Of a stretch of DNA of 64,000 bases, positions 1 through 64,000 are shown in pieces. Each line of letters starts with the position of its first letter. Positions within the stretch are counted from its first letter, which is position 1. Under the pieces are notes generated by a model, which had not been told where the DNA came from, made no database searches, and worked only from the letters and a program-made list of their open reading frames with translations. The translations under genes were made by a program, and so were the position numbers. The stretch lies in sequence record MK962752. The stretch is one strand, 5' to 3'. The stretch comes from Shigella phage JK23.

Positions 1-659
1 ACCGCGAAGTTGTTGATTGGATTAACTACTCCGCTCAGGTTGGTAAATCTGGTATGACCCTGACTCCGGGTTCTAAAGCTGGTGTATTTGACTTCCAGGA
101 CCCAATCGATATTCGTGGTGCTCGCTGGGCAGGTGAATCCTTTAAAGCTCTGTTGTTCCAGATTGACAAAGAAGCAGTTGAAATTGCTCGTCAGACTGGT
201 CGCGGCGAAGGTAACTTCATTATCGCTTCCCGTAACGTAGTTAACGTTCTGGCTTCAGTTGATACCGGCATTTCTTATGCTGCACAAGGTCTGGCTACTG
301 GCTTTAACACTGATACTACCAAGTCAGTATTTGCTGGTGTTCTGGGTGGTAAATACCGTGTATATATCGACCAGTATGCTAAACAGGATTATTTCACCGT
401 AGGTTATAAAGGTCCGAACGAAATGGATGCTGGTATTTACTATGCTCCATATGTAGCTCTGACTCCGCTGCGTGGTTCTGATCCGAAGAACTTCCAACCG
501 GTAATGGGATTCAAAACTCGTTACGGTATCGGTATCAACCCATTTGCAGAATCCGCTGCTCAGGCTCCGGCTTCTCGCATCCAGAGCGGTATGCCTTCTA
601 TTCTGAATAGCCTTGGTAAAAACGCTTACTTCCGCCGTGTATATGTTAAAGGTATCTAA
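1..659 (+). CDS. 23: major capsid protein gp23, C-terminal part (5' end lies outside window)
   Basis: Open frame from window edge, in frame with ORF 54..659; C-terminal ~200 aa match T4 gp23 from memory; followed by hairpin terminator. Confidence 0.85.
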   Translation, partial: REVVDWINYSAQVGKSGMTLTPGSKAGVFDFQDPIDIRGARWAGESFKALLFQIDKEAVEIARQTGRGEGNFIIASRNVVNVLASVDTGISYAAQGLATGFNTDTTKSVFAGVLGGKYRVYIDQYAKQDYFTVGYKGPNEMDAGIYYAPYVALTPLRGSDPKNFQPVMGFKTRYGIGINPFAESAAQAPASRIQSGMPSILNSLGKNAYFRRVYVKGI

Positions 660-672
660 TCTTTGACGATTT

Positions 673-705
673 AAGGGACCTTCGGGTCCCTTTAGTTGTT
701 TTTAT
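673..705 (+). terminator. rho-independent terminator after gene 23
   Basis: agggacc-ttcg-ggtccct hairpin followed by T-rich run. Confidence 0.7.
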
Positions 706-707
706 GG

Positions 708-715
708 TATAAATA
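708..715 (+). promoter_or_regulatory. T4-type late promoter (TATAAATA) for gene 24
   Basis: Exact TATAAATA ~28 nt upstream of the gene 24 ATG, then AGGAAAG Shine-Dalgarno. Confidence 0.7.
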
Positions 716-742
716 AATCATATAAACTGAAAGGAAAGCGCA

Positions 743-2026
743 ATGGCTAAAATCAACGAACTTCTGCGCGAATCAACCACAACGAATAGCAACTCAATCG
801 GTCGCCCAAATCTCGTTGCTTTGACTCGCGCTACCACTAAATTAATATATTCTGACATTGTAGCAACGCAAAGAACTAATCAACCTGTTGCTGCTTTTTA
901 TGGTATCAAATACCTTAACCCGGATAACGAATTTACATTTAAAACTGGTGCTACTTACGCCGGCGAAGCTGGATATGTAGACCGAGAACAAATCACAGAA
1001 TTAACAGAAGAGTCTAAATTAACTCTCAATAAGGGCGATTTATTCAAATATAATAATATCGTTTATAAAGTATTAGAAGATACACCATTTGCTGATATTG
1101 AAGAAAGCGATTTAGAATTAGCTCTTCAGATTGCAATTGTTCTTTTAAAGGTTCGTCTATTTTCTGACGCAGCGTCAACAAGCAAATTTGAAAGCTCTGA
1201 TAGTGAAATTGCGGATGCTAGATTCCAGATTAATAAATGGCAAACCGCAGTTAAATCTCGTAAACTTAAAACTGGTATCACAGTTGAATTAGCACAAGAT
1301 TTAGAAGCAAATGGATTCGATGCTCCTAATTTCTTGGAAGATTTGCTTGCAACTGAAATGGCAGATGAAATCAATAAAGATATTCTGCAGTCTTTGATTA
1401 CAGTGTCAAAACGCTATAAAGTTACAGGAATTACTGATACTGGATTCATCGATTTGAGTTATGCATCTGCACCTGAAGCTGGTCGTTCATTATACCGAAT
1501 GGTATGTGAAATGGTTTCGCATATCCAAAAAGAATCAACTTATACAGCAACGTTCTGTGTTGCTTCAGCTCGTGCTGCTGCGATTCTTGCTGCATCAGGT
1601 TGGTTAAAACATAAACCAGAAGATGATAAATATCTTTCACAAAATGCCTATGGGTTCTTAGCTAATGGTTTACCGCTTTATTGCGATACTAACAGCCCAT
1701 TAGATTATGTAATCGTTGGTGTAGTAGAAAATATCGGTGAAAAAGAAATTGTTGGATCAATTTTCTATGCTCCGTATACAGAAGGTCTTGACTTAGATGA
1801 CCCTGAACATGTAGGTGCATTTAAAGTTGTAGTTGACCCAGAAAGTTTGCAGCCATCTATCGGTTTATTAGTTAGATATGCTTTATCAGCAAATCCTTAC
1901 ACTGTAGCAAAAGATGAAAAAGAAGCAAGAATAATTGATGGTGGAGACATGGATAAAATGGCGGGTCGTTCAGATTTGTCTGTTTTATTAGGTGTTAAGC
2001 TACCAAAAATTATCGTTGATGAATAA
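743..2026 (+). CDS. 24: head vertex protein gp24
   Basis: 427-aa ORF directly after gene 23; capsid-fold paralog of gp23, matches T4 gp24 from memory. Confidence 0.9.
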   Translation: MAKINELLRESTTTNSNSIGRPNLVALTRATTKLIYSDIVATQRTNQPVAAFYGIKYLNPDNEFTFKTGATYAGEAGYVDREQITELTEESKLTLNKGDLFKYNNIVYKVLEDTPFADIEESDLELALQIAIVLLKVRLFSDAASTSKFESSDSEIADARFQINKWQTAVKSRKLKTGITVELAQDLEANGFDAPNFLEDLLATEMADEINKDILQSLITVSKRYKVTGITDTGFIDLSYASAPEAGRSLYRMVCEMVSHIQKESTYTATFCVASARAAAILAASGWLKHKPEDDKYLSQNAYGFLANGLPLYCDTNSPLDYVIVGVVENIGEKEIVGSIFYAPYTEGLDLDDPEHVGAFKVVVDPESLQPSIGLLVRYALSANPYTVAKDEKEARIIDGGDMDKMAGRSDLSVLLGVKLPKIIVDE

Positions 2027-2028
2027 AA

Positions 2029-2056
2029 CAAAGGGACCTTTCGGTCCCTTTTTATT
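2029..2056. terminator. bidirectional hairpin terminator between convergent genes 24 and rnlB
   Basis: aagggacc-tttc-ggtccctt hairpin flanked by A/T runs on both sides. Confidence 0.65.
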
Positions 2057-3060
2057 TAACTTACCAATTCAATCCAAGCCGGACGAAGTACATCTTGTAC
2101 CATTTTAACTAATTCCTTTTTAACCAAAGAAGGATTATCTGCTTGAGTTAGAGTAATACCTTCACGAGAAGTTTCTTCCAAAATATCTTGAACAGTTAGT
2201 CCCATCACCTTTCCAAAATCCTTCGTACCAATTTCACCAATTTTAGAAATAACGTTATTTACTCGGTTCAGTGTAACGTAGCAAGCTAAAATTCCCACCA
2301 ATTTGTTATCAGCTTCTGATAGTTCAACTTTAGCTTTAATAGGCTTATCAGACTTTTTCTTTTCACTAAATTTGGAATTCTTGCATTTGATGGCTACACG
2401 ATTTCCATTATGAAGCCAAGAAGGATAACAAGGTTTCAATACATATCCTTCAGCGGTAAATACTTCGCCTTTGGCTTCAGCTTTCCAAACACATTTGTTA
2501 GCGTCAACTAATCCAGCATGGTCTACTGTAAAATTATAATCTTGGACGACAGAATCTAAATCATTTGGCAATTTAATAAGTTCTTCAAATTTACCACGAC
2601 CTAAAAGTGGAGCCATTTTAAATTTAAATGTATTACAAAATGATTCCATCATATAATCATCGACATAAGTCACATCACCACTTTCTGTAGTGACAATAAT
2701 GTCAAATACATAAAAATCTTTATCGCCATAATCGACATTCTTCTGAATGCCAGGTCCAGCGAATTCGCCAAAGACTTGATAAGATACAACCGCTGAGGTT
2801 TCCATAATATCTTGTACTGCTTTAATAGAATCTTCGTAATTCTTTAGAATAATTTCATACCCAAAGAAATCTTCAGCAGGAAGAATCGGTCCAGTACGTT
2901 TAGCGCAAGTTACTTTATCACGCTCAATAATCAATGAGAAATTTGTGCCGTGAATCTTTTCACGAGCTACCCACTCCCCACCAGTCAATCCCAAGCTATA
3001 AAGTTTTTCAATAAATTTAGAGTTGTAATGATTTTCAAGACTGCTATACTTTTTAAACAT
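2056..3060 (-). CDS. rnlB: RNA ligase 2 (Rnl2)
   Basis: 334 aa; near-identical to T4 Rnl2 as remembered, including N-terminal [16 protein letters not shown] and KIHGTN ligase motif I. Confidence 0.92.
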
Positions 3061-3069
3061 AATTAATCC

Positions 3070-3348
3070 TCAAAATGTAATTTCTAACCAATCACCATCA
3101 CGCTGATCACTATTGACTTTAAAGCTGAATCCTTCTTTTCTCAGCCAATCACCAATTTCTTCAGTAATCAATTTATCACGAGCAATACAATAATAACTAA
3201 AATGTGTTTTACCTTGTTCAGCTGCTTTATTAGCAAGTTCCGAAAAATCTTTAATAAAACACTCTAGCTTAAACTGTTTACTTTTAAGTGCTTTTTCGCG
3301 CAATTGATTAGCAAAAGATTCATTTTCATAAAGATCATACTGTTCCAT
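3070..3348 (-). CDS. hypothetical protein (T4 24.2 position)
   Basis: 92-aa ATG ORF in conserved position between rnlB and hoc. Confidence 0.6.
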   Translation of the reverse strand: MEQYDLYENESFANQLREKALKSKQFKLECFIKDFSELANKAAEQGKTHFSYYCIARDKLITEEIGDWLRKEGFSFKVNSDQRDGDWLEITF

Positions 3349-3550
3349 TTTTCACCTTTTTATTGATATGTCTTTTTCTATAGACGACTTTTTCTCGAGT
3401 TTCAAATTTATTTTTAGCAGTCATAGCTCGAGCCCATAATACAGCCACTTCTTTTGCCTGTAAGTTTAATTCACGAGCAATTTCAATGAATGACTTTCCA
3501 GACTCATGAAGAGTAAACACCACAACCTCAGTTCTCATAATCAATCTCAT
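3335..3550 (-). CDS. hypothetical protein (T4 24.3 position)
   Basis: 71-aa ATG ORF overlapping upstream gene by a few codons. Confidence 0.55.
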   Translation of the reverse strand: MRLIMRTEVVVFTLHESGKSFIEIARELNLQAKEVAVLWARAMTAKNKFETREKVVYRKRHINKKVKNGTV

Positions 3551-3639
3551 GTTATCGAGTTGGTGCCATTATATACATCATTTTCTGATTGTGTTTTGTG
3601 TGCTTTCAAAATGAAGAAAGGGGCCGAAGCCCCTTATGA

Positions 3640-5058
3640 TTATGGATAGGTATAGATGATACCAGTTTCTAAAGCAGTTTTATGAATGATGTATCCATTA
3701 CGCGATTCTTGAACATCAACTTCTGGATAGTCTTTCATCATCTTCTGAAGAGTGTAACGATGTAGGTAATATTTACTATCTGGGTCGTCAGTTTTCCAAT
3801 CTTTACCTTCTTCGGTCATTTTTTGGATTTCATCCATAACCCACCAACCGCACCAGATATAAGCTGAAGTACGATGTGGAAGAGGATGAACATAAGGTAG
3901 TTCACCTTCTGGTTCTGGAGCAACTTTATCAGTTACCTGAACTTGACCTTCTGCTGTAATAGTTTTGCTATCGTAATCAGTTGCAGTAACGACAGCAGTA
4001 ACTTCAATAGTTTGACTTCCAACAGATGAGGTATCGACAGTATATACGTTAGTTGACCCTTCTACAGGAGAAGAATCTTTCTTCCATGAGTAAGTAATTT
4101 GTGCTTCTTCTGGAGCACCCGTAACATTAGCCGTAAATGTAGCCGAAGCATCTTGCTGAACATTAATAGAAGGAGGAGTCAATGTAACCTGTGGATTCAT
4201 TGTCTTCTTATTAACTGTCAATGATACTTCATTAGAAGTAACTTCCTTTTCATTGTAATTTTCAGCAGTTACTTGAGCTACGCATTTAATTCTTTTTACT
4301 CCACTTGTAGTTGGAGTATAGTTAAATGTAGAGTTAGTTTCTCCACCAATTTGTGAATCATCTACATACCACTGATACGTAGCAGACGCTCCATCAGGTT
4401 GAGAAGCTAAGGCAGCAGTAAATTGAACTGGGGTTCCGATTACTCCCGCTGGAGGACTATCAGGAGTTACTGCCAAAGTAGTTGTCTGCGTCTTTTTATT
4501 AACAGTCAGTGACACTTCATTGGAAGTAACTTCCTTTGTATCATAATCTGTCGCGGTTACTTGAGCTACGCACTTAATTGTTTTAACTCCGCTTGCGTCA
4601 GGAGTGTAATTGAATGTAGTGCTAGTTGCTTCGCCCACAGGAGAACCGTCAACGTACCATTGATACGTAGCGTTTGCACCTGATGGCTGTGAAGCTAAGG
4701 CAGCGGTAAATTCAATTGGAGTTCCAATCACTCCAGCATCAGGGCTACCAGGAGTTACTGCCAAAGTAGTTGTTTGTGTCTTATTTTGAACTGTGATAGT
4801 TGTACTAATTTCAGCTGTTTCAGGTTCAGATTCTGCAACTTGATTGGTTGCAACTACTTTAATAGTCTTTTGACCGGCAGGTCCTTTTAGTACATAACTA
4901 AAAGTTGCTGACGTTTCTTCCTGTGGAGCGTCGTCTACAGTCCAAGCATATGTAATAGTTCCGCCTCCAGTTTCACCACTGGGTGTAGCAGTAAACTGCT
5001 TAGTTTCATCAATAACCCCTGTCGGTGTTTTAGGAGTTATATCAACTGTAAAAGTCAT
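3640..5058 (-). CDS. hoc: highly immunogenic outer capsid protein Hoc with four Ig-like domains
   Basis: 472 aa; N-terminus MTFTVDITPKTPTGVIDETKQF and C-terminal capsid-binding domain as in T4 Hoc; two adjacent ~96-aa Ig-like units nearly identical. Confidence 0.9.
   Translation of the reverse strand: MTFTVDITPKTPTGVIDETKQFTATPSGETGGGTITYAWTVDDAPQEETSATFSYVLKGPAGQKTIKVVATNQVAESEPETAEISTTITVQNKTQTTTLAVTPGSPDAGVIGTPIEFTAALASQPSGANATYQWYVDGSPVGEATSTTFNYTPDASGVKTIKCVAQVTATDYDTKEVTSNEVSLTVNKKTQTTTLAVTPDSPPAGVIGTPVQFTAALASQPDGASATYQWYVDDSQIGGETNSTFNYTPTTSGVKRIKCVAQVTAENYNEKEVTSNEVSLTVNKKTMNPQVTLTPPSINVQQDASATFTANVTGAPEEAQITYSWKKDSSPVEGSTNVYTVDTSSVGSQTIEVTAVVTATDYDSKTITAEGQVQVTDKVAPEPEGELPYVHPLPHRTSAYIWCGWWVMDEIQKMTEEGKDWKTDDPDSKYYLHRYTLQKMMKDYPEVDVQESRNGYIIHKTALETGIIYTYP
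4208..4783 (-). repeat. in-frame tandem repeat (2 x 288 bp, diverged copies) inside hoc
   Basis: Unit at 4208-4495 aligns with 4496-4783; encodes duplicated Ig-like domain. Confidence 0.8.
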
Positions 5059-5067
5059 AAGTTATCC

Positions 5068-5748
5068 TTATTTTAATGTTACGAAAGAAGAATTACGTGT
5101 TTCACGAATTAGAACTGATCCGTCACGATTAATGTAGTAAATTAAGCTAAATAAAGTTTGGTGTGCCGACGCATGTTCAAAACTAGTTGGGTGAGATTTC
5201 CAATCTGGGGTTTCAGCAATCCATTGATAAATCCACCAAGGAACAGTGCAGAATCCTGGATTTTTTCCAATCAGCTGAAGATTCGGACTAAAGTTTTCCG
5301 GAAGAGTAAATACAGACGGCTTTTCAGATTCAATAATCTCAGCTACAGCCTGTTCGAATTTTTCTTCAACAAAAGGAGTATCTTCAATTAAAACAGTGGT
5401 ATTTTCAGGAATTTTATCCGTTTCTACTACTTCAATTTTAATGTCAGATTTAACCGGAGAATCAATCAAAAGTGCTGCCTCTGGATTGACTTCTTCATCG
5501 TCATATTTTAATCCGTCTGCGGCATCAGCAGCATCAATTAAGTCTTTAATAGATAACCCATCAGTCTCTGGCATAGGTTCACTAGCGAGCTTCTGGAGAG
5601 CTTCTTCAATATCATTAACGATATTATCAAAAGATTTATTCTTTTTGACCTTTATACCAAACTGTTCAGCATATTCAGCTAATTTAGCTTTAGCTTCTTT
5701 ATTATCATCAAGAGCCTTCAGCTCTGCAATATAATCTTTATCTATCAT
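5068..5748 (-). CDS. inh: inhibitor of prohead protease (Inh)
   Basis: 226-aa acidic ORF immediately downstream of hoc, as in T4. Confidence 0.75.
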   Translation of the reverse strand: MIDKDYIAELKALDDNKEAKAKLAEYAEQFGIKVKKNKSFDNIVNDIEEALQKLASEPMPETDGLSIKDLIDAADAADGLKYDDEEVNPEAALLIDSPVKSDIKIEVVETDKIPENTTVLIEDTPFVEEKFEQAVAEIIESEKPSVFTLPENFSPNLQLIGKNPGFCTVPWWIYQWIAETPDWKSHPTSFEHASAHQTLFSLIYYINRDGSVLIRETRNSSFVTLK

Positions 5749-5761
5749 AATATTTCCTCAG

Positions 5762-5769
5762 TATAAATA
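5762..5769 (+). promoter_or_regulatory. T4-type late promoter (TATAAATA) for uvsW
   Basis: Exact TATAAATA ~30 nt upstream of uvsW ATG. Confidence 0.6.
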
Positions 5770-5798
5770 TAGATATATTTATTACATGGTATTTAGAC

Positions 5799-7310
5799 AT
5801 GACTGACATTAAAGTACATTTTTATGATTTTAGTCACGTGAGAATTGATTGCGAAGAAAGTACATTTCATGAACTCCGTGATTTCTTTAGCTTTGAAGCT
5901 GATGGGTATCGTTTTAATCCGAAGTACAAATATGGCCACTGGGATGGACGAATTCGTCTTTTAGATTATAATCGCCTTCTTCCATTCGGTTTAGTCGGGC
6001 AAATTAAAAAGTTCTGCGATAACTTTGGCTATAAAGCCTGGATTGACCCACAGATTAACGAAAAAGAAGAATTATCAAGAAAAGATTTTGATGAATGGCT
6101 TTCTAAATTAGAAATCTATTCAGGAAATAAAAGAATTGAACCGCATTGGTATCAAAAAGATGCAGTGTTCGAAGGATTAGTTAATCGTCGTAGAATTCTT
6201 AATCTTCCAACATCCGCAGGTAAATCTTTAATTCAAGCTTTGCTTGCTCGGTATTATTTGGAAAATTATGAAGGCAAAATTCTTATCATTGTTCCAACAA
6301 CTGCTCTAACAACTCAGATGGCTGATGACTTCGTTGACTATCGTTTATTCAGTCATGCAATGATAAAGAAAATTGGTGGCGGAGCATCAAAAGATGATAA
6401 ATATAAAAATGATGCACCAGTCGTTGTTGGTACATGGCAAACTGTAGTAAAACAACCGAAAGAATGGTTCTCACAGTTTGGAATGATGATGAATGATGAA
6501 TGCCATCTTGCTACAGGAAAAAGTATTTCATCTATCATATCAGGTTTAAATAACTGCATGTTCAAATTTGGTCTATCTGGTTCATTACGTGATGGCAAAG
6601 CCAATATCATGCAGTATGTTGGAATGTTTGGTGAAATATTTAAGCCAGTAACGACTTCTAAGTTAATGGAAGATGGACAAGTAACTGAGCTAAAAATTAA
6701 TAGTATTTTTCTTCGCTATCCCGATGAGTTCACTACTAAATTAAAGGGAAAAACTTATCAAGAAGAAATAAAAATTATTACGGGGCTTAGTAAAAGAAAT
6801 AAATGGATCGCTAAATTGGCTATTAAGCTTGCACAAAAAGATGAAAACGCTTTTGTCATGTTTAAACATGTATCACATGGTAAAGCTATTTTCGATTTAA
6901 TTAAAAATGAATACGATAAAGTTTATTACGTATCAGGGGAAGTTGATACCGAAACCCGCAATATAATGAAAACCTTAGCTGAAAATGGTAAAGGAATAAT
7001 TATAGTAGCTAGTTATGGTGTATTTTCTACTGGTATTTCAGTTAAAAATCTGCATCACGTTGTTTTAGCACACGGTGTTAAATCTAAAATTATTGTATTG
7101 CAAACAATAGGTCGCGTATTACGTAAACATGGTTCTAAAACAATCGCAACAGTCTGGGACCTCATAGATGACTGTGGTGTCAAGCCAAAATCTGCTAATA
7201 CTAAAAAGAAATATGTTCACTTGAACTATCTTTTAAAACACGGCATTGATCGTATTCAGCGCTACGCAGATGAAAAATTTAATTACGTAATGAAAACAGT
7301 TAATTTATAA
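5799..7310 (+). CDS. uvsW: UvsW RNA-DNA and DNA-DNA helicase
   Basis: 503 aa; SF2 helicase motifs (PTSAGKS Walker A, DECH box); matches T4 UvsW. Confidence 0.92.
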   Translation: MTDIKVHFYDFSHVRIDCEESTFHELRDFFSFEADGYRFNPKYKYGHWDGRIRLLDYNRLLPFGLVGQIKKFCDNFGYKAWIDPQINEKEELSRKDFDEWLSKLEIYSGNKRIEPHWYQKDAVFEGLVNRRRILNLPTSAGKSLIQALLARYYLENYEGKILIIVPTTALTTQMADDFVDYRLFSHAMIKKIGGGASKDDKYKNDAPVVVGTWQTVVKQPKEWFSQFGMMMNDECHLATGKSISSIISGLNNCMFKFGLSGSLRDGKANIMQYVGMFGEIFKPVTTSKLMEDGQVTELKINSIFLRYPDEFTTKLKGKTYQEEIKIITGLSKRNKWIAKLAIKLAQKDENAFVMFKHVSHGKAIFDLIKNEYDKVYYVSGEVDTETRNIMKTLAENGKGIIIVASYGVFSTGISVKNLHHVVLAHGVKSKIIVLQTIGRVLRKHGSKTIATVWDLIDDCGVKPKSANTKKKYVHLNYLLKHGIDRIQRYADEKFNYVMKTVNL

Positions 7311-7335
7311 GGGCTTCGGCCCTTTGGAGAAAAAG

Positions 7336-7566
7336 ATGTTACTAGAATTTAAACAATTTCTTTATGAAGCTTCTATTGATGAATTTATGGGTAAAATTGC
7401 CTCTTGTCAAACATTAGAAGGTTTAGAAGAACTTGAAGCTTATTATAAGAAAAGAGTTAAAGAAACTGAATTAAAAGATACTGATGACATCTCAGTCAGA
7501 GATGCTTTGGCAGGAAAAAGAGCTGAATTAGAAGATTCAGACGATGAAGTAGAAGAAAGCTTTTAA
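7336..7566 (+). CDS. uvsW.1: UvsW.1 small acidic protein
   Basis: Track ORF begins with TTG at 7324; first ATG with GGAGAAAAAG Shine-Dalgarno at 7336 gives 76 aa. Confidence 0.7.
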   Translation: MLLEFKQFLYEASIDEFMGKIASCQTLEGLEELEAYYKKRVKETELKDTDDISVRDALAGKRAELEDSDDEVEESF

Positions 7567-7621
7567 ATTAAAAAAGGCCCAACCAAAAAGGAAGGGCCAA
7601 AACTATAGACTAAAGGTCACA

Positions 7622-7789
7622 CTATAGCAAAAGTTGCGTTTCATTTAATTGTTCTTCCGAACTTTCTGAAACTGGTAGTTCTTTAATGTAATTATAGCAA
7701 GGCCCAGGATGTACAGGACCTTTGTCTGTTTCAACAACCAATGCAGAATCGATTGGAGTTTTACAGACAACACAAATCTTATCTGACAT
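7622..7789 (-). CDS. small Cys-containing protein (T4 uvsY.-2 position), 55 aa
   Basis: ATG preceded by GAGGAG Shine-Dalgarno; below the 60-aa track threshold; CxxC...C pattern. Confidence 0.55.
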   Translation of the reverse strand: MSDKICVVCKTPIDSALVVETDKGPVHPGPCYNYIKELPVSESSEEQLNETQLLL

Positions 7790-7817
7790 GATTGTCTCCT
7801 CTGAATTATATATCTAT

Positions 7818-8042
7818 TTATACAACTCTCATATGCATATCAATGCCCATATCTTTAGAATAAAAATATTCATCAAGATATCCGGCAAATTTTCCTTTAA
7901 TATAAAGAACATCTTCACCGCACGGGTGGTCGGCCAGGATACGAATATCCTGACGCTTAAGATTATGCTTTTTCATTAAGAATTGAATTTCCGTTTCAAA
8001 TTCTTCTTCATAATTAAAAGCATCATCAATGTTATATCTCAT
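7818..8042 (-). CDS. hypothetical protein (T4 uvsY.-1 position)
   Basis: 74-aa ATG ORF; start overlaps uvsY stop. Confidence 0.7.
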   Translation of the reverse strand: MRYNIDDAFNYEEEFETEIQFLMKKHNLKRQDIRILADHPCGEDVLYIKGKFAGYLDEYFYSKDMGIDMHMRVV

Positions 8043-8455
8043 TATTTTCCAGCCTCAAATGCTCGCATGTCTTGAATATGCTTAATAGCAAATCCACGTG
8101 ATTTAATAGCATCAAGAGCTCCGCTACAGAAATCTAATAAAATCCCCCAATACTGTAACGAGGTATCAACTTTTAAAACATCCTTATCAGCTGATAGAAC
8201 TGTCTTCATTTCTGATTTCTCGTAACGATCCATACTAAATTCATCACCATCTCCTCGTCCCGAGTAGTAGTCTAATTTAGCTTTAAGAGCAACTTTTTTC
8301 TGTGCATCAATTCTAAGCATTTCCTTTTTAATACTTGAATGCTTATTAAGCCATTTACTATATAACATCACATTATTAGCTGCTTCATACTGTAATTTAG
8401 TCGAATCTATAAACACATCTTTCTTCAATTCTTCTTGAAGATCTTCTAATCTCAT
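8042..8455 (-). CDS. uvsY: UvsY recombination mediator
   Basis: 137 aa; matches T4 UvsY. Confidence 0.9.
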   Translation of the reverse strand: MRLEDLQEELKKDVFIDSTKLQYEAANNVMLYSKWLNKHSSIKKEMLRIDAQKKVALKAKLDYYSGRGDGDEFSMDRYEKSEMKTVLSADKDVLKVDTSLQYWGILLDFCSGALDAIKSRGFAIKHIQDMRAFEAGK

Positions 8456-8495
8456 ATTGTTCTCTATTCAATTGTTATTGGATGGACTTAGATTC

Positions 8496-8523
8496 ATTAT
8501 ACCACGTTTATACGTGAAGCATT
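8496..8523 (-). promoter_or_regulatory. MotA-dependent middle promoter for uvsY
   Basis: On minus strand: MotA box aaTGCTTCA, 13-nt spacer, TATAAT; ~40 nt upstream of uvsY ATG. Confidence 0.6.
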
Positions 8524-8920
8524 ATACTCTATTACTGGAAGCCAGTTGTAGTTTTATCTGCTCAATATCATCAGGGTTATCGATGACTGAAAAGCGTATT
8601 TCTACTATCAAAGTATAATCATCATAAACCGGTATTACATTAACTGCTAATTTATCAATACGTGGCTCATAGTTTCTTACTGCGCTTTCGATATTACGCT
8701 CAACCGTGTCAGCAGTAAGAGGAGTCATATTCTCAAAAAGTTGGTCAGATAAATCACATCCAAATTCAGGGTCAAACGGTCTTGAACCTTTTCTTGTTGT
8801 AATAATTCCTAAAAGACTATTTTTAATTGACCTTAATCCAAGTGATCTTGAAACGTCTTTGTTCCAATCCATTTTCATCTCTGGGTCAATATCAGAATAA
8901 AGCTTATTAATATTTGCCAT
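8522..8920 (-). CDS. 25: baseplate wedge protein gp25
   Basis: 132 aa; conserved position and sequence. Confidence 0.88.
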   Translation of the reverse strand: MANINKLYSDIDPEMKMDWNKDVSRSLGLRSIKNSLLGIITTRKGSRPFDPEFGCDLSDQLFENMTPLTADTVERNIESAVRNYEPRIDKLAVNVIPVYDDYTLIVEIRFSVIDNPDDIEQIKLQLASSNRV

Positions 8921-9546
8921 TACAATAGCTCAAAGAATTCTTTGAGTCCTCTTATTACATGAGCGTGAGTTTTTCCACACTCTGGACACTTAATTGGAAC
9001 AGCCAAATAAACAGTAGGCTTTAAAAGCATATCTTTTATAGCTACAATATCTGACTCTGTGATGATAGAATATAAATCTTCCAATTCTTTTTCATTTAAG
9101 TCTTCAACTGGAATGCTTTCACCGTTAGCATGAATCGTTTCTATACATGATACTATCATGTGGGCTATATTTTTATCATCAAAAATTTTAGGGTAATGGA
9201 ATTTAATTTTAATGTCACCCAGTGTATACCAGAGGTCTTCTGGTGCATCTATTTGTGCATGTAATAGATTTATATGGGTTGGTATTTCAGTTCCACAGGT
9301 GCACTTCCAGGAGTTTTCGTGATTAACTTCTCCAAGAGAATGTGCCCATAAATGAATCAACAATAGTTCTGATTCTTGGCGGTTTAAATCTTTTGCATTT
9401 GTGCAGTCTTTGATTAGCTTTTTAACAATTACTTCTACAGAACCATTATTTTTGGCAGTAATAAGTTCTAGATATTCTTTAAGCGTGAATGCGCGACAAT
9501 TGATTATTTTAGAACCAACTCTCACATCAAATTTGTATTCATACAT
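8920..9546 (-). CDS. 26: baseplate hub protein gp26
   Basis: 208 aa; adjacent to 25, divergent from 51. Confidence 0.85.
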
Positions 9547-9567
9547 ATTTAGCTCCTTTATTTATCA

Positions 9568-9579
9568 TATTTATAAATA
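9568..9579. promoter_or_regulatory. overlapping divergent late promoters for genes 26 and 51
   Basis: tatttataaata reads TATAAATA on both strands (9568-9575 minus, 9572-9579 plus). Confidence 0.6.
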
Positions 9580-9596
9580 GAATAAAAGGAGCATCT

Positions 9597-10346
9597 ATGG
9601 CAAACATTATTCGTTGTAAATTACCAGATGGTGTTCATCGTTTTAAACCATTTACGGTAGAAGATTATCGAGATTTTTTGTTAGTTCGAAACGATATAGA
9701 ACATCGGTCACCGCAAGAACAAAAAGAAATAATTACTGATTTAATTGATGATTATTTTGGAGACTATCCGAAGACTTGGCAACCATTTATATTTTTGCAG
9801 GTATTTGTAGGGTCGATAGGTAAAACTAAAGTACCGGTCACATTTGTATGTCCAAAATGTAAAAAAGAAAAGACAGTTCCATTTGAAATATATCAAAAAG
9901 AATTAAAGGAACCTGTTTTTGATGTAGCTAATGTTAAAATTAAATTAAAGTTTCCTTCTGAGTTTTATGAAAATAAAGCAAAGATGATTACTGAAAATAT
10001 TCATTCCGTCCAAGTAGATGAAATTTGGTATGATTGGAAGGAAATTAGTGAATCAAGTCAAATAGAACTTGTTGATGCTATCGAGATAGAAACATTAGAA
10101 AAAATTCTCGATGCAATGAATCCTATTAATTTAACTCTACATATGTCATGCTGTAATAAGTACATTAAAAAATACACTGATATAGTAGACGTGTTTAAGC
10201 TATTAGTTAACCCAGATGAGATATTTACTTTTTATCAAATTAATCACACACTCGTAAAAAGTAATTATAGCTTAAATTCAATAATGAAAATGATTCCTGC
10301 CGAGCGCGGATTCGTATTAAAACTGATTGAGAAGGATAAACAATAA
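9597..10346 (+). CDS. 51: baseplate hub assembly catalyst gp51
   Basis: 249 aa; conserved position. Confidence 0.85.
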
Positions 10347-11521
10347 TGAGTATGTTGCAACGCCCCGGATATCCAAATCTCAGCGTTAAATTATTTGATA
10401 GCTACGACGCTTGGAGTAATAATAGATTTGTTGAATTAGCTGCTACTATTACTACATTAACTATGCGGGATTCTCTTTATGGCCGAAATGAAGGAATGCT
10501 GCAATTTTATGATTCTAAAAACATCCATACAAAAATGGATGGAAATGAAATAATTCAGATTTCTGTAGCTAATGCAAATGATATTAATAATGTTAAAACA
10601 CGAATTTATGGATGTAAGCATTTTTCCGTGTCAGTAGATTCAAAAGGTGATAACATCATTGCTATTGAATTGGGAACTATTCATTCTATAGAAAATCTTA
10701 AATTTGGTAGACCATTTTTCCCTGATGCAGGTGAATCTATAAAAGAAATGCTTGGTGTCATTTATCAGGATCGCACATTATTAACTCCAGCAATAAATGC
10801 TATAAATGCTTATGTTCCTGATATTCCATGGACTAGCACATTTGAAAACTATTTGTCATATGTAAGAGAAGTTGCTCTAGCTGTAGGAAGCGACAAATTT
10901 GTATTTGTATGGCAAGACATCATGGGAGTTAACATGATGGACTATGATATGATGATAAATCAAGAACCATATCCAATGATTGTCGGTGAGCCATCTTTAA
11001 TAGGTCAATTTGTCCAAGAATTAAAATATCCATTAGCATATGATTTCGTTTGGTTGACTAAATCGAATCCTCACAAACGTGATCCAATGAAAAACGCTAC
11101 TATCTATGCGCATTCATTTTTAGATTCTTCATTACCAATGATTACTACAGGAAAGGGTGAAAACTCTATTGTAGTGTCAAGGTCAGGTGCTTATTCTGAA
11201 ATGACTTATAGGAATGGATATGAAGAAGCTATTCGTCTTCAAACTATGGCACAATATGACGGCTATGCTAAATGTTCTACTGTCGGTAATTTTAACTTGA
11301 CTCCTGGCGTTAAAATTATTTTTAATGATAGTAAAAACCAATTTAAAACAGAATTTTACGTTGATGAAGTTATCCATGAATTATCCAATAATAATTCAGT
11401 AACTCATCTATATATGTTCACTAATGCAACGAAACTGGAAACAATAGACCCAGTTAAGGTTAAAAATGAATTTAAATCTGATACTACCACTGAAGAAAGT
11501 AGTTCTTCCAATAAGCAATAA
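10346..11521 (+). CDS. 27: baseplate hub protein gp27
   Basis: 391 aa; conserved position and size. Confidence 0.9.
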
Positions 11522-11999
11522 AGAAGTTTCTATTCCTAAAATGGGTCTTAAGCATTATAACATTTTAAAAGATGTTAAAGGTCCTGATGAAAATTTAAAA
11601 CTTCTTATTGATTCTATTTGTCCGAATTTATCACCGGCAGAAGTTGATTTCGTTTCTATTCATTTATTGGAATTTAATGGAAAGATTAAATCTCGTAAAG
11701 AAATAGATGGCTATACTTATGACATTAATGATGTTTATGTGTGCCAAAGATTAGAATTTCAATACCAAGGAAATACATTTTATTTTAGACCTCCTGGAAA
11801 ATTTGAACAATTTTTAACGGTGAGCGATATGTTGTCTAAATGCTTGCTTAAGGTCAATGATGAAGTTAAAGAAATTAATTTTCTTGAGATGCCAGCATTC
11901 GTTTTAAAATGGGCAAATGATATTTTTACAACTTTAGCAATTCCTGGCCCTAATGGTCCAATAACTGGAATTGGCAATATTATTGGATTATTTGAATGA
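11466..11999 (+). CDS. 28: baseplate hub distal protein gp28
   Basis: 177 aa; overlaps 3' end of gene 27. Confidence 0.8.
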
Positions 12000-13768
12000 A
12001 AAAGCCACAAGAAATGCAAACGATGCGTAGAAAAGTTATTTCAGATAATAAACCAACGCAGGAAGCGGCTAAATCCGCTTCCAACACTTTATCTGGACTT
12101 AATGATATATCTACGAAATTGGATGATGCCCAAGCTGCTTCTGAATTAATAGCTCAAACTGTCGAAGAAAAATCGAATGAAATAGTTGGAGCAATTGGTA
12201 ACGTAGAAAGCGCAGTGAGTGATACTACTGCCGGTTCTGAGTTAATTGCTGAAACTGTCGAAATTGGCAACAATATTAATAAAGAAATCGGTGAATCGCT
12301 CGGAAGCAAATTAGATAAATTAACAAGTTTACTAGAGCAAAAAATTCAGACAGCTGGAATTCAACAGACTGGAACTAGTTTAGCCACGGTTGAAAGCGCT
12401 ATTCCTGTTAAAGTCGTTGAGGATGATACCGCTGAATCTGTGGGTCCTTTATTACCGGCTCCCGAAGCAGTTAATAATGATCCTGACGCTGATTTTTTCC
12501 CTACCCCTCAACCAGTTGAACCCAAACAAGAATCGCCAGAAGAAAAACAGAAAAAAGAAGCATTTAACTTAAAATTATCTCAAGCTTTAGATAAATTAAC
12601 AAAGACTGTTGATTTTGGATTTAAGAAATCCATTTCAATTAGTGATAAAATATCAAGCATGTTATTTAAGTACACCATAAGTGCTGCTATTGAAGCTGCT
12701 AAAATGACTGCAATGATATTGGCTGTTGTTGTTGGAATAGATCTGCTGATGGTTCACTTTAAATATTGGTCAGATAAATTTTCAAAAGCCTGGGATTTAT
12801 TTAATACTGATTTTACTAAATTCTCTAGCGAAACCGGAACTTGGGGTCCTTTATTACAGAGCATCTTTGATTCTATTGATAAAATTAAACAACTTTGGGA
12901 AGCGGGAGATTGGGGTGGATTGACAGCAGCTATCGTAGAAGGACTCGGAAGTGTTCTTTTTAATTTAGGAGAGCTTATTCAATTAGGTATGGCTAAATTA
13001 TCTGCTGCAATTCTTCGAGTCATTCCTGGTATGAAGGATACCGCTGATGAAGTAGAAGGAAGAGCATTGGAAAATTTCCAAAATTCTACTGGAGCATCTC
13101 TCAATAAAGAAGACCAAGAAAAAGTTGCAAATTATCAAGATAAACGAATGAATGGAGACCTTGGTCCGATAGCAAAAGGATTAGATAAAATTGCTAATTG
13201 GAAAACTCGTGCATCTAATTGGATTCGTGGGGTTGATAATAAAGAAGCACTAACTACCGACGAAGAACGTGCAGCAGAAGAAGAAAAATTAAAGCAACTT
13301 TCACCTGAAGAAAGAAAAAATGCTTTAATGAAGGCTAATGAAGCACGTGCCGCGATGATTCGTTTTGAAAAATATGCTGATTCAGCTGATATGAGTAAAG
13401 ACTCAACGGTTAAATCAGTTGAAGCTGCCTATGAAGACCTTAAAAAACGGATGGATGACCCGGATTTAAATAATTCACCGGCAGTTAAAAAAGAACTTGC
13501 TGCTAGATTTTCTAAAATTGATGCTACTTATCAAGAGCTCAAGAAAAATCAGCCTAATGCCAAACCTGAAACTTCTGCTAAATCACCAGAAGCGAAACAA
13601 GTCCAGGTGATTGAAAAGAATAAAGCACAGCAAGCTCCTGTTCAACAAGCATCTCCTTCGATCAATAATACTAATAATGTTATTAAGAAAAATACTGTCG
13701 TTCATAATATGACACCCGTAACGAGCACGACTGCTCCTGGTGTATTTGGCGCGACTGGAGTTAATTAA
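11996..13768 (+). CDS. 29: tail tube length determinator (tape measure) gp29
   Basis: 590 aa; coiled-coil-rich, internal short duplications. Confidence 0.88.
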   Translation: MKKPQEMQTMRRKVISDNKPTQEAAKSASNTLSGLNDISTKLDDAQAASELIAQTVEEKSNEIVGAIGNVESAVSDTTAGSELIAETVEIGNNINKEIGESLGSKLDKLTSLLEQKIQTAGIQQTGTSLATVESAIPVKVVEDDTAESVGPLLPAPEAVNNDPDADFFPTPQPVEPKQESPEEKQKKEAFNLKLSQALDKLTKTVDFGFKKSISISDKISSMLFKYTISAAIEAAKMTAMILAVVVGIDLLMVHFKYWSDKFSKAWDLFNTDFTKFSSETGTWGPLLQSIFDSIDKIKQLWEAGDWGGLTAAIVEGLGSVLFNLGELIQLGMAKLSAAILRVIPGMKDTADEVEGRALENFQNSTGASLNKEDQEKVANYQDKRMNGDLGPIAKGLDKIANWKTRASNWIRGVDNKEALTTDEERAAEEEKLKQLSPEERKNALMKANEARAAMIRFEKYADSADMSKDSTVKSVEAAYEDLKKRMDDPDLNNSPAVKKELAARFSKIDATYQELKKNQPNAKPETSAKSPEAKQVQVIEKNKAQQAPVQQASPSINNTNNVIKKNTVVHNMTPVTSTTAPGVFGATGVN

Positions 13769-13776
13769 GGAATAAT

Positions 13777-14871
13777 ATGGCAATTGTTAAAGAAATAACT
13801 GCTGATTTAATTAAAAAGTCCGGTGAGAAAATTTCAGCCGGACAGAGTACTAAATCAGAAGTAGGAACTAAAACATACACTGCCCAGTTTCCAACTGGGC
13901 GTGCTAGTGGTAATGACACTACAGGGGACTTCCAGGTAACAGATCTATATAAGAATGGATTATTATTTACTGCATACAATATGTCATCTAGGGATTCTGG
14001 AAGTCTTAGATCGATGAGATCTAACTACTCTTCTTCATCTTCGAGTATTTTACGTACAGCTAGAAACACTATTAGTAGTACAGTATCAAAACTATCAAAT
14101 GGATTAATATCAAATAATAATTCAGGAACAATAAGTAAATCTCCTATCGCAAACATTCTTTTACCGAGATCTAAATCTGATGTTGATACATCATCACATA
14201 GATTTAATGATGTTCAAGAAAGCCTTATCAGTAGAGGCGGAGGTACTGCTACTGGTGTGCTAAGTAATATTGCTTCAACCGCAGTATTTGGGGCGCTGGA
14301 AAGTATAACACAAGGTATAATGGCTGATAATAATGAACAGATTTATACGACAGCCAGAAGTATGTATGGTGGTGCTGAAAATAGAACTAAAGTGTTTACA
14401 TGGGATTTGACTCCACGTTCAACAGAAGATTTAATGGCTATTATTAATATCTATCAATATTTTAACTATTTTTCTTATGGTGAAACGGGTAAATCTCAAT
14501 ATGCTGCTGAAATAAAGGGGTATTTAGATGATTGGTATCGTTCTACGTTAATTGAACCTTTATCTCCGGAAGACGCAGCTAAAAATAAAACACTATTTGA
14601 GAAAATGACATCGAGTTTAACTAACGTTCTAGTAGTTTCAAACCCGACAGTTTGGATGGTGAAAAACTTTGGTGCAACATCTAAGTTTGATGGAAAAACG
14701 GAAATATTTGGTCCATGCCAAATACAGAGCATCAGATTTGATAAAACACCTAATGGTAACTTTAACGGATTAGCTATTGCTCCAAACCTCCCTAGTACAT
14801 TTACTCTCGAGATTACTATGAGAGAAATTATCACGTTAAACCGTGCTTCTTTATATGCGGGGACTTTTTAA
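13777..14871 (+). CDS. 48: baseplate-tail tube junction protein gp48
   Basis: 364 aa; conserved position. Confidence 0.88.
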   Translation: MAIVKEITADLIKKSGEKISAGQSTKSEVGTKTYTAQFPTGRASGNDTTGDFQVTDLYKNGLLFTAYNMSSRDSGSLRSMRSNYSSSSSSILRTARNTISSTVSKLSNGLISNNNSGTISKSPIANILLPRSKSDVDTSSHRFNDVQESLISRGGGTATGVLSNIASTAVFGALESITQGIMADNNEQIYTTARSMYGGAENRTKVFTWDLTPRSTEDLMAIINIYQYFNYFSYGETGKSQYAAEIKGYLDDWYRSTLIEPLSPEDAAKNKTLFEKMTSSLTNVLVVSNPTVWMVKNFGATSKFDGKTEIFGPCQIQSIRFDKTPNGNFNGLAIAPNLPSTFTLEITMREIITLNRASLYAGTF

Positions 14872-15836
14872 TGTATTCTTTAGAGGAATTTAATAATCAA
14901 GCAATAAACGCAGATTTCCAACGTAATAATATGTTTAGCTGCGTTTTTGCAACAACTCCATCAACTAAAAGCTCTTCGTTGATAAGTTCAATTAGCAACT
15001 TTTCTTATAATAACTTGGGCCTAAATTCAGATTGGTTAGGATTAACTCAAGGTGATATTAATCAGGGAATTACCACGCTAATTACAGCTGGCACACAAAA
15101 ACTGATAAGAAAATCAGGGGTTAGTAAATATCTTATTGGTGCCATGAGTCAACGTACAGTTCAAAGTTTATTAGGCTCATTTACAGTTGGTACATATTTA
15201 ATTGACTTCTTTAACATGGCATATAACTCATCTGGATTGATGATATATTCTGTAAAAATGCCAGAGAACAGATTATCCTATGAAACTGACTGGAACTATA
15301 ATTCTCCTAATATTCGTATAACTGGGAGAGAATTAGACCCTTTGGTTATTTCATTTAGAATGGATTCAGAAGCTTGTAACTATCGTGCAATGCAAGACTG
15401 GGTTAACGCTGTTCAAGACCCAGTAACTGGATTACGTGCTTTGCCGCAAGATGTCGAGGCAGATATTCAGGTTAATCTTCATTCTCGCAATGGATTACCT
15501 CACACTGCGGTGATGTTCACCGGATGCATTCCAGTGTCAGTGAGCGCTCCTGAGTTATCATATGATGGAGATAACCAAATAACTACATTTGATGTTACTT
15601 TTGCGTACAGAGTGATGCAGGCTGGAGCAGTTGATAGGCAAGCTGCGCTTGAATGGCTTGAATCTGCTGCTATAAATGGTATTCAAAGCGTTCTCGGAAA
15701 TAGTGGAGGTGTTACTGGACTATCTAATTCGCTTTCACGACTCAGTAGATTAGGAGGAACTGCAGGAAGCATTTCAAACATTAATACTATGACAGGAATT
15801 GTCAATTCGCAAAGTAAAATATTAGGAGCAATATAA
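14871..15836 (+). CDS. 54: baseplate-tail tube initiator gp54
   Basis: 321 aa; conserved position. Confidence 0.88.
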   Translation: MYSLEEFNNQAINADFQRNNMFSCVFATTPSTKSSSLISSISNFSYNNLGLNSDWLGLTQGDINQGITTLITAGTQKLIRKSGVSKYLIGAMSQRTVQSLLGSFTVGTYLIDFFNMAYNSSGLMIYSVKMPENRLSYETDWNYNSPNIRITGRELDPLVISFRMDSEACNYRAMQDWVNAVQDPVTGLRALPQDVEADIQVNLHSRNGLPHTAVMFTGCIPVSVSAPELSYDGDNQITTFDVTFAYRVMQAGAVDRQAALEWLESAAINGIQSVLGNSGGVTGLSNSLSRLSRLGGTAGSISNINTMTGIVNSQSKILGAI

Positions 15837-15840
15837 CAAT

Positions 15841-15870
15841 GGGGACCGAAAGGTCCCCATATTTTTATTT
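15841..15870 (+). terminator. rho-independent terminator after gene 54
   Basis: ggggacc-gaaa-ggtcccc hairpin followed by atatttttattt. Confidence 0.75.
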
Positions 15871-16155
15871 ACGGAATGAAATGAAAGCAGAAACTGAAGC
15901 AACTAAACTGTCTTCAATATAAACTTCAATTTTTACCGGAGCTTCTGACTCAAATTTACCTGTTACTACACCTTGGAAAATGCTTTCAGTCTGTTCTGGT
16001 TTTGAAAAATTTTCAGAAGGAAAAATTCCGAACTTTTTATCTGTTCCAAAAATTTTAATAAATTCATCGTAAACTGCTTCATTAAAAGCATTATCAGCAG
16101 GAATAACGCCTTCAACGACGAGCTCTTGGCCTAAAAAGCGTAAAGAAGATTTCAT
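15865..16155 (-). CDS. hypothetical protein (T4 alt.-3 position)
   Basis: 96-aa ATG ORF downstream of an early promoter. Confidence 0.6.
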   Translation of the reverse strand: MKSSLRFLGQELVVEGVIPADNAFNEAVYDEFIKIFGTDKKFGIFPSENFSKPEQTESIFQGVVTGKFESEAPVKIEVYIEDSLVASVSAFISFRK

Positions 16156-16162
16156 TTTGTGT

Positions 16163-16216
16163 TCCTCATGTTATGTCAGTAAGACTACTATAACACAACA
16201 CGAGGGACTTGTAAAC
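16163..16216 (-). promoter_or_regulatory. T4-type early promoter (54-bp element, copy A)
   Basis: Minus strand: GTTTAC, 18-nt spacer, TATAGT; identical 54-bp element recurs at 32133-32186. Confidence 0.65.
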
Positions 16217-18273
16217 TACATTTTGAACTTTTTAGACATTCCGTTGATGTTAACCAAAGAAGCTAATATTTGAGAAACTTCGTTTTCCTCTTCTTTTGAT
16301 TCTTCTACAAGGAATTGATTAAATCCAGCCATTGGACGAACTTCACCAGTTTCCATTAAATGGTCGCCATCATATACTGATTCTTCTAATTGGTCAGAAG
16401 GAGGAACGATTGTACCTTCGATTAGATACTTGTTATAAGCAGTTTCTTTCATAAAGTACGTACTTACTTTATTAATCTTTAGTAAAATTCCGCGCGGTAG
16501 AATAACTTCAGCTTCTGATGGAAATCCTGATAAATGACCCGGAACGATAACTTTGATTCGCTCAGCTCCTTTAATTACCATACCCACGCTAGTTTCAGCA
16601 TCTTCATTAGCATATGTAGAATGACTACCCATATGCATCAAATCTTCTGCATCAACAGAACCTTCTCCTTCGCCAGAAAATACTGCACCGGAATCATCTA
16701 GAGCCATATAGTTTTTACCATGCTCACCGAAGATATTTGGTTTAAGCGATGTCGATACGAAGTTCTTGAAATAGAACATTTTGTTTTCAATGTTATGACG
16801 CAAAGTTTTAAAGGTAACTTCTTGTCCACGATAAAGCGTAGTTCCTGGAGGAAGAACTGAACCTTTAGCGAATGCAGAATCCAACGTCTCAATGTGCTTA
16901 ATAGCTCGTTCCATATATTCTTCACGGGTAGAATCTGGTTTACCCAAAAGGAACGAGTTCATTTCAACATATGAATCTGCACAATAATCTTCAATTACAT
17001 CAGACTCAGCCTGAGTCAGTCCTTTTGGAGTTACTTCAGTGCTTGCGTATTCATATGCCTGAGCAGCAGATTCATTAATCAATTTATAAATGCCATTCAT
17101 GACAAATTGAATAATAGCTGTCTTTTCATCTGGCGTAGCTTTAGAACCTTTAACCAAATCATTGATAATTTTCTTAATAACATCAAAGCTATTAGAAATA
17201 TTAATATCAGCAAGATCGCTTAAAATTTTATCAGTTTTATAATCAAAGAATTCTTTATTCTTTAAATATTCTTGAGAACCTTGATATGTTATATCGCTCT
17301 GCAACTTGATAGATGGATCACGTAAACGTGCATGGGCCAATGCAATATGATTTCGGAAGTTTTCTAGTTCATAATCGCTAGATTTAAAACGAGAAGCACT
17401 TCTCATACCACCGATAGCTCCTTTGCCGAAGTTTGAACCAATCTGGATAACGCCAGAGTTCATCGGACCTTCTGCTTTATATACCGGAACTTTAGATTCA
17501 AACTCTTGATATTTCTTGGCAGCGAAGCCATCACCCTGAAGTGAAGCATCGACAGTAGAATATTGAGCTTGTGCTGCTAATCGACGACTAATTTTAGTTT
17601 TTTGAATAACAGCTTGATCCGTGCGCTTATCATTTTCTAAAGCAATAGAAGCAGCAACAGCGACAGCTTTAGGAACAGCATTACCTGTTTTAACATCTAC
17701 ATAAACATCACCGACCTTTGATTCAACTTTTGTGAATAACTCGGTTGAAATAGGAGGTACACCTGGAATGTCTTCTAAATTGGCATTTTTACGGTAAACC
17801 ATAATATATGCGTACTTTTTATCATAGTCCCAGATTTCCTTTAAAAGAACATATCGACCTGCTCCTTTAGTACGTACTAAACGGTCAGCAATAACTTGCA
17901 TTTGACGAGCTGCGCCATTTGTTTTACTTTTTAGTACGCGGAATAGACATGCGTCGATTTTATACTGTTTCATTGTTTGAAGAGCAGTATCAAAAACGGC
18001 ATTAATGACACCAATTGGATTTCCACCCAAGTTTTTAAGCTTAACTAATGATAGTTTCTCATTAACACCTATCATTACGATATGCATCATTTTATCGCCT
18101 GGTTTAACGTTTTTATTCGTATCACCACCAGAGGTGTATGTACAAAATCTAAATCCAGGAAGCACGCTTTCTTCGCCGGCTTGAATAGCAAAAATTTGTG
18201 GTATTTTATGCTTAGGATTTAAGTTAACAACCGGCGCCGAAGCGCCGTCAAATAATTCTGTAATAAGTTCCAT
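16216..18273 (-). CDS. Alt-like ADP-ribosyltransferase paralog, packaged internal head protein
   Basis: 685 aa; N-terminal MELITELFD capsid-targeting-like sequence; ART R-S-E pattern (YRGQ ... FVSTSL ... EAEVILPRG). Confidence 0.8.
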   Translation of the reverse strand: MELITELFDGASAPVVNLNPKHKIPQIFAIQAGEESVLPGFRFCTYTSGGDTNKNVKPGDKMMHIVMIGVNEKLSLVKLKNLGGNPIGVINAVFDTALQTMKQYKIDACLFRVLKSKTNGAARQMQVIADRLVRTKGAGRYVLLKEIWDYDKKYAYIMVYRKNANLEDIPGVPPISTELFTKVESKVGDVYVDVKTGNAVPKAVAVAASIALENDKRTDQAVIQKTKISRRLAAQAQYSTVDASLQGDGFAAKKYQEFESKVPVYKAEGPMNSGVIQIGSNFGKGAIGGMRSASRFKSSDYELENFRNHIALAHARLRDPSIKLQSDITYQGSQEYLKNKEFFDYKTDKILSDLADINISNSFDVIKKIINDLVKGSKATPDEKTAIIQFVMNGIYKLINESAAQAYEYASTEVTPKGLTQAESDVIEDYCADSYVEMNSFLLGKPDSTREEYMERAIKHIETLDSAFAKGSVLPPGTTLYRGQEVTFKTLRHNIENKMFYFKNFVSTSLKPNIFGEHGKNYMALDDSGAVFSGEGEGSVDAEDLMHMGSHSTYANEDAETSVGMVIKGAERIKVIVPGHLSGFPSEAEVILPRGILLKINKVSTYFMKETAYNKYLIEGTIVPPSDQLEESVYDGDHLMETGEVRPMAGFNQFLVEESKEEENEVSQILASLVNINGMSKKFKM

Positions 18274-18276
18274 GAT

Positions 18277-20373
18277 TTATCCTTGAACGAACTTGTAAGG
18301 CATGTTTGTAATATCTATGCAAGACGCAATAATTCCAAGAGATGATTCTACTTTCTGTTTAACATTTGATGAAACAAATGATGCAAAGTCAACTCTGTCT
18401 TCTACTTCAATATCACCTGTCATTGCAACTACTTCGCCGGTTTCCATTAGATGGTCACCGTCATAAATTACCGATTCGGTGAGTTCTTCTGTGGTCATAA
18501 CTTCAGCTTGAATAAGTTTTGTATTATTAGATGTTGTTCCGTCATTATTAGAAGCATCAGTTATTTTATTAACTTTAACCATCAATCCGCGCGGTAGAAT
18601 AACTTCAGCTTCTGTTGCTATTCCGAGACTTCCTGGATATACAACATTAACTTTATGAGCTCCATCAATTGCCCATCCTATTTGAACTTTAACGTATTCA
18701 GGATTTTCTTTATACGCTCTTATTTCGTTTGGATTAATAGTTATTCCTTCTTCATTTTTATCAACTGTTAATTCATTGCGAGCTTCTGGTTCTAAAAGAC
18801 CAATACCAGCATGTGTAATTCCAAAACGTCCAAAAATGATAGGAGTTAAAGAAGTAGATACAAAATTTCTGAAATAGAACACTTTATTTTTAACTAGTGC
18901 TTCGTATATAGGAGCAGTCATACTTTGAGCACGATAAACTGTAATGCCTTCTGGTATACGGTCACCATTTTCAAAAGCTGAATCTAAATTATTTATAGCA
19001 GATTCAATTTCTTTTTCACTCATTATATCATATCGTTCTGGATTGTAACGACCTAAAAGAAGATTATTGATGTCTGTATATCCTGAACCACAATACTCTC
19101 TAATGCCGCGCTTTTGTGATGGAGTATATTTAGAACCATCACGGGCAATAGTAATATCAATCATTGGACCTGCACCAATTCCGGAAAAGCTATAAATCAT
19201 TCGTTTGAGGAATTTAGTTTTTGCTGCATTCCAGGCATTTTTAGTTATTTCTCCCCAGACTTCATCTGGCTGCCCTTTACGAGTTTTATTATGTTTATCA
19301 AGCCAATTATCTTTATATTCTTCAAATAATTGATTAACAGCTGCTGCGTATTTCTCTAAACATTTTATTGAAGTAGTTGGTTCATTTTTAATCGCATTAA
19401 GAATTACATCTTTAATTTTTTCTGAAACTTCACCGACTTGACTCATTGGAAAGAATTTATAATCATAGTGAAGTTCATCTGCCGTTCCTTCAGCAATAAT
19501 TTTTGCTGCCTTAGTTTTAGAAGCTAATGAATTAATTCCAAGCTTCATTTCTTCTGCTTCGGGAATTAAAGGTGCAGTAGCAGGTTTATTGAAATTAGCT
19601 GCGGTAGATTCATACTTCTGGAATAATTCACTTTCAAATCTAGAAGATTCCAATGACTGACTTTGTGCAATTGCTCTACGGGAAATTTTAACTTTAACGA
19701 TTACGGCTTGGTCAGAACGTTTATCGTTTTCTTGTGCAATAGATGCAGCAATTGCCTCATTTTTGGTTACTTGAGCTCCAGTATCTTTATTAATATAAAC
19801 ATCACCGACCTTCGATTCAACTTTAGTAAAGAGCTCGGTACTAATTTCCGGAACTCCTGGAATGTCTTCTAGTGATACATTTTTGCGATGTATAAGAATA
19901 TATGCATACTTTTTATCATAATCCCAGAGTTCCTTAAGAAGGACGTATCTGCCACCTGAACGACTACGGATAAGTCTATCAGCAATAACTTGAATTTGTC
20001 GAGCTTGGCCAGCAGTTTTAGACTTAAGAATACGAAGCATACAAGCATCAATTTTATACTGACGCATTGTTTGCATTGCAACAGTAAAAACTGAATTGAT
20101 ATAATTAATTGGGCTTGGACCAAGACCTTTTAATTTAGCAATTGAACCTTTAGCAGTTAATGTAAAAGGAACAATATGCATCATTTTATCGCCCATTTTT
20201 AAATCACGATTAGTATCACCTCCAGATGTATAGGTACATAAACGAAAGCCTGGTTGTTCAATTGCATCATCAACATGAACTGAAAAAATTTGTGGTATTT
20301 TCTTCTTTGGATTTAAGTTTGTAATCGGAAGAGTAGTATCTTCGTCAAATAATTCTGTAATGAGTTCCATCAT
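18277..20373 (-). CDS. alt: Alt ADP-ribosyltransferase (internal head protein)
   Basis: 698 aa; N-terminal MMELITELFDEDTTLPITNLNPKKKIPQIF; ART motifs YRAQ ... FVSTSL ... EAEVILPRG; adjacent to gene 30 as in T4. Confidence 0.85.
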   Translation of the reverse strand: MMELITELFDEDTTLPITNLNPKKKIPQIFSVHVDDAIEQPGFRLCTYTSGGDTNRDLKMGDKMMHIVPFTLTAKGSIAKLKGLGPSPINYINSVFTVAMQTMRQYKIDACMLRILKSKTAGQARQIQVIADRLIRSRSGGRYVLLKELWDYDKKYAYILIHRKNVSLEDIPGVPEISTELFTKVESKVGDVYINKDTGAQVTKNEAIAASIAQENDKRSDQAVIVKVKISRRAIAQSQSLESSRFESELFQKYESTAANFNKPATAPLIPEAEEMKLGINSLASKTKAAKIIAEGTADELHYDYKFFPMSQVGEVSEKIKDVILNAIKNEPTTSIKCLEKYAAAVNQLFEEYKDNWLDKHNKTRKGQPDEVWGEITKNAWNAAKTKFLKRMIYSFSGIGAGPMIDITIARDGSKYTPSQKRGIREYCGSGYTDINNLLLGRYNPERYDIMSEKEIESAINNLDSAFENGDRIPEGITVYRAQSMTAPIYEALVKNKVFYFRNFVSTSLTPIIFGRFGITHAGIGLLEPEARNELTVDKNEEGITINPNEIRAYKENPEYVKVQIGWAIDGAHKVNVVYPGSLGIATEAEVILPRGLMVKVNKITDASNNDGTTSNNTKLIQAEVMTTEELTESVIYDGDHLMETGEVVAMTGDIEVEDRVDFASFVSSNVKQKVESSLGIIASCIDITNMPYKFVQG

Positions 20374-20422
20374 ATCCTCTCTAGTGTTTATTCTATTTAT
20401 AAAATTAAAGGCCCGAAGGCCT

Positions 20423-20611
20423 TTAATAATCTATTGGTAAGAGAGTACGATATATTTCAAACTTTGGACCTTTTTCATAGGCATCAAAAGTTTCTGTGAA
20501 TTTATTATAAGCATATGCATCTATAAATTCAATCATGATTTGTGATACAGAAGTAGAAACATCTCCACCTTCTTTTTGAGCCACGACAATTGTTTCTAAG
20601 TAAGCTTTCAT
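20423..20611 (-). CDS. hypothetical small protein
   Basis: 62-aa ATG ORF; start overlaps gene 30 stop (ATGA). Confidence 0.55.
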   Translation of the reverse strand: MKAYLETIVVAQKEGGDVSTSVSQIMIEFIDAYAYNKFTETFDAYEKGPKFEIYRTLLPIDY

Positions 20612-22071
20612 AAACCAGTTACCTCATGAAAATCACCAAATACATCTTCGAATGTATTAGCTTTAGTTTTATCTTCACGTAAACGAATCGCAATCGGAAG
20701 AAATAATTTAACGTAATCAGTGCGGCCATCAGATTTTAACCAACCGTTGCATTCGCACTCTAGAATTTTTCCAATATAATAATTTTGGTTTTCCATAATG
20801 CGAGTACGGTCAAGTTCATGCGATTTTACACCGGCTTTATCTTTTAAGCCTGAACCAGCATTTACTTTAATTTTTCCACACTCTGATTCAAGAATAAATC
20901 CACCCGCTTTAGTAGGGTCTTTACGGTGAGGATAAATTCCTACAATTTTTAAATCAACATCAATTACTTCTTTAAATTTATAGAGATTTTTTGAACGAGC
21001 ATTTTCCCATAATCCATCGATATTTTTGAGAATAATACCTTCAAGACCTTGGTCAATATATTTTTTATAAATTACCTTAGCTTCATTTAGGTTATTTACT
21101 ACCTGGTTTTCAATTAAAATTACTTTATCATAGCCTGATGTCATTTGTTCTAGTTTAGAAAAACGTACATCATACTTTAAACGAAATGCAGGAAGACCAT
21201 ATATTTCTACTAATGGAACATAGTCCCAGACCTGAAACTTCATGCATTGAGCTTCTTTTTCGGAAATGGTTCCCTTTAAAGATTTATTAGCGATTCCATT
21301 AGAAGCAGTACGTGATTCAGCTACTTCGGCGAATTCTTTAGCTTTACTAATTTCAGGATAAGCATCAAAAAGAAAATCTAGGCCTTCTGGTTCCTTTTCA
21401 ACTTGCTCATGGTATACCAATTCGCCATCAATTAACACACCTTCTGGATGAATCTGGCGGGCTTCAGCGGTCATTTTGATTAACTCTTCCTTAAGAAGGT
21501 CTAATCCTAGATATTCATTACCAGCTCGTGATAAAAGACGAACATCATCTAATTCATCACCTCTAACTTCAGCAAAACACCGAGCTCCATCAGCTTTTAA
21601 CTGGGCAAAGGCTGGAAATTTGATATTCTTATTAATGCCTTTTTCATCATAAGAACTTGCCAGCATTTGAGGTTGTTCAGGAATTAAACCTGGCCAAACT
21701 TTGTTTGCAATAGATACTGAAGCACCACATTCAAGGTCTCGCATCATCACTCGACGCAAAACTTCAACATCATCTTTTTTACCATCGGTGATGTATCCAG
21801 TTAATTCCTCAATTGCCGCATTTCCAGTCAATTTCCGAGTAGCTAACGTGAATTCAATGAAGTCAAGCATATCGGTAAGAGTCAACATTCCAAAACTCTG
21901 GGTAGCAATACCAGGTTTAGGCCATTTCTTGATATAATACTGTAACCCACGAGAATAAGTCAGACGATATACTCGTTTAAGCAATTCATTATCTTTATTC
22001 TTTTCAAGAATTGCTTGCTTCTGTTTAGTTGAACCAATAGATGCTATTTCGTTCAGAATTTTAAGAATCAT
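20608..22071 (-). CDS. 30: ATP-dependent DNA ligase gp30
   Basis: 487 aa; adenylation motif KADGAR; conserved position. Confidence 0.92.
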   Translation of the reverse strand: MILKILNEIASIGSTKQKQAILEKNKDNELLKRVYRLTYSRGLQYYIKKWPKPGIATQSFGMLTLTDMLDFIEFTLATRKLTGNAAIEELTGYITDGKKDDVEVLRRVMMRDLECGASVSIANKVWPGLIPEQPQMLASSYDEKGINKNIKFPAFAQLKADGARCFAEVRGDELDDVRLLSRAGNEYLGLDLLKEELIKMTAEARQIHPEGVLIDGELVYHEQVEKEPEGLDFLFDAYPEISKAKEFAEVAESRTASNGIANKSLKGTISEKEAQCMKFQVWDYVPLVEIYGLPAFRLKYDVRFSKLEQMTSGYDKVILIENQVVNNLNEAKVIYKKYIDQGLEGIILKNIDGLWENARSKNLYKFKEVIDVDLKIVGIYPHRKDPTKAGGFILESECGKIKVNAGSGLKDKAGVKSHELDRTRIMENQNYYIGKILECECNGWLKSDGRTDYVKLFLPIAIRLREDKTKANTFEDVFGDFHEVTGL

Positions 22072-22337
22072 TGTTCATCCTTTAGAGTTTGGTTTACAGC
22101 TCTATTATAAATCAATTCATCATTAAGCTCAGTCAAAGACCTGTGGTACGTGGTTCTAACTTTATTTCCTTGCATCCAGTGCTTGACGTAAATGAAACCT
22201 TGCTCTACACATTTTTTAAAAATTCGTTCGTCTTTTTGAGCTCGGAATTCTGGATTGCATCTAAAAAATTGATTTACGTGACCGTAATCACGTGTAGTAT
22301 TACCTTCATTTTCATAAATAGTGTGAACAACAAACAT
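22068..22337 (-). CDS. hypothetical protein (30.1 position)
   Basis: 89-aa ATG ORF; translationally coupled. Confidence 0.6.
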   Translation of the reverse strand: MFVVHTIYENEGNTTRDYGHVNQFFRCNPEFRAQKDERIFKKCVEQGFIYVKHWMQGNKVRTTYHRSLTELNDELIYNRAVNQTLKDEQ

Positions 22338-23176
22338 TAGAATGCTCCTTGGAAAATATTATCACCACTAGTAGGTCTATTATACAAATACTCTATGCCA
22401 CCAGGTTTAATATAGTTCCATGTCTGAAACGGATGTGTCTGATATGGATGATATAGATGATTATAAGGATTAAATCCAGGAGTTCTCCAGGTAGTGTTCC
22501 AAGGAAAAGAATCGTTTTTGATCATCTTCTCGATTGCATCTTTTATAGCTTTTTCACTATCAAAGCTTTCTTTATTTTCCTTTGGTGAAAAAAGCTTATT
22601 CTCTACATCGTTCCATGTATAAACTCGCTGAGCAGTTTTTGGAATATTGTCACGCTCTCCTCGAGCCATCCAATAAACAGGAACATTTAATATTTCACTC
22701 GCGTGATCGCAGTGGTGAGCGAGATCGTCAATATAACAAATTACGTTATATTTCTCTTTTGCCTTTTTGAACAACTCTTCTTTTGAAGAATCATGACCAC
22801 ACATCAATACTTCTGAGAAGGCACCAGGAAAAAGAGCATTCAAATTAAATTGACGATTCAGCAGAGCGTCAATAGAATCACCCAATGCTGTAACAGCTAC
22901 AAAATTATAATCTTCTTTTAATTTGTTAATTACACACAGGGCATCTTTATATGGAGACAAGTAACGAATAAAATCTGAACGATTGTATTTTTCAATTAAC
23001 TTGACGCCAAGTTCTTCATCACAATTAAAGAGTTTACCAGGAGAAATAAATTTCTCATCTTGGATCATTTTTAAAATATGTTCTAACGGAAGATTATATT
23101 TCTGAGCAAAATAAGGAAGGCCTGATTGCCAGCTTAAACATACTCCATCAATATCAGTTAAAATAGTAGGCTTCAT
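22337..23176 (-). CDS. hypothetical protein (30.2 position)
   Basis: 279-aa ATG ORF. Confidence 0.7.
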   Translation of the reverse strand: MKPTILTDIDGVCLSWQSGLPYFAQKYNLPLEHILKMIQDEKFISPGKLFNCDEELGVKLIEKYNRSDFIRYLSPYKDALCVINKLKEDYNFVAVTALGDSIDALLNRQFNLNALFPGAFSEVLMCGHDSSKEELFKKAKEKYNVICYIDDLAHHCDHASEILNVPVYWMARGERDNIPKTAQRVYTWNDVENKLFSPKENKESFDSEKAIKDAIEKMIKNDSFPWNTTWRTPGFNPYNHLYHPYQTHPFQTWNYIKPGGIEYLYNRPTSGDNIFQGAF

Positions 23177-23631
23177 AGAGAGTCTCTTAATAGGTTTAAC
23201 ACATCAATAAATTCAGCTTCGGTTAATATTGTATCATCTTTTGTTAGACCACTAGCCATGCTGTGCTTCAAAACTTTTCCTTTCGAGGCGTGTAATGCAT
23301 CACGAAAGCCCTTGTTTTGGATCGCTGCTTCAAAATATGCATTTGTGTATAATTCTTTCCATGCTGGGGAGTATCTTGAAAACGGAACTCCAAGCCAGAA
23401 GAGGGTCCCACGGTCCTGAGCTCTAGCATAAGACCTTCCAGCTTGTTGGGCGGCAAGCCCGGATAACCCAAATATACGACGTTGTTGTTCAGCATTTTTC
23501 ACCTTGCATCCTTGGAGGAATCCTTCAAGACCTCCGAATTGAATACCATCCATGACGAAAGGCCATTGGGCGAAATTACTTAATGCACACGATGGCCATC
23601 TAAAATTGCTTCTAATCTCTAACTCAGACAT
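23173..23631 (-). CDS. hypothetical protein (30.3 position)
   Basis: Track start is TTG at 23637; first ATG at 23631 gives 152 aa. Confidence 0.6.
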   Translation of the reverse strand: MSELEIRSNFRWPSCALSNFAQWPFVMDGIQFGGLEGFLQGCKVKNAEQQRRIFGLSGLAAQQAGRSYARAQDRGTLFWLGVPFSRYSPAWKELYTNAYFEAAIQNKGFRDALHASKGKVLKHSMASGLTKDDTILTEAEFIDVLNLLRDSL

Positions 23632-23830
23632 TTTCAATACTTATAATTTCAACATCAGCCCAATGACCATAGCAAGGAAGACGAAATTCAACTGGCCAGT
23701 TAGGGTCCTTTTCTAATATAATAGACTTAACTTGTGGTTCTTCATGTTCATCAGTATATGGATTTTTATCTGTTACTTTATATGTGACCTTAATGTACTG
23801 AATTCCAAAAATCTTATTAATTATATTCAT
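23624..23830 (-). CDS. hypothetical small protein
   Basis: 68-aa ATG ORF. Confidence 0.55.
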   Translation of the reverse strand: MNIINKIFGIQYIKVTYKVTDKNPYTDEHEEPQVKSIILEKDPNWPVEFRLPCYGHWADVEIISIENV

Positions 23831-24024
23831 ACTAATTCCTTTAATCCGTAGATAGGAGATAATTCATCGCCCATACGAAGGTCTTCATTTCCATCTACCC
23901 AAGAAACAATATAAGCCTCTTTTATTTGAATACCACTCCATTTAAACGGAGGTAGAACCTTAAAAATTAATCCAGGTATACCAACTCCCTTTAATTCAAC
24001 AGTTTGACCTAAAAAAAATTTCAT
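23827..24024 (-). CDS. hypothetical small protein
   Basis: 65-aa ATG ORF; overlapping stop/start. Confidence 0.55.
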   Translation of the reverse strand: MKFFLGQTVELKGVGIPGLIFKVLPPFKWSGIQIKEAYIVSWVDGNEDLRMGDELSPIYGLKELV

Positions 24025-24311
24025 TAAAACCTCATCTGAAAACCGTGCGATTTAACATTACCGCCATTAATATCAGAACTATTAATTTCACGTGCAATTG
24101 AGGGATCAATGTCAATTTCGCGATTGAGTTTAGTGATAGCTAAAGTATCGCGCCCATTTACAGTACGGAACTCTAAAGGGCAGACTACATTAACGTAGTT
24201 TTTAATCGATTCACTGGTAGGTTGCAAATGTGCAGGAAGGTCTTTAGGCGCCTTTGAGAAAACTACTTCGCAGAAGTTTTTACGGGTATCAAAATAAGTA
24301 GTCATAAACAT
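24024..24311 (-). CDS. hypothetical protein
   Basis: Track ORF starts at TTG 24362 and would include a hairpin; ATG at 24311 with GAGGAAAAT Shine-Dalgarno gives 95 aa. Confidence 0.55.
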   Translation of the reverse strand: MFMTTYFDTRKNFCEVVFSKAPKDLPAHLQPTSESIKNYVNVVCPLEFRTVNGRDTLAITKLNREIDIDPSIAREINSSDINGGNVKSHGFQMRF

Positions 24312-24351
24312 AACATTTTCCTCAGTAAGGGGCCAAAGCCCCTCATTTATT

Positions 24352-24717
24352 TTAAATATCAAATTCGTTAAGAACTACATCAAAGATTGCTTCAAGATGC
24401 TCAGGTTTAGCTCTGTTACTCAGAATATGACGAATCCAAGTTTTAACCAAAAGCTTGCGATTAACGCCATTCCAGCAAGGATGAGTCCCTAAATCGCGTT
24501 CACGGAAATCATCATCCAGAGCGATTTTAAAGTTGGAACCTTCCATCGTGATTGAAACCGTGATACCGTTTTCAAATCGCATATAAACGTAATTAGGAGT
24601 CATATACTGCTCAATTTCGCATACTGATCCATTTTGATGTTTCCAAAGGCAAATAGTATCAATAGAACCTGCAATACCATTAGAAACATATTTACGTTCA
24701 AAGTTGATGTAGTTCAT
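24352..24717 (-). CDS. hypothetical protein
   Basis: Track start is TTG; ATG at 24717 with GGAGAATAAA Shine-Dalgarno gives 121 aa. Confidence 0.6.
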   Translation of the reverse strand: MNYINFERKYVSNGIAGSIDTICLWKHQNGSVCEIEQYMTPNYVYMRFENGITVSITMEGSNFKIALDDDFRERDLGTHPCWNGVNRKLLVKTWIRHILSNRAKPEHLEAIFDVVLNEFDI

Positions 24718-24784
24718 TTTATTCTCCAAGATGTTTAATTGCGGTACAGGTATATAATATCATATCCTGTACCAAAGTAAACAA

Positions 24785-25117
24785 TTATTTTACTACTTTC
24801 CAATGCTGCATGTCAAGTTTACCAACTTTTTTCATCTTCTCAATTAAGCGTTCGGCACGTTGGCGAGCTGTAACATAATACCATTCACCTAATTCATTTT
24901 GTTCAATTTTTCCAACGATTACTGTATTCAATTCATAAATCCAACCAGTAAAGAAATTATGAACTTGAATTGTAAAGGTGAAATCTGTTCCCATACCTTC
25001 TGTTGTTTCTACTTCAATAATATCACCTTCAACTGCCATTAAGAACCACATAGTTTCATCATATTTACCATTGAAGCATTTAGTTTTAACTGCAGCGTTC
25101 AGATTAATCGTTTTCAT
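24785..25117 (-). CDS. hypothetical protein
   Basis: 110-aa ATG ORF. Confidence 0.6.
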   Translation of the reverse strand: MKTINLNAAVKTKCFNGKYDETMWFLMAVEGDIIEVETTEGMGTDFTFTIQVHNFFTGWIYELNTVIVGKIEQNELGEWYYVTARQRAERLIEKMKKVGKLDMQHWKVVK

Positions 25118-25187
25118 TTTATTCTCCTTTGTTTGTGTAAGATAATACTATCACAAAGGAACCATACTGTAAACAACTTTATGCAAT

Positions 25188-25221
25188 CTTTGGAAAATAA
25201 AAAAGGACTCCCGAAGGAGTC
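25188..25221 (-). terminator. rho-independent terminator downstream of basic small protein gene
   Basis: ggactcc-cgaa-ggagtcc hairpin followed on minus strand by a T7-run. Confidence 0.7.
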
Positions 25222-25227
25222 CTCAAC

Positions 25228-25446
25228 TTATGCTTTCTGCTTACCAAAACGAGAAGCATCATCTCGAAGAACCGCACGTGCTCGGCGCATGATCTTCTCA
25301 ACAGTTTGATTGATACGAGAGTTCGACCCACGCTTGTAGCCAGCGCGTTTAGAATCACCAACTTTCTTTTCAACTGCTTTCTTTGCTTTAGCTTGTTTTG
25401 CCATTATAAATTCTCTTTTAAATGAAAATGCAGGACTTATTGGCAT
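25228..25446 (-). CDS. small highly basic protein (Lys/Arg-rich)
   Basis: 72-aa ATG ORF; alternative internal ATG at 25404 (MAKQAKAKK..., 58 aa). Confidence 0.5.
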   Translation of the reverse strand: MPISPAFSFKREFIMAKQAKAKKAVEKKVGDSKRAGYKRGSNSRINQTVEKIMRRARAVLRDDASRFGKQKA

Positions 25447-25802
25447 TGCCTGCGCAAGCCCTCAAGGGGAACATAGGTTTTTTGATATTTAACGACCAGG
25501 ATAACCATAAACCCGTCATCATACCTTATAGCTCTTATCTGTTGCACACCGTTAGCTTAAAGGTTCCGGGTTCGATTTCTCGAGGATAAGATATATACTG
25601 ATGGATATATAGGCCTTGAGGCGTACTCCCGATTGGCCATCACCTCGGGGTAGCATGCACTTGCCGCTATAAGAATAACATTCAAGAGGTACACCGTAAA
25701 ACTGCCGGGGTCTTAAAACTATAATGATTCGCAAATCATTAATCAGACAGTTCGACGGCTCCTCGTTTTAACTTCACACTAAGGCAGTGAATCTCCAATA
25801 AA
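25447..25802 (-). other. ORF-poor, G+C-richer structured intergenic region (candidate non-coding RNA or regulatory element)
   Basis: 356 bp without a convincing ORF in a densely packed genome; perfect 7-bp hairpin aatgatt-cgca-aatcatt (25721-25738), cccga/tcggg stem, GGTTCGATT motif. Confidence 0.35.
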
Positions 25803-26051
25803 TTACTTCAGTGTTACCACAAAGTGACGAACTGCTTTTCGTGCAGCAGAAGCCAGAGGCTTAGCATATTTAAGTTCATCTTTTTCCTGAAGCTCAGCAG
25901 CTAATGCAGTTTGAGCAGGATTCAGATGTTTGAAATAACGCAGGATTTCAAGAGCTTCGGCTTCAACATCAATAGATGCGCCATAGTTTTCGTGACCATT
26001 ATTCCATGCGTTTCGTTGCAGTTCAAGAGCGTGTTGTAATTGTTTAATCAT
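25803..26051 (-). CDS. rIII: rIII lysis-inhibition accessory protein
   Basis: 82 aa; size and position (upstream of 31 block) as in T4. Confidence 0.8.
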   Translation of the reverse strand: MIKQLQHALELQRNAWNNGHENYGASIDVEAEALEILRYFKHLNPAQTALAAELQEKDELKYAKPLASAARKAVRHFVVTLK

Positions 26052-26198
26052 TTAAAAATTCTCGTTAGAGATTAAAACTCGGTAGTCACGTTCTTCTGAA
26101 TTTCATCTTCTTTCGACAGATCTCTCAGTTGTAGACTACCACATAGAATTGTTCGGTTAACTTATTATTCCGACACCAAATTCATATTATTATTTATA

Positions 26199-26534
26199 TC
26201 ACTTATAAAGACACGGAATAGCTTTATAGTGACAGGTAACGAATTTTTGTTTAATTTCTTTTGGCTGCTTAAGACCCAGAGCTACAAAAGGGTGTGGAAC
26301 GTTTCGAATTTGACCAACTGGAAGAGAAGTCAAATCACCAACTTCACAGAAACCTTCAGGAACATCAGGACCGACAGAGTGAACTACACACAGTTCAGGA
26401 ACTTCACCTTGAACACGTTTACCGATAATAAGTCCTGATTCTGTAACTTCTTCATCACCGGCTTGTGCAGGTTCAGAAACTAAAATAACATATTCACCGA
26501 CAGCACGAATTGGTAGCTGTTGTACTTCAGACAT
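26199..26534 (-). CDS. 31: gp31 co-chaperonin (GroES analogue for capsid folding)
   Basis: 111 aa; matches T4 gp31 size and sequence. Confidence 0.9.
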
Positions 26535-26590
26535 CGTTTTTCCTTTTTGTTAACAGATGAATTAATAATAACAAATAATTCTTAAAGCAT

Positions 26591-26899
26591 TTATTTACCA
26601 ATAAATTGGAGCAAATGCTCAACTTTCATACCATTAACGGAAATCAATTTGTCAATAGAAAAACCTCGCCATGCACCAAGTTCAACATCAAATACTGGAA
26701 TCATATCAGTAGATTCTTTCCGAGTAGATTCAGTCAATTTACCAGTTTGCATGGTTGGCATAAAGTCAGCATCGCGAGTACCTTTCATAACACGAATAGT
26801 ACCATCAGACTTTTCAAAAACTACGTTTGAAACACCCATGGACAATTTAGTTTTCAAAATTTCACGAATTGCTACTTTTTGTTCAGTCGTCAGTTTCAT
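26591..26899 (-). CDS. hypothetical protein (31.1 position)
   Basis: 102-aa ATG ORF. Confidence 0.7.
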   Translation of the reverse strand: MKLTTEQKVAIREILKTKLSMGVSNVVFEKSDGTIRVMKGTRDADFMPTMQTGKLTESTRKESTDMIPVFDVELGAWRGFSIDKLISVNGMKVEHLLQFIGK

Positions 26900-27136
26900 T
26901 TATTTACCTATTACAGTTTTAATATGAGTTGTTCCACGTTCTTTAAGAGTGGAAAGTAATTTTTGGCATTTTTCTAAATCAGATTTCCAACTATGTGGTC
27001 TATCAATACAAACCCAGTTTGACTTATAATACTGCTTCCATTTAGAGAAAAAATACTTCTTATACTCTACAGCAAATGAAATGTTCTCGTTGGAATAAGA
27101 ACTAATTGCTGTGAGCTGTACCAAACGAAATTTCAT
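26900..27136 (-). CDS. hypothetical protein (31.2 position)
   Basis: 78-aa ATG ORF. Confidence 0.6.
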   Translation of the reverse strand: MKFRLVQLTAISSYSNENISFAVEYKKYFFSKWKQYYKSNWVCIDRPHSWKSDLEKCQKLLSTLKERGTTHIKTVIGK

Positions 27137-27717
27137 TATTCACCACAGAATTCGTTGATATTTTCCCAGTTTAACTTATTTAAGTTTTTCTTAGGAACAT
27201 TAAACACTTCAATACCTGCATTTCGCAGAATATCATCCCAGCCAGGTTTATTTTTATCGTATGTTTCACAATAAACCAGCTTTTTAATTCCAGATTGAGC
27301 TATTGCTTTTGCACAATCTGGGCAAGGAGAAAGTGTTACATACATAGTAGCACCTTCAATTGAAGAACCGTTTCGTGCAGCAAACAAAATCGCATTTAGT
27401 TCAGCATGAATTTCATTTTTAGACGACCATTCAGAGTGCGCGCTACGATGTTCTTTCGCCAATACAAAACGATCAGTTGAACCAAACGATACACATTCAG
27501 GCTTATGACCTTGAATGATAGTATGTTTAGGCTTATTCAGCAACCAACCTTGCTCAGCAGCATAATCACAGCAGTTCACACCACCTGCAGGTGAACCATT
27601 ATATCCAGTAGAAATAATACGTCCATTCTTTTCAATTACTGCTCCTACTTTCCAGGAGCAACATTTTGATTCTTGTGATACTAAATATGCAATTTGAAGT
27701 ACTGTACTCGCTTTCAT
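27136..27717 (-). CDS. cd: dCMP deaminase
   Basis: 193 aa; zinc-binding HAE ... PCxxC cytidine/dCMP deaminase motifs. Confidence 0.92.
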   Translation of the reverse strand: MKASTVLQIAYLVSQESKCCSWKVGAVIEKNGRIISTGYNGSPAGGVNCCDYAAEQGWLLNKPKHTIIQGHKPECVSFGSTDRFVLAKEHRSAHSEWSSKNEIHAELNAILFAARNGSSIEGATMYVTLSPCPDCAKAIAQSGIKKLVYCETYDKNKPGWDDILRNAGIEVFNVPKKNLNKLNWENINEFCGE

Positions 27718-28052
27718 TTCATAATCACCAGATAAGCAGATTTAGCAGTTTCAACACGATAAATTTCGTGACGAAGTTTAGTTATACTTTTAATAACAGA
27801 ACTAATTATATTCTGCCCATCTTTAAAGCGGTTTTTCTTATCAATAAAAATTGCACCAGCCATCTTTTTGTGAAGCTCAACTGGATACTTCGTCACAATA
27901 ATAGCATCATACACAGAAGGATGAATACTATTCACTAGAGTATCGTTCATTAAAGTTATTCTAATGAACTGTGCTGTTTCAGAGTCAAGCGCTCTATGAT
28001 CGCCAGTATCATTTTCAAGACAATTATCAATTATATCAGTTAAATTCATCAT
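27714..28052 (-). CDS. hypothetical protein (cd.1 position)
   Basis: 112-aa ATG ORF. Confidence 0.6.
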   Translation of the reverse strand: MMNLTDIIDNCLENDTGDHRALDSETAQFIRITLMNDTLVNSIHPSVYDAIIVTKYPVELHKKMAGAIFIDKKNRFKDGQNIISSVIKSITKLRHEIYRVETAKSAYLVIMK

Positions 28053-28285
28053 AGTACGCCATACACCCTTTGTGCTTCAACTAATCCATCAAAATCCAAT
28101 TTGAGATGTGTTATTTGGTCACCATCACCTGGATTCACAATTACTAATACCGAACGAGGAGTTTCGGTAATAACACGAACCGACGTTTCAGGAAATCGTT
28201 CAGAAACCTTATTTACCAATTCTTGAGCAAATAGTTTAACTTTTTCTTGGAATTCTTTAACAGTAATTGGTTTTTCGCTTAGCAT
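28049..28285 (-). CDS. hypothetical protein (cd.2 position)
   Basis: 78-aa ATG ORF. Confidence 0.6.
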   Translation of the reverse strand: MLSEKPITVKEFQEKVKLFAQELVNKVSERFPETSVRVITETPRSVLVIVNPGDGDQITHLKLDFDGLVEAQRVYGVL

Positions 28286-28806
28286 GTTGATCCTAGCTCC
28301 TTACTTTCAACATTTTTAACTAATTTGACAGAAACTAATTCAGCATCTTGGGTAATCATTACCGGACCTTCTTCATGCTCTTCAAGATATTCTAGAGCTT
28401 TCTTTTTAGCTTCTTCCTTCGTATCAGTTTGAGCATAGATATAGAACATACAACCAGTAATACCTACTACTTTCCACTTAATTTCTTTATCAGTTTTAAT
28501 TTCAAATTTACTTACAGAATCATCTTTTTGAACTTCTTCGAAAAAAGAATATTCTAACATATAAGCAATTGAAAATAACGGGCTAACTTTATAGGATTCA
28601 CCCATTACATCAACAGCTTTATACCAACAATCATCAATTTCACGTTTAATGCTAATAACATTTTTCGCAGGATCTATTTTTACTTTAAATGAATTTTCCC
28701 CAATAAACTGGGCAATTCGTTTATTAGCCTCGCAAGTTTCATTAAAAATATCTTTATATCCAGCTTTAAAGCGATAAACCTTATCTTCTTCAAACCATTC
28801 GCTCAT
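28279..28806 (-). CDS. hypothetical protein (cd.3 position)
   Basis: 175-aa ATG ORF. Confidence 0.65.
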   Translation of the reverse strand: MSEWFEEDKVYRFKAGYKDIFNETCEANKRIAQFIGENSFKVKIDPAKNVISIKREIDDCWYKAVDVMGESYKVSPLFSIAYMLEYSFFEEVQKDDSVSKFEIKTDKEIKWKVVGITGCMFYIYAQTDTKEEAKKKALEYLEEHEEGPVMITQDAELVSVKLVKNVESKELGSTC

Positions 28807-28868
28807 TTCAATTTCCTCATTTGTTTTGGTAGAGCTATAATATCACAACTCTACCGTAAAGTAAACTA

Positions 28869-29144
28869 TTAAATTGCTTTGAATTCTGATGTCTGTGATT
28901 CAAAGCGAATGTCGCCTTTGATAACTAGCTCAGCATCAAGACCAAATACAACAATGATATGCGCGGAACCTGGATACAACGTAATGGCAATAGAATCCAC
29001 CTGGTCTGGAAGCAAAGCGTTCAATACATGAGTCACTTGAGCGTGGATTCGAAGTTCAGCTGCATTATCAAGCTTTTCAAACATGTTATTAGCGATAATT
29101 TGGCTAAACACTACTTCTACGATTTTAGAGTAAGTCGGAAACAT
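28869..29144 (-). CDS. hypothetical protein (cd.4 position)
   Basis: Track start is TTG; ATG at 29144 with GAGG Shine-Dalgarno gives 91 aa and removes overlap with upstream ORF. Confidence 0.55.
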   Translation of the reverse strand: MFPTYSKIVEVVFSQIIANNMFEKLDNAAELRIHAQVTHVLNALLPDQVDSIAITLYPGSAHIIVVFGLDAELVIKGDIRFESQTSEFKAI

Positions 29145-29146
29145 AT

Positions 29147-29347
29147 TTACCTCACATAATTTTCTTCGAGCCAATCAATAACATCCAAAGCGTTATCAAA
29201 AGTTGCGCCATCTACTTTGTCTTCTGTTTCATAATCAAGAACATCTAGGCCTACTCTTCCGTCAACAATAGGCCATAGACAAAATAGATATTTCTTTTCT
29301 TTTTCAATTTTATCACAAAGACGATAAATCTTTTCTAGGTTATTCAT
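29147..29347 (-). CDS. hypothetical protein (cd.5 position)
   Basis: 66-aa ATG ORF. Confidence 0.55.
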   Translation of the reverse strand: MNNLEKIYRLCDKIEKEKKYLFCLWPIVDGRVGLDVLDYETEDKVDGATFDNALDVIDWLEENYVR

Positions 29348-29535
29348 ACGTTTTCCATGGTAAAGGCAGTTTAGTTTTCTTTACTACTAGTTCAACATCA
29401 GGATTCTTTTCTCTTAATTTAAGGCATTCCTCCCATGCTCTATTTTCACTAGTAAATACACAAAATTGCCCATTACTAGTACCAACTAAACCGCTATTTA
29501 CAATAACAAAGCCCAAGTTTCATGGTGCCAAGCCA

Positions 29536-30754
<1,219 letters not shown>

Positions 30755-30758
<4 letters not shown>

Positions 30759-30985
30759 TTATTTTTCTCAACTAATGATTGAATATAATCATGCAAGTCT
30801 TTAGATGCTTTACCCCACTTATTTTGATATTCATTTTTGAGATTAGCACGTGATTGAGCTAATAAAACATCATTAGTTGGAGGTAAAGATTCTAACCGCT
30901 GAATCTGGCGTCCATAAATCATTGCAGCCATCTCGGATTCATAAATCAATCCTTTGAGATGTTCAAATTGATGCCATGAAATCAT
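30755..30985 (-). CDS. hypothetical protein
   Basis: 76-aa ATG ORF. Confidence 0.55.
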
Positions 30986-31281
30986 TTACATTTATCCTCT
31001 TTTAACTCTTGACGATAATAACATATCATAGTTTTTTGGTCATGTACATATCGTTTTACATCATTAAGCCAAATACGAAATTCCTGGGAATCTTCAAATG
31101 GCATACCGACCCAAGCTTTACCATCAATAACTTTAACTTGCCAAGATAGTTTAGCTTCATCATATGACTTTATCTGTACAGGCCAATTAGGATGAACTGT
31201 TTCTTTCTTTACTTCTAGAGGCTTTGTCGAACAACCAGCTAGAAGACCGATAGATAATATTACTGCTGATAGTCTAATCAT
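30982..31281 (-). CDS. pseT.2: o-spanin (outer-membrane lipoprotein lysis component)
   Basis: 99 aa; signal peptide with lipobox LLAGC; directly downstream of and overlapping i-spanin. Confidence 0.75.
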   Translation of the reverse strand: MIRLSAVILSIGLLAGCSTKPLEVKKETVHPNWPVQIKSYDEAKLSWQVKVIDGKAWVGMPFEDSQEFRIWLNDVKRYVHDQKTMICYYRQELKEDKCK

Positions 31282-31631
31282 TTAGAAAGGTCCTGGATGT
31301 CTTCTGCGAACTTGTTGAAGGAGTTGTTGATTTGTTTTTCAACCAATCCTGGCTTACGAGCCACCACATCCGCCTTCTTTGCATCTTTGCGCAGTTTTTC
31401 ATTTTCACGCTCAATAGCAGCAATCGCCTCACGATTTTTATTATTCATCGCATCAATATAATTATACTGAATTCGCAAATTATTTAATGCTAAGGCGTTT
31501 TCATTGGCTGTTTTTGTAATTTCAGTAACTGATGTTTCTAATCTTTCTACCTTATTTTTTAAAATAATAGATGTTCCGCCAAATGCTATTACAAGTAATA
31601 GCAATCCAGCTGTAAAATTACTTAATTGCAT
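31278..31631 (-). CDS. pseT.3: i-spanin (inner-membrane coiled-coil lysis component)
   Basis: 117 aa; N-terminal transmembrane helix then coiled-coil-like periplasmic region. Confidence 0.75.
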   Translation of the reverse strand: MQLSNFTAGLLLLVIAFGGTSIILKNKVERLETSVTEITKTANENALALNNLRIQYNYIDAMNNKNREAIAAIERENEKLRKDAKKADVVARKPGLVEKQINNSFNKFAEDIQDLSK

Positions 31632-32128
31632 AAAGTTTTAATAACCTCTATAATATCGTCTTGAGAAAGACCGTTAATTAAAATATGATGTTCAGCCGGA
31701 GATTTAGAAATTTTAAAGCATGCCTCAACATCTTCTGCCATATCCGATGCGCTACGATTTGGATTACTAATTCCAAGACGATGTTTTCCCGTTAAAGGAT
31801 TAACGATGATATAGCATTTACAGTTGTTAATATGAACATTAGGTTGAGTCTGATTAATGAACACATCGCAATCATATTTCGCAAGCTGATTTTCTAAAAA
31901 GACTTTCATCTCTTCAACCGCATCAGGAAGCATATCACGGGCTTGCTCAAGACGACGATTTCGATATTCTTTAATGGTCGTTTTCCGCTTGACTTGCTTA
32001 GCTAAATCTTTCTTAAGATCGGTGATATATCCAACTCGACGGTTTCCTTTAAATACAGAAATCCCATCTGTAGTATCACCGTATGCTTCAACGACCATTT
32101 CAGTAGTAATGAGCTGCAAATCCATCAT
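31622..32128 (-). CDS. alc: Alc, inhibitor of host transcription
   Basis: 168 aa; size and position between spanins and rnlA as in T4. Confidence 0.75.
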   Translation of the reverse strand: MMDLQLITTEMVVEAYGDTTDGISVFKGNRRVGYITDLKKDLAKQVKRKTTIKEYRNRRLEQARDMLPDAVEEMKVFLENQLAKYDCDVFINQTQPNVHINNCKCYIIVNPLTGKHRLGISNPNRSASDMAEDVEACFKISKSPAEHHILINGLSQDDIIEVIKTLCN

Positions 32129-32132
32129 AAAG

Positions 32133-32186
32133 TCCTCATGTTATGTCAGTAAGACTACTATAACACAACACGAGGGACTTGTAAAC
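32133..32186 (-). promoter_or_regulatory. T4-type early promoter (54-bp element, copy B) upstream of alc
   Basis: Identical to 16163-16216; GTTTAC, 18 nt, TATAGT on minus strand. Confidence 0.65.
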
Positions 32187-32189
32187 AGC

Positions 32190-33777
<1,588 letters not shown>

Positions 33778-33804
33778 AATAAAATGGGCCTTGCGGCCCA
33801 CTCC

Positions 33805-34983
33805 TTAAAAGTATTTTTTAAAACTCATCATAACTTTATCATCAACATCATTATCAATCTGTGCAACAAGATAAGATGACAGTTCTACTTCTTGTGGCGC
33901 TGATTGAACATTATCAGAATTAAGATATTCACGAATCCAAGGATATGGATGTTTAACCGGAGCATCGGTAATTGGGCATGGAAGACCGCACTGTTTCATA
34001 CGAGATACAGTTAAGTAATCAATAAAGCTCCACATGCTATTTGTATTTAATCCAGGAACATCGCCATCTTTAAATAAATGAACTGCCCAATCTTTTTCTT
34101 GGCGGTTAACTTCCATGAAAATATCAACTGCTTCTTGTTCACACTCTTGAGCAATTTTAACCCATTGATCGCCATCAGTACCAGATTGAAGTTGACGAAT
34201 AATATATTGTGTACCTTTAAGATGAAGCTGCTCATCACGTGCAATGAACTTCATAATCTTGGCATTACCTTCCATGATTTCCATGTTTTTATGGAAGTTA
34301 AAGGTACACGCAAAAGATACATAAAAACGAATAGCTTCTAATGCATTAATAACGTGCAAACAGAGGTAAAGAGATTTCATTAGCTCACGCTTCCAATATG
34401 TCTCATGCTCAATAGCATCTTCAATAACGTCTTTGTCTGCATTAATTTCTTTTTGGTATTCGATATCAGCTTTAGCGTTTTCCCAATAACGAGTTTTAAT
34501 CAGAACATCATCATAATAACGTCCAATGGATTCAGCACGTTTCATAATAGCTTCATCTAATACAATTTCATCAAATACCTTCGATGGATCAGTATAAAGA
34601 TTTCGCATGATATGAGTATATGAACGACTGTGAATAGTTTCACTAAAAGTCCATGTAGCAACCCATGTATCAAGGCTTGGGTCTGAAATTAATGACATAA
34701 GTACAGCAGATGGCGCGCGACCCTGAATGCTATCTAAAAGTGATTGATACTTCAAGTTGTTAGTAAAAATATTTTGCTGATACTGAGGAAGCTTATTAAA
34801 CTGTGCAGCATCCATCATCAAGTTTACTTCTTCAGGACGCCAGAAAAATGATAATTGCTTTTCGGTTAAATCTTCAAAAACTTTATGACGTTGAATATCA
34901 TAACGCGCAATACCAAGACCTGAACCAAAAAACATAGGTTCTTTTAAAACATCAACTGGATTTGTATTAAAAACTGTGCTCAT
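33805..34983 (-). CDS. nrdB: ribonucleotide reductase small subunit (intronless)
   Basis: 392-aa uninterrupted ORF; di-iron/tyrosyl radical R2 family; no intron unlike T4. Confidence 0.92.
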   Translation of the reverse strand: MSTVFNTNPVDVLKEPMFFGSGLGIARYDIQRHKVFEDLTEKQLSFFWRPEEVNLMMDAAQFNKLPQYQQNIFTNNLKYQSLLDSIQGRAPSAVLMSLISDPSLDTWVATWTFSETIHSRSYTHIMRNLYTDPSKVFDEIVLDEAIMKRAESIGRYYDDVLIKTRYWENAKADIEYQKEINADKDVIEDAIEHETYWKRELMKSLYLCLHVINALEAIRFYVSFACTFNFHKNMEIMEGNAKIMKFIARDEQLHLKGTQYIIRQLQSGTDGDQWVKIAQECEQEAVDIFMEVNRQEKDWAVHLFKDGDVPGLNTNSMWSFIDYLTVSRMKQCGLPCPITDAPVKHPYPWIREYLNSDNVQSAPQEVELSSYLVAQIDNDVDDKVMMSFKKYF

Positions 34984-35034
34984 AAATTTTCCGCTTAGTT
35001 AATAGTTGGTGACTCGTCCGTGAGTCAAATTATA

Positions 35035-37299
35035 TCATAATTTACAGGATGAACAATCTTCAGCTTTTGGAGTTTCTATTTCATAATCATCAGTACCAGA
35101 ACCATCGCGGGTATTATGATAATAGAAATTTTTTCCGCCAAAATACCAAAAATACAAAAGGTCATCAATCATTATTGACATTGGAACCTTGCCTTTAGGG
35201 AAGATTTGGGGGTCATAGTATGTATTCGCCGAAGCTGATTGACAAACCCATTTCAGCATAATAGCTACTTGCGTAAGATAAGGTTTATTACCTTTCTTAG
35301 CTAATTTCCATGTATAATCATATAGGTCTATGTTATGTTCAATATTGGGCACGACTTGATTAAAGGAACCCTCTTTTGATTCTTTAACAGAGACTGGTCC
35401 ACGTGGAGGCTCGATACCGTTTGTACTGTTAGAAACTTGGGAAGATGACTCACATGGCATAAGTGCTGATAGTGTGCTATTACGGATGCCAAAGAGCTTA
35501 AGGTCTTCCCGCAGCGACGACCAGTCACAAACGTATTTTGGAGCTGCGATTTGGTCAATCTTTTTATTGTACCAGTCGATAGGTAATTCGCCTCGAGACC
35601 AACGAGTGTCTGAATAATATTCGCAAGGTCCTTTTTCTTTGGCGAGCTTAATGGATGCTTTAATGAGTCCATACTGTAATCTCTCAAATAGTTCATGTGT
35701 TAAATCGTTAGCATCTTCATAAGAAGCAAAGTTACTTGCCAGCCAAGCTGCATAGTTGGTAACACCTACACCGAGGTTACGACGCTTTTTAGCTTTTTCT
35801 GCTTCAGGAACTGGATATCCTTGGTAATCCAAAAGATTATCAAGAGCACGAACTTGAACTTCTGCCAATTCATTAATTTTATCTTGGTCTTGCCAGTCAA
35901 AATTATCTAGTACGAATGCAGAGAGAGTACACAATCCAATTTCAGCATCAGGACTATTCACATCATTTGTTGGAATAGCAATTTCACAGCACAAGTTACT
36001 CTGACGAATAGGTGCCTTTTCACGAATAAACGGAGTATAGTTATTCGTATTATCAATGAACTGTACATAAATTCTTGCTGTTCCTGAACGTTCAGTCATG
36101 AGCAATTCAAATAGTTCACGGGCTTTAATACGCTTTTTACGAATATTAGGGTCTTTTTCTGCTGCTTCGTATAATTCACGGAAACGGTCTTGGTCTTTAA
36201 AATAAGAATAATAAAGCTCTCCACCCATTTCATGCGGACTGAACAAAGTAATGTAATCGTTCTTTCCGAATCGTTCCATCATCAAATCATTCAGTTGAAC
36301 ACCATAATCCATATGACGAATGCGGTTTTCTTCTACGCCTTTGTTATTTTTCAAAACGAGAAGATTTTCAACTTCCAAATGCCAAATAGGATAATAAGCA
36401 GTAGCAGCGCCGCCACGAATTCCACCCTGTGAACATGATTTAACTGCAGTCTGAAAATGTTTCCAAAAAGGAATAACACCAGTATGGCGTACTTCACCCA
36501 TGCCAATCTTAGAACCTTCGGCACGAATCATACCAACGTTAATACCAATTCCAGCGCGTTTAGAGATATATTCAACAATCGAAGCGGAAGCCTTATTGAT
36601 AGACTTCAGCGAATCACCTGCCTCAATAACAACACATGAACTAAACTGTCGAGTCGGAGTACGACAACCAGCCATAATAGGAGTTGGTAATGAAATCTGT
36701 CGAGTAGATACTGCTTCATAAAAACGAATAACATGTTTTAATCTATCAACAGGTTCATCTTGATGCAATGCCATTCCAATAGTCATAAATGCAAACTGCG
36801 GAGTTTCATAAATTTGACCAGTGGTTTTATCTTTAACGAGATATTTTTCTTTTAATTGCATCGCCCCGGAATAAGTAAATTCCATATCCCGTTCGTGCTT
36901 AATTTTTGATTCTAAAAATGTAATTTCTTCTGCTGAATATTTTGACAACAATTCAGGGTCATATTTACCTTCATTTACACAGTAAGAAATATGGTCAATA
37001 AATGAACGCGGTTCATACTGCCCATAAACATGCTTACGAAGAGCGAACATTAGACAACGTGCAGCTACATATTGATAATCAGGCTCTTCAACCGAAATAG
37101 AATTCGCAGCGGCCTTAATGACAATAGTCTGAATATCATCAGTTGTCATTCCATCACGGAGATAAGATTTAATATTTTCATATAATTCATAAGGATCTAC
37201 TGATGTTCCCTCAGCTGCCCAAGATAAAACTTTAATAATTTTTTGTGGGTCAAAGCTCTGAGAAACACCACTACTTTTGATAACATTAATTAATTGCAT
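35035..37299 (-). CDS. nrdA: ribonucleotide reductase large subunit
   Basis: 754 aa; class Ia R1 with C-terminal CxxC tail. Confidence 0.93.
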   Translation of the reverse strand: MQLINVIKSSGVSQSFDPQKIIKVLSWAAEGTSVDPYELYENIKSYLRDGMTTDDIQTIVIKAAANSISVEEPDYQYVAARCLMFALRKHVYGQYEPRSFIDHISYCVNEGKYDPELLSKYSAEEITFLESKIKHERDMEFTYSGAMQLKEKYLVKDKTTGQIYETPQFAFMTIGMALHQDEPVDRLKHVIRFYEAVSTRQISLPTPIMAGCRTPTRQFSSCVVIEAGDSLKSINKASASIVEYISKRAGIGINVGMIRAEGSKIGMGEVRHTGVIPFWKHFQTAVKSCSQGGIRGGAATAYYPIWHLEVENLLVLKNNKGVEENRIRHMDYGVQLNDLMMERFGKNDYITLFSPHEMGGELYYSYFKDQDRFRELYEAAEKDPNIRKKRIKARELFELLMTERSGTARIYVQFIDNTNNYTPFIREKAPIRQSNLCCEIAIPTNDVNSPDAEIGLCTLSAFVLDNFDWQDQDKINELAEVQVRALDNLLDYQGYPVPEAEKAKKRRNLGVGVTNYAAWLASNFASYEDANDLTHELFERLQYGLIKASIKLAKEKGPCEYYSDTRWSRGELPIDWYNKKIDQIAAPKYVCDWSSLREDLKLFGIRNSTLSALMPCESSSQVSNSTNGIEPPRGPVSVKESKEGSFNQVVPNIEHNIDLYDYTWKLAKKGNKPYLTQVAIMLKWVCQSASANTYYDPQIFPKGKVPMSIMIDDLLYFWYFGGKNFYYHNTRDGSGTDDYEIETPKAEDCSSCKL

Positions 37300-37616
37300 A
37301 AGTCCTCAACTTGAAAATCGTCTTTAAACAATCGGTTAACTATATGAGCTATTATATCACCATGACACGGCTTTGGTTTACATGTGCATCCTAGCCTCAT
37401 TCCACGTAAAGGCTCTAAATGTGCTTTAGTTATTTCTCCGGATTTAATTCGACGTATAAAATCTTTTTTGAATAATTCAATGGCAGCCTCCCGGCTGCCA
37501 GCATCTTTACCGACGTAATTTCCCCAAAATGTACCACGGTGAATATTAACATCAAAGTCGGATTTGTATTTATTCACTACCCGACATAGACGGCCCGCGC
37601 GGTGATAATTCGGCAT
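37290..37616 (-). CDS. hypothetical protein (nrdA.1 position)
   Basis: 108-aa ATG ORF; 47-nt out-of-frame overlap with upstream ORF. Confidence 0.55.
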
Positions 37617-37833
37617 ATTGTTTTTCCGTTAAAACAGTAATATCGTAGTAACAGTCAGAAGAAGTTTTAACTGTGGAAATTTTATTATCAAAATACTCAC
37701 GAGTCATTTTATGAGTATAATATTTTTTGCCATAAATGATAATAGGCTGATTTGGTCCTGGAACTTCTAGCTCACTTGGATTAGGAAGTGTAAAAAGAAC
37801 TACACCAGAAGTATCTTTAAATCGTAAAATCAT
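37570..37833 (-). CDS. hypothetical protein (nrdA.2 position)
   Basis: 87-aa ATG ORF. Confidence 0.55.
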
Positions 37834-38690
37834 ATTGCCATTTTCCCTTTAATTGCTGGATGCGATTCATAATTTTCAAGGATAAAATCTTTCGGTTTCA
37901 TGTATTCAGTTAACCAGTAAAGCTGTGTTTCGGTGTCACAATTTCCAAACTCTATAGGCCAATCAATTTTAAGTTCACATAGTTCTTTAGGCTCACGACG
38001 TAAAATTTCTTTACATTGCTCAGTATGATTCATATAGATGTGAGTATTACCACCAGAAAATATCAAATCTCCTGGGATAAGATTACACATCTTAGCCACA
38101 ATATGCGTCAAGGCAGCGTACGAGGCAATGTTGAATGGCAATCCCAAGAAAACATCTACACTTCTTTGGTACCATTGTAAATCAAGATAACCATTACGCA
38201 CATTAAACTGATAGAACATATGACAGGGCGGTAATGCCATTTGATTGATTTCAGCTGGATTCCATGCTGAAACGATTTGACGTCGATCAGTTGGTAATTT
38301 TTTAATACGATCAATAGTTTCAACTAATTGATCCACACCGCCGAAATCACGCCATTGTTTACCGTATATAGGACCAAGTTCACCACTATGATATCCTAGG
38401 TCTTTAGCCTGGTTTTCATAGTTATCGTCCCAAATAGTTTTACCTTGAATAAGACTACCATGTGTGCGAAGACGTAAATCATTAACATTGGTAGAACCGG
38501 AAATAAACCATAGAAGCTCAGCAATGCATGCATTCCACGCAAGCTTCTTAGTTGTTACCGCAGGAAAACCTTTAGTTAAATCCCAACGTAATTTAGTACC
38601 GAACAAAGCAATTGTTCCTGTGCCTGTTCGGTCATCGGTTTCATAGCCATTTTCAAAAATGTCTTTAATTAAATCTTGGTATTGTTTCAT
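37830..38690 (-). CDS. td: thymidylate synthase (intronless)
   Basis: 286-aa uninterrupted ORF with ThyA motifs; no intron unlike T4. Confidence 0.93.
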
Positions 38691-38735
38691 TTAGTACCTT
38701 ATATAAATTATAATACATTTTATGAAGCTAAATAA

Positions 38736-39083
38736 TCAATACGGTTTAGCATCAAATTTTCTCTCAATTTCAGGCGTGAAATATAATTCTTTACCGCGTT
38801 TGGAAAAGCGACCAATAATATGATAATTATTCTCATCAAACGTGATATTACCAATATCCATAGCTTTCAACCAAATATCGATATTTCTATCCAGCTTTAT
38901 GTCAAAATTCCAATACGGAGAACTATTACCGAAAATACTGCAAGCGGATTCAGTGAAACAACTGCTATAAATCTTGTCTTTAGGAACTACTAATTGATAG
39001 ACACCTTTAATAAACTGAGGACCCTGCCACTTTGGCTGTTTCGTGTCTTTTTCTAATAGAATAGGGTAATAATTAAAATTCAT
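38736..39083 (-). CDS. hypothetical protein encoded by an insertion at the frd/td junction
   Basis: 115-aa ATG ORF with own ribosome-binding site; sits where frd stop and td start overlap in T4; no recognisable motif. Confidence 0.6.
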   Translation of the reverse strand: MNFNYYPILLEKDTKQPKWQGPQFIKGVYQLVVPKDKIYSSCFTESACSIFGNSSPYWNFDIKLDRNIDIWLKAMDIGNITFDENNYHIIGRFSKRGKELYFTPEIERKFDAKPY

Positions 39084-39102
39084 ATTTCCGCCACGCGTTA
39101 TT

Positions 39103-39929
<827 letters not shown>

Positions 39930-39940
39930 ATTGCCTCCTA

Positions 39941-40273
39941 TTAAAAAGGATCAGTAACATATCCGCTAGCTTTAATCATTTTAATTAACGTTAACATTCC
40001 TTTGTTAACTGCTCGTGAGATTTCATCAAAAACTTCATCACTAAAAAGTTCTAACACGCCCTTCTGAACTTTTAATTTACAGCCAACAATTTCGTCATCT
40101 CCTATAGTAAATTCGCTTCCGCCAATTCCGCCGAAAAACTTAATTACGCCAGTTAACTGTCTTCCACGAGAATATGGGTCGTGTGATAAAGTAATATGAG
40201 TCACCCCAGGTACAGTTTTAAATTGGCAGCGGATGTTTACTTGAGCAATTCCAGTTACATGAATGTCAGACAT
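39941..40273 (-). CDS. hypothetical protein (frd.2 position)
   Basis: 110-aa ATG ORF. Confidence 0.65.
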   Translation of the reverse strand: MSDIHVTGIAQVNIRCQFKTVPGVTHITLSHDPYSRGRQLTGVIKFFGGIGGSEFTIGDDEIVGCKLKVQKGVLELFSDEVFDEISRAVNKGMLTLIKMIKASGYVTDPF

Positions 40274-40283
40274 ATTATTTTCC

Positions 40284-40526
40284 TCAAACAGACTTTTTCA
40301 CAATTTTCCAATCAGCTTTAAACTGATCAACATCAGAATGATAAATCCAGAATCCTGCGCTTTCTCCGTCTTCATAAAGAGGACATCCATCACATTCATC
40401 TTCCCATCCCATGTCACGTAAAAGATGTTCAGCTTTTTCAACAAGTTCAGAATCTTTACCGATGATATTAAAATACCATTTACCTCTAACTTCTGAATCT
40501 TTGATGCTCTGGCGTTGTAATCTCAT
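40284..40526 (-). CDS. hypothetical protein (frd.3 position)
   Basis: 80-aa ATG ORF. Confidence 0.6.
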   Translation of the reverse strand: MRLQRQSIKDSEVRGKWYFNIIGKDSELVEKAEHLLRDMGWEDECDGCPLYEDGESAGFWIYHSDVDQFKADWKIVKKSV

Positions 40527-40664
40527 TTTATTCTCCTTAGCAAGCTTTAATCAAAAGATATAAACAGACCAACATAACTGCTGCCATAATATAAGGTGCG
40601 AACATTTTCTTTTCTCCATTAGTTTTGATAGGGTAATAGTATCACACTACTACCCTGTTGTAAA

Positions 40665-41030
40665 CTACTTTTTGAAAGTTTTTCGCAAAAGTTCAATGAT
40701 TTCATCTACATTATTTTCGTCAACAATGCAGTGAATTTTTGTTACGCCAGAAACTATGTCTTCGGCTCCATCTTCTTCAGAAGTCGGTTCTTTATACTCA
40801 CGAAAACAATGAAATTCGTCTTCACAAACGTTAAAGTAAAAATGCTTTCCATTTGCGCATTCAATGTGTTTTATTACTCTAAATCCATCAACAAAGAAAG
40901 CTTCTTTAACTTCAAACCATCCACCATTTTCTTGAATAATTTTAACTATCGATGAATTAGAACGTGGGCGATAATTAATAAATGTATCAATAAGTCTTGG
41001 AACAAGCTCATACTTTTTGCCAATATACAT
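40665..41030 (-). CDS. hypothetical protein
   Basis: 121-aa ATG ORF downstream of an early promoter. Confidence 0.6.
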   Translation of the reverse strand: MYIGKKYELVPRLIDTFINYRPRSNSSIVKIIQENGGWFEVKEAFFVDGFRVIKHIECANGKHFYFNVCEDEFHCFREYKEPTSEEDGAEDIVSGVTKIHCIVDENNVDEIIELLRKTFKK

Positions 41031-41075
41031 TACGTTTTCCTCATTTTAACGGGGCTTGTAATAGCCCCTTGATAA

Positions 41076-41306
41076 TTATTGTTCAATCAATCCCATGTAA
41101 AATTCTGCGTCTTCAGAATCCATACCATCACAATATTCATTAGCCATAAAGCGGGTGAGGTCTTCAAGAGGACCTTCAATGACAATAGAAAAATTGCAAT
41201 AATTGGGATCATCGTGAATACTTGTGATACTAAGTTCAGGATAACGATTACGAATAATTTCTTCAATATATTCAAAATCAACGATGTCAATATCAACTTT
41301 AGCCAT
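41076..41306 (-). CDS. hypothetical acidic protein
   Basis: Track ORF extends through the promoter; ATG at 41306 with AAGAGGAAAAT Shine-Dalgarno gives 76 aa. Confidence 0.55.
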
Positions 41307-41349
41307 ATTATTTTCCTCTTTAATTATCAGCAGTATTGCCGATAGTTGT

Positions 41350-41379
41350 ATAGTACCATGGAAGGACAAGGATGTAAAC
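41350..41379 (-). promoter_or_regulatory. T4-type early promoter with A/T-rich UP element
   Basis: Minus strand GTTTAC, 18 nt, TACTAT; same module recurs at 57889-57918 and 61924-61953. Confidence 0.6.
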
Positions 41380-41397
41380 AGTTTTGTGAAAAAATTT

Positions 41398-41429
41398 TTG
41401 AAATAAAAAAGGGGACCTCTAGGGTCCCC
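41398..41429 (-). terminator. rho-independent terminator downstream of gene 32
   Basis: ggggacc-tcta-gggtcccc hairpin followed on minus strand by a T-run. Confidence 0.75.
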
Positions 41430-41451
41430 AATTAATTAGTAATATAATCTG

Positions 41452-42360
41452 TTAAAGGTCATTCAAAAGGTCATCTAGATCCGTGTCATCAGCACTAGAT
41501 GAACTGCCAGAGCTTGAGCTCATAAAATCATCTTCAGTTTTTGTTTTGAAGTCATCAACATTGAATGCATCCAAATCATCAGCAACTTTATCAGCTTTCT
41601 TAGCGGCAGTTGCAGCGGCACCACCCATTGCAGCAGTTCCCATAACTTGACTGAACTTAGTGCTCAGTTCTTCAAATGATTTGAATTTATCTTTAGAAGT
41701 CATTTCAGAAAGGTCAACCATTTGTTCGAACAGTTCTTTCTGGAAAGATTCATCGTCAATGTTTGGAATCGCAGATTGATTCAGGAATTTAGATTCGTCG
41801 TAGTTACTAAAACCAGAAACTTGTTTAACTTTCAGTACAAAGTTAGCACCTTCCCACGGACAAGTTACATCAACCGGAGTTTCACCCATTTCAACATCAA
41901 CCGCAATCATCGCGTTGATTTTATCCCAGATTTTCTTACCGAAACGATATTTAAATACTTTACCTTCGTTTTCTGGAGCAGCTGGGTCTTTTACAACAAG
42001 AATGTTAGCCCAGTAAGAAGTTTTACGTTTAACAAGACTGTACTCTTTATTGTCAGTGTTGTACAAATCATTTTTACTGATGTACTGACATACTGGACAA
42101 GAATCGTAATCACCGTAGGTAGATGAGCATGTTTCGATATACCATTTACCATTTTTCTTGAAACCGTGATTTACAAGAAGTGCGAATGGTGCTTGTTCAT
42201 CATTTTTAGACGGAAGAAAACGAATTACTGCTTGGCCGTTACCCGCATTGTCGAGTTTCAGTTTCCACTCGCCTTTATCTTCAGAAGAAAAACCACCTTT
42301 ATTTCCAGCCAGTTTAGCCATTTGCGCAGCGAGTTCAGCAGTAGATTTACGTTTAAACAT
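41452..42360 (-). CDS. 32: single-stranded DNA-binding protein gp32
   Basis: 302 aa; matches T4 gp32 including acidic serine-rich C-terminus. Confidence 0.95.
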
Positions 42361-42427
42361 TTTTATTTCCTTTTTAATTTAATTAACAGTTGGTGCTATG
42401 ACGATGTATGACCTCATAGCTGGTCAG
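42361..42427 (-). promoter_or_regulatory. gene 32 translational operator (A/U-rich leader plus 5' pseudoknot)
   Basis: Leader reads TGACCAGCTATGAGGTCATACATCGTCATAGCACC then A/T-rich tract to the ATG; stems TGACC/GGTCA and CTATGA/TCATAG as in the T4 autoregulatory pseudoknot. Confidence 0.7.
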
Positions 42428-42460
42428 TGAGATAATTATAATCTTATTTATAATAAGCAA

Positions 42461-43114
42461 TTAATACTTGCAAGATTTCACAGTTTCAATGAAAACATTT
42501 TTAGCTTTCTGTGAATCAATATTTAAAATTTTTCTATAAGCCTTTAACTTTATAGAATAATTATTCCAGACTAAATTATCAGTCTGTTCATCATGTTTAT
42601 CAATTATATTTAAAAACGAATCAAGCAAGATAAACGTTTCAAACGAAATTATATTCGATTGAAGTAGTTTAAAAATATAACTTGATTGAACTTTTGGATT
42701 ATACTCAAAGATTTCTTTAAAAGCAGAAACTTCAACTTTTTTACTAAAATAGTAAATATTGCGAATATCTTCTTCAAACTTAAATTTAATTTGCTTTAAG
42801 CGTCCGATATATTCACGATAAAACACAAGTGCATCAGCGTCAGAGATGTCACCAATCCAAGCATCTTGGTTAGCAACCAAATTACTTATAAAAATTAAAG
42901 CAAGTTCCTTTAATTTATATTTTTCTGATAACTTCTGGAAAAAATACTTATCCCTTCGCTTTTGATAAGCGGCATCAGACACCCGCATGCACCAATTATA
43001 CTTAATTACATCATACTTTCCATTCATATGCTGTTTTATCATTAAGTATAATTTATAAACTGATTTACCATCAATGTATCTTTCACCACCAGCAGGCATG
43101 CGGAGTTTAATCAT
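42461..43114 (-). CDS. 59: helicase loader gp59
   Basis: 217 aa; follows gene 32 directly, no intervening ORF. Confidence 0.88.
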   Translation of the reverse strand: MIKLRMPAGGERYIDGKSVYKLYLMIKQHMNGKYDVIKYNWCMRVSDAAYQKRRDKYFFQKLSEKYKLKELALIFISNLVANQDAWIGDISDADALVFYREYIGRLKQIKFKFEEDIRNIYYFSKKVEVSAFKEIFEYNPKVQSSYIFKLLQSNIISFETFILLDSFLNIIDKHDEQTDNLVWNNYSIKLKAYRKILNIDSQKAKNVFIETVKSCKY

Positions 43115-43449
43115 AGTAGAAAATCTAATGTATTAGTTTTTTCACAACGAACAACAGAAGGACGTAAAAGATTTTCGTCAATGGCTTCTGACTGAATTTT
43201 TTCAATTATACCCGAAGGAATAAATTTAGCAAATTGAGTTTCAGGAATAGAGTTTTCTTCCAAGAATGCTGTCGTAGCTTCAAGATAACTCATTCCAAAC
43301 TCTTCTACCATTTTTTCAATGATAAATCCATTTTCTTGACGATCGAGAAGCTTTGCTATTTCATCCTTTTCTTTCTTGATTGAAAGTTCTTTTTCTGAAA
43401 GACCGGTCTCATCGACCGGACGAATATCATTTAGAGAAAACTGTGTCAT
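43111..43449 (-). CDS. 33: late transcription co-activator gp33
   Basis: Track start is TTG; ATG at 43449 gives 112 aa. Confidence 0.8.
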   Translation of the reverse strand: MTQFSLNDIRPVDETGLSEKELSIKKEKDEIAKLLDRQENGFIIEKMVEEFGMSYLEATTAFLEENSIPETQFAKFIPSGIIEKIQSEAIDENLLRPSVVRCEKTNTLDFLL

Positions 43450-43696
43450 AAAGTTCAACTACCTCTTCAGTTTCAGCTTCAAACACATCACGATTATCTT
43501 TATGATACAAAGCTAATAGACGATTAAACATCTTACCATCAACGCCAAGTTCATCTTTAGCACGAATTCGAATATCTTTAATCAGTTCATTATAACCGGA
43601 AATTTTCAGTTTATGATCAGATGCTTCTTTAATAAATTTAGCCAAGTCTTCGCCATGGATAGCTTCATCAAATTCAACCATTTCTTTTTTAGCCAT
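43427..43696 (-). CDS. dsbA: dsDNA-binding protein DsbA
   Basis: 89 aa; conserved position between rnh and 33. Confidence 0.8.
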   Translation of the reverse strand: MAKKEMVEFDEAIHGEDLAKFIKEASDHKLKISGYNELIKDIRIRAKDELGVDGKMFNRLLALYHKDNRDVFEAETEEVVELYDTVFSK

Positions 43697-43704
43697 TATT
43701 CACC

Positions 43705-44622
43705 TCAAAATTCATTAATGCTATTAGTTAATTTAGAAAGACCCGCTTTTACAAAATATGAATAAATTTTGCCACGCGGTGGTAATTTATATGAATTATA
43801 GTAATTCACAATGTTTGAAGCAATATTATCAGGAATATAATCAAAATCAATTAGAACTAAATTTTCTTTATAACGATTATATTCAGATTCTGTGAGAAGC
43901 ACCTTAGCTTGCTCACGGTCATTAGCAATAGCTTCAACGATTGAAGTTTTCATTGAAGGAGTTCGTTCACCTTCAACTCTGGTAAACCAAAAGTCAGATC
44001 GTACTTTAACTGAAGCAACGTTATCCTTTTTGTCGCCTTTAAGGATTTTAGTCATACAGTCAATTTCAGCAGAACCGCTTTTAATTTTAACCCATTTCTT
44101 ATGCATCGGTGACCATTGCTTAACATTTGGATATTTGTGAAGCTGTGTAAAGTCACCATCCGATGAAATGATTAAAATCTTATGTCCTTCTAAAGAGAAC
44201 TTTTTAACAAGAACAGCAATGTGGTCATCTGCTTCATACTTATCAATATCCATAACAATGTATGGCATATAAGCTTTCAATTCATCTATAACTTTATGGC
44301 TGGATTCAAAATAACCTTCCCAGTCCCAAGTAGATTCTTCTCGTGCTTTTCCACGGTTTTTCTTGTAATAGTAAGCGAAATCACGACGCCAGTATCCAGA
44401 TTTCGCGTTATCAATACATAGTACAATTTTAGTGTATCCAAGCGTTTTTGCTTTTTTGACATTAAACTTAATTGAGTTCAATATCAAATGACGAACCATC
44501 GATAAATTAATTTTTTCTTTATCTGGGAAGTTTACCAGAGCAGTTGAAAGAGCAATTTGACTAAAGTCAATAAAGCAAATTCCTTCTTTGTAATCTTCAT
44601 CCAGCATCATTTCTAAATCCAT
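43705..44622 (-). CDS. rnh: RNase H / 5'-3' flap exonuclease
   Basis: Track start is TTG; ATG at 44622 with GAGG Shine-Dalgarno gives 305 aa starting MDLEMMLDEDYKEG. Confidence 0.9.
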   Translation of the reverse strand: MDLEMMLDEDYKEGICFIDFSQIALSTALVNFPDKEKINLSMVRHLILNSIKFNVKKAKTLGYTKIVLCIDNAKSGYWRRDFAYYYKKNRGKAREESTWDWEGYFESSHKVIDELKAYMPYIVMDIDKYEADDHIAVLVKKFSLEGHKILIISSDGDFTQLHKYPNVKQWSPMHKKWVKIKSGSAEIDCMTKILKGDKKDNVASVKVRSDFWFTRVEGERTPSMKTSIVEAIANDREQAKVLLTESEYNRYKENLVLIDFDYIPDNIASNIVNYYNSYKLPPRGKIYSYFVKAGLSKLTNSINEF

Positions 44623-44684
44623 ATGAACCTCGTTCAATTAGTGAGATTTCTATTATATACTATCTAAATCTTAAAGTAAACAGG

Positions 44685-44692
44685 TATAAATA
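44685..44692 (+). promoter_or_regulatory. T4-type late promoter (TATAAATA) for gene 34
   Basis: Exact TATAAATA ~35 nt upstream of gene 34 ATG. Confidence 0.65.
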
Positions 44693-44726
44693 CTTATTAT
44701 TGAAAACACAATAGGAGCCCGGGAGA

Positions 44727-47700
44727 ATGGCCGAGATTAAAAGAAAGTTCAGAGCAGAAGATGGTCTGGACGCAGGTGGCGATAAAATAATCAACGTAGC
44801 TTTAGCTGACCGTACCGTAGGAACTGACGGTGTTAACGTTGATTACTTAATTCAAGAAAACACAGTTCAGCAATATGATCCAACTCGTGGATATTTAAAA
44901 GATTTTGTAATCATTTATAATAATCGTTTTTGGGCAGCAACGGATAATATTCCAAAACCTGCTGGAAATTTTAATAGAATTCGTTGGAAAGCATTACGTA
45001 CTGATGCCGTATATACAACCGTATCATCTGGACCATATCAATTAAAATCCGGAGAAGCAATTTCAGTAGATACATCAGTTGGCAATGACATTGAGTTTAC
45101 TTTACCACCTTCTCCGCTTGATGGAGAAACCGTAATAATTCAAGATATCGGTGGAAAACCTGGCATAAATCAGGTTAAAATAAATTCTTCAAATCAGAGT
45201 ATTGTCAATTTTAGAGGTGAACAGGTACGTTCAGTTTTAATGACTCATCCAAAGTCACAGATGATATTCATTTTTAATAATCGTTTGTGGCAAATGTATG
45301 TTGCTGATTATAGCAGAGAAGCTGCGATTGTTACTCCATCGACTGCGTATCAAGCACAATCTAATGATTTTATCGTACGTAGATTTACTTCTGCTGCACC
45401 AATTAATGTTAAACTTCCGAGATTTGCTAATCATGGCGATATTATTAATTTCGTTGATTTAGATAAACTGAATCCACTTTATCATACAATTGTTACTACA
45501 TACGATGAAACGACTTCAGTACAAGAAGTTGGAACTCATTCCATTGAAGGCCGTACATCGATTGACGGTTTCTTGATGTTTGACGATAATGAGAAATTGT
45601 GGAGATTGTTTGACGGGGATAGTAAAGCACGTTTACGCATTATAACAACTAATTCAAATATTCGTCCAAATGAAGAAGTCATGGTATTTGGCGCGAATAA
45701 TGGAACAACCCAAACAATTGAACTTCAGCTTCCGACTGATATTTCTGTTGGTGATACTGTTAAAATTTCCATGAATTACATGAGAAAAGGACAAACAGTT
45801 AAAATCAAAGCTGCTGGTGAAGATAAAATTGCTTCTTCAGTTCAATTGCTGCAATTCCCAAAACGTTCAGAATATCCGCCTGAAGCTGAATGGGTAACAG
45901 TTCAAGAATTAGTTTTTAATGGTGAAACTAATTATGTACCAGTTTTGCAACTTGCTTATATAGAAGATTCTGATGGAAAATACTGGGTTGTACAGCAAAA
46001 CGTTCCAACAGTTGAAAGAGTCGATTCTTTAAATAATTCTACTAGAGCAAGATTAGGCGTAATTGCTTTAGCTACACAAGCTCAAGCAAATGCTGATTTA
46101 GAAAATTCTCCACAAAAAGAATTAGCAATTACTCCAGAAACGTTAGCTAATCGTACTGCTACTGAAACTCGCAGAGGTATTGCAAGAATAGCAACTACTG
46201 CTCAAGTAAATCAGAACACCACATTCTCTTTTGCAGATGACCTTATCATCACTCCTAAAAAGCTGAATGAAAGAACTGCTACAGAAACTCGCAGAGGTGT
46301 TGCTGAAATTGCTACGCAGCAGGAAACTAATACAGGTATCGATGATACTACAATCATCACTCCTAAAAAGCTTCAAGCTCGTCAAGGTTCTGAAACATTA
46401 TCGGGTATTGTAACTTTTGTATCTACTGCAGGAGCTACTCCAGCTTCTAGTCGTGAATTAAATGGTACAAATGTTTATAATAAAAACACTAATAATTTAG
46501 TTGTTTCACCTAAAGCTTTGGATCAGTATAAAGCTACTCCAACGCAACAAGGCGCAGTAATTTTAGCAGTTGAAAGTGAAGTAATTGCTGGACAAAGCCA
46601 AGAAGGATGGGCAAATGCGGTTGTAACACCAGAAACGTTACATAAAAAGACATCAACTGATGGAAGAATTGGTTTAATTGAAATTGCTACGCAAAGCGAA
46701 GTTAATACAGGAACTGATTATACTCGCGCAGTCACTCCTAAAACTTTAAATGACCGTAGAGCAACTGAAAGTTTAAGTGGTATAGCTGAAATTGCTACGC
46801 AAGTTGAATTCGACGCAGGCGTCGACGATACTCGTATCTCTACACCATTAAAAATTAAAACCAGATTTAATAGTACTGATCGTACTTCTGTTGTTGCTCT
46901 ATCTGGATTAGTTGAATCAGGAACTCTCTGGGACCATTATACCCTTAATATTCTTGAAGCAAATGAGACACAGCGTGGTACACTTCGTGTAGCTACACAA
47001 GTTGAAGCTGCTGCAGGAACATTGGATAATGTTCTAATAACTCCTAAAAAGCTTTTAGGTACTAAATCTACTGAAGCACAGGAAGGCGTTATTAAAGTTG
47101 CAACTCGGTCTGAAACTGTAGCTGGAACGTCAGCAAATACTGCTGTATCTCCAAAAAATTTAAAATGGATTGTGCAGAGTGAACCTACTTGGGCAGCGAC
47201 TACTGCGATAAGAGGTTTTGTTAAAACTTCGTCTGGTTCAATTACATTCGTTGGTAATGATACAGCTGGTTCAACACAGCCATTAGAATCATATGAGAAA
47301 AATGGTTATGCAGTATCACCATATGAATTAAATCGCGTATTAGCAAATTATTTGCCATTAAAAGCAAAAGCCGTAGATAGTAATTTATTAGATGGTCTAG
47401 ATTCGCTCCAGTTCATTCGTAGGGACATTGCACAAACAGTTAATGGTTCACTAACCTTAACCCAACAAACGAATCTGGGTGCCCCTCTTGTATCATCTAG
47501 TACTGCTACATTCGGTGGATCAGTTTCAGCAAATAGTACATTAACTATTTCTAATACTGGAACGGCAACTCGTCTGATTTTTGAGAAAGGACCTCAAACT
47601 GGAACAAACCCGGCTCAAACGATGACAGTCAGAGTGTGGGGAAATCAATTTAGCGGGGAATCAGACACAACACGTTCTACCGTATTTGAAGTTAGTGATG

Positions 47701-48596
47701 AAACGTCTAGTCATTTTTATTCTCAGCGTAATAAAGCTGGAAATATAACATTTAATATCAACGGTACAGTAACACCGATAAATGTTAATGCTTCAGGAAC
47801 ATTGAATGCAAATGGTGTAGCAACATTTGGTAATTCAGTCACTGCAACTGGTGAAATTATTTCTCGAAGCGCAAATGCTTTCCGTGCTATTAACGGAAAT
47901 TATGGTTTCATTGTTCGCAATGATGGATCAGTAACGAATTTTATGCTTACTGCATCAGGCAATCAGACTGGTGGATTTAATGGATTACGTCCATTGTCCA
48001 TTAATAATCAATCTGGGCAGGTCACAATTGGTGAAAGCTTGATCATTGCTAAAGGTGCTACTATAAATTCAGGTGGTTTAACTGTTAACTCGAGAATTCG
48101 TTCTCAAGGTGTTAAAACATCTGATTTATATACCCGTGCGCCGACATCTGATACTGTAGGATTCTGGTCAATCGATATTAATGATTCAGCCACTTATAAC
48201 CAGTTCCCGGGTTATTTTAAAATGGTTGAAAAAACTAATGAAGTTACTGGACTTCCATACTTAGAACGTGGTGAAGAAGTTAAATCTCCTGGTACATTGA
48301 CTCAGTTTGGTAACACACTTGATTCACTTTACCAAGATTGGATTACTTATCCAACGACCCCAGAAGCACGTACCACTCGCTGGACACGTACATGGCAGAA
48401 AACCAAAAACTCTTGGTCAAGTTTTGTTCAGGTATTTGACGGAGGTAACCCTCCTCAACCTTCAGATATAGGAGCGATCCCATCTGATAATGGAATAATA
48501 GGTAATCTTACTATTCGCGATTTCTTACGAATTGGTAATGTTCGCATTATTCCTGACCCAGTGAATAAAACTGTTAAATTTGAATGGGTTGAATAA
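44727..48596 (+). CDS. 34: long tail fiber proximal subunit gp34
   Basis: 1289 aa; internal ~24-aa repeats (TPKKL ... TETRRGIA/VAxIAT). Confidence 0.92.
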   Translation: MAEIKRKFRAEDGLDAGGDKIINVALADRTVGTDGVNVDYLIQENTVQQYDPTRGYLKDFVIIYNNRFWAATDNIPKPAGNFNRIRWKALRTDAVYTTVSSGPYQLKSGEAISVDTSVGNDIEFTLPPSPLDGETVIIQDIGGKPGINQVKINSSNQSIVNFRGEQVRSVLMTHPKSQMIFIFNNRLWQMYVADYSREAAIVTPSTAYQAQSNDFIVRRFTSAAPINVKLPRFANHGDIINFVDLDKLNPLYHTIVTTYDETTSVQEVGTHSIEGRTSIDGFLMFDDNEKLWRLFDGDSKARLRIITTNSNIRPNEEVMVFGANNGTTQTIELQLPTDISVGDTVKISMNYMRKGQTVKIKAAGEDKIASSVQLLQFPKRSEYPPEAEWVTVQELVFNGETNYVPVLQLAYIEDSDGKYWVVQQNVPTVERVDSLNNSTRARLGVIALATQAQANADLENSPQKELAITPETLANRTATETRRGIARIATTAQVNQNTTFSFADDLIITPKKLNERTATETRRGVAEIATQQETNTGIDDTTIITPKKLQARQGSETLSGIVTFVSTAGATPASSRELNGTNVYNKNTNNLVVSPKALDQYKATPTQQGAVILAVESEVIAGQSQEGWANAVVTPETLHKKTSTDGRIGLIEIATQSEVNTGTDYTRAVTPKTLNDRRATESLSGIAEIATQVEFDAGVDDTRISTPLKIKTRFNSTDRTSVVALSGLVESGTLWDHYTLNILEANETQRGTLRVATQVEAAAGTLDNVLITPKKLLGTKSTEAQEGVIKVATRSETVAGTSANTAVSPKNLKWIVQSEPTWAATTAIRGFVKTSSGSITFVGNDTAGSTQPLESYEKNGYAVSPYELNRVLANYLPLKAKAVDSNLLDGLDSLQFIRRDIAQTVNGSLTLTQQTNLGAPLVSSSTATFGGSVSANSTLTISNTGTATRLIFEKGPQTGTNPAQTMTVRVWGNQFSGESDTTRSTVFEVSDETSSHFYSQRNKAGNITFNINGTVTPINVNASGTLNANGVATFGNSVTATGEIISRSANAFRAINGNYGFIVRNDGSVTNFMLTASGNQTGGFNGLRPLSINNQSGQVTIGESLIIAKGATINSGGLTVNSRIRSQGVKTSDLYTRAPTSDTVGFWSIDINDSATYNQFPGYFKMVEKTNEVTGLPYLERGEEVKSPGTLTQFGNTLDSLYQDWITYPTTPEARTTRWTRTWQKTKNSWSSFVQVFDGGNPPQPSDIGAIPSDNGIIGNLTIRDFLRIGNVRIIPDPVNKTVKFEWVE

Positions 48597-48604
48597 GAGG
48601 TATT

Positions 48605-49720
48605 ATGGAAAAATTTATGGCAGAGTTTGGACAAGGATATGTCCAAACGCCATTTTTATCGGAAAGCAATTCAGTAAGATATAAAATAAGTATAGCGGGT
48701 TCTTGCCCGCTTTCTACAGCAGGACCATATGTTAAATTTCAAGATAATCCTGTAGGAAGTCAAACATTTAGCGCAGGTCTTCATTTAAAAGTTTTTGACC
48801 CTTCTACAGGAGCATTAGTTGACAGTAAATCATATGCTTTTTCTACTTCAAATAATACTACATCAGCTGCTTTTGTTAGTTTCATGAATTCTTTGTCAAA
48901 CAATAGACTTGTTGCTATATTAACTAGCGGAAAGGTTAATTTTCCTCCTGAAGTGGTATCTTGGTTAAGGGGAGCAGGAACTTCAGTTTTTCCATCAGAT
49001 TCAGTATTGTCAAGATTTGACGTATCATATGCTGCTTTTTATACTTCTTCTAAAAGAGCTATTGCATTAGAGCATGTTAAACTAAGTAATAGAAAAAGCA
49101 CAGATGATTATCAAACTATTTTAGATGTTGTATTTGATAGTTTAGAAGACGTCGGAGCGACAGGATTTCCAAAAAGAACTTATGAAAGTGTCGAGCAATT
49201 CATGTCAGCAGTTGGTGGAACTAATAACGAAATTGCGCGATTGCCAACTTCAGCTGCTATAAGTAAACTTTCTGACTATAATTTAATTCCTGGTGATGTT
49301 CTTTATCTTAAAGCACAGTTATATGCTGATGCTGATTTACTTGATCTTGGAACTACAAACATATCCATTCGTTTTTATGATGCATCAAATGGATATATTT
49401 CCTCTACCCAAGCTGAGTTTACTGGGCAAGCTGGGTCTTGGGAATTAAAAGAAGATTATGTAGTTGTTCCTGAAAATGCAGTAGGATTTACGATATATGC
49501 ACAAAGAACTGCCCAAGCAGGTCAAGGCGGCATGAGAAATTTAAGCTTTTCTGAAGTATCAAGAAATGGCGGCATTTCAAAACCTGCCGAATTTGGCGTC
49601 AACGGTATTCGCGTTAATTATGTCTGCGAATCGGCTTCACCTCCAGATATAATGGTACTTCCTACACAAGCCTCTTCTAAAACTGGCAAAGTGTTTGGGC
49701 AAGAATTTAGAGAAGTTTAA
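48605..49720 (+). CDS. 35: long tail fiber hinge (knee) protein gp35
   Basis: 371 aa; between 34 and 36. Confidence 0.88.
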   Translation: MEKFMAEFGQGYVQTPFLSESNSVRYKISIAGSCPLSTAGPYVKFQDNPVGSQTFSAGLHLKVFDPSTGALVDSKSYAFSTSNNTTSAAFVSFMNSLSNNRLVAILTSGKVNFPPEVVSWLRGAGTSVFPSDSVLSRFDVSYAAFYTSSKRAIALEHVKLSNRKSTDDYQTILDVVFDSLEDVGATGFPKRTYESVEQFMSAVGGTNNEIARLPTSAAISKLSDYNLIPGDVLYLKAQLYADADLLDLGTTNISIRFYDASNGYISSTQAEFTGQAGSWELKEDYVVVPENAVGFTIYAQRTAQAGQGGMRNLSFSEVSRNGGISKPAEFGVNGIRVNYVCESASPPDIMVLPTQASSKTGKVFGQEFREV

Positions 49721-49724
49721 ACTA

Positions 49725-49751
49725 AGGGAGCCTTTGGGTTCCCTTTTTCTT
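49725..49751 (+). terminator. hairpin terminator after gene 35
   Basis: gggagcc-tttg-ggttccc hairpin followed by a T-run. Confidence 0.65.
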
Positions 49752-49759
49752 TATAAATA
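49752..49759 (+). promoter_or_regulatory. T4-type late promoter (TATAAATA) for genes 36-37-38
   Basis: Exact TATAAATA ~24 nt upstream of gene 36 ATG. Confidence 0.65.
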
Positions 49760-49782
49760 ATATTAAAATAAAGGGGCATATA

Positions 49783-50433
49783 ATGGCTGATTTAAAAGTA
49801 GGTTCAACTGTTGGTGGATCTGTCATTTGGCATCAAGGAAATTTTCCATTGAATTCAGCCGGTGACGATGTACTCTACAAATCATTTAAAATATATTCAG
49901 AATATAATAAACCGCAGGCAGCTGATAACGATTTCGTTTCTAAAGCTAATGGTGGTACTTACACCGGTCCAATTACTATTAATTACGGGGTAAATAGTTA
50001 TCTTCAATTAAGTAATAATGAAACCCCCATCCGAATTCGTTCTGGTGGCGGCACTGGTAATACTCTTGTAGTTGGTGGCTCTTCTGGCGGTATTAGTTTT
50101 AGACCAGCAGGTAGTGAAATCACTACTGGACAAATTACTATTACGCCAGAAGGTTTGACAACATTTACCAAAGCTGTAACGGCTCCATCTGTAACTGTCA
50201 CATCTACTCCTTCCGCAGCATCTGATGCTACTCGTAAAGATTATGTTGATGGAGCAATAAATACTGTTACAGCAAATGCAAACTCTAGGGTATTACGCTC
50301 TGGAGACACTATGACAGGAAATTTAACTGCGCCAAACCTTTTTTCACAGAATCCTGCATCTCAACCTTCACACGTTCCACGATTTGACCAAATCGTAATT
50401 AAGGATTCTGTTCAAGATTTCGGCTATTATTAA
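49783..50433 (+). CDS. 36: long tail fiber distal connector gp36
   Basis: 216 aa; shares GDTMTG motif with gp37. Confidence 0.88.
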
Positions 50434-50441
50434 GAGGACTT

Positions 50442-52361
50442 ATGGCTACTTTAAAACAAATACAATTTAAAAGAAGCAAAACTGCAGGTCAACGTCCTGC
50501 TGCTTCAGTATTAGCCGAAGGTGAATTGGCTATAAACTTAAAAGATAAAACAATTTTCACAAAAGATGACTCAGGTAGTGTTATAGAATTAGGTTTAAAA
50601 TATGGAGGAACAATTGATGGTTCTTTAACTGTTAATGGAAATATAATTGGAAATTTAACAGGTAACGCTGCAACTGCAACGAAATTAAAAACAGCACGAA
50701 AAATTAATGGTATATCCTTTGATGGGTCAAAGGATATCACGCTAACTCCATCTGACATAAATGTCAATAGCACAACATTTATAAAAAATAATGGCGAATT
50801 ACCTGTTGATGCTAATTTAGATGAGTATGGGCCTGTTGAAGAATATCTTGGTGTTTGGTCGAAAGCAACTTCAACCAACGCTCAACCAGCAAATAAATTT
50901 CCAGAAGAAAATGCTGTAGGTGTGCTAGAAGTATTTGTGGCCGGTCAATTTGCTGGTACTCAGAGATATACAACTAGATACGGAAATGTTTATATTCGTT
51001 CCTTGACTGCTACATGGAACGGAGTAAATGGTCCGTGGAGTGTGTGGCGAAATATTCAATCCGGTACTCGTCCACTGTCAACAACAATTGATCTTAATGA
51101 TCTAGGAGGCGCTGAACACTTTGGTTTGTGGCGAAATAGTTCAAATTCCATTGCTACCTTTGACAGAAATTTCCCAGAAGAGGGGTCGTCAGCTCAAGGT
51201 CTTTTGGAAGTATATGAAGGTGGAAACTATTCTCGTACACAAAGATATACAACCAGATTTGGTGTTGTATATACTCGTTGTCTTGCTGCCGCGTGGGATG
51301 CTTCCGCGCCTAAATGGGGACCGTGGCAACAAGTCGGTAATGTCACACCAGCGACTTTCTATGACGGAGATCTGAATGATTTTAAAACCCCTGGGTTATA
51401 TAATATTTTAGGCACTGATGCCGTTATTAACTGTCCTACAGGTGAAGGTTTGCCGACTGTTATTGTTGGTTTGCTGGAAGTTAAACAACGTGCTTCTGGC
51501 GGTGCTATTTTCCAAAAATTTACTACTGCCGGAACGGGTGCAACTACTCGCGATCGTATTTTTGAGCGTGCATATACTGGTGGTGTGTGGGGTGCATGGA
51601 ACGAAGTATATACATCTTACTCTCTGCCAATTACTTTAGGTATGGGTGGTATTAAAACTCAATTAGCGGAGCTAGATTGGCAAACATTTGATTTTGTTCC
51701 TGGTAGTATGTTTAGCGTTCCTTTGAACAAAATAAAGAACATGCCAGCTAATATGAATTGGGGCACGATTGACGGAAACTTAATTATGTTTTCTGTTGGT
51801 CCTAGCGAGCACACCAGCACAGGACGTACTGTTCAGGTTTGGCGTGGAACTGTATCCCAGACAAACTATCGTTATTTTGTCGTTCGTGTGTTCGGTAATT
51901 CTGGAAATAGAACTTGCACAGTTCGCCGTGTTGTTCTTGAAGACGGATCACATACTTGGACTGCTCAACAAAACTTTAGGGGATTGCTGAATATCACTGC
52001 TGCTGTTAATCTTGGTGCTAATCAGAAAATTTCACTTGCTCCAGGAGCATATATTCAAGCCCCTGCTAGCGGTTCTGGTTCTAATACTTACGCAAATCAG
52101 AATACTACCATTGCGCCATTATATCAGGCTATTGACGATTCAAATAAAAACCAGTTTGCGCCAATTGTTAAACAGAAAAATACTGTAAGTAATATCACCT
52201 TTGCCACTGGTATGGCTATAGGTACATCCGAATATAAGATCATTGCTCAGGGTGATTTATCCGCTGATGGAACAGCAGATGGGTTAAAACAGTGGACTTT
52301 CATGCCGTCAGGTTATTTTAAATCTCCAGGGCGTGTATATGTCATTATATCAGGCTATTGA
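50442..52361 (+). CDS. 37: long tail fiber distal subunit gp37, 5' part; frame broken by a 226-bp tandem duplication
   Basis: N-terminus [13 protein letters not shown] as in T-even gp37; frame ends at TGA 52359-52361 inside the second repeat copy. Confidence 0.75.
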
Positions 52362-52569
52362 CGATTCAAATAAAAACCAGTTTGCGCCAATTGTTAAACA
52401 GAAAAATACTGTAAGTAATATCACCTTTGCCACTGGTATGGCTATAGGTACATCCGAATATAAGATCATTGCTCAGGGTGATTTATCCGCTGATGGAACA
52501 GCAGATGGGTTAAAACAGTGGACTTTCATGCCGTCAGGTTATTTTAAATCTCCAGGGCGTGTATATGTC
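52118..52569 (+). repeat. perfect direct tandem duplication, 2 x 226 bp, inside gene 37
   Basis: 52118-52343 is identical to 52344-52569; 226 is not divisible by 3. Confidence 0.9.
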
Positions 52570-53613
52570 GGTGATGCGTTCCTTAATACAGATGGTAATA
52601 TTGCCGGTTCAATCTGGAAGAAATATAACAATGCGACAAATTTAGATGCTGCCTTGAATACTCGCGTAGGTAAAGGCGGTGATACGATGACAGGTCGGTT
52701 AACAATCAATGCACCTAATGATTCTATTGTATTATCAACGACTGCTAGTAATTCTTTGCATATTCGTGGTGACATAGACGGGACTGGTAACTGGTATATT
52801 GGTAAGGGTGGTGCTGATAATTCGCTAGCATTTTATAGCTATGCTTCTCAGGCGGCAGTACATATCACAAACAATGGTGAGATTGCGTTAAACCCGCAAA
52901 ATACCGCAATGGTTAACGTTAACCGTGACCGTGTACACATTAACGGTTCTGGATGGATTGCTAGACAACCGGGTGATTGGGGCAACCAATGGCGAGTAGA
53001 AGCTCCATTATTCGTTGATCATGGTTATGTTTCACAGGATTGTTATTATCCTATTCTTAAAGCAAGAAGCGTTATAACCAATCAAGGATATAGCACCGCT
53101 GTTGACTTTGGTATGCGTCGTATTCCATCACAGTGGGGGCAAGCAATCATTCGTGTCGGATCCACGGAGGCTTCTCCTGATGCTGGACACCCACAAGCTA
53201 TATTTGAATTCCATCATGATGGATTCTTTTATACACCAGGAAATGGTAGCTTTAGCGATGTGTATATTCGTTCTGACTCCCGTCTCAAGATTAATAAAGA
53301 AGAATTAGAATATGGAGCGGTCGAAAAAGTTTGCCGACTGAAAGTTTATATTTACGATAAAGTTAAGTCTATTAAAGACCGTAGTGTTATTAAACGTGAA
53401 GTTGGTATTATTGCTCAGGACCTTGAAAAGGAATTACCGGAAGCTGTATCTAAAGTTGAAGTTGATGGATCTGATGTTCTGACAATTTCTAACTCTGCTG
53501 TGAATGCTCTTTTAATTAAGGCTATTCAGGAAATGAGTGAAGAAATTAAAGAATTGAAAACGCCTCTCTTTACTAAAATTGCTCGCAAAATTAGTAAATA
53601 TTTTAAATTCTAA
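52333..53613 (+). CDS. 37: long tail fiber distal subunit gp37, 3' part (in frame only downstream of the duplication)
   Basis: Track ORF (GTG start) resumes gp37 frame; C-terminal domain carries an SDxRxK motif like intramolecular-chaperone autoproteolysis sites. Confidence 0.65.
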
Positions 53614-53649
53614 CAACAAGGGGGAAATGCCCCCTTTGGAGTATAAATT

Positions 53650-54432
53650 ATGGCAGTAGTTGGTGTTCCTGGTTGGATTGGAAGTTCAGCCGCAAATGAA
53701 ACAGGACAGCGCTGGATGAGTCAAGCGGCTGGTCAATTAAGATTGGGTGTTCCTTGCTGGATGAGTCAATTTGCAGGTCGCTCACGAGAAATTATTCACA
53801 CGCTTGGAGCAGACCATAACTTCAATGGTCAATGGTTCCGAGATAGATGTTTTGAGGCAGGTAGTGCACCTATAGTGTTTAATATTACAGGTGATTTAGT
53901 ATCATATTCTAAAGATGTTCCTTTATTCTTCATGTACGGAGATACACCAAATGAATATGTTCAGTTAAATATACATGGCGTAACGATGTATGGACGTGGC
54001 GGTAATGGTGGTAGCAATAGTCCTGGCTCAGCTGGAGGTCATTGTATTCAAAACGATATTGGTGGGAGACTAAGAATTAATAATGGTGGAGCTATTGCTG
54101 GCGGCGGTGGCGGCGGTGGCGGCGGATATTATTCTCCTTTTTCACAAATGAGATTAACCTTTGGCGGTGGTGGTGGGCGTCCGTTTGGTGCACCTGGCGG
54201 ATCTATTGATATGCAATCAGGCGCAACTGCTGGTACTATTTCTGCACCTGGCTCAGGATCCGTGAATGGTATCTATAATGGTGGAAACGGTGGTGAAGTA
54301 GGTTCCGCGGGAGGTAGATGCAATATTCGCGGTCAAGGATCTGAATATAATGGCGGCGCTGCTGGTTATGCTGTCATAGGGTCTGCTCCAACGTGGCAAA
54401 ATGTTGGAGCAATATATGGTCCAAGAGTATAA
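53650..54432 (+). CDS. 38: gp38 receptor-binding adhesin (T2-type) with glycine-rich motifs
   Basis: 260 aa; poly-Gly/Gly-rich blocks separated by variable segments; follows gene 37. Confidence 0.85.
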
Positions 54433-54462
54433 TGTGAATAAATACCCTTAAAAGGAGGGTCT

Positions 54463-55119
54463 ATGGCAGCACCTAGAATATCATTTTCGCCCTCTGATAT
54501 TCTATTTGGTGTTCTAGATCGCTTGTTCAAAGATAACGCTACCGGGAAGGTTCTTGCTTCCCGGGTAGCTGTCGTAATTCTTTTATTTATGATGGCGATT
54601 GTTTGGTATAGGGGAGATAGTTTCTTTGAGTACTATAAGCAATCAAAGTATGAAACATACAGTGAAATTATTGAAAAGGAAAGAAATGCACGCTTTGAAT
54701 CTGTCGCCCTGGAACAACTCCAGATAGTTCATATATCATCTGAGGCAGACTTTAGTGCGGTGTATTCTTTCCGCCCTAAAAACTTAAACTATTTTGTTGA
54801 TATTATAGCATATGAAGGAAGATTACCTTCAACAATAACTGAAAAATCACTTGGAGGATATCCTGTTGATAAAACTATGGATGAATATACAGTTCATTTA
54901 AATGGACGTCATTATTATTCCGACTCAAAATTTGCTTTTTTACCAACTAAAAAGCCTACTCCCGAAATAAACTACATGTACAGTTGTCCATATTTTAATT
55001 TGGATAATATCTATGCTGGAACAATAACCATGTACTGGTATAGAAATGATCATATAAGTAATGACCGCCTTGAATCAATATGTGCTCAGGCGGCCAGAAT
55101 ATTAGGAAGGGCTAAATAA
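54463..55119 (+). CDS. t: holin T
   Basis: 218 aa; single N-terminal transmembrane segment and large periplasmic domain. Confidence 0.9.
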   Translation: MAAPRISFSPSDILFGVLDRLFKDNATGKVLASRVAVVILLFMMAIVWYRGDSFFEYYKQSKYETYSEIIEKERNARFESVALEQLQIVHISSEADFSAVYSFRPKNLNYFVDIIAYEGRLPSTITEKSLGGYPVDKTMDEYTVHLNGRHYYSDSKFAFLPTKKPTPEINYMYSCPYFNLDNIYAGTITMYWYRNDHISNDRLESICAQAARILGRAK

Positions 55120-55392
55120 TTATTTGTTTGTATACATCTCTAGATATCGATATACACCCTCAAAACCCTCGTTGAATTCGTCGATGAGGGTTTTCTTATC
55201 TTCTTGGGTTAATTCAGAAACAATTTTACGAAATGAATTCTGATTTAACTTTCTACCTTCATGCGTTACTCCAATCTCATTCAGAAATGCAATAAAATTA
55301 GCACGATTCTCAACAATATCTTCTCTGGAAAATTTAATCAAAATAGATGCAACAGTAATAATTTCACGAACTGTATCAATGTTTTTATTCAT
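55120..55392 (-). CDS. asiA: anti-sigma-70 factor AsiA
   Basis: 90 aa; N-terminus MNKNIDTVREIITVASILIKF as in T4 AsiA. Confidence 0.92.
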   Translation of the reverse strand: MNKNIDTVREIITVASILIKFSREDIVENRANFIAFLNEIGVTHEGRKLNQNSFRKIVSELTQEDKKTLIDEFNEGFEGVYRYLEMYTNK

Positions 55393-55404
55393 TAACTATA
55401 CCAC

Positions 55405-55557
55405 TCAATTAGTTGACTTTGTTATAATATCATCAGACGCTTGATTTGTAAACTGGTCTGTGTTATTTTCTTCAAAAATTTTTTCTACGAATTCCTTGAA
55501 CGACTCGCGTTCCTGAGCTACATTATGCTCGATTACCTTTTCAAGATTATAACTCAT
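55405..55557 (-). CDS. hypothetical small acidic protein
   Basis: 50-aa ATG ORF below track threshold; start overlaps arn stop (ATGA). Confidence 0.5.
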   Translation of the reverse strand: MSYNLEKVIEHNVAQERESFKEFVEKIFEENNTDQFTNQASDDIITKSTN

Positions 55558-55832
55558 TCGAAATAATCTTCAATTTCGTAATCATGGACATAAATCATTA
55601 TAGTTTTTAATACATCATCAATGCTTTTTCCTGGGGCTGGAATTACGTAGAAATATCCTGCTTTTGAGAGGTCTTTATAAGTTCCAATTAAGAAATCGTT
55701 ATTCTCAAGATGTAGTTCTTCAACTAATTCATTAATAATTGAATGGTATAAATTTGGTAGAAACTTATATAGCTTTTCTAGAATATCAATTTTGATTGTA
55801 TATTGAACCACAGACTGAGAATCAATAATCAT
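55554..55832 (-). CDS. arn: Arn anti-restriction protein (McrBC inhibitor)
   Basis: 92-aa acidic protein; position between asiA and motA. Confidence 0.75.
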   Translation of the reverse strand: MIIDSQSVVQYTIKIDILEKLYKFLPNLYHSIINELVEELHLENNDFLIGTYKDLSKAGYFYVIPAPGKSIDDVLKTIMIYVHDYEIEDYFE

Positions 55833-55915
55833 AGACCTTCCCCTTATGTTTCTGTTTGCGATTAGATTCTTTAAACGCTTTCTTCTTATCCTTATGAACA
55901 GAAGCTTTATTAAAA

Positions 55916-56134
55916 TTATGCTTTGCGACTAAATTGTTCATAGTGCTGAATTACCTCTCTCAAACATTTGCATGTGAATGAAAACTTTTTAGCTACACCA
56001 CATTCAAATATGTGTTCTCTTAAATCACGTGTATCAGTATATCCCATCTCAACAATAAAATGCCGTATTAGATTTTTATCTTTATCATTGAGAGAATTAA
56101 AATAATCAGATTTTGAATTAATTTCCCTGGCCAA
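55916..56134 (-). CDS. hypothetical Cys-containing protein (arn.1 position)
   Basis: 72-aa ORF with TTG start preceded by GAAGGTGA Shine-Dalgarno. Confidence 0.5.
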   Translation of the reverse strand: MAREINSKSDYFNSLNDKDKNLIRHFIVEMGYTDTRDLREHIFECGVAKKFSFTCKCLREVIQHYEQFSRKA

Positions 56135-56414
56135 ATTGAATCACCTTCAGTTGACGTTTTAATTCTTTTATCATTTCTTCGTTCATCGCAATATAAAGAT
56201 CGCGTAAAGCAGGTTTTAGCATTCCATTTACTGGAGAACTAAATGGACATACATAATCTTTTCCTACAAGCTTTTTGGCAAATTCCATATCACAAAATTT
56301 AAATGCCGGCTCATTCGCATAAATTCCCCAATTAGTTGACATCATTTTATTGGCATATTCCAGTGCCTGAATTTGATTCATAATTCCATCAATTTGAAAC
56401 TTTTTAATATTCAT
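56118..56414 (-). CDS. hypothetical protein (arn.2 position)
   Basis: 98-aa ATG ORF. Confidence 0.6.
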   Translation of the reverse strand: MNIKKFQIDGIMNQIQALEYANKMMSTNWGIYANEPAFKFCDMEFAKKLVGKDYVCPFSSPVNGMLKPALRDLYIAMNEEMIKELKRQLKVIQFGQGN

Positions 56415-56875
56415 TAGTAAAGGTCCTCAGAGTAAAGTTCTTTTTCACTACCACCACGTTCAATACGTACTTGTCCAGCGTAAGTTGCAATAATCATTGC
56501 TTCTTCACGTGTCCAATAATTACTATATTGGTCAATAAACCCTTGGTCATCATCACAAACTTGTTGAGTAACTAATTGAGGTTTAACTATATCTAAAACT
56601 TCGGCCATATCTTTAGAATAATGACGAGCACCTGGAATAATAAGAGTTCGTCCATCTTTTAATTTAAAACGGTTGGCTGCACAGACAATTCGTCGTTGAT
56701 ACTTTTGGTTTTTATCCCAGTACGCAGTCTGCCAACAGATTTCAGGAACTTCATCTAAAACATTTTGTTCTGTATATTCACCGCCGTAAGAAGCTAATTT
56801 AGCAGCCAGACTTTCCGGAGTCTCACGTAACAAAGCTTTATCTAACAGAGCTAAACGTTCTTTAAAAGTTTTCAT
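56414..56875 (-). CDS. hypothetical protein (arn.3 position)
   Basis: 153-aa ATG ORF. Confidence 0.65.
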
Positions 56876-57201
56876 TTAAACCATCCTTTAATACGTTGCC
56901 ACAAAGTTTTCTGTTGAGCTTTGTTAACACCAATTGAACGAATAACTGGTTGAGATTCCTGGAATTCTTTATAATCGGCAAGGTAAATTTCGTAAGCTGT
57001 ATCAGTAAATGAACTTATCGCTGCCATGAAATTATTGCGAATACCTACCGGAGCATCCTTATTTTCACGAATAATCATGTATTTACCAGTCTTAATCTTT
57101 ACAATAGTTCCAAGATAAGCTCCGTGGTACCAAATATCCCAACCCTCTTGAGTAGGTTCTGCACAACGACGAAGTTCATTAATAATTTCTAACTTGTTCA
57201 T
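56872..57201 (-). CDS. hypothetical protein (arn.4/motA.1 position)
   Basis: 109-aa ATG ORF. Confidence 0.6.
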
Positions 57202-57211
57202 TATTTATTCC

Positions 57212-57847
57212 TCACAGTTCAGATGCTACAGCGATTACTGCTTCAATGTTTTCTGCTGAGCGTTTAATGTCAAGATACACATTACCGTTTTTAGCGATTT
57301 TACATGACATTCCGATATCAGTAAATTTCTGAATATGATGTTCCATCATTTTGTATCCAAAAATTCGCATATTTCCATTATTGTTAATTTCAAAATTACG
57401 AATTCCGTGAGTACGTTTTTCTAAAATAGCGAGATAGTTACTGCGGTAAGTTTCAACCTTTTTAAGAACAAATCCATTTTCATCTAAAAGTTTTAACATG
57501 AGGTCTTTATCTTCTTCCATATCAGAAGTAATCTCACGAGCTTTACGAGTTGCTCGTTTTTTCAGTAGTTCCGGAGCATTTTCCTGTGCGTATAAAGTTG
57601 CTGCGTTTGAAATAATATCCTGGGCTTCACCTGTAATGATTAATCCATCACCAGATTTCTCCACCAGGCCTTTTTTAATCAATACCCCAATATTACTATT
57701 AACTACTGCGTTACCTAAATCTGGATGCACCTCACGAACTTCTGCAGCTGTAATGAAATCTTTCTTAGCAATAGTAATTAAAATCGCAGCAGTTTTTTCA
57801 TTCAGAACATCGTTAGAAGCTTTGATGATGTAAGTTACTTTAGACAT
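57212..57847 (-). CDS. motA: MotA activator of middle transcription
   Basis: 211 aa; matches T4 MotA size and sequence. Confidence 0.92.
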   Translation of the reverse strand: MSKVTYIIKASNDVLNEKTAAILITIAKKDFITAAEVREVHPDLGNAVVNSNIGVLIKKGLVEKSGDGLIITGEAQDIISNAATLYAQENAPELLKKRATRKAREITSDMEEDKDLMLKLLDENGFVLKKVETYRSNYLAILEKRTHGIRNFEINNNGNMRIFGYKMMEHHIQKFTDIGMSCKIAKNGNVYLDIKRSAENIEAVIAVASEL

Positions 57848-57888
57848 TTTCTAATCTCCGTAATTCTGTATCAGTAGTTGATAGTTGT

Positions 57889-57918
57889 ATAGTACCACAG
57901 TATGCTTTGGTTGTAAAC
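57889..57918 (-). promoter_or_regulatory. T4-type early promoter for motA
   Basis: Minus strand GTTTAC, 18 nt, TACTAT, with A/T-rich UP element upstream. Confidence 0.65.
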
Positions 57919-57937
57919 CGTTTTGTGAAAAAATTTT

Positions 57938-57969
57938 TAAAATAAAAAAGGGAGAGCCTCGGCTCTCCC
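57938..57969 (-). terminator. rho-independent terminator upstream of motA promoter
   Basis: gggagagcc-tc-ggctctccc hairpin followed on minus strand by a T-run. Confidence 0.75.
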
Positions 57970-57974
57970 TAAAA

Positions 57975-58124
57975 TTACTGCATGACTGTGATAACTGTCA
58001 TGATAACACGTTGAATTCCGAACGCAAGAAGACCTCCTGCTACGGCTGGAACAACGCCTAAACCCGCCAGTAAAATGCTACCAGATACTAATGCAGCGCT
58101 TGTAATACCTATGAATGGACTCAT
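57975..58124 (-). CDS. small hydrophobic membrane peptide, 49 aa
   Basis: ATG overlapping gene 52 stop (ATGA); almost entirely hydrophobic; below track threshold. Confidence 0.5.
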   Translation of the reverse strand: MSPFIGITSAALVSGSILLAGLGVVPAVAGGLLAFGIQRVIMTVITVMQ

Positions 58125-59449
58125 TTGATTTCCTCTAAATCTTTGGTGTATTCTGTAACTACATCAGTAGTTTTCCAATATTCGTTTTCTTCTTTTTTAG
58201 CTTTAGCTTCTTCAGCAAGTTTCTTCGCTTCATCGGAAGTCATATGAAAAATATTCATTCCAACTAGTTTATCAACATAAGAAGAATACATATCGATTTT
58301 CGAAAGTTCTTCGGTCAGTTCTTTACGAGTTTTACCCTGTACAACAATTTCACCTGAAATTACTTTCTTAATGAAATGTGCCTTGGCAAAGGCTAAACGA
58401 AAAGCGGACTCAGTTTCTTTGATTTTGTTATCAATTCGTTTTTGGACATAAGTTTTACGAACTTCAACGAAGTCTTTGATTAAATCAACTACATTATCGT
58501 AAACTTGCAGCTTTCCTTTCTCATTAATGACGGTAATATTCTGAGAACGACGCTCAATCAACCCGAAGTCTTTCATAATTTTTGCATGGCGTTCTTCTTC
58601 ATTATCGCTCAAAGAGTATTCTTTTCGGAATTTAACTTTGAAGCCAAAGCCATGCTCACCACAAGCATCATCCCATGTAATGAAGCCTTTATCTTCAAGC
58701 GGGTCTAAGATTTTACTCACATAAGTTTCACGATCATACTTATATGGAATCTCAGTGATATGCATTTGAGTTCGTGAAGTAAACTTATATGTTCCACGAA
58801 TTTCATATTGCCCATCAATTTCAACGACTTCACCACGAAATTCTGGGAATTCTACCTTCGGTTTAGTTACTTTCTTTCCTTGAAGAGCTTGCAGTACAGC
58901 TTTCTTGACAGAAGAAACACTATGAGGAAGAATGTAAGTTGCATAACCAGTTGCAATACCGGAAACGCCATTAAGAAGAACAGTAGGAATAATAGGCAAA
59001 TAGAAAGCAGGCGGAATGTGTTCTTTATCTTGATGTACTGGAGCATATTCAGTATCTTTATATACGTTATAGAAATTTTTACTTACACGAGCAAAAATAT
59101 AACGACTTGCTGCTGCCTTTTGGACAGTACGAGAACCAAAGTTTCCTTGACCGTCTAACAGAGGAAAGTTATTATTCCAAGTGTTAGCCATCAAAGCACC
59201 TGCGTCTTGCGCAGAGTTTTCACCATGATGATATCCAAGGTCCGCTACACCACCTGCAATAGAAGCAAGTTTGTGAAACTTATCTTTATTTCCTCGCGCC
59301 AAATCAAGAGCTCGAGCAATAACAAATCGTTGAACTGGCTTAAATCCATCAATCATATTTGGGATAGCACGATTTTCAACCGTGTACATAGCATAAGCCA
59401 ATGCTTCATTATCAATGATACTTTTTAAATCGCGATTATTCAGTTGCAT
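58121..59449 (-). CDS. 52: DNA topoisomerase II medium subunit gp52
   Basis: 442 aa; GyrA-like breakage-reunion domain. Confidence 0.92.
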   Translation of the reverse strand: MQLNNRDLKSIIDNEALAYAMYTVENRAIPNMIDGFKPVQRFVIARALDLARGNKDKFHKLASIAGGVADLGYHHGENSAQDAGALMANTWNNNFPLLDGQGNFGSRTVQKAAASRYIFARVSKNFYNVYKDTEYAPVHQDKEHIPPAFYLPIIPTVLLNGVSGIATGYATYILPHSVSSVKKAVLQALQGKKVTKPKVEFPEFRGEVVEIDGQYEIRGTYKFTSRTQMHITEIPYKYDRETYVSKILDPLEDKGFITWDDACGEHGFGFKVKFRKEYSLSDNEEERHAKIMKDFGLIERRSQNITVINEKGKLQVYDNVVDLIKDFVEVRKTYVQKRIDNKIKETESAFRLAFAKAHFIKKVISGEIVVQGKTRKELTEELSKIDMYSSYVDKLVGMNIFHMTSDEAKKLAEEAKAKKEENEYWKTTDVVTEYTKDLEEIK

Positions 59450-59453
59450 AAAT

Positions 59454-59594
59454 TTACCATACTAGTGAATGTAGTGCCATAATAACATCAGAAATGAAAA
59501 GCACGACTTGAATTAATCCGAACATTACTCCGTAATATAGTGCTACCAATAAAGCAGCAAGGGCTAATGAATAGCCCAAGATTTTCTTAATCAT
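59454..59594 (-). CDS. small hydrophobic membrane peptide, 46 aa
   Basis: ATG ORF MIKKILGYSLALAALLVALYYG...; below track threshold. Confidence 0.5.
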   Translation of the reverse strand: MIKKILGYSLALAALLVALYYGVMFGLIQVVLFISDVIMALHSLVW

Positions 59595-59742
59595 TAGATA
59601 ACAACACAAATGTTAAATATGCACACATACCCTGGGCTAAAGCCTGTGAAAACACACTACTGACATCGATACAGATAGTTAAAATACATGCTACTATCCA
59701 ACAAATAAATGAAATAATTCCAATAATTTTTGCAGTATTCAT
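59587..59742 (-). CDS. small membrane protein, 51 aa (possible Ac homologue)
   Basis: ATG with GAGGAG Shine-Dalgarno; 51 codons, the size of T4 ac in the same neighbourhood; identity not verified. Confidence 0.5.
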   Translation of the reverse strand: MNTAKIIGIISFICWIVACILTICIDVSSVFSQALAQGMCAYLTFVLLSND

Positions 59743-59752
59743 AGTATTCTCC

Positions 59753-59839
59753 TCAACTATTTTTAAAACCTAAAATACCGAAGTTTTTAAGATTGTTACG
59801 ATAGAACTGCATCACATGTTCGTTATGGAAATTACTCAT
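59753..59839 (-). CDS. stp: Stp peptide (activator of host PrrC anticodon nuclease)
   Basis: 28-aa [21 protein letters not shown]...; N-terminal 18 residues match remembered T4 Stp. Confidence 0.7.
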
Positions 59840-60005
59840 ATATACCACACATTTTGCATAAACGTTCAAAACAGATATATCCACCACCAAAACACATCAC
59901 TATAGCAACTTTATCATTAAATGGAGCACCAAAGGCCATAAAGGCTCCAACCATTGTGAATAAAACTAAAACAAATATATAACCCGTTACGAGTAGACGT
60001 TTCAT
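59832..60005 (-). CDS. small hydrophobic membrane protein, 57 aa
   Basis: ATG overlapping ndd stop; stop overlaps stp start; hydrophobic with Cys cluster. Confidence 0.5.
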
Positions 60006-60460
60006 TAGTAAGCCTGCAGGATGAATTTAAAGTTATCAGCCAAGATACGGTTCATTTCTTCAAGTGTTTGATACTCAGAATGATGGTTACGAGTAAACGC
60101 CAAAGCTAACTGACCTTTTCCAAATCCTGTCGTCAGAGGTTTCATCTTAGAAGCAGGAAGATAAAATACTGTGTATGGAACATTGTTATTTGCAATAGTA
60201 CGTGCAAGCTGAGACCGACGTTGACGAATATGACTTAGAACTGCACTGAATCCTTGCTTAGAACGCTGATTACCTACATAAAATCGTGCAGATACGCATG
60301 GACTACTAAATGGACCACCGAGTTTACTCACTAAAAAGTAAAATCCAGGTTTAGACAAAATGTCTTTGTGCGGAGTTCCCAAAAACCACTCACCACCCTT
60401 GATTGTACCAATAACAGTAGCGCCTGCATTATTCAGATCAGTAACAGTCATATATTTCAT
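60005..60460 (-). CDS. ndd: Ndd nucleoid disruption protein
   Basis: Track start is upstream non-ATG; ATG at 60460 with GAGGA Shine-Dalgarno gives 151 aa starting [16 protein letters not shown]. Confidence 0.88.
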
Positions 60461-60520
60461 ATTAATTTCCTCTAAATTATTTTCTACTCCAAGGCCGTAT
60501 GAATACACACGGCCGATAAA

Positions 60521-60736
60521 TTAATCGTCGCAGTCGACGCTCAATTCCCAGAATTCTTCTACGGTATAAGTTTCAGTATCATTTTCAATACAGAAACGTT
60601 CATTACTATTATTTTCTAAAGTAGCGTTAACTGTCATTTTCTCGCTGGTGCTCTTAAGAGGTGAAATACGAATTAACTGATCACCGTTATCTAAACAAAA
60701 AATTTCACCAACTTTTACATCTTTAAAACTTTTCAT
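60521..60736 (-). CDS. hypothetical protein
   Basis: 71-aa ATG ORF. Confidence 0.55.
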   Translation of the reverse strand: MKSFKDVKVGEIFCLDNGDQLIRISPLKSTSEKMTVNATLENNSNERFCIENDTETYTVEEFWELSVDCDD

Positions 60737-60851
60737 AATTCACCTCAAGGAGTATAAAATCCAAATGCAGTTGTTGACCATCCCATCCAATATGGGAAAT
60801 TTGCACCAATGTAAAACATAAGAATATAAAATCAACCGCTCAGCAAATTCA

Positions 60852-61049
60852 TCATTTTACACCATTCCAAATTATTTCAACCACGGATTTTAAACCGTTT
60901 TGATGAATATCCATTCCGACTACCGTCATCAAATAAATTCCAACTACAACTGAACCTAAGGCAAAAATCAGCATGAAAATGAATAAAGCCGGAAAAATAT
61001 TATCGAAAAACCATTCAATAAATGTAAAAGCACTGCGTTTACGCTTCAT
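60852..61049 (-). CDS. small membrane protein, 65 aa
   Basis: Track start is TTG; ATG at 61049 with GAGGAAAAT Shine-Dalgarno; hydrophobic core. Confidence 0.5.
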   Translation of the reverse strand: MKRKRSAFTFIEWFFDNIFPALFIFMLIFALGSVVVGIYLMTVVGMDIHQNGLKSVVEIIWNGVK

Positions 61050-61056
61050 ATTTTCC

Positions 61057-61170
61057 TCACATAAATCCAAAGTAAGCGTTTAATACATCAATCATTAAAA
61101 CGATTGGGAATATACTCAAAACTACTAGTATTATAACTACATTCCATATAGCTTTAACAATCTTTTTCAT
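61057..61170 (-). CDS. small membrane peptide, 37 aa
   Basis: ATG with GGAGG Shine-Dalgarno downstream of an early promoter; track ORF extends upstream through the promoter. Confidence 0.45.
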   Translation of the reverse strand: MKKIVKAIWNVVIILVVLSIFPIVLMIDVLNAYFGFM

Positions 61171-61235
61171 TTTCTGTTCCTCCGTAGTTGATAGAGTAAT
61201 AATACCACAGAGGAACAGTCTTGTAAACAACTTTT

Positions 61236-61334
61236 TTAAAAATATTCGTAATAAATGTGAATACCAACTACTACCGCTGAAACCTGTGCAACCCACCACG
61301 CACAAGCAATAAGTACAGAATTCAAAATTTTCAT
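61236..61334 (-). CDS. small hydrophobic peptide, 32 aa
   Basis: ATG with GAGG Shine-Dalgarno; hydrophobic with WW; below track threshold. Confidence 0.4.
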   Translation of the reverse strand: MKILNSVLIACAWWVAQVSAVVVGIHIYYEYF

Positions 61335-61413
61335 AATAACCTCATTACAAAAGTAAATGTTAAACAAATTACTGGAATACTAATTAACCAAACAAAACAC
61401 CACCATAATGAAC

Positions 61414-61677
61414 TCATAGTTCAATCTCAGCGATTTTCATTTCATTACTATTAATAGCCGCTTTAAGACTATCTGAAAGAATTACATTCCAATGGTCATT
61501 CATATGACCATTAACTAAACGTGTAATTTCTTCAGGAGTTGAAAAATAAGGCTGATCGGACTCCCAATGCGATAATCCTAAGCGAGTATAAATCATGCCT
61601 TCATCATCGCTAGAATATTCAACTGACACAAACTCATCAGTTATTTTATGCTTAGCATAATAAAATTTAAATTTCAT
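61414..61677 (-). CDS. hypothetical protein
   Basis: Track start is TTG; first ATG at 61677 gives 87 aa. Confidence 0.55.
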   Translation of the reverse strand: MKFKFYYAKHKITDEFVSVEYSSDDEGMIYTRLGLSHWESDQPYFSTPEEITRLVNGHMNDHWNVILSDSLKAAINSNEMKIAEIEL

Positions 61678-61682
61678 TTTAC

Positions 61683-61889
61683 TCAATAATCCGCTAAAAG
61701 ATCAACGATTGCATCACGAAGACACTTATTCGCAATACGTTTAAGAGCAATTTCAGTTTCTGGAGCATTTTGAATAATCATCGAATTCAACTCAGCCTCA
61801 GCAAATTGAAGTTCTTTAACTAGTTCAGCTTTATATTTCCCTTGCCCTTTCTTAGCTTTTGCTCGTTTTAATTCAGCTGTAGTAAACAT
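61683..61889 (-). CDS. hypothetical protein, 68 aa
   Basis: ATG at 61889 with GGAGAATAAA Shine-Dalgarno just downstream of an early promoter; track ORF extends through the promoter. Confidence 0.55.
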   Translation of the reverse strand: MFTTAELKRAKAKKGQGKYKAELVKELQFAEAELNSMIIQNAPETEIALKRIANKCLRDAIVDLLADY

Positions 61890-61923
61890 TTTATTCTCCA
61901 AATCCATATCAGTTGATAGTTGT

Positions 61924-61953
61924 ATAGTACCACGGTCCCTGTGGTATGTAAAC
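61924..61953 (-). promoter_or_regulatory. T4-type early promoter
   Basis: Minus strand GTTTAC, 18 nt, TACTAT with A/T-rich UP element. Confidence 0.6.
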
Positions 61954-61969
61954 TGTTTTGTGAAATTTT

Positions 61970-62527
61970 TTAAATGGAAAGATACCATCCATTGTAGTTG
62001 CTTTTTCTTACAACCTTACGAAGGTCTTCTCTGTCACCGATGAACTTCGGAGTGTACTGGATAACACCTGGATGAATTTCTTTAGTGTTGAATATAATTA
62101 TACAGTCAGCGACTTGATGATTTAGAATGGGCCCTAGATTTATTCCAGAACCGTATGGATACTCTCCGCTGCATCCTGTTGTTACAGAAATCCAACGTGA
62201 GCCAGTTTGATGTGTCTTAACTTCTACACGAAGCCCACAGTATTTTGGATGTGCTAAAACATCCCACGCGTATGTATATGGATCATCGACATCTTCTTGA
62301 CCTTTATTAACATACCCGCTTAGCCAATCTGCTACAAAAAACTCTGCGTATACAGCAATACGACATCTTTCAATAACTTCTGCTTTATCCTGGTTCGGGT
62401 TTTGTTTTAAAGAGTATCTTGCAGTATCAGCAATTTTGACCTTCATTTCACTAGTCAAGTCACTGTTCGATAGGGTAAATGTCGGAATCTGAAATAGTCT
62501 CTGTAAACCCGGATTCGTTTTCTGCAT
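61970..62527 (-). CDS. denB: endonuclease IV
   Basis: 185 aa, the size I recall for T4 DenB; ATG with AAGGAAAG Shine-Dalgarno; position between rIIB and ndd. Confidence 0.7.
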   Translation of the reverse strand: MQKTNPGLQRLFQIPTFTLSNSDLTSEMKVKIADTARYSLKQNPNQDKAEVIERCRIAVYAEFFVADWLSGYVNKGQEDVDDPYTYAWDVLAHPKYCGLRVEVKTHQTGSRWISVTTGCSGEYPYGSGINLGPILNHQVADCIIIFNTKEIHPGVIQYTPKFIGDREDLRKVVRKSNYNGWYLSI

Positions 62528-62789
62528 TTAGACTTTCCTTTTTACCACTGAGATAAGCGTTATATACTTTAAGAGTGCCGTAATAAATTCGGTCATTTTC
62601 ATCTAAAGACTCGCGGTCAAGTTCATCGAGCTCCTTTTTATCCATGACTATAACATCATTACAGTAAAGAAACCCAAGTTTTTCGTGACCAAACTCAAAT
62701 TTATTACAGTACACAATATTAGCGTGATGATTTCCGTGCAGTTTAATCTCTTTTATGTCGGAATCACCGATATTCATACAATAAATCAT
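62460..62789 (-). CDS. hypothetical protein (overlaps denB 5' end by 68 nt)
   Basis: 109-aa ATG ORF in a different frame from denB. Confidence 0.5.
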   Translation of the reverse strand: MIYCMNIGDSDIKEIKLHGNHHANIVYCNKFEFGHEKLGFLYCNDVIVMDKKELDELDRESLDENDRIYYGTLKVYNAYLSGKKESLNAENESGFTETISDSDIYPIEQ

Positions 62790-62827
62790 AATTTTTCCTT
62801 AAAACAAAAGGGCCGAAGCCCTTTATT

Positions 62828-63022
62828 TTACTTGAATTGTGCAATTCTTTTCTCTAGACATTCAGCATAAGATTTCATTGAGATGAACTGTGAAAGCAGC
62901 AGTTCTTGCTCAACTGCACTAACCGTTAGAAACTTCGTGCTTTCTAAAAATTTGCTCAGTGCATTAATTTTGAGCATTAATTGATCGTATTCTTCTTTTA
63001 CTCGTGCTTGATAACCTAACAT
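62828..63022 (-). CDS. hypothetical small protein
   Basis: 64-aa ATG ORF flanked by two aagggc-cgaa-gccctt hairpins. Confidence 0.55.
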   Translation of the reverse strand: MLGYQARVKEEYDQLMLKINALSKFLESTKFLTVSAVEQELLLSQFISMKSYAECLEKRIAQFK

Positions 63023-63050
63023 AATTTCCCTTAGTTAAGGGCCGAAGCCC

Positions 63051-63989
63051 TTATTTAAATTGCTCAGTAACGTCTTCAACTACTTCGTATTGGCAGGTAC
63101 GCATTTTAGCATCGTTGTAATCAATCGGAATTGATACTACATCGCGAGGATGAACTTTAACTTTTACAACTCGGCTGGTTGAACTGCCAAAGTGACGAAT
63201 ATAAGATTTAGAACACACATGCAGACCACGAGAACAAGTTTGTGTATCATCGTCATTCACACGAGTACGTGGCATTTTAACTACTTTACCCGGACTGTTA
63301 TCAAAGGTGTTTGAGTGACAGTCAAAGTAATTGCTGCGAACTACTTTCCAAGCATAGAAGTAGCCATCTTCTGTAATTTCAATATCGTTTGCTACCAAGA
63401 AATCAAAGAGTCGAGATACTGCTTTTTGGCTTGGGTTTTCCAGCAGATTTTCCAAGAACGGAAAATAAAATTCAAAGTTTTCGCCTTTTTCCATCGAGTC
63501 AAGAATACGATCAACCAAACCAGACCGCAATTCAATATTTTGATAGAACAAGCTTCCACCTTCAATTCGAACATCGCCGGAAATATATTTTTCAACAGCG
63601 CGACGAACATTAATTTTTTGTGCCGCTTCTTCCAACTTATCCGCTACAAGCAGATTAAGAATTTCCTGGAAGTTTGAATGAGTATTAGGAGTTGCGTTAT
63701 AAGTTACACCGTCAACAGTAATTGAAATGAATTTTTTAGATGCATTCCAAATAATGTCAGATTTAGCAACTGGAGCAATAACTGCATCGCTATTAACTTT
63801 AACTGTAATATCACCGCTAATAGTAACTTTAGGGCGTTTAGCTTCTTCAGCATTTTTCAAAACACGACGGATTGTGTCAACCGATACACCTTGCCAATCA
63901 GCCAATTCCTGTTGGGTGTAATTACCACTTGAATACAGCTTAACAATTTCAGCTTGTTCGTTTTTGGTCAGGCATTTAATATTGTACAT
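63051..63989 (-). CDS. rIIB: rIIB protein
   Basis: 312 aa; N-terminus MYNIKCLTKNEQAEIVKLYSSG as in T4 rIIB; a TAA at 63998-64000 may be the rIIA stop. Confidence 0.92.
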   Translation of the reverse strand: MYNIKCLTKNEQAEIVKLYSSGNYTQQELADWQGVSVDTIRRVLKNAEEAKRPKVTISGDITVKVNSDAVIAPVAKSDIIWNASKKFISITVDGVTYNATPNTHSNFQEILNLLVADKLEEAAQKINVRRAVEKYISGDVRIEGGSLFYQNIELRSGLVDRILDSMEKGENFEFYFPFLENLLENPSQKAVSRLFDFLVANDIEITEDGYFYAWKVVRSNYFDCHSNTFDNSPGKVVKMPRTRVNDDDTQTCSRGLHVCSKSYIRHFGSSTSRVVKVKVHPRDVVSIPIDYNDAKMRTCQYEVVEDVTEQFK

Positions 63990-64000
63990 AATTTTCCTTA

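Follow-up and report, generated by a model that had tools for sequence, protein, structure and literature searches.

Gene 38 of Shigella phage JK23 (sequence record MK962752) contains a run of nine glycine codons that is built from a short DNA repeat. The question raised by this locus is whether the run is a passive structural element of the encoded protein or a site at which the protein, and possibly the host range of the phage, is readily altered. The locus was analysed within a stretch of 64,000 nucleotides of the phage genome, referred to below as the window. The reading preferred here, to which a probability of roughly 70% is assigned, is that the tract encodes a conserved polyglycine-II (PGII) helix of an adhesin and acts as a generator of in-frame variants of this adhesin rather than as an on/off switch.

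The gene and the attachment domain of its product are located as follows:

53650-54432, plus strand: gene 38 ORF (ATG start, TAA stop, 260 aa), T6/T2-type long-tail-fibre tip adhesin (receptor-recognising protein gp38)
53650-53775, plus strand: N-terminal attachment domain (residues 1-42; Gp38_N match), with Trp9, Trp22, and Trp37 as prongs for the gp37 trimer tip

A preliminary description made from the sequence had assigned to these positions a 260-aa protein with glycine-rich motifs, and this was confirmed: glycine accounts for 62 of the 260 residues (49 of the C-terminal 146), and the motifs were located at residues 151-160, 172-185, and 211-222. The G+C content is 46% in gene 38, as against 36% across the 64-kb window. 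The full-length Pfam profile GP38 (PF05268, "phage tail fibre adhesin Gp38") was matched at 3e-72 (243.4 bits, cut-off 25), and Gp38_N (PF21721) was matched by residues 1-42 at 6e-20 (71.4 bits, cut-off 25). Among solved adhesins, the receptor-binding domain of PP01 gp38 (9V85) matched the protein at 5.5e-79, and S16 gp38 from the gp37-gp38 tip complex (6F45, chain D) matched it at 1.2e-49. An AlphaFold model prepared with 73 homologues (mean pLDDT 87) displays a beta-helix followed by a PGII sandwich. When this model was submitted to Foldseek, 9V85_C (E=3.7e-27, TM 0.88) and 6F45_D (E=1.9e-22, TM 0.76) were retrieved, and no other fold was returned at E<1. Homology to the solved structures thus shows the architecture of the protein to comprise an N-terminal three-helix bundle with Trp prongs, a beta-helix, the PGII sandwich, and distal loops directed to the receptor.

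The gene name and the position following gene 37 are all that would speak for the alternative that the ORF encodes a T4-type gp38 assembly chaperone, a protein located outside the virion. Similarity to T4 gp38 is absent (BLASTP E=1.6), the strong sequence and fold matches are to adhesin families and adhesin structures instead, and the T4 record itself calls the two "gp38" proteins unrelated. The chaperone identity was therefore rejected and has a negligible probability. The assignment to the T2/T6-type adhesins, which the preliminary description had already favoured over the chaperone, is practically certain. Within this family the protein is of the T6/Tsx type, and its identity to T6 gp38 amounts to 93% over the full length.

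Trp9, Trp22, and Trp37 align with tryptophans of S16 gp38, and such prongs constitute the docking of gp38 onto gp37 (PMC6851490). An imperfect 24-nt direct repeat (53711-53734 and 53756-53779, encoding RWMSQAAGQ and CWMSQFAGR) was also observed within the N-terminal domain; it reflects the pseudo-threefold layout of the prongs that dock on the gp37 trimer.

Gene 38 is not new: the family to which it belongs has been well characterised, and public databases already contain the sequence of the gene. At the DNA level it matches g247 of Yersinia phage fPS-65 at 100% identity and its counterparts in the BASEL phages KarlGJung and Paracelsus at 99.9%, and exactly the same protein has been recorded in many phages. 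Tsx is the E. coli receptor recognised by T6-like gp38 proteins (PMC3157838); the same receptor is given for KarlGJung and Paracelsus in PMC13353012, which refers to Maffei et al. for this point. On Y. pseudotuberculosis, fPS-65, the carrier of the identical gp38, depends on the heptose region in the inner core of the LPS (PMC7917993). [quoted passage not shown] Y. pseudotuberculosis is devoid of Tsx, and small changes in the hypervariable segments HVS2 and HVS3 let T6-like phages plate on it (PMC3157838). In chimeras of T6 and PST, Yersinia plating was influenced by residues 167/168 of HVS2 (PMC3157838).

The neighbourhood of gene 38 contains the following features:

50442-53613, plus strand: gene 37 (distal half-fibre), interrupted and present as two overlapping ORFs (50442-52361 and 52333-53613)
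52117-52568, plus strand: perfect 226-nt tandem duplication within gene 37 (copies 52117-52342 and 52343-52568, junction 52342/52343)
54463-55119, plus strand: holin gene t (Pfam Phage_holin_T, 1e-116), conserved downstream neighbour

The gene order 37-38-t, together with a gp37 that carries the S74 chaperone domain, is the context expected of a gp38 adhesin. The domains Peptidase_S74 (C-terminal intramolecular chaperone) and gp37_trimer are encoded by the second gene 37 ORF. According to the preliminary description, a frameshift in gene 37 removes the site at which gp38 is attached. The gp38 docking/cleavage motif DVYIR↓S of gp37 (PMC7917993), located at 53257-53271, and the chaperone domain do lie downstream of the break. 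The lesion itself, however, is not a small frameshift but the 226-nt tandem duplication, which shows 1 nt of microhomology at its junction and places the second copy out of frame, leading to a stop at 52359-52361. Removal of one copy yields a gene 37 ORF of 2946 nt (981 aa), as in all relatives, and neither 50,697 phage records nor IMG/VR contained the duplication junction. Since a lesion present in all genomes would leave the phage without functional long tail fibres, the duplication probably reflects an error of assembly or editing, or else a variant found in a minority of genomes.

The closest record to the window is vB_EcoM_G4498 (99.5%), and the window is collinear with PYps32T across positions 1-64000, small gaps aside; a seeming difference of 8.8 kb in length from the relatives arose from the joining of separate matches. 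Far from gene 38, on the minus strand at 3640-5058, a 472-aa ORF was observed that contains repeated modules of about 96 residues; a 288-nt unit occurs in it twice with 78% identity (4202-4782). By eye, we take these modules to resemble the repeated Ig-like domains of Hoc, an outer capsid protein.

Three observations concern the partners of gp38 in other genomes. At the loci L025-L054, the same 260-aa gp38 proteins follow gp37 proteins of 981, 982, 994, 1030, or 1031 aa, and adhesin and fibre shaft have therefore been reassorted among phages. In a 303-aa protein from an E. coli assembly (P0034), gp38 from residue 1 to about 156 is fused, inside the tract, to a gp37-like C-terminal chaperone segment (…NDVYIRSDRRLKIN…); this protein is either a product of recombination at the tract or an assembly chimera. 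At the loci L071-L076 (relatives P0044, P0052, P0107, and P0113), the last of which comes from an NCBI genome assembly, distant gp38 homologues are found behind a 73-aa gene that was not called as an S74-domain gp37, and these homologues may be part of a prophage or of another type of element.

The repeat and the segments that follow it are arranged as follows:

54099-54126, plus strand: poly-Gly tract, with nine Gly codons at 54100-54126 (residues 151-159) and (TGGCGGCGG)x3 at 54099-54125
54127-54162, plus strand: HVS2 (residues 160-171), hypervariable segment forming a distal receptor-contact loop immediately 3' of the tract
54163-54177, plus strand: second Gly tract, GGC GGT GGT GGT GGG (residues 172-176, then RP)

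The nine consecutive codons read ggc ggc ggt ggc ggc ggt ggc ggc gga, exactly as quoted in the preliminary description. Positions 54099-54125 were reported by Tandem Repeats Finder as 3.0 copies of TGGCGGCGG with a 100% match, and this array is the sole perfect short-period array detected in the 64-kb window. GGC is used in six of the nine tract codons, whereas in the remaining long ORFs of the window it makes up 13% of the codons for Gly. The second Gly tract begins 36 nt downstream of the first.

In the alignment of 73 sequences, invariant Gly columns alternate with variable blocks, corresponding to the glycine-rich motifs and the hypervariable segments. Because G152-G156 are invariant in the 73 homologues, the tract is no chance feature. 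The length of the Gly run was scored in 97 cluster representatives and found to be nine in 50 of them, eight in 37, seven in six, six in three, and four in one. The tract aligns with 151-GGGGGGGG-158 of S16 gp38. In the latter protein, the glycine-rich motifs form ten PGII helices in a three-layer sandwich, the hypervariable segments are distal loops, and residues 151-158 constitute the central helix 3 with a saturated hydrogen-bond network (PMC6851490). In the model of the window protein, the tract has a pLDDT of 97 and is assigned neither to helix nor to strand, and residues 159-172, with HVS2, are modelled as a beta-hairpin. In PP01 gp38, the counterpart of HVS2 (loop-B) is required for adsorption (PMC12892980). 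The nine-Gly run is thus the long central PGII helix 3, leads from the beta-helix to the HVS2 loop, and forms part of the conserved structural core. An architecture of glycine-rich motifs separated by variable segments had been proposed from the sequence. The alternation holds, but the tract itself is not one of the variable segments; it is a conserved central helix.

Natural length variants of this helix were found nevertheless. Exactly one extra GGC GGC GGT unit, resulting in 12 Gly, is carried by PYps14T and by AV121, the SNP backgrounds of which differ. PYps32T, which represents a third synonymous background, also has 9 nt more in the tract, with one Gly codon changed to Val (GTC). A metagenomic sequence of a different clade (L071) equals its relative L072 minus 9 nt in the tract (nine to six Gly); the -9 and -15 nt variants were obtained from short-read assemblies. 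Tandem duplications of 54 nt in PYps47T and of 51 nt in an IMG/VR contig (L009) are joined within the two Gly tracts, with HVS2 doubled in both cases. In D5505, one GGT is missing from the second tract (GGGGG-RP to GGGG-RP). PYps55T, which belongs to the same phage collection and carries another gp38 subtype, has 9 nt duplicated in tandem within its first glycine-rich motif (RGGQGG to RGGQGGQGG) as well as 3 nt inserted at the end of its run of eight Gly. The proposal that the tract is prone to in-frame expansion and contraction is supported by the gains and losses of 9 nt and by the two duplications, and the tract is likely to be a hot spot for in-frame length change.

A trace of such turnover may also be seen where the length of the tract is unchanged. 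In 20 distinct DNAs encoding 260-aa proteins, 10 synonymous versions of the 27-nt tract were counted. The third-position diversity of these DNAs reached 0.32 in the first and 0.35 in the second tract, compared with 0.17 at the other Gly codons and 0.14 at the other four-fold sites, a pattern that fits frequent turnover of the tract under a constraint on its length. A DNA hairpin or another secondary structure was considered as the driver of slippage and rejected: folding of the G-rich strand gave -8.4 kcal/mol, which does not differ significantly from shuffled sequences (z=-1.75), and the C-rich strand remained unfolded.

The constraint on length is strong. A 147-nt segment was constant in length in 59 of the 60 closest records, the exception being D5505, in which the second tract is affected and not the nine-Gly tract. 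About five to six length variants were found in roughly 141 full matches, and more than 95% of the close relatives keep the tract length. As the variants are so rare, many of them are probably deleterious. The same data may be explained by assuming that the tract is purely structural, that its length variants, without a role in host range, arose by accident, with a neutral or mildly harmful effect, or by errors of sequencing or assembly, and that the differences in host range discussed below result from assay noise or titre. The conservation of tract length and the burial of the corresponding central PGII helix (PMC6851490) agree with this assumption, as does the finding that deletion of a whole glycine-rich motif from T6 gp38 gave no viable phage (PMC3157838). 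GC-rich repeats such as the tract are, moreover, error-prone in sequencing, and the HP3 record indicates that errors arise in the tract. The RefSeq gp38 of this phage (P0129) is frameshifted inside the tract and ends after 187 aa, whereas gp38 of HP3.1 is intact (260 aa). The step from HP3 to HP3.1 was considered as an experimental tract change and discarded, since two SNPs, located elsewhere, were reported as the sole differences between the two phages (PMC8092219). The frameshift is most plausibly explained by a sequencing error in the RefSeq entry.

The purely structural explanation was weighed against pairs of nearly identical wild phages. Four complete genomes (PYps32T, PYps47T, PYps14T, and PYps15T) were assembled from public records and compared base by base:

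PYps32T (165,733 bp) versus PYps47T (165,778 bp): three differences, namely 9 nt in the tract, a 54-nt duplication, and one synonymous SNP
PYps14T (166,935 bp) versus PYps15T (166,925 bp): three differences, none of them a SNP

In the first pair, the additional 9 nt (TGGCGTCGG) are located in the tract of PYps32T and include the G-to-T exchange that converts GGC into GTC (Val), and the 54-nt duplication is carried by PYps47T. The synonymous SNP (AGC/AGT, Ser) lies in a capsid vertex gene, and the difference between the two proteomes is confined to gp38. In the second pair, gp38 differs by one 9-nt unit TGGCGGCGG in the tract and by a 3-nt indel removing N210 (HVS3). Beyond gp38, the two genomes differ solely in tk, the thymidine kinase gene, where a TT indel affects a T-run at 132030 in PYps14T and at 132018 in PYps15T (loci L069 and L070); tk is annotated as split in both genomes.

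Four of the six genome differences in the two pairs together are located in the specificity domain of gp38, and three of these fall within the tract or at it. Such clustering implies that the site is hypermutable, under strong selection, or both. With two of the three differences in each sibling pair of roughly 166 kb being gp38 indels, such a concentration would be very unlikely if neither factor were operating, and exact +9 nt insertions in three phages from two laboratories and in three SNP backgrounds are likewise difficult to attribute to accident or error.

Host ranges are available from the spot tests of one paper (PMC8762354, Table 1), and the pairs are natural siblings rather than allelic-exchange constructs. 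PYps32T lysed 87 of 128 Y. pseudotuberculosis and 8 of 9 Y. pestis strains, compared with 52 of 128 and 4 of 9 for PYps47T. For PYps14T and PYps15T, in which the changes in the tract and at N210 are confounded, the corresponding numbers were 78 versus 85 of 128 and 9 versus 8 of 9. Reliance on spot tests is a further point in favour of the purely structural explanation, but 87 versus 52 of 128 is a large difference in host range; taken as a whole, this explanation is improbable. The link between tract and host range is a plausible correlation with published spot tests in near-isogenic wild phages, and the chances that a change in the length of the gp38 tract alters host range are about even. 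The repeat had been proposed in the preliminary description as a possible host-range switch. The near-isogenic pairs lend correlative support to the part that concerns host range; the word "switch" is not appropriate, the tract being a generator of variants rather than an on/off device.

The variants could arise in two ways. Replication slippage (slipped-strand mispairing) on the array of three 9-nt repeats would add or remove 9-nt units, each equivalent to three Gly. HVS2 would be doubled or lost if the first tract underwent unequal exchange with the GGC/GGT tract that lies 36 nt further downstream. A PGII helix has three residues per turn. A step of 9 nt would therefore correspond to one turn and keep the helical register, which is perhaps why unit-sized changes survive, and the extra residues might extend or loosen the distal HVS2 loop. 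The site would thus be a mutational hot spot from which adhesin variants arise in frame, their distal loop being either lengthened or doubled. Selection would remove most of these variants, and some would persist in association with an altered host range.

A different role has been assigned to the same DNA in the literature, in which the glycine-rich motifs are proposed as recombination hot spots (the Tetart/Trojet model). The GGC/GGT-rich sequence would, on this account, serve mainly as a short homology for recombination between co-infecting phages, by which the hypervariable segments are shuffled, and slippage would be a side effect. The GGC/GGT codon choice in both tracts persists in gp38 genes that are just 45-65% identical, the same gp38 occurs with gp37 partners ranging from 981 to 1031 aa, and P0034 is a chimera joined at the tract, all of which would be expected from recombination. 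The differences within the sibling pairs, however, are intragenic length changes with zero imported sequence, and a homology of 15-27 nt is short for efficient homologous exchange; recombination at the site is, besides, compatible with slippage also occurring. As the main role of the tract, recombination homology is a possibility of appreciable weight, although the odds are against it. The published view of a recombination site is compatible with the data and may supply the main reason for the conserved GGC/GGT coding.

The reading of the tract as a generator of in-frame variants can also be taken further. The (TGGCGGCGG)n tract and the second Gly tract together might form a selected hypermutable module that continually supplies in-frame variants, one PGII turn longer or shorter or with HVS2 doubled or lost, at a frequency far above that of point mutation and contributes to standing host-range diversity in T-even phages; the match between the 9-nt unit and the three-residue PGII turn would then be the property that allows slipped products to fold. 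This extension is speculative, and we consider it rather unlikely.

Host range in most T-even phages is determined mainly by gp38, and these phages find wide use in phage therapy and biocontrol. What is added here is that, in two pairs of wild siblings, length changes originating at the repeats are nearly the sole differences in about 166 kb and coincide with differences in host range. If this association holds, the repeat would be a predictable place of drift or adaptation in therapeutic T-even phages, and it would also be a target either for recoding, by which a phage is stabilised, or for deliberate variation, by which it is diversified. Differences in tract length encountered in genome comparisons should then be neither dismissed nor trusted unchecked; checking is necessary because sequencing errors also arise there.

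Among the known systems, T6 gp38, with the RB3/RB5/PST group, is closely similar to the protein described here. The nine-Gly tract, a nearly identical set of hypervariable segments, and the 37-38-t context are shared, and the few substitutions include S165 of the window protein in place of Pro in HVS2; the window protein is one residue shorter near position 111. The best solved relative is PP01 gp38 (9V85), in which loop-B is the counterpart of HVS2; it differs in its tract of eight Gly, its loops, and its receptor, OmpC of O157. S16 gp38 (6F45) shares the three-part architecture, the Trp prongs, the ten PGII helices, and the alignment of helix 3, with 43% identity over the Foldseek structural alignment, but its tract has eight Gly, its distal loops differ, and its receptor is OmpC. 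With the T4 gp38 chaperone, which is unrelated in sequence and located outside the virion, the gene name and the map position alone are in common.

Two further systems resemble the tract in behaviour rather than in sequence. Duplications of the His-box domain of T4 gp37, which are likewise in-frame tandem duplications in a fibre-tip adhesin, expand host range (Tetart et al. 1996, as cited in PMC3157838). They affect another protein with another fold and were selected in the laboratory, whereas the unit in gp38 is 9 nt long, encodes a polyglycine helix, and varies in wild isolates. Bacterial contingency loci have in common with the tract a tandem repeat within a coding region, a gene of surface recognition, and polymorphism of repeat number among near-identical genomes; in gp38, the coding repeat is perfect, and differences in repeat number were found between PYps14T and PYps15T, between PYps32T and PYps47T, in AV121, and between L071 and L072. 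The gp38 tract differs from such loci in that its changes remain in frame, so that the structure of the protein is altered rather than its expression turned on or off.

Follow-up and report, generated by a model that had tools for sequence, protein, structure and literature searches.

Sequence similarity between Arn.3 of the T4-like arn operon in Shigella phage JK23 and the N-terminus of the CmdA antitoxin

Results

Identity and gene content of the locus

We analyzed a 64,000-nucleotide stretch of DNA from Shigella phage JK23 (sequence record MK962752), hereafter the window. The interval 55405–57201 on its minus strand, which runs exactly from the stop of a 50-aa ORF to the start of a 109-aa ORF, is with certainty the ‘arn operon’ already on record for T4-like phages, and its products most likely serve to disable host immunity. 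Judged from sequence comparison, one of its products, Arn.3, begins with a module (residues 1–32) whose homology to the N-terminus of the antitoxin CmdA is clear; CmdA belongs to the CmdTAC abortive-infection system. All coordinates of cluster genes and their parts given below refer to the minus strand.

The original prediction described a run of six small genes between asiA (55120–55392) and motA (57212–57847), and these two genes do flank the cluster. All six listed ORFs were found on the minus strand of this interval at their predicted lengths, and one of them, the 72-aa ORF at 55916–56134, indeed starts with TTG. The count itself was one short: a conserved 39-aa ORF at 55822–55941, a member of DUF7230, had been overlooked, and the total is seven. 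Nor are the ORFs nameless, as had been assumed. In the T4 annotation they correspond to asiA.1, arn, arn.1, arn.2, arn.3 and arn.4; these genes have been on the T4 map for decades, and the locus itself is not new. Every listed ORF matches a PHROG or Pfam family (E from 1e-11 to 1e-72), the cluster DNA is 97–98% identical to hundreds of Tequatrovirus genomes, and gene order is kept in a Mosigvirus, a Kanagawavirus and a T4-like Klebsiella phage. On these grounds the ORFs are not chance ones. Stop/start overlaps between the cluster genes can be read straight off the sequence.

Gene models of arn.1, arn.4 and the 39-aa ORF

Like the window, the T4/T2 arn operon has the same genes in the same order on the same strand, with T4 proteins 82–100% identical to those of the window; the two differ in how the genes are annotated. 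T4 annotates a 43-aa arn.1, a 68-aa Arn.4 (codon 1 of the 109-codon frame is ATA in T4) and no 39-aa gene, whereas arn.1 of the window has 72 aa, Arn.4 has 109 aa in the window and most relatives, and the 39-aa gene is present. One could therefore suppose that the 39-aa and 50-aa ORFs and the N-terminal extensions of the 72-aa and 109-aa ORFs go untranslated and are spurious calls of the kind that an AT-rich genome yields, as the absence of the 39-aa ORF and both extensions from the T4 reference, the TTG start of the 72-aa ORF and the ATA of the T4 109-aa ORF would allow. We consider this extremely improbable, because conservation of the proteins reaches from end to end in distant genera, the long forms are spanned by curated Pfam and PHROG families, and the patterns of codon and start-site conservation described next argue against it.

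The long arn.1 ORF (72 aa, 55916–56134) has AAGGTG before its TTG start. The T4 reference arn.1 begins at Met30 (window position 56047) and so takes in the final 43 codons alone, and phrog_6212, the T4 Arn.1 family, covers only residues 30–72 of the long product; phrog_4452 matches residues 1–71 (E 7e-39). T4 itself has an equivalent 72-aa TTG ORF. Protein similarity covers the whole ORF, also in Klebsiella phages, where identity falls to 52%, and in the homologues of phiC120 and Kosakonia phage 305, from other genera, an ATG stands at the codon equivalent to the TTG. Codons 1–29 show a substitution pattern like that of codons 30–72. The long arn.4 ORF (109 aa, 56872–57201) matches phrog_1594 over its full length (E 2.5e-54) and belongs to PF26821, Phage_T4_Y16F. 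Here the T4 reference starts at Met42 (window position 57078), which leaves the final 68 codons, and phrog_33982, the T4 Arn.4 family, covers only residues 42–109. Codon 1 is ATA in T4 versus ATG in the window, the frame is open in T4, and, start codon aside, the two sequences differ by 14 synonymous and 3 non-synonymous codon changes over the 109 codons. We concluded that the 72-aa TTG ORF and the 109-aa ORF are the full-length T4 arn.1 and arn.4, and that the T4 reference versions are too short.

The 39-aa ORF (55822–55941) overlaps the start of arn and the end of the 72-aa ORF. Its product matches DUF7230 (PF23876; E 1.2e-11, 44.9 bits, cut-off 27), an assignment also precomputed in a sister genome, and phrog_1359 (E 5e-23). 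A tblastn search located the ORF in 1218 phage records; it is 100% identical in T2 and also in T4, where it is absent from the reference annotation. Differences from two other genera fall mostly at third codon positions (16/26 and 19/33). The product is very basic, with a pI of 10.2 and a net charge of +9.

Arn and the remaining small proteins

The predicted anti-restriction gene was confirmed. Arn (92 aa, 55554–55832) is a full-length member of PF22134, DM_Arn (E 1.2e-53, 179.8 bits, cut-off 26), matches PDB 3wx4_A over residues 1–92 (E 1.6e-55) and shares 96.7% identity with its T4 counterpart. Arn inhibits McrBC as a DNA mimic (PDB 3WX4). The other six proteins of the cluster have no sequence resemblance to the DNA mimic, and among them only AsiA.1 is similarly acidic (pI 4.4, net charge −6). 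AsiA.1 (50 aa, 55405–55557), so named in the T4 annotation, matches phrog_3762 (E 1.6e-37) and has no relative in Pfam, NCBIfam or PDB.

Arn.2 (98 aa, 56118–56414) matches phrog_1844 (E 7e-51) and PF26819, Phage_T4_Y16C. A search returned close relatives only (23 clusters), with divergent syntenic homologues at 41–45% identity in a Mosigvirus and a Klebsiella phage, and a sequence search of the PDB found no relative. The PF26821 family of Arn.4 holds 56 clusters, most of whose rows are unnamed, and all the named sources are T4-like phages (two are labelled E. coli/UniRef). The AlphaFold2 model of long Arn.4 has a pLDDT of 80.5, and Foldseek against the PDB gave nothing below E 0.27, with TM-scores of at most 0.3. 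Arn.1, Arn.2 and Arn.4 are mildly basic. Database entries label homologues of arn.1–arn.4 ‘anti-restriction nuclease’, a label that appears to have been propagated by name, and no nuclease family was found in the arn.1–arn.4 products in Pfam, NCBIfam or PHROGs. A match of Arn.4 to the PADLOC model REase_II was very weak (16.8 bits, E 0.001) and far below the cut-off. The literature gives the functions of arn.1–arn.4 as unknown, while suspecting anti-defense roles.

Scans of all seven proteins against Pfam, NCBIfam and PADLOC yielded meaningful matches only to Arn, DUF7230 and PD-T4-9_B; those to Thr_dehydrat_C, Homeodomain, SPP1_GP23-1, Prok-E2_B and REase_II all lay far below their cut-offs and were rejected. 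In a PDB sequence search of the seven, Arn was the sole match. The cluster genes besides arn belong to Pfam and PHROG families without an assigned function and have no solved-structure relatives. The claim that these proteins carry no recognizable motif accordingly held for Pfam, NCBIfam and PDB but failed for the 153-aa protein, Arn.3, whose N-terminus matches PADLOC PD-T4-9_B.

The N-terminal module of Arn.3 and the CmdA antitoxin

CmdTAC (PD-T4-9) is a toxin–antitoxin–chaperone abortive-infection system of P2-like prophages that acts only against Tevenvirinae. Its antitoxin, CmdA, consists of N-terminal helices, a disordered chaperone-addiction tail and a C-terminal ClpXP degron, LAA; from this published description we take the N-terminal helices to be the presumed CmdT-binding part. 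The gene order of the cmdTAC locus is toxin–antitoxin–SecB, and PD-T4-9_B, as the second gene of the system, is CmdA. The CmdA start MLSFEQRM agrees with published primers. Antitoxins of CmdTAC loci reportedly differ greatly from one another, and cmdT expressed with cmdA is toxic when cmdC is missing.

Arn.3 (153 aa, 56414–56875) matches phrog_839 (E 1e-72), has 163 homologous clusters and is built of two modules. Its AlphaFold2 model (mean pLDDT 88, pTM 0.79) places helices at residues 4–14 and 20–29, within the module of residues 1–32 (56780–56875). Arn.3 matches PD-T4-9_B at E 5.6e-8 over profile positions 1–30 of 77, and the same model is matched by 9/39 members of the Arn.3 family, with a best E of 1.2e-9. 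A BLASTP comparison with CmdA (L011, 2971–3204) gave 17/32 identical residues (53%; pairwise E 7e-9), and other Arn.3 alleles reach 19/30. In both proteins the first ~30 residues form a homologous two-helix pair. Beyond it they differ: the CmdA tail is disordered and chaperone-addicted and ends in the degron ...ELDLAA, whereas Arn.3 has a 108-residue globular domain ending in ...LYSEDLY, a motif kept family-wide, without the LAA degron. CmdA is prophage-encoded and its gene lies between those for an ADP-ribosyltransferase and a SecB-like protein; Arn.3 is encoded by a lytic phage, and the neighbors of arn.3 are arn.4 and arn.2, neither of which matches ADP-ribosyltransferase or SecB-like families in Pfam or PADLOC.

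The module is also found outside this context. In a Vibrio schizo-T4 phage and an Acinetobacter phage the same module precedes unrelated C-terminal parts, and the Vibrio copy extends the match into CmdA residues 31–40, SYPAxGPT. T4 Arn.3 carries a different N-terminal allele, 49% identical to the window over residues 1–45 and 97% identical in the remainder, and in other alleles the relation is reversed (93% N-terminal versus 69% in the remainder). These alignments show an N-terminal module that changes and recombines on its own, uncoupled from the remainder of Arn.3. Searches for further CmdTAC loci gave chance serS matches only (tblastn of plasmids), no locus at the DNA level in E. coli genomes, and near-identical systems only in CmdT-seeded scans of genome and viral contigs.

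The T4_Y16D domain

Residues 46–153 of Arn.3 (56417–56740) form an alpha/beta domain, T4_Y16D (PF26092), recognized from alignment invariants and profile search and modelled by AlphaFold2 as a confident globular fold with a core pLDDT of 92–98. The ~95-residue domain is marked by motifs near-invariant in 145 distant representatives, VCAA(N)R, xRH, QGFxD, R..A, Q and a C-terminal LxSExLY; window Arn.3 has all of them, and the PF26092 assignment is precomputed for an identical protein. A profile search returned 3376 clusters (50% identity) with a threshold of E<=1e-3, of which 1380 pass E<=1e-10; most are stand-alone proteins, with a median of 126 aa among the top 145 representatives. Most of the family does not carry the CmdA-like module, so the core activity of Arn.3 is something else.

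The structure prediction and Foldseek searches proposed as a check of the original prediction identified no PDB relative for the Arn.3 and Arn.4 models. For Arn.3 the best PDB match had E 0.08 with TM-scores of at most 0.3, and rows naming Fur/ArgR, cytidine deaminase and FERM/YkuJ folds for the two models were dismissed as noise by E-value and TM-score. Searched against BFVD, the Arn.3 model matched uncharacterized phage proteins and three proteins annotated ‘large polyvalent protein associated domain’, the latter with probabilities of 0.98–1.0 but an E of only 9e-3 to 9e-2 and a TM of ~0.36. The model thus matches segments of three giants of the polyvalent protein class (Iyer et al. 2017, PMC5512222) at weak E-values. 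Such proteins are thought to deliver anti-defense activities (PMC5512222); they are virion-packaged giants, whereas Arn.3 is small and belongs to the early or middle proteins. For ten long proteins that contain T4_Y16D, Pfam gave no match and thus no partner domain. One T4_Y16D homologue adjoins an RNA-ligase-like gene and lies near NadR/PnuC-like genes of NAD salvage. As a candidate relative of the C-terminal domain CmdT was rejected, being unrelated (hhalign probability 0.1).

These observations bear on a reading that we hold to be a real possibility, albeit one with the odds somewhat against it: that the two-helix segment common to Arn.3 and CmdA is a movable part with a structural or adaptor role, serving for instance dimerization or binding of something other than CmdT, which may have passed from phages to CmdA or into both from a common pool, and that Arn.3 is unconnected with CmdTAC and acts through T4_Y16D on another target such as nucleotide, NAD or RNA metabolism or a host factor. 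It would suit a protein whose conserved part is T4_Y16D, with enzyme-like invariant polar residues and 3376 clusters mostly free of the module, with a homologue beside RNA-ligase-like and NAD-related genes and, by structural model, an apparent recurrence in large polyvalent protein associated domain proteins. The module itself occurs in three unrelated C-terminal contexts, and a phage with an Arn.3 identical to that of the window is still restricted by CmdTAC (see below). On the other hand, 53–63% identity over 30 residues to the antitoxin of a system aimed at this very phage subfamily is hard to put down to a generic helix pair, the Vibrio phage match runs on into SYPAxGPT, and the module is hypervariable and mosaic, as expected of a surface under conflict.

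Arn.3 alleles and escape from CmdTAC

The Arn.3 proteins of phage Bas36 and the window are identical, and Bas36 is reported as restricted by CmdTAC-ECOR22. The allele of the window and Bas36 is therefore not sufficient against CmdTAC-ECOR22, and antitoxin mimicry is for this reason an allele-specific hypothesis and not a result. The two BASEL phages that escape CmdTAC, Bas35 and Bas38, each have a unique CmdA-like Arn.3 allele, and sensitivity was seen in 9/9 phages whose allele is of the divergent T4 type (Pro14). Bas46 has a CmdA-like allele (16/30) yet is sensitive. Escape thus occurred in 2/4 phages with CmdA-like alleles versus 0/9 with T4-type alleles, a weak association (Fisher p ~0.08) among phages that are not phylogenetically independent.

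An extension of Alt.-3, the known laboratory escape route, was rejected as an explanation, as both Bas35 and Bas38 have the wild-type 96-aa protein. The capsid protein gp23 triggers CmdTAC, and gp23 of the escapers differs from that of Bas36 by 8–18 residues, with positions 138, 139, 199 and 201 common to both escapers. We concluded that these gp23 differences account for the escape of Bas35 and Bas38 at least as well as do the Arn.3 alleles.

Transcription and RNA control

The label ‘early’ given to these genes is not quite exact: in a 2026 preprint, arn.4-arn.3-arn.2-arn.1-arn figure as a single middle transcript (bioRxiv 10.64898/2026.06.19.733364). According to the same preprint, arn mRNA is under host Hfq/ArcZ/RNase E control, and the arn transcript is stabilized by host ArcZ, with a phenotype suppressed by deletion of mcrC. 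In the window, consensus scans alone placed a terminator-like hairpin (57970–57949, minus strand) upstream of motA, followed by a sigma-70-like promoter (57917–57889, minus strand), also upstream of motA; a consensus scan found no terminator-like site between motA and asiA.1. A candidate MotA-box middle promoter inside arn.2 (TGCTTTA, 56205–56211) was rejected, its spacing to a −10-like element being too short by eye.

The reported ArcZ pairing site, CCAGGGAAAT, lies at 56121–56130, which is arn.2 +285 to +294 and, as we computed, +5 to +14 of the long arn.1 ORF; it is presumably complementary to the ArcZ seed AUUUCCCUGG. The position of this site, and the motif and spacing of a putative RNase E site, GCAUU, were taken from the preprint (bioRxiv 10.64898/2026.06.19.733364). 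GCAUU lies at 56059–56063 in the window, 11 nt upstream of the short-form arn.1 ATG and inside the long arn.1 ORF. Both elements are present in T2, where they were described, and in the window alike. With the corrected gene models, the T2/T4 ‘70-nt intergenic region’ reported to hold the RNase E site falls within the long arn.1 coding sequence, and the ArcZ pairing site at the 3' end of arn.2 overlies the start region of long arn.1.

Discussion

The arn interval is probably an accessory operon for counter-defense or host takeover. In a CRISPRi-ART screen of T4, asiA.1, arn and arn.1–arn.4 scored ‘Not Fit’; that is, their knock-down brought no loss of phage fitness, and dispensability in the laboratory host matches what is expected of conditionally useful anti-defense genes. 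The suggestion that these genes are candidate inhibitors of restriction or abortive infection is borne out for Arn, which acts on McrBC, and is favored by the CmdA-like module of Arn.3 and by dispensability; nothing found here ties AsiA.1, Arn.1, Arn.2, Arn.4 or the 39-aa protein to defense inhibition.

The small genes might instead serve host takeover by adjusting transcription, translation or RNA decay at the early-to-middle switch, as AsiA and MotA do, although we judge this unlikely. They are flanked by asiA and motA and transcribed along with both, they are kept across Tevenvirinae genera in similar order, and arn mRNA is wired to host Hfq/ArcZ/RNase E control; the extreme basicity of the 39-aa protein and the mild basicity of Arn.1, Arn.2 and Arn.4 would make nucleic-acid binding possible. 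However, Pfam and NCBIfam scans detected no helix-turn-helix, RNA-binding or other regulatory domain, knock-down carries no fitness cost in the laboratory host, Arn of the same operon is a defense inhibitor, and the link of Arn.3 is to a defense antitoxin.

Our best explanation as a whole, which we put forward tentatively and with somewhat less than even confidence, is that of a conserved accessory arn operon that disarms immunity, with Arn.3 as a mimic of CmdA. The seven packed, translationally coupled minus-strand genes would be transcribed with or just after motA and would be dispensable in a defense-poor laboratory host. The first ~30 residues of Arn.3 would be a copy of the two-helix N-terminus of CmdA, which presumably binds the mRNA ADP-ribosyltransferase CmdT, and this module would be fused to a stable T4_Y16D globular domain that replaces the CmdA tail and ClpXP degron. 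Once the capsid protein had drawn off the chaperone and CmdA had been broken down, Arn.3 would stay on CmdT-family toxins, which would remain neutralized. Neutralization by Arn.3 would be allele-specific, and such action would account for the hypervariable, mosaic nature of the N-terminal module and its independent recombination. On the similarities described, the proposal that Arn.3 itself works by CmdA mimicry is possible but doubtful.

A more detailed version, which we consider unlikely, is that Arn.3 is a modular allele-specific counter-defense protein in which the CmdA fragment docks on CmdT toxins while T4_Y16D either simply stabilizes the protein or brings an enzymatic activity of a new kind that reverses or forestalls what the toxin does, such as stripping ADP-ribose from RNA, and that the escape of Bas35 and Bas38 maps to arn.3. 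Phage-encoded antitoxin substitutes have precedents, such as T4 Dmd, which acts against RnlA/LsoA, and the pseudo-ToxI of phage PhiTE, which acts against ToxN. The proposed Arn.3 would follow the logic of both, in that the phage provides a stable replacement for a host antitoxin that is labile. Dmd and the antitoxins whose place it takes share no homology, whereas Arn.3 would be a mimic made from a homologous antitoxin fragment and an unrelated domain.

The match of the Arn.3 module would be the first functional handle on this protein. If it is true that Arn.3 neutralizes CmdT-type toxins by means of a fragment of their own antitoxin, it would stand as an unambiguous example of a lytic phage taking over part of a host immune component, the hypervariability of the module among T-even phages would be explained, and Arn.3 would offer an entry point to the T4_Y16D family of 3376 clusters at 50% identity.

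Gene content and layout of the arn locus

The window comes from a Tequatrovirus (T4-like) genome. At 54.5–58.5 kb its identity was 98.2% to Yersinia phage fPS-65 and 97.8% to Escherichia phage Paracelsus (Bas36), and at least 80% of that region was covered by 477 phage records. The minus strand carried every gene lying between holin gene t and topoisomerase gene 52. In transcription order, the block comprised motA (57212–57847, 211 aa), a 109-aa ORF (56872–57201), arn.3 (56414–56875, 153 aa), arn.2 (56118–56414, 98 aa), a 72-aa ORF with a TTG start (55916–56134), a 39-aa ORF (55822–55941), arn (55554–55832, 92 aa), asiA.1 (55405–55557, 50 aa) and asiA (55120–55392, 90 aa); genes were named by comparison with the T4 reference annotation and a better-annotated relative. 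Junctions were overlaps of 1 to 26 nt or gaps of 10–12 nt, spacings that are the usual sign of translational coupling and may reflect it here. A consensus scan placed a terminator-like hairpin and a sigma-70-like promoter 5' of motA, and found no terminator-like site inside the cluster. The convergent holin gene t has a 14-bp terminator-like hairpin on the plus strand (55162–55194), within the 3' end of asiA, where the annotation of phage vB_Eco_NR1 also has a terminator.

We concluded that the locus is the already known arn operon. The coordinates, ORF lengths and TTG start in the original prediction all agreed with the window's ORFs, and its six listed ORFs were present, but it had overlooked the 39-aa gene; the observation is confirmed with these corrections. 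Genes have also been gained and lost at the locus. An additional 51-aa ORF lies between arn.3 and arn.4 in Bas35 (locus L016, 8841–8996), and a 75-aa ORF missing in the window and T4 lies between motA and motA.1 in both Bas35 (10074–10301) and Bas36 (locus L018, 6167–6394).

Corrected gene models and the ArcZ site

Comparative evidence identifies the 72-aa ORF as the long form of arn.1. PHROG 6212, which represents the 43-aa Arn.1 of T4, covered only residues 30–72, and PHROG 4452 covered residues 1–71. The same 72-aa TTG ORF is present in the T4 genome, protein similarity ran the full length at identities as low as 52% (Klebsiella phages), and codons 1–29 and 30–72 were much alike in their evolution. 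The equivalent start codon is ATG in Mosigvirus phiC120 and Kosakonia phage 305.

This gene model bears on a June 2026 preprint on T2 (10.64898/2026.06.19.733364), which treated arn.4-arn.3-arn.2-arn.1-arn as a single middle transcript, with the arn transcript protected from RNase E by the host sRNA ArcZ. The T2/T4 arn.2–arn.1 gap was described as a 70-nt 'intergenic region' whose RNase E site follows the ArcZ site. On the window's minus strand, this region falls at 56048–56117, the ArcZ site at 56121–56130 and GCAUU at 56059–56063. The 'intergenic region' is almost certainly coding, comprising most of codons 1–29 of the longer arn.1. Because the reported pairing site spans positions +5 to +14 relative to the TTG start, ArcZ could affect translation of Arn.1 as well. 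The phiC120 homologue, with its ATG start, lacks the CCAGGGAAAT site.

The 109-aa ORF is likewise the long form of arn.4; the 68-aa T4 annotation begins at its Met42. In T4 (NC_000866, locus L001, 3628–3957) the first codon is ATA rather than the window's ATG, and the frame is open. Start codon aside, 14 of the codon differences between the two genes were synonymous and 3 non-synonymous, which points to purifying selection on the 109-aa frame in T4. Given the ATA start and intact frame, the T4 'Arn.4, 68 aa' is either a truncated annotation or a laboratory-strain start-codon mutant. The 39-aa ORF is, judging from its conservation, a real gene: it matched DUF7230 above the Pfam cut-off, was 100% identical in T4 and T2, occurred in 1218 phage records, and varied mainly at third codon positions.

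Functions and homology of the cluster proteins

Family and structure matches identified Arn as a McrBC-inhibiting DNA mimic. Homologues of arn.1, arn.2, arn.3 and arn.4 are labelled 'anti-restriction nuclease' in many GenBank/UniRef records, and motA is named 'flagellar motor protein' in some public records. Both labels appear to have spread through gene-name similarity, not evidence; Pfam, PHROG and PADLOC gave no nuclease-family support for the label of arn.1–arn.4. The T2 preprint (10.64898/2026.06.19.733364) states twice that the functions of arn.1–arn.4 are unknown and 'conceivably' counter-defence, and a full-text literature search on the arn-cluster gene names found no further relevant paper. 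A genome-wide CRISPRi-ART knock-down in T4 scored asiA.1, arn and arn.1–arn.4 all as 'Not Fit', indicating that they are dispensable on the laboratory host.

Pfam, NCBIfam and PDB sequence searches with the six non-Arn proteins assigned nothing except DUF7230 for the 39-aa ORF; newer Pfam families carry T4 UniProt entry names (Phage_T4_Y16F, T4_Y16D, Phage_T4_Y16C, Phage_T4_Y16B). AsiA.1 is acidic (pI 4.4), the 39-aa protein very basic (pI 10.2), and the remainder mildly basic. Homologue searches returned only close relatives for Arn.2, and 56 clusters for the 109-aa Arn.4 (Arn.4L), with named sources exclusively T4-like phages. The structure-based check proposed in the original prediction was run on Arn.3 and Arn.4L, and neither the confident AlphaFold2 model of Arn.3 (pLDDT 88, best E 0.08) nor that of Arn.4L (pLDDT 80.5) had a relative among PDB folds.

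Arn.3 homologues formed 163 clusters, and an Arn.3 profile matched 3376 clusters at E ≤ 1e-3 among 1.84 billion representatives. The conserved core of ~95 residues, mostly found stand-alone, has near-invariant residues (R-H, Q-G-F-x-D, R, Q and a C-terminal L-x-S-E-x-L-Y) that look like an active site or specific binding pocket. In BFVD, the model matched uncharacterised phage proteins and segments of three 'large polyvalent protein associated domain' proteins; no recognisable Pfam partner was found in the long fusion proteins with an Arn.3-type domain. In one metagenomic phage lineage (loci L025, 3002–7540, and L026, 129–4667), a T4_Y16D (Arn.3-like) gene immediately follows an RNA-ligase-like gene, and NadR-like and PnuC-like NAD-salvage genes lie four genes past it. 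This context is a weak hint of RNA or NAD chemistry.

Similarity of the Arn.3 N-terminus to the antitoxin CmdA

Residues 1–30 of Arn.3 matched positions 1–30 of the 77-position PADLOC model PD-T4-9_B (E 5.6e-8), as did 9 of 39 family members (best E 1.2e-9). PD-T4-9 is CmdTAC, a system directed at Tevenvirinae only. Its toxin, CmdT, is an ADP-ribosyltransferase, its second gene codes for CmdA, the antitoxin, and a SecB-like chaperone, CmdC, completes it. In infected cells the chaperone is titrated by the T4 capsid protein; degradation of CmdA follows, and mRNA is ADP-ribosylated by CmdT. Published primers supplied the initial CmdA codons, and we then located the locus by search, in viral contigs and one E. 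coli chromosome, in P2-like toxin-antitoxin-SecB order. BLASTP of Arn.3 against the 77-aa CmdA gave 17/32 identical residues (E 7e-9; CmdA segment MLSFEQRMALLNKALQQYNPESLYEKLSSYPA), and the best identity among other Arn.3 alleles was 19/30. CmdA consists of an N-terminal helix pair and a long unstructured tail with a terminal LAA ClpXP degron (Nature 2024). The Arn.3 model predicts the same helix pair (residues 4–14 and 20–29), but a globular T4_Y16D domain follows it and the degron is absent. A relationship of this C-terminal domain to CmdT was ruled out by comparison.

The module is mosaic, variable and mobile. Arn.3 residues 1–45 were 49% identical between the window and T4, versus 97% for the rest, and other Arn.3 clusters reversed the pattern (93% N-terminal versus 69%). 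In Erwinia phage FBB1 the module also sits on the Arn.3 orthologue; Vibrio phage phi-Grn1 has it at the start of a 160-aa protein (C-terminus unrelated, match up to CmdA residue 40), and Acinetobacter phage LAPP1 in the interior of a 324-aa protein. We infer that a hypervariable, portable module with homology to an immune-system antitoxin would fit a mimic of that antitoxin shaped by arms-race selection. In the 39-aa DUF7230 protein, the first ~25 residues (MNNLVAKHNFNKASVHKDKKKAFKE) also matched four longer PHROG families (56–128 aa) at their N-termini. In Klebsiella phage K65_evo1 an annotated 121-aa gene (locus 2407–2772) overlaps the matching region at its start. These matches suggest that different proteins have reused a second small module at the N-terminus.

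Arn.3 alleles and CmdTAC escape in BASEL phages

Vassallo et al. reported 1e2- to 1e5-fold restriction by CmdTAC-ECOR22 of all BASEL Tevenvirinae tested, with Bas35 and Bas38 as the exceptions. Their paper mentions 12 phages and BASEL lists 13 T-even isolates; we took the 12 as Bas35–Bas46, and extracted Arn.3 from these and T4 for an allele/phenotype comparison. Nine sensitive phages (T4, Bas37, Bas39–Bas45) carried a divergent MNPF..VPL allele with a proline in helix 1 (CmdA identity 11–12/30). Bas46, with an MKSF-type allele (16/30), was also sensitive. The two escapers had unique MKTF-type alleles with a longer linker (Bas35, 14/30; Bas38, 15/30). Bas36 has an Arn.3 identical to the window's (17/30) and is nevertheless sensitive, so the window allele is not protective against CmdTAC-ECOR22. 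The association of escape with CmdA-like alleles (2/4 versus 0/9, Fisher p ~0.08, phages non-independent) is only suggestive.

Variation in the trigger protein gp23 explains escape at least as well. BASEL gp23 (loci L044–L046) varied almost exclusively within residues 138–220, where Bas35 differed from Bas36 at 18 positions and Bas38 at 8; four positions were common to both escapers (S138, G139, D199, G201). The start of the window (3–656, plus strand) lies inside the major capsid gene 23 and encodes residues 304–521, 100% identical to Bas36. An Alt.-3 extension, the known laboratory escape route, is missing in Bas35 and Bas38 and was ruled out for both.

The anti-defence role originally proposed for the cluster is partly supported: it stands for Arn, a proven defence inhibitor, and extends in a putative way to Arn.3 through its likeness to an abortive-infection component. 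For the other five genes the searches yielded no functional evidence. The cluster is probably in the main a counter-defence or host-takeover accessory operon. Action of Arn.3 through CmdA mimicry is possible, if rather unlikely. Its specific, testable link to abortive infection is one new lead of moderate interest at a known locus.

Follow-up and report, generated by a model that had tools for sequence, protein, structure and literature searches.

The interval between ndd and gene 52 in Shigella phage JK23 (record MK962752; the whole stretch of 64,000 nucleotides that was analysed is called the window here) is, with high probability, part of a T-even (Tequatrovirus) early transcription unit. 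This is the joint best explanation for the identities of its four small genes, the coupling of their translation, and the history of one of them, ORF57. On the minus strand, the genes are arranged in the order ndd, ORF57, stp, ac, 52.1, 52, and motA.1, and the unit is closed 3' of motA.1 by a terminator-like hairpin (57949..57970, minus strand; 9 bp stem, 6 GC pairs, T-run). The gap between ndd (60005..60460, minus strand), which encodes the nucleoid disruption protein of 151 aa and has annotated counterparts in T4-like phages, and gene 52 (58121..59449, minus strand), which encodes the topoisomerase II medium subunit of 442 aa, is entirely filled by four minus-strand ORFs. These include ORF57 (59832..60005, 57 aa, phrog_5941), stp (59753..59839, 28 aa), ac (59587..59742, 51 aa), and 52.1 (59454..59594, 46 aa, ATG start, DUF7396). 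All four genes have previously been deposited and annotated in T4-like phages. The assignments draw on family HMMs, the annotated regions of T6, T2, 101117BS1, and T4, and ORF tables of 13 phages. Database entries for Shigella phage JK23 contain the exact sequences of Ac (QEG05299.1, named 'acridine resistance protein'), ORF57 (QEG05300.1, named 'hypothetical protein JK23_00261'), and Ndd.2a (QEG05303.1), so that the window does not differ from JK23 in these three proteins, and the exact sequences of five other tested peptides are likewise on record. The cluster corresponds to the ndd-52 segment known from textbook T-even phages, with every ORF already in GenBank, and nothing in it points to a new kind of system. 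The residual interest is modest and lies with ORF57, a conserved predicted hairpin that is probably coupled to ndd and is found across several T4-like genera, and with gp52.1.

The corresponding T4 segment, ndd-stp-ac-52.1-52-motA.1 (NC_000866, 163730-166040), has the same gene order (apart from ORF57), strand, and coupling as the window. In T4, the TAATG at the end of ndd leads directly into stp without ORF57, which accounts for a difference of 166 bp from the window. In the window, one base is common to ndd and ORF57 at this junction (TAATG), the stp ATG is placed 8 nt within the 3' end of ORF57, the stp TGA forms part of the Shine-Dalgarno sequence of ac, the 52.1 ATG is placed 8 nt within the 3' end of ac, and the 52.1 stop lies 4 nt ahead of the gene 52 ATG. 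The four ORFs of 46, 51, 28, and 57 codons that were originally predicted to overlap one another all exist, but overlaps (8 nt each, at ORF57/stp and at ac/52.1) are found at only two of the three internal junctions, and stp and ac are spaced by 10 nt. The original prediction also gave each ORF a plausible ribosome-binding site. This holds for ac, the only one of the four with a canonical, strong Shine-Dalgarno sequence (GAGGAG), but not for ORF57, stp, and 52.1, which have no strong ribosome-binding site and begin with an ATG that overlaps the preceding gene at its stop or 3' end. Since the starts of these three genes lie within the preceding ORF or right at its end, their translation is probably coupled to that of the preceding gene. 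The promoter was not located because a scan for sigma-70-type promoters was at background (24 sites vs 22.1 expected) and no MotA box was found near the cluster on the coding strand, the sole nearby match being on the wrong strand.

Three of the four ORFs are hydrophobic, as predicted (GRAVY 1.73, 1.44, and 1.12; the 28-codon ORF scores -0.68). Hydrophobicity was rejected as evidence of coding, as it is uninformative in an AT-rich genome: among ATG-initiated ORFs of 25-70 aa in the six frames of the window, 32 of 256 have a GRAVY of at least 1.1. The ORFs are raised above chance because they are conserved. Each matches a family HMM (E values of 1e-25 for 52.1, 8.5e-24 for ac, 6.7e-18 for stp, and 2.9e-20 for ORF57), tblastn matched 729 phage records for 52.1, 458 for ac, and 210 for ORF57, and dN/dS is below 1 in the 52.1 and ORF57 comparisons. 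It had been suggested that a lack of conservation of these reading frames in related phages would speak against the genes; the frames are conserved there. The products of 52.1 and ORF57 are predicted small inner-membrane peptides, and we infer their translation from conservation only. None of the four ORFs matched a PADLOC defence profile, and the genes are absent from the main text of an omics paper on T4 (PMC9697503).

The 52.1 product is identical to T4 gp52.1 at 46 of 46 residues, and entries with this very sequence exist for T4 and others. It is hydrophobic, matches Pfam PF24129 (DUF7396) with 81.1 bits against a cut-off of 27 and phrog_3595 at E 1e-25, and contains a conserved C-terminal LFISDVI stretch. 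Judged from sequence comparison with Dhakavirus (dN/dS 0.05-0.07), gp52.1 is under strong purifying selection.

The 28-codon ORF had been counted among the tiny membrane peptides. That description fits the other three, which are predicted membrane peptides, but the 28-codon ORF is by its sequence Stp, a soluble peptide. All 28 aa are identical to T6 Stp, and T4 Stp shares the first 18 residues; the C-terminus is of the T6/T2 type (28 aa), unlike that of T4. The match to PF08133 (Nuclease_act) is 53.6 bits against a cut-off of 25 (E 1.5e-14), and phrog_6763 is matched at E 6.7e-18. Stp is soluble and cytoplasmic, and by inhibiting the type Ic restriction enzyme EcoprrI it unmasks the PrrC anticodon nuclease; loss-of-function mutations of Stp map to the N-terminal 18 residues, and delayed-early expression has been reported (PMC3014915).

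The 51-codon ORF had been proposed, on size and location, to be ac, and this was borne out: the sequence identifies it as encoding the predicted T4-type Ac 'acridine resistance' membrane peptide. It is identical to T4 Ac at 45 of 51 residues (88%) and sits in the same slot, between stp and 52.1 and upstream of gene 52. The six differences (I3T, L6I, L7I, V9I, V20I, and A27V) are all conservative and confined to positions 3-27, and G38 is kept. Residues 2-48 match phrog_2501 at E 8.5e-24, and none of the 458 matching records exceeds 90% aa identity in the phage DNA collection searched, of which the JK23 record is not a part. Ac is described as a two-helix inner-membrane peptide that makes infected cells accumulate acridines (bioRxiv 10.1101/2025.06.30.662393; PMC13250531). 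The classical interpretation is a change in permeability, as discussed in a recent preprint (bioRxiv 10.1101/2025.06.30.662393) in which the substitution G38R in Ac gives acriflavine resistance and abolishes the Ac effect. That Ac blocks efflux through AcrAB-TolC is put forward there as a proposal and not as a demonstration (bioRxiv 10.1101/2025.06.30.662393; also PMC13250531). The original suggestion that such peptides act on transporters, superinfection, or abortive infection is generic, and it fits both this proposal and the known role of Stp.

AcrZ binds AcrAB-TolC, the same pump on which Ac is proposed to act (bioRxiv 10.1101/2025.06.30.662393). In size and hydrophobicity, the peptides described here are similar to AcrZ and other small proteins that regulate transporters in the inner membrane of E. 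coli. A relationship between Ac and AcrZ was considered and rejected, as BLASTP of Ac against AcrZ returned no alignment at E <= 100. AcrZ is a single helix; Ac and ORF57, by contrast, are predicted to be hairpins. Links between small phage membrane peptides and efflux pumps are now emerging, as in the case of Ac, and ORF57 and 52.1 are reasonable candidates for targeted tests.

ORF57 is the only one of the four genes that is not present in T4, T2, and T6, and it is also missing from RB69. It is inferred to be dispensable because these phages lack it. The sequence matches phrog_5941 over residues 1-57 of 57 (E 2.9e-20), and the family occurs in Dhakavirus (JS98, ESCO10, and IME341), Jiaodavirus (Mineola), Winklervirus (Serratia LC53/X20 and Erwinia Gravdalen), and ime09-like Tequatrovirus; within Tequatrovirus it is found in a minority. 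In most of the matches listed among the 210 phage records, ORF57 is annotated beside ndd. The family forms 20 clusters at 90% identity and 15 representatives at 50%, and its full-length members are 57-61 aa long. A profile scan of 1.84 billion proteins recovered this same 57-61-aa family only, save for a spurious repeat protein and a truncated copy; over the profile searches as a whole, three matches were truncated or spurious. The reading frame and the length of 57 aa are maintained, with no indels, at identities as low as 33% in at least four genera. In an alignment of 20 sequences, G26, F46-E47-R48, and G54 are invariant and all are present in the window copy, and dN/dS in pairs with unsaturated dS is 0.16-0.67, below 1 in every informative pair. 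Searches for remote homologues gave no match in Pfam, NCBIfam, or PADLOC, only noise at E 0.87 among PDB sequences, and generic helical hairpins with a best E of 4.5 in a Foldseek search of the PDB.

The AlphaFold2 model of ORF57 is a two-helix hairpin with helices at 2-24 and 31-53 (pLDDT 79.4, moderate confidence), and the hydropathy profile contains hydrophobic stretches at 1-29 and 32-47. The most likely arrangement of ORF57 on this model is an N-in/C-in helical hairpin in which helix 2-24 is joined to helix 31-53 by a periplasmic G-x-P loop (25-30). F46-E47-R48 and G54 would then lie at the cytoplasmic membrane interface, and it may be guessed by analogy that ORF57 binds a host inner-membrane protein early in infection. 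A role of C38, C45, C50, and C53 in zinc binding or disulphide formation was considered and rejected: close relatives already differ at C38, C45, and C50, and several members have another residue in place of C53, the best-kept of the cysteines.

ORF57 directly follows ndd in every context that was read, with a TAATG overlap in most; in JS98 and two Dhakavirus-like metagenome contigs, the ATG lies one base after the ndd stop. The string ndd, ORF57, 52.1, 52 was found in five of the five outgroup contexts read, including that of the most distant family member (E 7e-4), which sits between Phage_T4_Ndd and DUF7396 plus topoisomerase. In the proposed history, the stp and ac-type peptides are lineage-specific additions between ORF57 and 52.1. 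In T4-type phages, the absence of ORF57 is a precise one of 166 bp between two ATGA motifs, with the ndd stop fused to the stp ATG. Judged from the sequence, the window copy of ORF57 is a Dhakavirus-like patch within a T6-like ndd/stp backbone that was acquired by recombination. Sliding identity along a MAFFT alignment of 9 phages places this patch at 59840..60050 (minus strand), where it comprises the last ~45 nt of ndd and ORF57. In 40-column windows of the alignment, the patch is 88-100% identical to Dhakavirus ESCO10 vs 65-95% to the ime09-type allele, and the sequence on either side resembles T6, with identities of 100% in the part of ndd upstream of about 60076 and of 97-100% in stp. Over ORF57, the DNA identity is 93.1% to ESCO10 and at most 84.7% to all other records, the ime09-type allele of other Tequatrovirus records being 81.0% identical; at the protein level, the identity is 91% to ESCO10 (Dhakavirus) and 68% to the usual Tequatrovirus allele.

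Several other readings of ORF57 were weighed. It could be an accidental open frame in an inserted AT-rich spacer between ndd and stp and no gene at all, a reading in keeping with the frequency of chance hydrophobic small ORFs in the window (32/256), the lack of a strong Shine-Dalgarno sequence, the JS98 RefSeq record, which leaves ORF57 unannotated, and its absence from T4, T2, T6, and RB69. An accidental frame is nevertheless highly improbable and close to refuted, given that length and frame persist without indels to 33% identity in at least four genera, that dN/dS is below 1 in all informative pairs, that the FER and Gly positions are invariant, that the TAATG overlap with ndd recurs in most contexts, and that ORF57 has a PHROG family of its own. 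It is extremely improbable that a +1 ribosomal frameshift in their overlap joins ORF57 and stp into a single membrane-tethered fusion protein. Within ORF57, the stp frame has no stop in the 17 codons that precede its ATG (a 45-aa TTG-initiated ORF, 59753-59890), the open stretch is longer still in ESCO10 (a 52-aa ORF), and the overlap is 8 nt wherever both genes occur. However, neither a slippery sequence nor a stimulatory structure was identified, ATGA-type overlaps are the usual T4 coupling and ac/52.1 are arranged alike, Stp is active as a free 26-aa peptide (PMC3014915) and stands alone in T4, T2, and T6, and Klebsiella, Serratia, and Erwinia phages have ORF57 without stp.

ORF57 might instead be a co-translated, stoichiometric inner-membrane partner of Ndd, for example an anchor that helps Ndd to move the host nucleoid to the cell periphery, of which T4-type phages would have become independent. 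This is an unlikely reading, although several features agree with it: the invariable position right after ndd with a mostly TAATG stop/start, the lack of a ribosome-binding site of its own, an exchanged patch that spans both the ndd 3' end and ORF57, and GenBank notes for T4 and T6 in which Ndd binds host DNA to the membrane. Against it, ndd occurs without ORF57 in T4, T2, T6, and RB69, and T4 Ndd is functional; T4-like synteny is strong for many unrelated genes and stp occupies the same coupled position in T4; and the patch boundary in ndd may just mark the homology that permitted crossover. We also give little credence to a non-specific perturbation of the membrane (proton-motive force or permeability) by ORF57 and 52.1, with Ac as a side effect, in the manner of type I toxins or pinholin-like peptides. 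The size and hydrophobicity are those of small membrane toxins, the classical reading of Ac is a permeability change (bioRxiv 10.1101/2025.06.30.662393), and no homology to characterised families was found in Pfam, NCBIfam, PADLOC, the PDB, or Foldseek. Position-specific conservation (FER/Gly in ORF57; LFISDVI and dN/dS 0.05-0.07 in 52.1), however, argues for specific contacts, and the single substitution G38R abolishes the Ac effect (bioRxiv 10.1101/2025.06.30.662393). A more specific role for ORF57 is likewise only a tentative and rather improbable suggestion, in which it would be either a membrane partner of Ndd, co-translated with it and ancestral in T4-like enterobacterial phages, or a protein that specifically modulates an inner-membrane transporter or a defence sensor of the host via the invariant interfacial F-E-R motif as contact site. 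If it were the former, it would have been overlooked since none of the model phages (T4, T2, T6, and RB69) happens to carry it; if the latter, the repeated exchange between Dhakavirus and Tequatrovirus would reflect selection by a host factor.

Further small peptides of 49, 65, 37, and 32 aa had been listed as similar to those between ndd and gene 52. All four are present on the minus strand, but the similarity did not hold up, as they are named T4 ORFs without detectable homology to one another or to the four ORFs between ndd and gene 52. The possibility that the small hydrophobic peptides are paralogues was rejected because hhalign probabilities among six family alignments (ORF57, Ac, the 'GVWVP' peptide of the ac slot, 52.1, Ndd.4, and Ndd.2a) were at most 2.2%, which indicates independent families. 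The 65-aa ndd.2a (60852..61049; DUF7248, PF23906 67.6 bits) is intact in the window, whereas T4 has the corresponding sequence divided between ndd.2a and ndd.3, and ndd.2 has a nonsense codon in the window, unlike in T4. The genes motA.1, ndd.4, ndd.5, and ndd.6 are common to T4 and the window. The 37-aa ndd.4 product (61057..61170) is hydrophobic and matches phrog_3098 at E 3.1e-21; it alone gave a weak match to the KwaA profile of PADLOC (E 0.0085, 13.8 bits), which most likely reflects transmembrane composition. The 32-aa ndd.5 product (61236..61334) matches phrog_5011 at E 3.6e-26. A hydrophobic 28-aa peptide encoded by ndd.6 (61331..61417, minus strand; phrog_8851 E 1.6e-17) was missing from the original list. 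The product of motA.1 (57975..58124) is a Gly/Ala-rich, hydrophobic peptide of 49 aa that matches phrog_3487 at E 2.2e-31; its start overlaps the gene 52 stop, and the exact sequence is found on 582 contigs.

The window is a T4-like (Tequatrovirus) genome segment in which the minus strand carries every gene of this part. An ORF listing and direct reading determined that the gap between gene 52 (58121-59449, minus strand, 442 aa) and ndd (60005-60460, minus strand, 151 aa) is filled exactly by four ATG-initiated ORFs, lying where the original prediction had placed them. These are, all on the minus strand, 52.1 (59454-59594, 46 aa; phrog_3595, E 1e-25; Pfam DUF7396, 81.1 bits, cut-off 27), ac (59587-59742, 51 aa; phrog_2501, E 8.5e-24), stp (59753-59839, 28 aa; phrog_6763; Pfam Nuclease_act, 53.6 bits, cut-off 25), and a 57-aa frame, ORF57 (59832-60005; phrog_5941, E 2.9e-20), that is unnamed in the references and for which a Pfam search returned no family. 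All 46 residues of gp52.1 are the same as in T4, Ac is identical to T4 Ac at 45/51 positions (I3T, L6I, L7I, V9I, V20I, and A27V, with G38 retained), and Stp is identical to T6 Stp and has its first 18 residues in common with T4 Stp. The suggestion that the 51-codon ORF is ac is thus borne out by its identity to T4, whereas Stp and 52.1 had gone unrecognized; the functions offered were generic. The annotated order in T4, T2, and T6 is motA, motA.1, 52, 52.1, ac, stp, ndd, ndd.1 to ndd.6, denB. Exact-sequence look-ups found 8/8 small proteins tested in public records, and ORF57 (QEG05300.1), Ac (QEG05299.1), and Ndd.2a (QEG05303.1) are deposited exactly for Shigella phage JK23, so the window is this phage or one nearly identical to it. 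Every gene of the cluster already has an annotation in public records.

Hydrophobicity by itself is unconvincing as a sign of a real gene in this AT-rich window, where, over six frames, 32 of the 256 small ORFs with an ATG start have a GRAVY of at least 1.1 and many of these sit in alternative frames of large genes. Sequence conservation, by comparison, convincingly lifts 52.1, ac, and ORF57 above chance. Matches were found in 729 (52.1), 458 (ac), and 210 (ORF57, by tblastn) phage records. Against Dhakavirus, 52.1 has a dN/dS of 0.05-0.07; ac compared with T4 has 0.44, and ORF57 values run from 0.16 to 0.67. The reading frames, whose loss in relatives had been named as evidence against the genes, are conserved across phage records.

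The genes are tightly packed. One base is shared at the ndd/ORF57 junction (TAATG), the ATGs of stp and 52.1 each fall 8 nt within the upstream gene (ORF57 and ac, respectively), a 10-nt gap separates stp from ac with the stp TGA contained in the ac Shine-Dalgarno GAGGAG, and 4 nt separate 52.1 from gene 52. Of the cluster's small genes, ac alone carries a strong ribosome-binding site; the rest appear to be translated by coupling, as we infer from the sequence. A promoter scan gave background-level results, and no MotA box was found on the coding strand near the cluster. A strong terminator-like hairpin lies 3' of motA.1 (57970-57949, minus strand).

Stp inhibits EcoprrI and in this way activates PrrC, an anticodon nuclease; this activity has been mapped to the first 18 residues, and Stp is listed among the delayed-early products (PMC3014915). 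Those 18 residues are unchanged from T4 in the window. Mutants of ac are resistant to acriflavine and expression of Ac sensitises E. coli; a 2025 preprint proposed that Ac blocks AcrAB-TolC (bioRxiv 10.1101/2025.06.30.662393; cited in PMC13250531). The G38R change in Ac was reported to confer resistance (bioRxiv 10.1101/2025.06.30.662393). Action of Ac through an AcrAB-TolC block is a proposal, and no sequence similarity was found between Ac and AcrZ, a small inner-membrane protein that binds this pump.

The ac slot is occupied by T4-type Ac, a divergent Ac-like peptide ('GETSV'), or an unrelated peptide ('GVWVP') whose hhalign probability against Ac is 0.7%. The hydrophobic 'GVWVP' peptide (46-54 aa) fills the slot in Dhakavirus (JS98), Klebsiella, Serratia, and Erwinia (Gravdalen) phages. 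In some phages two ac-like genes stand in tandem (e.g., phage 101117BS1, 2457-2612 and 2288-2446 of the region read). In T2 record LC348380 ac has shrunk to a 13-codon remnant. In T6 record MH550421 the ac C-terminus is frameshifted (49 aa, ending ...AQGMWCIFNICVVI) and a full-length gene 52 ORF is lacking (383 aa vs 442, unannotated).

Of the four genes, ORF57 alone is missing from T4. In T4, T2, and T6 the ndd stop (TAATG) passes straight into stp, and RB69 has ndd, ac, 52.1, and 52 without ORF57 or stp. A DNA search found ORF57 in only 36 of 50,697 records. The 210 records found by tblastn are mostly Klebsiella T4-like phages, with ndd adjoining the match where the rows carry annotation. 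Loci were read closely in Dhakavirus, ime09-type Tequatrovirus, Jiaodavirus, an unclassified Klebsiella phage, and Serratia and Erwinia Winklervirus. Profile searching of 5.8 billion proteins recovered 20 ORF57 clusters, and HMMER run in full over 1.84 billion representatives recovered 15 family members; every full-length member is 57-61 aa long. Residues G26, F46, E47, R48, and G54 are invariant in a 20-sequence alignment; position 47 is D in one more distant representative, position 46 is I in a few, and the cysteines of the window protein are not conserved. The most distant member (E 7e-4) is flanked by a Phage_T4_Ndd gene and by DUF7396 plus topoisomerase, and the string ndd, ORF57, 52.1, 52 occurs in 5/5 outgroup contexts read. 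On an evolutionary reading, stp and the ac-slot peptides are lineage-specific insertions. Annotation of the small genes is erratic: ORF57 is left unannotated in JS98 RefSeq NC_010105 (701-874 of the region read), ESCO10 product names misfit the genes here ('sliding clamp' for ORF57, 'recombination endonuclease subunit' for 52.1), and tiny ORFs in several records are labelled 'naphthalene 1,2-dioxygenase', 'sugar ABC transporter permease', or 'flagellar motor protein MotA'.

At the DNA level the window ORF57 is closest to Dhakavirus ESCO10 (93.1% identity); no other record exceeds 84.7%, and the allele of other Tequatrovirus records stands at 81.0%. Sliding identity (40-column windows, nine phages) determined that ndd matches T6 at 100% as far down as about 60076, that the final ~45 nt of ndd together with ORF57 (roughly 60050-59840) match ESCO10 (88-100%), and that stp is T6-like again (97-100% in windows wholly inside stp), while ac is a separate allele (about 90% to all others) and 52.1 is T4-identical. 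The ORF57 of ime09-type Tequatrovirus is 95% identical to that of IME341, which is taken to be a Dhakavirus-like phage because its ndd, ac-slot peptide, and gene 52 match JS98. With one allele ESCO10-like and the other IME341-like, ORF57 has apparently passed between Dhakavirus and Tequatrovirus two or more times, by recombination at the conserved 3' end of ndd and 5' end of stp. The ORF57-stp ATG-to-ATG distance is 166 nt, and the T4-type state is a precise 166-bp absence with an ATGA motif at the flanks.

ORF57 is a predicted helical hairpin: AlphaFold2 with the family alignment placed helices at 2-24 and 31-53 around an F-G-A-P-F-N loop (mean pLDDT 79.4). An N-in/C-in topology is likely, as the N-terminus carries K2/R3 and E47/R48/K51 lie close to the C-terminus. 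Neither by fold nor by sequence did ORF57 have a meaningful match among solved structures, and the literature yielded no experimental work on gp52.1 or ORF57. Our best guess, by analogy, is that both may be peptides of the inner membrane that act early and bind particular host membrane proteins; their position-specific conservation argues against an effect on the membrane that is purely non-specific. Only the invariant adjacency and the coupling suggest that ORF57 is functionally linked to Ndd, and T4 Ndd working without ORF57 weakens this link.

The further peptides of 49, 65, 37, and 32 aa that had been predicted are present on the minus strand as MotA.1 (57975-58124), Ndd.2a (60852-61049, DUF7248), Ndd.4 (61057-61170), and Ndd.5 (61236-61334), with Ndd.6 (28 aa) at 61331-61417, also minus strand. 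Ndd.2a is an intact ORF in the window, T6, and ime09; its counterpart is frameshift-split in T4 (ndd.3, 26 aa, and ndd.2a, 40 aa) and is split in T2 as well. In PADLOC, Ndd.4 weakly matches the Kiwa defence protein KwaA (E 0.0085, 13.8 bits), most likely through transmembrane-helix composition. The small 'outer membrane protein' ORF ndd.2 (60745-60855, minus strand) is truncated or a pseudogene here, unless it restarts at Met13, because codon 8 has changed from TGG to TGA (stop at 60834-60832); the compared 121 nt are otherwise identical to T6.

On the plus strand, long-tail-fibre gene 37 contains a perfect 226-nt tandem duplication (52117-52342 and 52343-52568, 100%). Since 226 is not a multiple of 3, the gene is split into ORFs of 639 aa (50442-52361) and 426 aa (52333-53613), and removing one copy in silico gives a single 981-aa ORF. 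The duplication is an artefact of assembly or else a genuine one that shifts the frame of an essential gene. Directly downstream of motA lies the long form of arn.4 (56872-57201, minus strand, 109 aa), which is annotated as 68 aa in T4 RefSeq vs 109 aa in RB69; the 109-aa form has a match in 1001 phage records. By its size and MotA-adjacent place alone it is like Emp/Gp94 of Mosigvirus AV110, which is reported to target MreBCD (bioRxiv 10.64898/2026.09.14.751387).

What the first reader, a model, noticed from the sequence alone, without database searches (positions are those of the whole stretch)
59753..59839. Stp peptide gene present, implying an arms race with the host PrrC anticodon nuclease
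A 28-codon ORF encodes [28 protein letters not shown]; the first 18 residues match Stp as I remember it from T4, the peptide that inactivates EcoprrI restriction and thereby unleashes the PrrC tRNA-Lys anticodon nuclease. The same window carries the tRNA repair pair pseT (29536-30441) and rnlA (32190-33314), which heals the PrrC cut. The C-terminal third of Stp differs from my recollection of T4, which could alter its interaction with the host Prr complex.
Basis: partly seen in the sequence, partly recalled or inferred. Interest (0 to 1): 0.35.

Follow-up and report, generated by a model that had tools for sequence, protein, structure and literature searches.

The report
Ordinary T-even phage stp gene
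This is the well-known stp gene of T4-like phages, here in exactly the version carried by phage T6, next to the equally standard tRNA-repair genes pseT and rnlA, so it is a correct but ordinary annotation.

Summary
On the minus strand, 59839 to 59753 encodes [28 protein letters not shown]. Residues 1-18 are identical to T4 Stp, and 20 of 24 aligned residues match. The whole peptide is identical to the annotated Stp of phage T6; the DNA matches at 86 of 87 bases, with one synonymous change. It passes Pfam PF08133 (53.6 bits, cut-off 25) and lies at the canonical position, 52 / 52.1 / ac / stp / ndd. The window is a Tequatrovirus about 97% identical to phage Paracelsus.

pseT (29536-30441) and rnlA (32190-33314) are confirmed. 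They are nearly identical to T4 polynucleotide kinase and RNA ligase 1.

The C-terminal difference is the known T2/T6-type tail. It occurs in 38 phage records, whereas 461 records fall in the identity band of T4 itself. Published work says the N-terminal 18 residues carry the function, that removing eight C-terminal codons only moderately lowers both activities, and that tail polymorphism among T4 relatives was already described.

The gene reflects a lineage-wide trait and says nothing about this phage's host.

Side observations:
- A 57-aa membrane ORF is inserted between ndd and stp.
- No phage record has that ORF together with a T6-type tail.
- Unannotated Stp-like peptides occur in unrelated siphophages.

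Verdict: already known, low interest.

The parts
59753..59839 (-). stp: 28-codon gene plus TGA stop, encoding [28 protein letters not shown] (T6-type allele)
   Evidence: ORF and translation. Identical to T6 Stp AXN58297.1. 86 of 87 nt identical to T6. 18/18 N-terminal residues identical to T4 Stp. Pfam PF08133 at 53.6 bits. PHROG 6763.
29536..30441 (-). pseT: polynucleotide 5'-kinase/3'-phosphatase (Pnk), the healing enzyme of tRNA repair
   Evidence: 301-aa ORF. Pfam AAA_33 plus HAD_PNKP. Full-length match to T4 Pnk, PDB 1LTQ, E=3.9e-190, with the kinase P-loop GCPGSGKS and the phosphatase motif DVDGT both present.
32190..33314 (-). rnlA (gene 63): RNA ligase 1, the sealing enzyme of tRNA repair
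   Evidence: 374-aa reading from the ATG; the mechanical ORF list extends it to a GTG at 33350. Pfam RNA_lig_T4_1 plus T4_Rnl1_C. Three visible substitutions over 374 residues against T4 Rnl1, PDB 2C5U, with the motif I lysine context TKEDGS present.
59832..60005 (-). Context only: a 57-aa predicted membrane ORF inserted between ndd and stp. Its start overlaps the ndd stop (TAATG) and its stop overlaps the stp start by 8 nt (ATGAGTAA), so it sets the translational context of stp in this phage.
   Evidence: ORF list. Absent from T4, T2 and T6, present in vB_EcoM-101117BS1. PHROG 5941, unknown function, E=2.9e-20. No Pfam hit.
60005..60460 (-). ndd (synteny anchor upstream of stp)
   Evidence: Pfam Phage_T4_Ndd, E=6.3e-91, residues 1-151.
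59587..59742 (-). ac (synteny anchor downstream of stp)
   Evidence: 51-aa ORF. PHROG 2501. The corresponding gene is annotated 'acridine resistance protein' in T4 and T6.

Best explanation
The ORF is the stp gene of a Tequatrovirus (T4-like phage), in the allele carried by phage T6. By orthology with T4 Stp, the peptide is made early in infection and binds the host's type IC restriction-modification complex (EcoprrI, also EcoR124I), blocking DNA restriction. In the minority of hosts whose type IC locus carries prrC, that same binding unmasks the latent PrrC anticodon nuclease, which cuts tRNA-Lys 5' of the wobble base. [quoted passage not shown] SHOWN here: the sequence identity of all three genes, their intact motifs, the conserved gene order, and purifying selection on the Stp core. 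INFERRED from T4 work: expression timing, binding to the Hsd complex, PrrC activation, and repair. The functional determinant is the invariant N-terminal 18 residues. The T6-type tail ([10 protein letters not shown] against TKGVFGRQ in T4) keeps the G-hydrophobic-hydrophobic-G pattern and is most likely functionally equivalent.
For: The peptide is identical to T6 Stp and 18/18 identical to T4 Stp over the critical N-terminal segment. It scores above the Pfam PF08133 gathering threshold. Gene order 52 / 52.1 / ac / stp / ndd matches T4 and T6. The first 54 nt are 53-54/54 identical across T4, T2, T6 and vB_EcoM-101117BS1. In the unrelated 43-kb phage hz69 they differ at 5 of 54 positions with no amino-acid change, which shows selection on the peptide. 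Pnk and Rnl1 are full-length and nearly identical to the crystallised T4 enzymes. The mechanism comes from the literature. [quoted passage not shown]
Against: No experiment I could find in the searchable literature tests the T2/T6-type tail itself. No structure of Stp, alone or in complex, exists in the PDB, and the mode of EcoprrI inhibition is still called unknown in a 2025 review. In this phage the direct ndd-stp stop/start overlap seen in T4, T2 and T6 is interrupted by an inserted 57-aa ORF, so expression is inferred and not shown. The promoter scan found no more sites than shuffled sequence.
Confidence: 0.9

Rival explanations
1. The T2/T6-type tail retunes the peptide. For example, it might keep type IC anti-restriction while weakening PrrC activation, or shift the preference to other type IC or PrrC variants. 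On this reading the allele would be a step in the arms race and not a neutral polymorphism.
For: The tail differs from T4 at nearly every codon, including synonymous positions, while the core DNA is almost invariant. The two tails are therefore old, separately maintained alleles joined at codon 18/19. The T6-type tail is less basic (+1 against +2) and more hydrophobic. A third tail class (RIKKMLNSTNC) exists in siphophages.
Against: Deleting eight C-terminal codons of T4 Stp only moderately lowers both activities, and residues needed for nuclease activation mostly coincide with those needed for EcoprrI inhibition (PMC3014915). G21, G24 and the two hydrophobic residues between them are conserved between tail types. 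Phages with this tail keep intact pseT and rnlA, as this window does, which does not suggest that they escape PrrC.
Confidence: 0.1
2. The gene is retained for a target other than type IC restriction and PrrC. T-even DNA carries glucosylated hydroxymethylcytosine and is not expected to be a type I substrate (my own knowledge, not tested here), so anti-restriction may not be the selected function in this lineage.
For: The 18-residue core is perfectly conserved across hundreds of Tequatrovirus records, although prr is an optional, sporadic host locus. [quoted passage not shown] The inhibition mechanism is still described as unknown.
Against: The only demonstrated activities of Stp are type IC inhibition and PrrC activation. 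Stp-like peptides are also conserved in Drexlerviridae and other siphophages. If their DNA is unmodified, as I assume for T1-like phages without having tested it, classical anti-restriction gives a straightforward selective advantage.
Confidence: 0.12
3. The gene is a silent relic in this phage. Insertion of the 57-aa ORF broke the ndd-stp translational coupling, so the peptide is no longer made.
For: In T4, T2 and T6 the stp ATG overlaps the ndd stop (TAATG). Here that ATG starts the inserted ORF instead. Only a weak Shine-Dalgarno-like GTGGT lies upstream of the stp ATG.
Against: The ORF is intact with no substitutions relative to T6. The inserted ORF's stop overlaps the stp ATG by 8 nt (ATGAGTAA), which recreates a coupling arrangement. 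The same arrangement is kept in about 25 other phages with intact stp.
Confidence: 0.04
4. The real product is longer: 31 aa from the GTG at 59848, or 45 aa from the TTG at 59890.
For: The mechanical ORF list extends to the TTG at 59890. The annotators of vB_EcoM-101117BS1 chose the GTG three codons upstream, giving VVCMSNF....
Against: In T4, T2 and T6 the upstream sequence is the end of ndd in another frame, so no extension is conserved. All family members, including the siphophage copies, begin at or close to MSNF/MSSW. The extension would lie wholly inside the 57-aa ORF.
Confidence: 0.03

Closest known systems
Stp of phage T6 (AXN58297.1, MH550421)
   Same: All 28 residues are identical and 86 of 87 nt are identical. 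The downstream neighbours ac and 52.1 are the same.
   Different: In T6, stp directly abuts ndd (TAATG). In the window a 174-nt ORF lies between them.
Stp of phage T4 (AAD42660.1), the experimentally characterised prototype
   Same: Residues 1-18 are identical, including the 4-14 segment where loss-of-function mutations cluster. G21 and G24 are conserved and positions 22-23 stay hydrophobic. The locus is the same.
   Different: The tail is [10 protein letters not shown] (10 residues) against TKGVFGRQ (8 residues), giving 28 aa against 26 aa. The window's tail has one fewer positive charge and is more hydrophobic.
Stp of phage T2 (AYD82853.1)
   Same: Residues 1-26 are identical.
   Different: T2 has one extra A in the terminal A-run, so it ends ...GFKK (27 aa) instead of ...GFKNS.
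Other sensors of restriction inhibitors, such as Ronin (HsdMS plus RonA) described as 'decoy immunity'
   Same: The logic is the same: a phage anti-restriction factor binding an Hsd complex releases a toxic effector (bioRxiv 10.1101/2023.04.06.535777).
   Different: The effector and the trigger are different. Nothing in this window relates to Ronin; it is a host system.

Membership tests
Stp / anticodon nuclease activator family (Pfam PF08133, PHROG 6763) | Scores above the curated family threshold | tested here: met
   PF08133 at 53.6 bits against a cut-off of 25, E=1.5e-14, residues 1-24 aligned to profile positions 1-24 of 26. PHROG 6763 E=6.7e-18.
Stp / anticodon nuclease activator family (Pfam PF08133, PHROG 6763) | Very short peptide (T4: 26 aa) with the almost invariant N-terminal 18 residues [18 protein letters not shown] | tested here: met
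   28 aa, with 18/18 residues identical to T4. The review states near-absolute conservation of these 18 residues among T4 relatives.
Stp / anticodon nuclease activator family (Pfam PF08133, PHROG 6763) | Residues 4-14, where suppressor (loss-of-function) mutations cluster, are intact | tested here: met
   [11 protein letters not shown] is identical to T4. The mutation cluster is described in PMC3014915.
Stp / anticodon nuclease activator family (Pfam PF08133, PHROG 6763) | Conserved T-even locus between ndd and ac, same strand | tested here: met
   The order is 52, 52.1, ac, stp, [57-aa insert], ndd, all on the minus strand, as in T4 and T6. The adjacency to ndd is interrupted by the inserted ORF.
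Stp / anticodon nuclease activator family (Pfam PF08133, PHROG 6763) | Inhibits type IC restriction (EcoprrI, EcoR124I) and activates latent PrrC | not testable with these tools
   This is a biochemical and genetic property known for T4 Stp only. I found no data for the T6-type allele.
T4-type polynucleotide kinase/phosphatase (Pnk, pseT) | N-terminal P-loop kinase domain plus C-terminal HAD-type 3'-phosphatase domain with a DxDxT motif | tested here: met
   Pfam AAA_33 (residues 6-148) plus HAD_PNKP (159-301). GCPGSGKS and DVDGT are visible in the alignment to 1LTQ.
T4 RNA ligase 1 (Rnl1, gene 63 / rnlA) | Nucleotidyltransferase domain with the motif I lysine, plus the Rnl1-specific C-terminal domain | tested here: met
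   Pfam RNA_lig_T4_1 plus T4_Rnl1_C. Full-length alignment to 2C5U with TKEDGS conserved.

The most novel reading that the evidence does not exclude
Stp may be a modular peptide: an invariant core of about 18 residues that binds the Hsd complex, joined to interchangeable tails. At least three tail classes exist: the T4 type KTKGVFGRQ, the T2/T6 type [11 protein letters not shown], and the Tls-like siphophage type RIKKMLNSTNC. Recombination would swap tails at the core/tail boundary, and the tails would tune which type IC or PrrC variants are inhibited or triggered. The window would then be a new recombinant, with a T6-type tail behind an upstream segment carrying the insert. Its tail could, for example, lower PrrC triggering.
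Probability: 0.08. Interest if true: 0.4.

Novelty: already known. Interest (0 to 1): 0.07.

Why it matters
It matters little beyond correct annotation. stp is often left unannotated because it is so short; many of the matching records show no stp feature under the match. Recognising it correctly marks the phage as carrying the classical Stp / Pnk / Rnl1 module that defines the textbook EcoprrI-PrrC arms race. If the tail alleles did differ in function, they would give a natural panel for dissecting how a 26-28-residue peptide both blocks a type I restriction enzyme and trips its guard nuclease, a mechanism that still has no structure. Nothing here suggests that this copy is special.

Tried and rejected
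- The plus-strand reading of the coordinates has an internal stop, so the gene is on the minus strand.
I replaced it with a degenerate DNA pattern scan of IMG/VR.
- A PDB sequence search with Stp gave only chance hits (E about 1) to glutamyl endopeptidase and botulinum neurotoxin, so no solved structure exists.
- Structure prediction was not possible because the tool needs at least 30 aa.
- The promoter and terminator scan of 59300-61800 found 13 promoter-like sites against 11.4 ± 2.8 in shuffles, which is uninformative.
- The primary paper, Penner et al. 1995 (PMID 7791212), is not held. Its content is cited only through the review PMC3014915.
- One literature search failed on a two-letter term. 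The repeat found no recent work on Stp variants.
- The phage-record tblastn (809 records) and the IMG/VR scan had already settled identity and allele distribution.
- I could not measure how often prrC occurs in E. coli genomes, because no prrC sequence was available to use as a query.
- I considered a phage-borne tRNA-Lys as an alternative bypass of PrrC. The window has no tRNA genes.

Full report
**1. Observation**

The finding gives coordinates 59753-59839 without a strand. The plus-strand reading has an internal stop. On the minus strand, the ATG at 59839 opens a 28-codon frame ending in TGA. T4 Stp, translated from the annotated stp CDS of AF158101, is [26 protein letters not shown]. The claim that the first 18 residues match T4 is therefore exact. 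G21 and G24 also match, giving 20 of 24 identities in tblastn. The match is not chance:
- Pfam PF08133 ("Anticodon nuclease activator family") scores 53.6 bits against a gathering score of 25, E=1.5e-14.
- PHROG 6763 ("activator of host PrrC lysyl-tRNA endonuclease") gives E=6.7e-18.

**2. What the window is, and the gene's context**

A 24-kb stretch of the window is 97.4% identical to Escherichia phage Paracelsus, and 96-97% identical to many other Tequatrovirus genomes such as RB14. The window is therefore a T4-like phage that is not itself in the phage collection.

All local genes lie on the minus strand, in this order:
- gene 52, topoisomerase II medium subunit (58121-59449)
- 52.1 (59454-59594, Pfam DUF7396)
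- ac (59587-59742)
- stp (59753-59839)
- a 57-aa ORF (59832-60005)
- ndd (60005-60460, Pfam Phage_T4_Ndd, E=6.3e-91)

This is the T4 and T6 gene order, apart from the extra 57-aa ORF.

**3. Which allele it is**

The peptide is 100% identical to the annotated Stp of phage T6. At the DNA level the two genes differ at one synonymous position, TTC against TTT in codon 20. T2 Stp is identical through residue 26. It ends ...GFKK because of one extra A in the terminal A-run, which shifts the frame onto an earlier stop.

A tblastn search restricted to E≤1e-7 recovers 38 phage records with this T2/T6-type tail:
- 3 identical records, all of them T6
- 8 T2-type records
- 21 records with one substitution, including Paracelsus, where the gene is annotated "type IC restriction inhibitor"
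- 6 records with two substitutions

By contrast, 461 records fall in the 80-90% band, which is where T4 itself falls at 83.3%. The C-terminal third that "differs from T4" is therefore the minority but long-known T2/T6 allele.

The two tails are homologous and not unrelated. T-K-G-V-F-G-R-Q aligns with [10 protein letters not shown], with both glycines kept and V/I and F/L as conservative changes. The T6-type tail carries one fewer positive charge and is more hydrophobic.

**4. Evidence that the peptide is under selection**

The first 54 nt are 53-54/54 identical among T4, T2, T6, vB_EcoM-101117BS1 and the window. The tail codons, by contrast, differ even at synonymous positions: GGC/GGT, GTC/ATT, TTC/TTA and GGA/GGT. 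In the unrelated 43-kb phage hz69, the same 18 codons differ from the window at 5 of 54 positions without any amino-acid change. This is the signature of purifying selection on the peptide.

**5. The repair pair**

ORF 29536-30441 (-) encodes 301 aa. It carries Pfam AAA_33 plus HAD_PNKP and aligns end to end with T4 polynucleotide kinase (PDB 1LTQ, E=3.9e-190). Both the P-loop GCPGSGKS and the phosphatase motif DVDGT are present.

ORF 32190-33314 (-) encodes 374 aa. It carries RNA_lig_T4_1 plus T4_Rnl1_C and shows three visible substitutions against T4 RNA ligase 1 (PDB 2C5U, E=3e-254).

**6. Mechanism**

The following is established for T4 and inferred here by orthology. According to the review PMC3014915, PMC1484252 and a 2025 review (PMC12707154):
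- It alleviates restriction by the type IC enzymes EcoprrI and EcoR124I, but not by type IA enzymes.
- PrrC is held latent by association with the EcoprrI Hsd proteins.
- Activation needs GTP hydrolysis, unmodified EcoprrI DNA sites and dTTP.
- PrrC cuts tRNA-Lys 5' of the wobble base.
- Pnk and Rnl1 heal and seal the cut.

The same review gives three further points. Suppressor mutations cluster at residues 4-14. Deleting eight C-terminal codons only moderately lowers both activities. An alignment of eight T4 relatives shows near-absolute conservation of the N-terminal 18 residues with polymorphism in the rest.

Since the window's peptide has the complete core and a tail seen in T2 and T6, the most likely reading is that it works like T4 Stp. 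I put confidence in this at about 0.9. The mode of EcoprrI inhibition is still described as unknown, and no structure of Stp exists in the PDB.

**7. What the gene does and does not imply**

The stp / pseT / rnlA trio is standard equipment of the genus. prr is an "optional" locus of E. coli, and PrrC homologues occur sporadically. The gene therefore documents a lineage-level arms race, and it is not evidence that this phage's host carries PrrC. I could not measure the frequency of prrC in E. coli genomes because I had no prrC sequence to use as a query.

**8. Rivals**

- **(a) Tail-tuned specificity.** This is not excluded, because I found no assay of the T6-type tail. It is made unlikely by the C-terminal deletion result and by the retention of both repair genes.
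- **(b) A target other than type IC restriction.** T-even DNA is glucosyl-HMC modified (my own knowledge, not tested here), so anti-restriction might not be the selected function. This remains an open question in the field, and this copy does not address it.
- **(c) Silencing by the inserted ORF.** This is unlikely. The insert's stop overlaps the stp ATG (ATGAGTAA), about 25 other phages keep the same arrangement with an intact stp, and the ORF carries no substitutions.
- **(d) A longer product from an upstream GTG or TTG.** This is unlikely, because no extension is conserved in homologues.

**9. Local mosaicism**

No phage record aligns across the whole of 59745-60015. Records with the 57-aa ORF align only from query position 39 or 41 onward, roughly the stp core/tail boundary, at 85-92% identity. 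Where I checked it (vB_EcoM-101117BS1), the Stp tail in such a record is the T4 type. Records with the T6-type tail align only over query positions 1-102 (window 59745-59846, tail, core and a few upstream bases). The window therefore combines a T6-type tail with an upstream segment carrying the insert, and the apparent joint lies in the conserved core. This is ordinary T-even mosaicism and I attach no functional claim to it.

**10. Verdict**

The feature is already known, being identical to T6 Stp. Interest is low.

Noticed in passing
window 59832-60005 (-): A 57-aa ORF ([57 protein letters not shown]) is inserted exactly between the ndd stop and the stp start. It is hydrophobic, has four Cys, and looks like a small membrane protein. 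It is absent from T4, T2 and T6. About 25 Tequatrovirus records carry it at about 85% nt identity, and phage ESCO10 at 91.8%. It matches PHROG 5941 (unknown function) and has no Pfam hit.
   Followed up: partly
window 59745-60015: No record in the phage collection combines the T6-type stp tail with the inserted 57-aa ORF. Alignments break near stp codon 18/19, so the window looks like a recombinant joined within the conserved stp core.
   Followed up: partly
L005 1483-1575 (Shigella phage Sf12, Drexlerviridae); L006 1501-1581 (Salmonella phage phSE-2, Tlsvirus); L038 2501-2578 (Escherichia phage hz69, 43 kb); IMG/VR loci L011-L016, L021-L028, L030, L032, L033, L035, L037: Unannotated Stp-like peptide ORFs occur in siphophage records and IMG/VR contigs of about 32-53 kb that are unrelated to T4. 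hz69 has [25 protein letters not shown], with a core identical to T4. Sf12 has [30 protein letters not shown]. A third tail class, [14 protein letters not shown][HQY]RIKK[MI][LI]NSTNC, occurs in Tls-like phages. In phSE-2 the ORF lies about 800 bp upstream of a CDS annotated as polynucleotide kinase. The window's Stp also weakly matches PHROG 28068, which has unknown function. I did not determine whether this spread has been described before.
   Followed up: partly
L007 1203-1283 and 1501-1569 (Dhakavirus IME281); also L029 and L034 (JS98): IME281 has an intact, diverged stp ([26 protein letters not shown]). It also has a second T4-type stp remnant with no start codon (..[24 protein letters not shown]) about 220 bp downstream. 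This looks like a leftover of gene replacement or recombination.
   Followed up: partly
L020 238-~460 (IMG/VR contig 3300023038_000081): Here the Stp reading frame runs on without a stop into a 74-aa ORF ([34 protein letters not shown]...). This is either an Stp fusion or the loss of its stop codon.
   Followed up: no
L004 813-854 (phage T2, MH751506): In T2 the ac gene downstream of stp is annotated as only 42 nt, so it appears truncated relative to T4, T6 and the window.
   Followed up: no
L002 1688-1846 and 1857-2012 (vB_EcoM-101117BS1): This relative carries two adjacent CDSs annotated 'acridine resistance' where the window and T4 have one, which suggests a local duplication or insertion between ac and stp.
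   Followed up: no
window 1-64000: ARAGORN finds no tRNA genes in the window, so no phage tRNA-Lys is encoded here that could bypass PrrC.
   Followed up: yes
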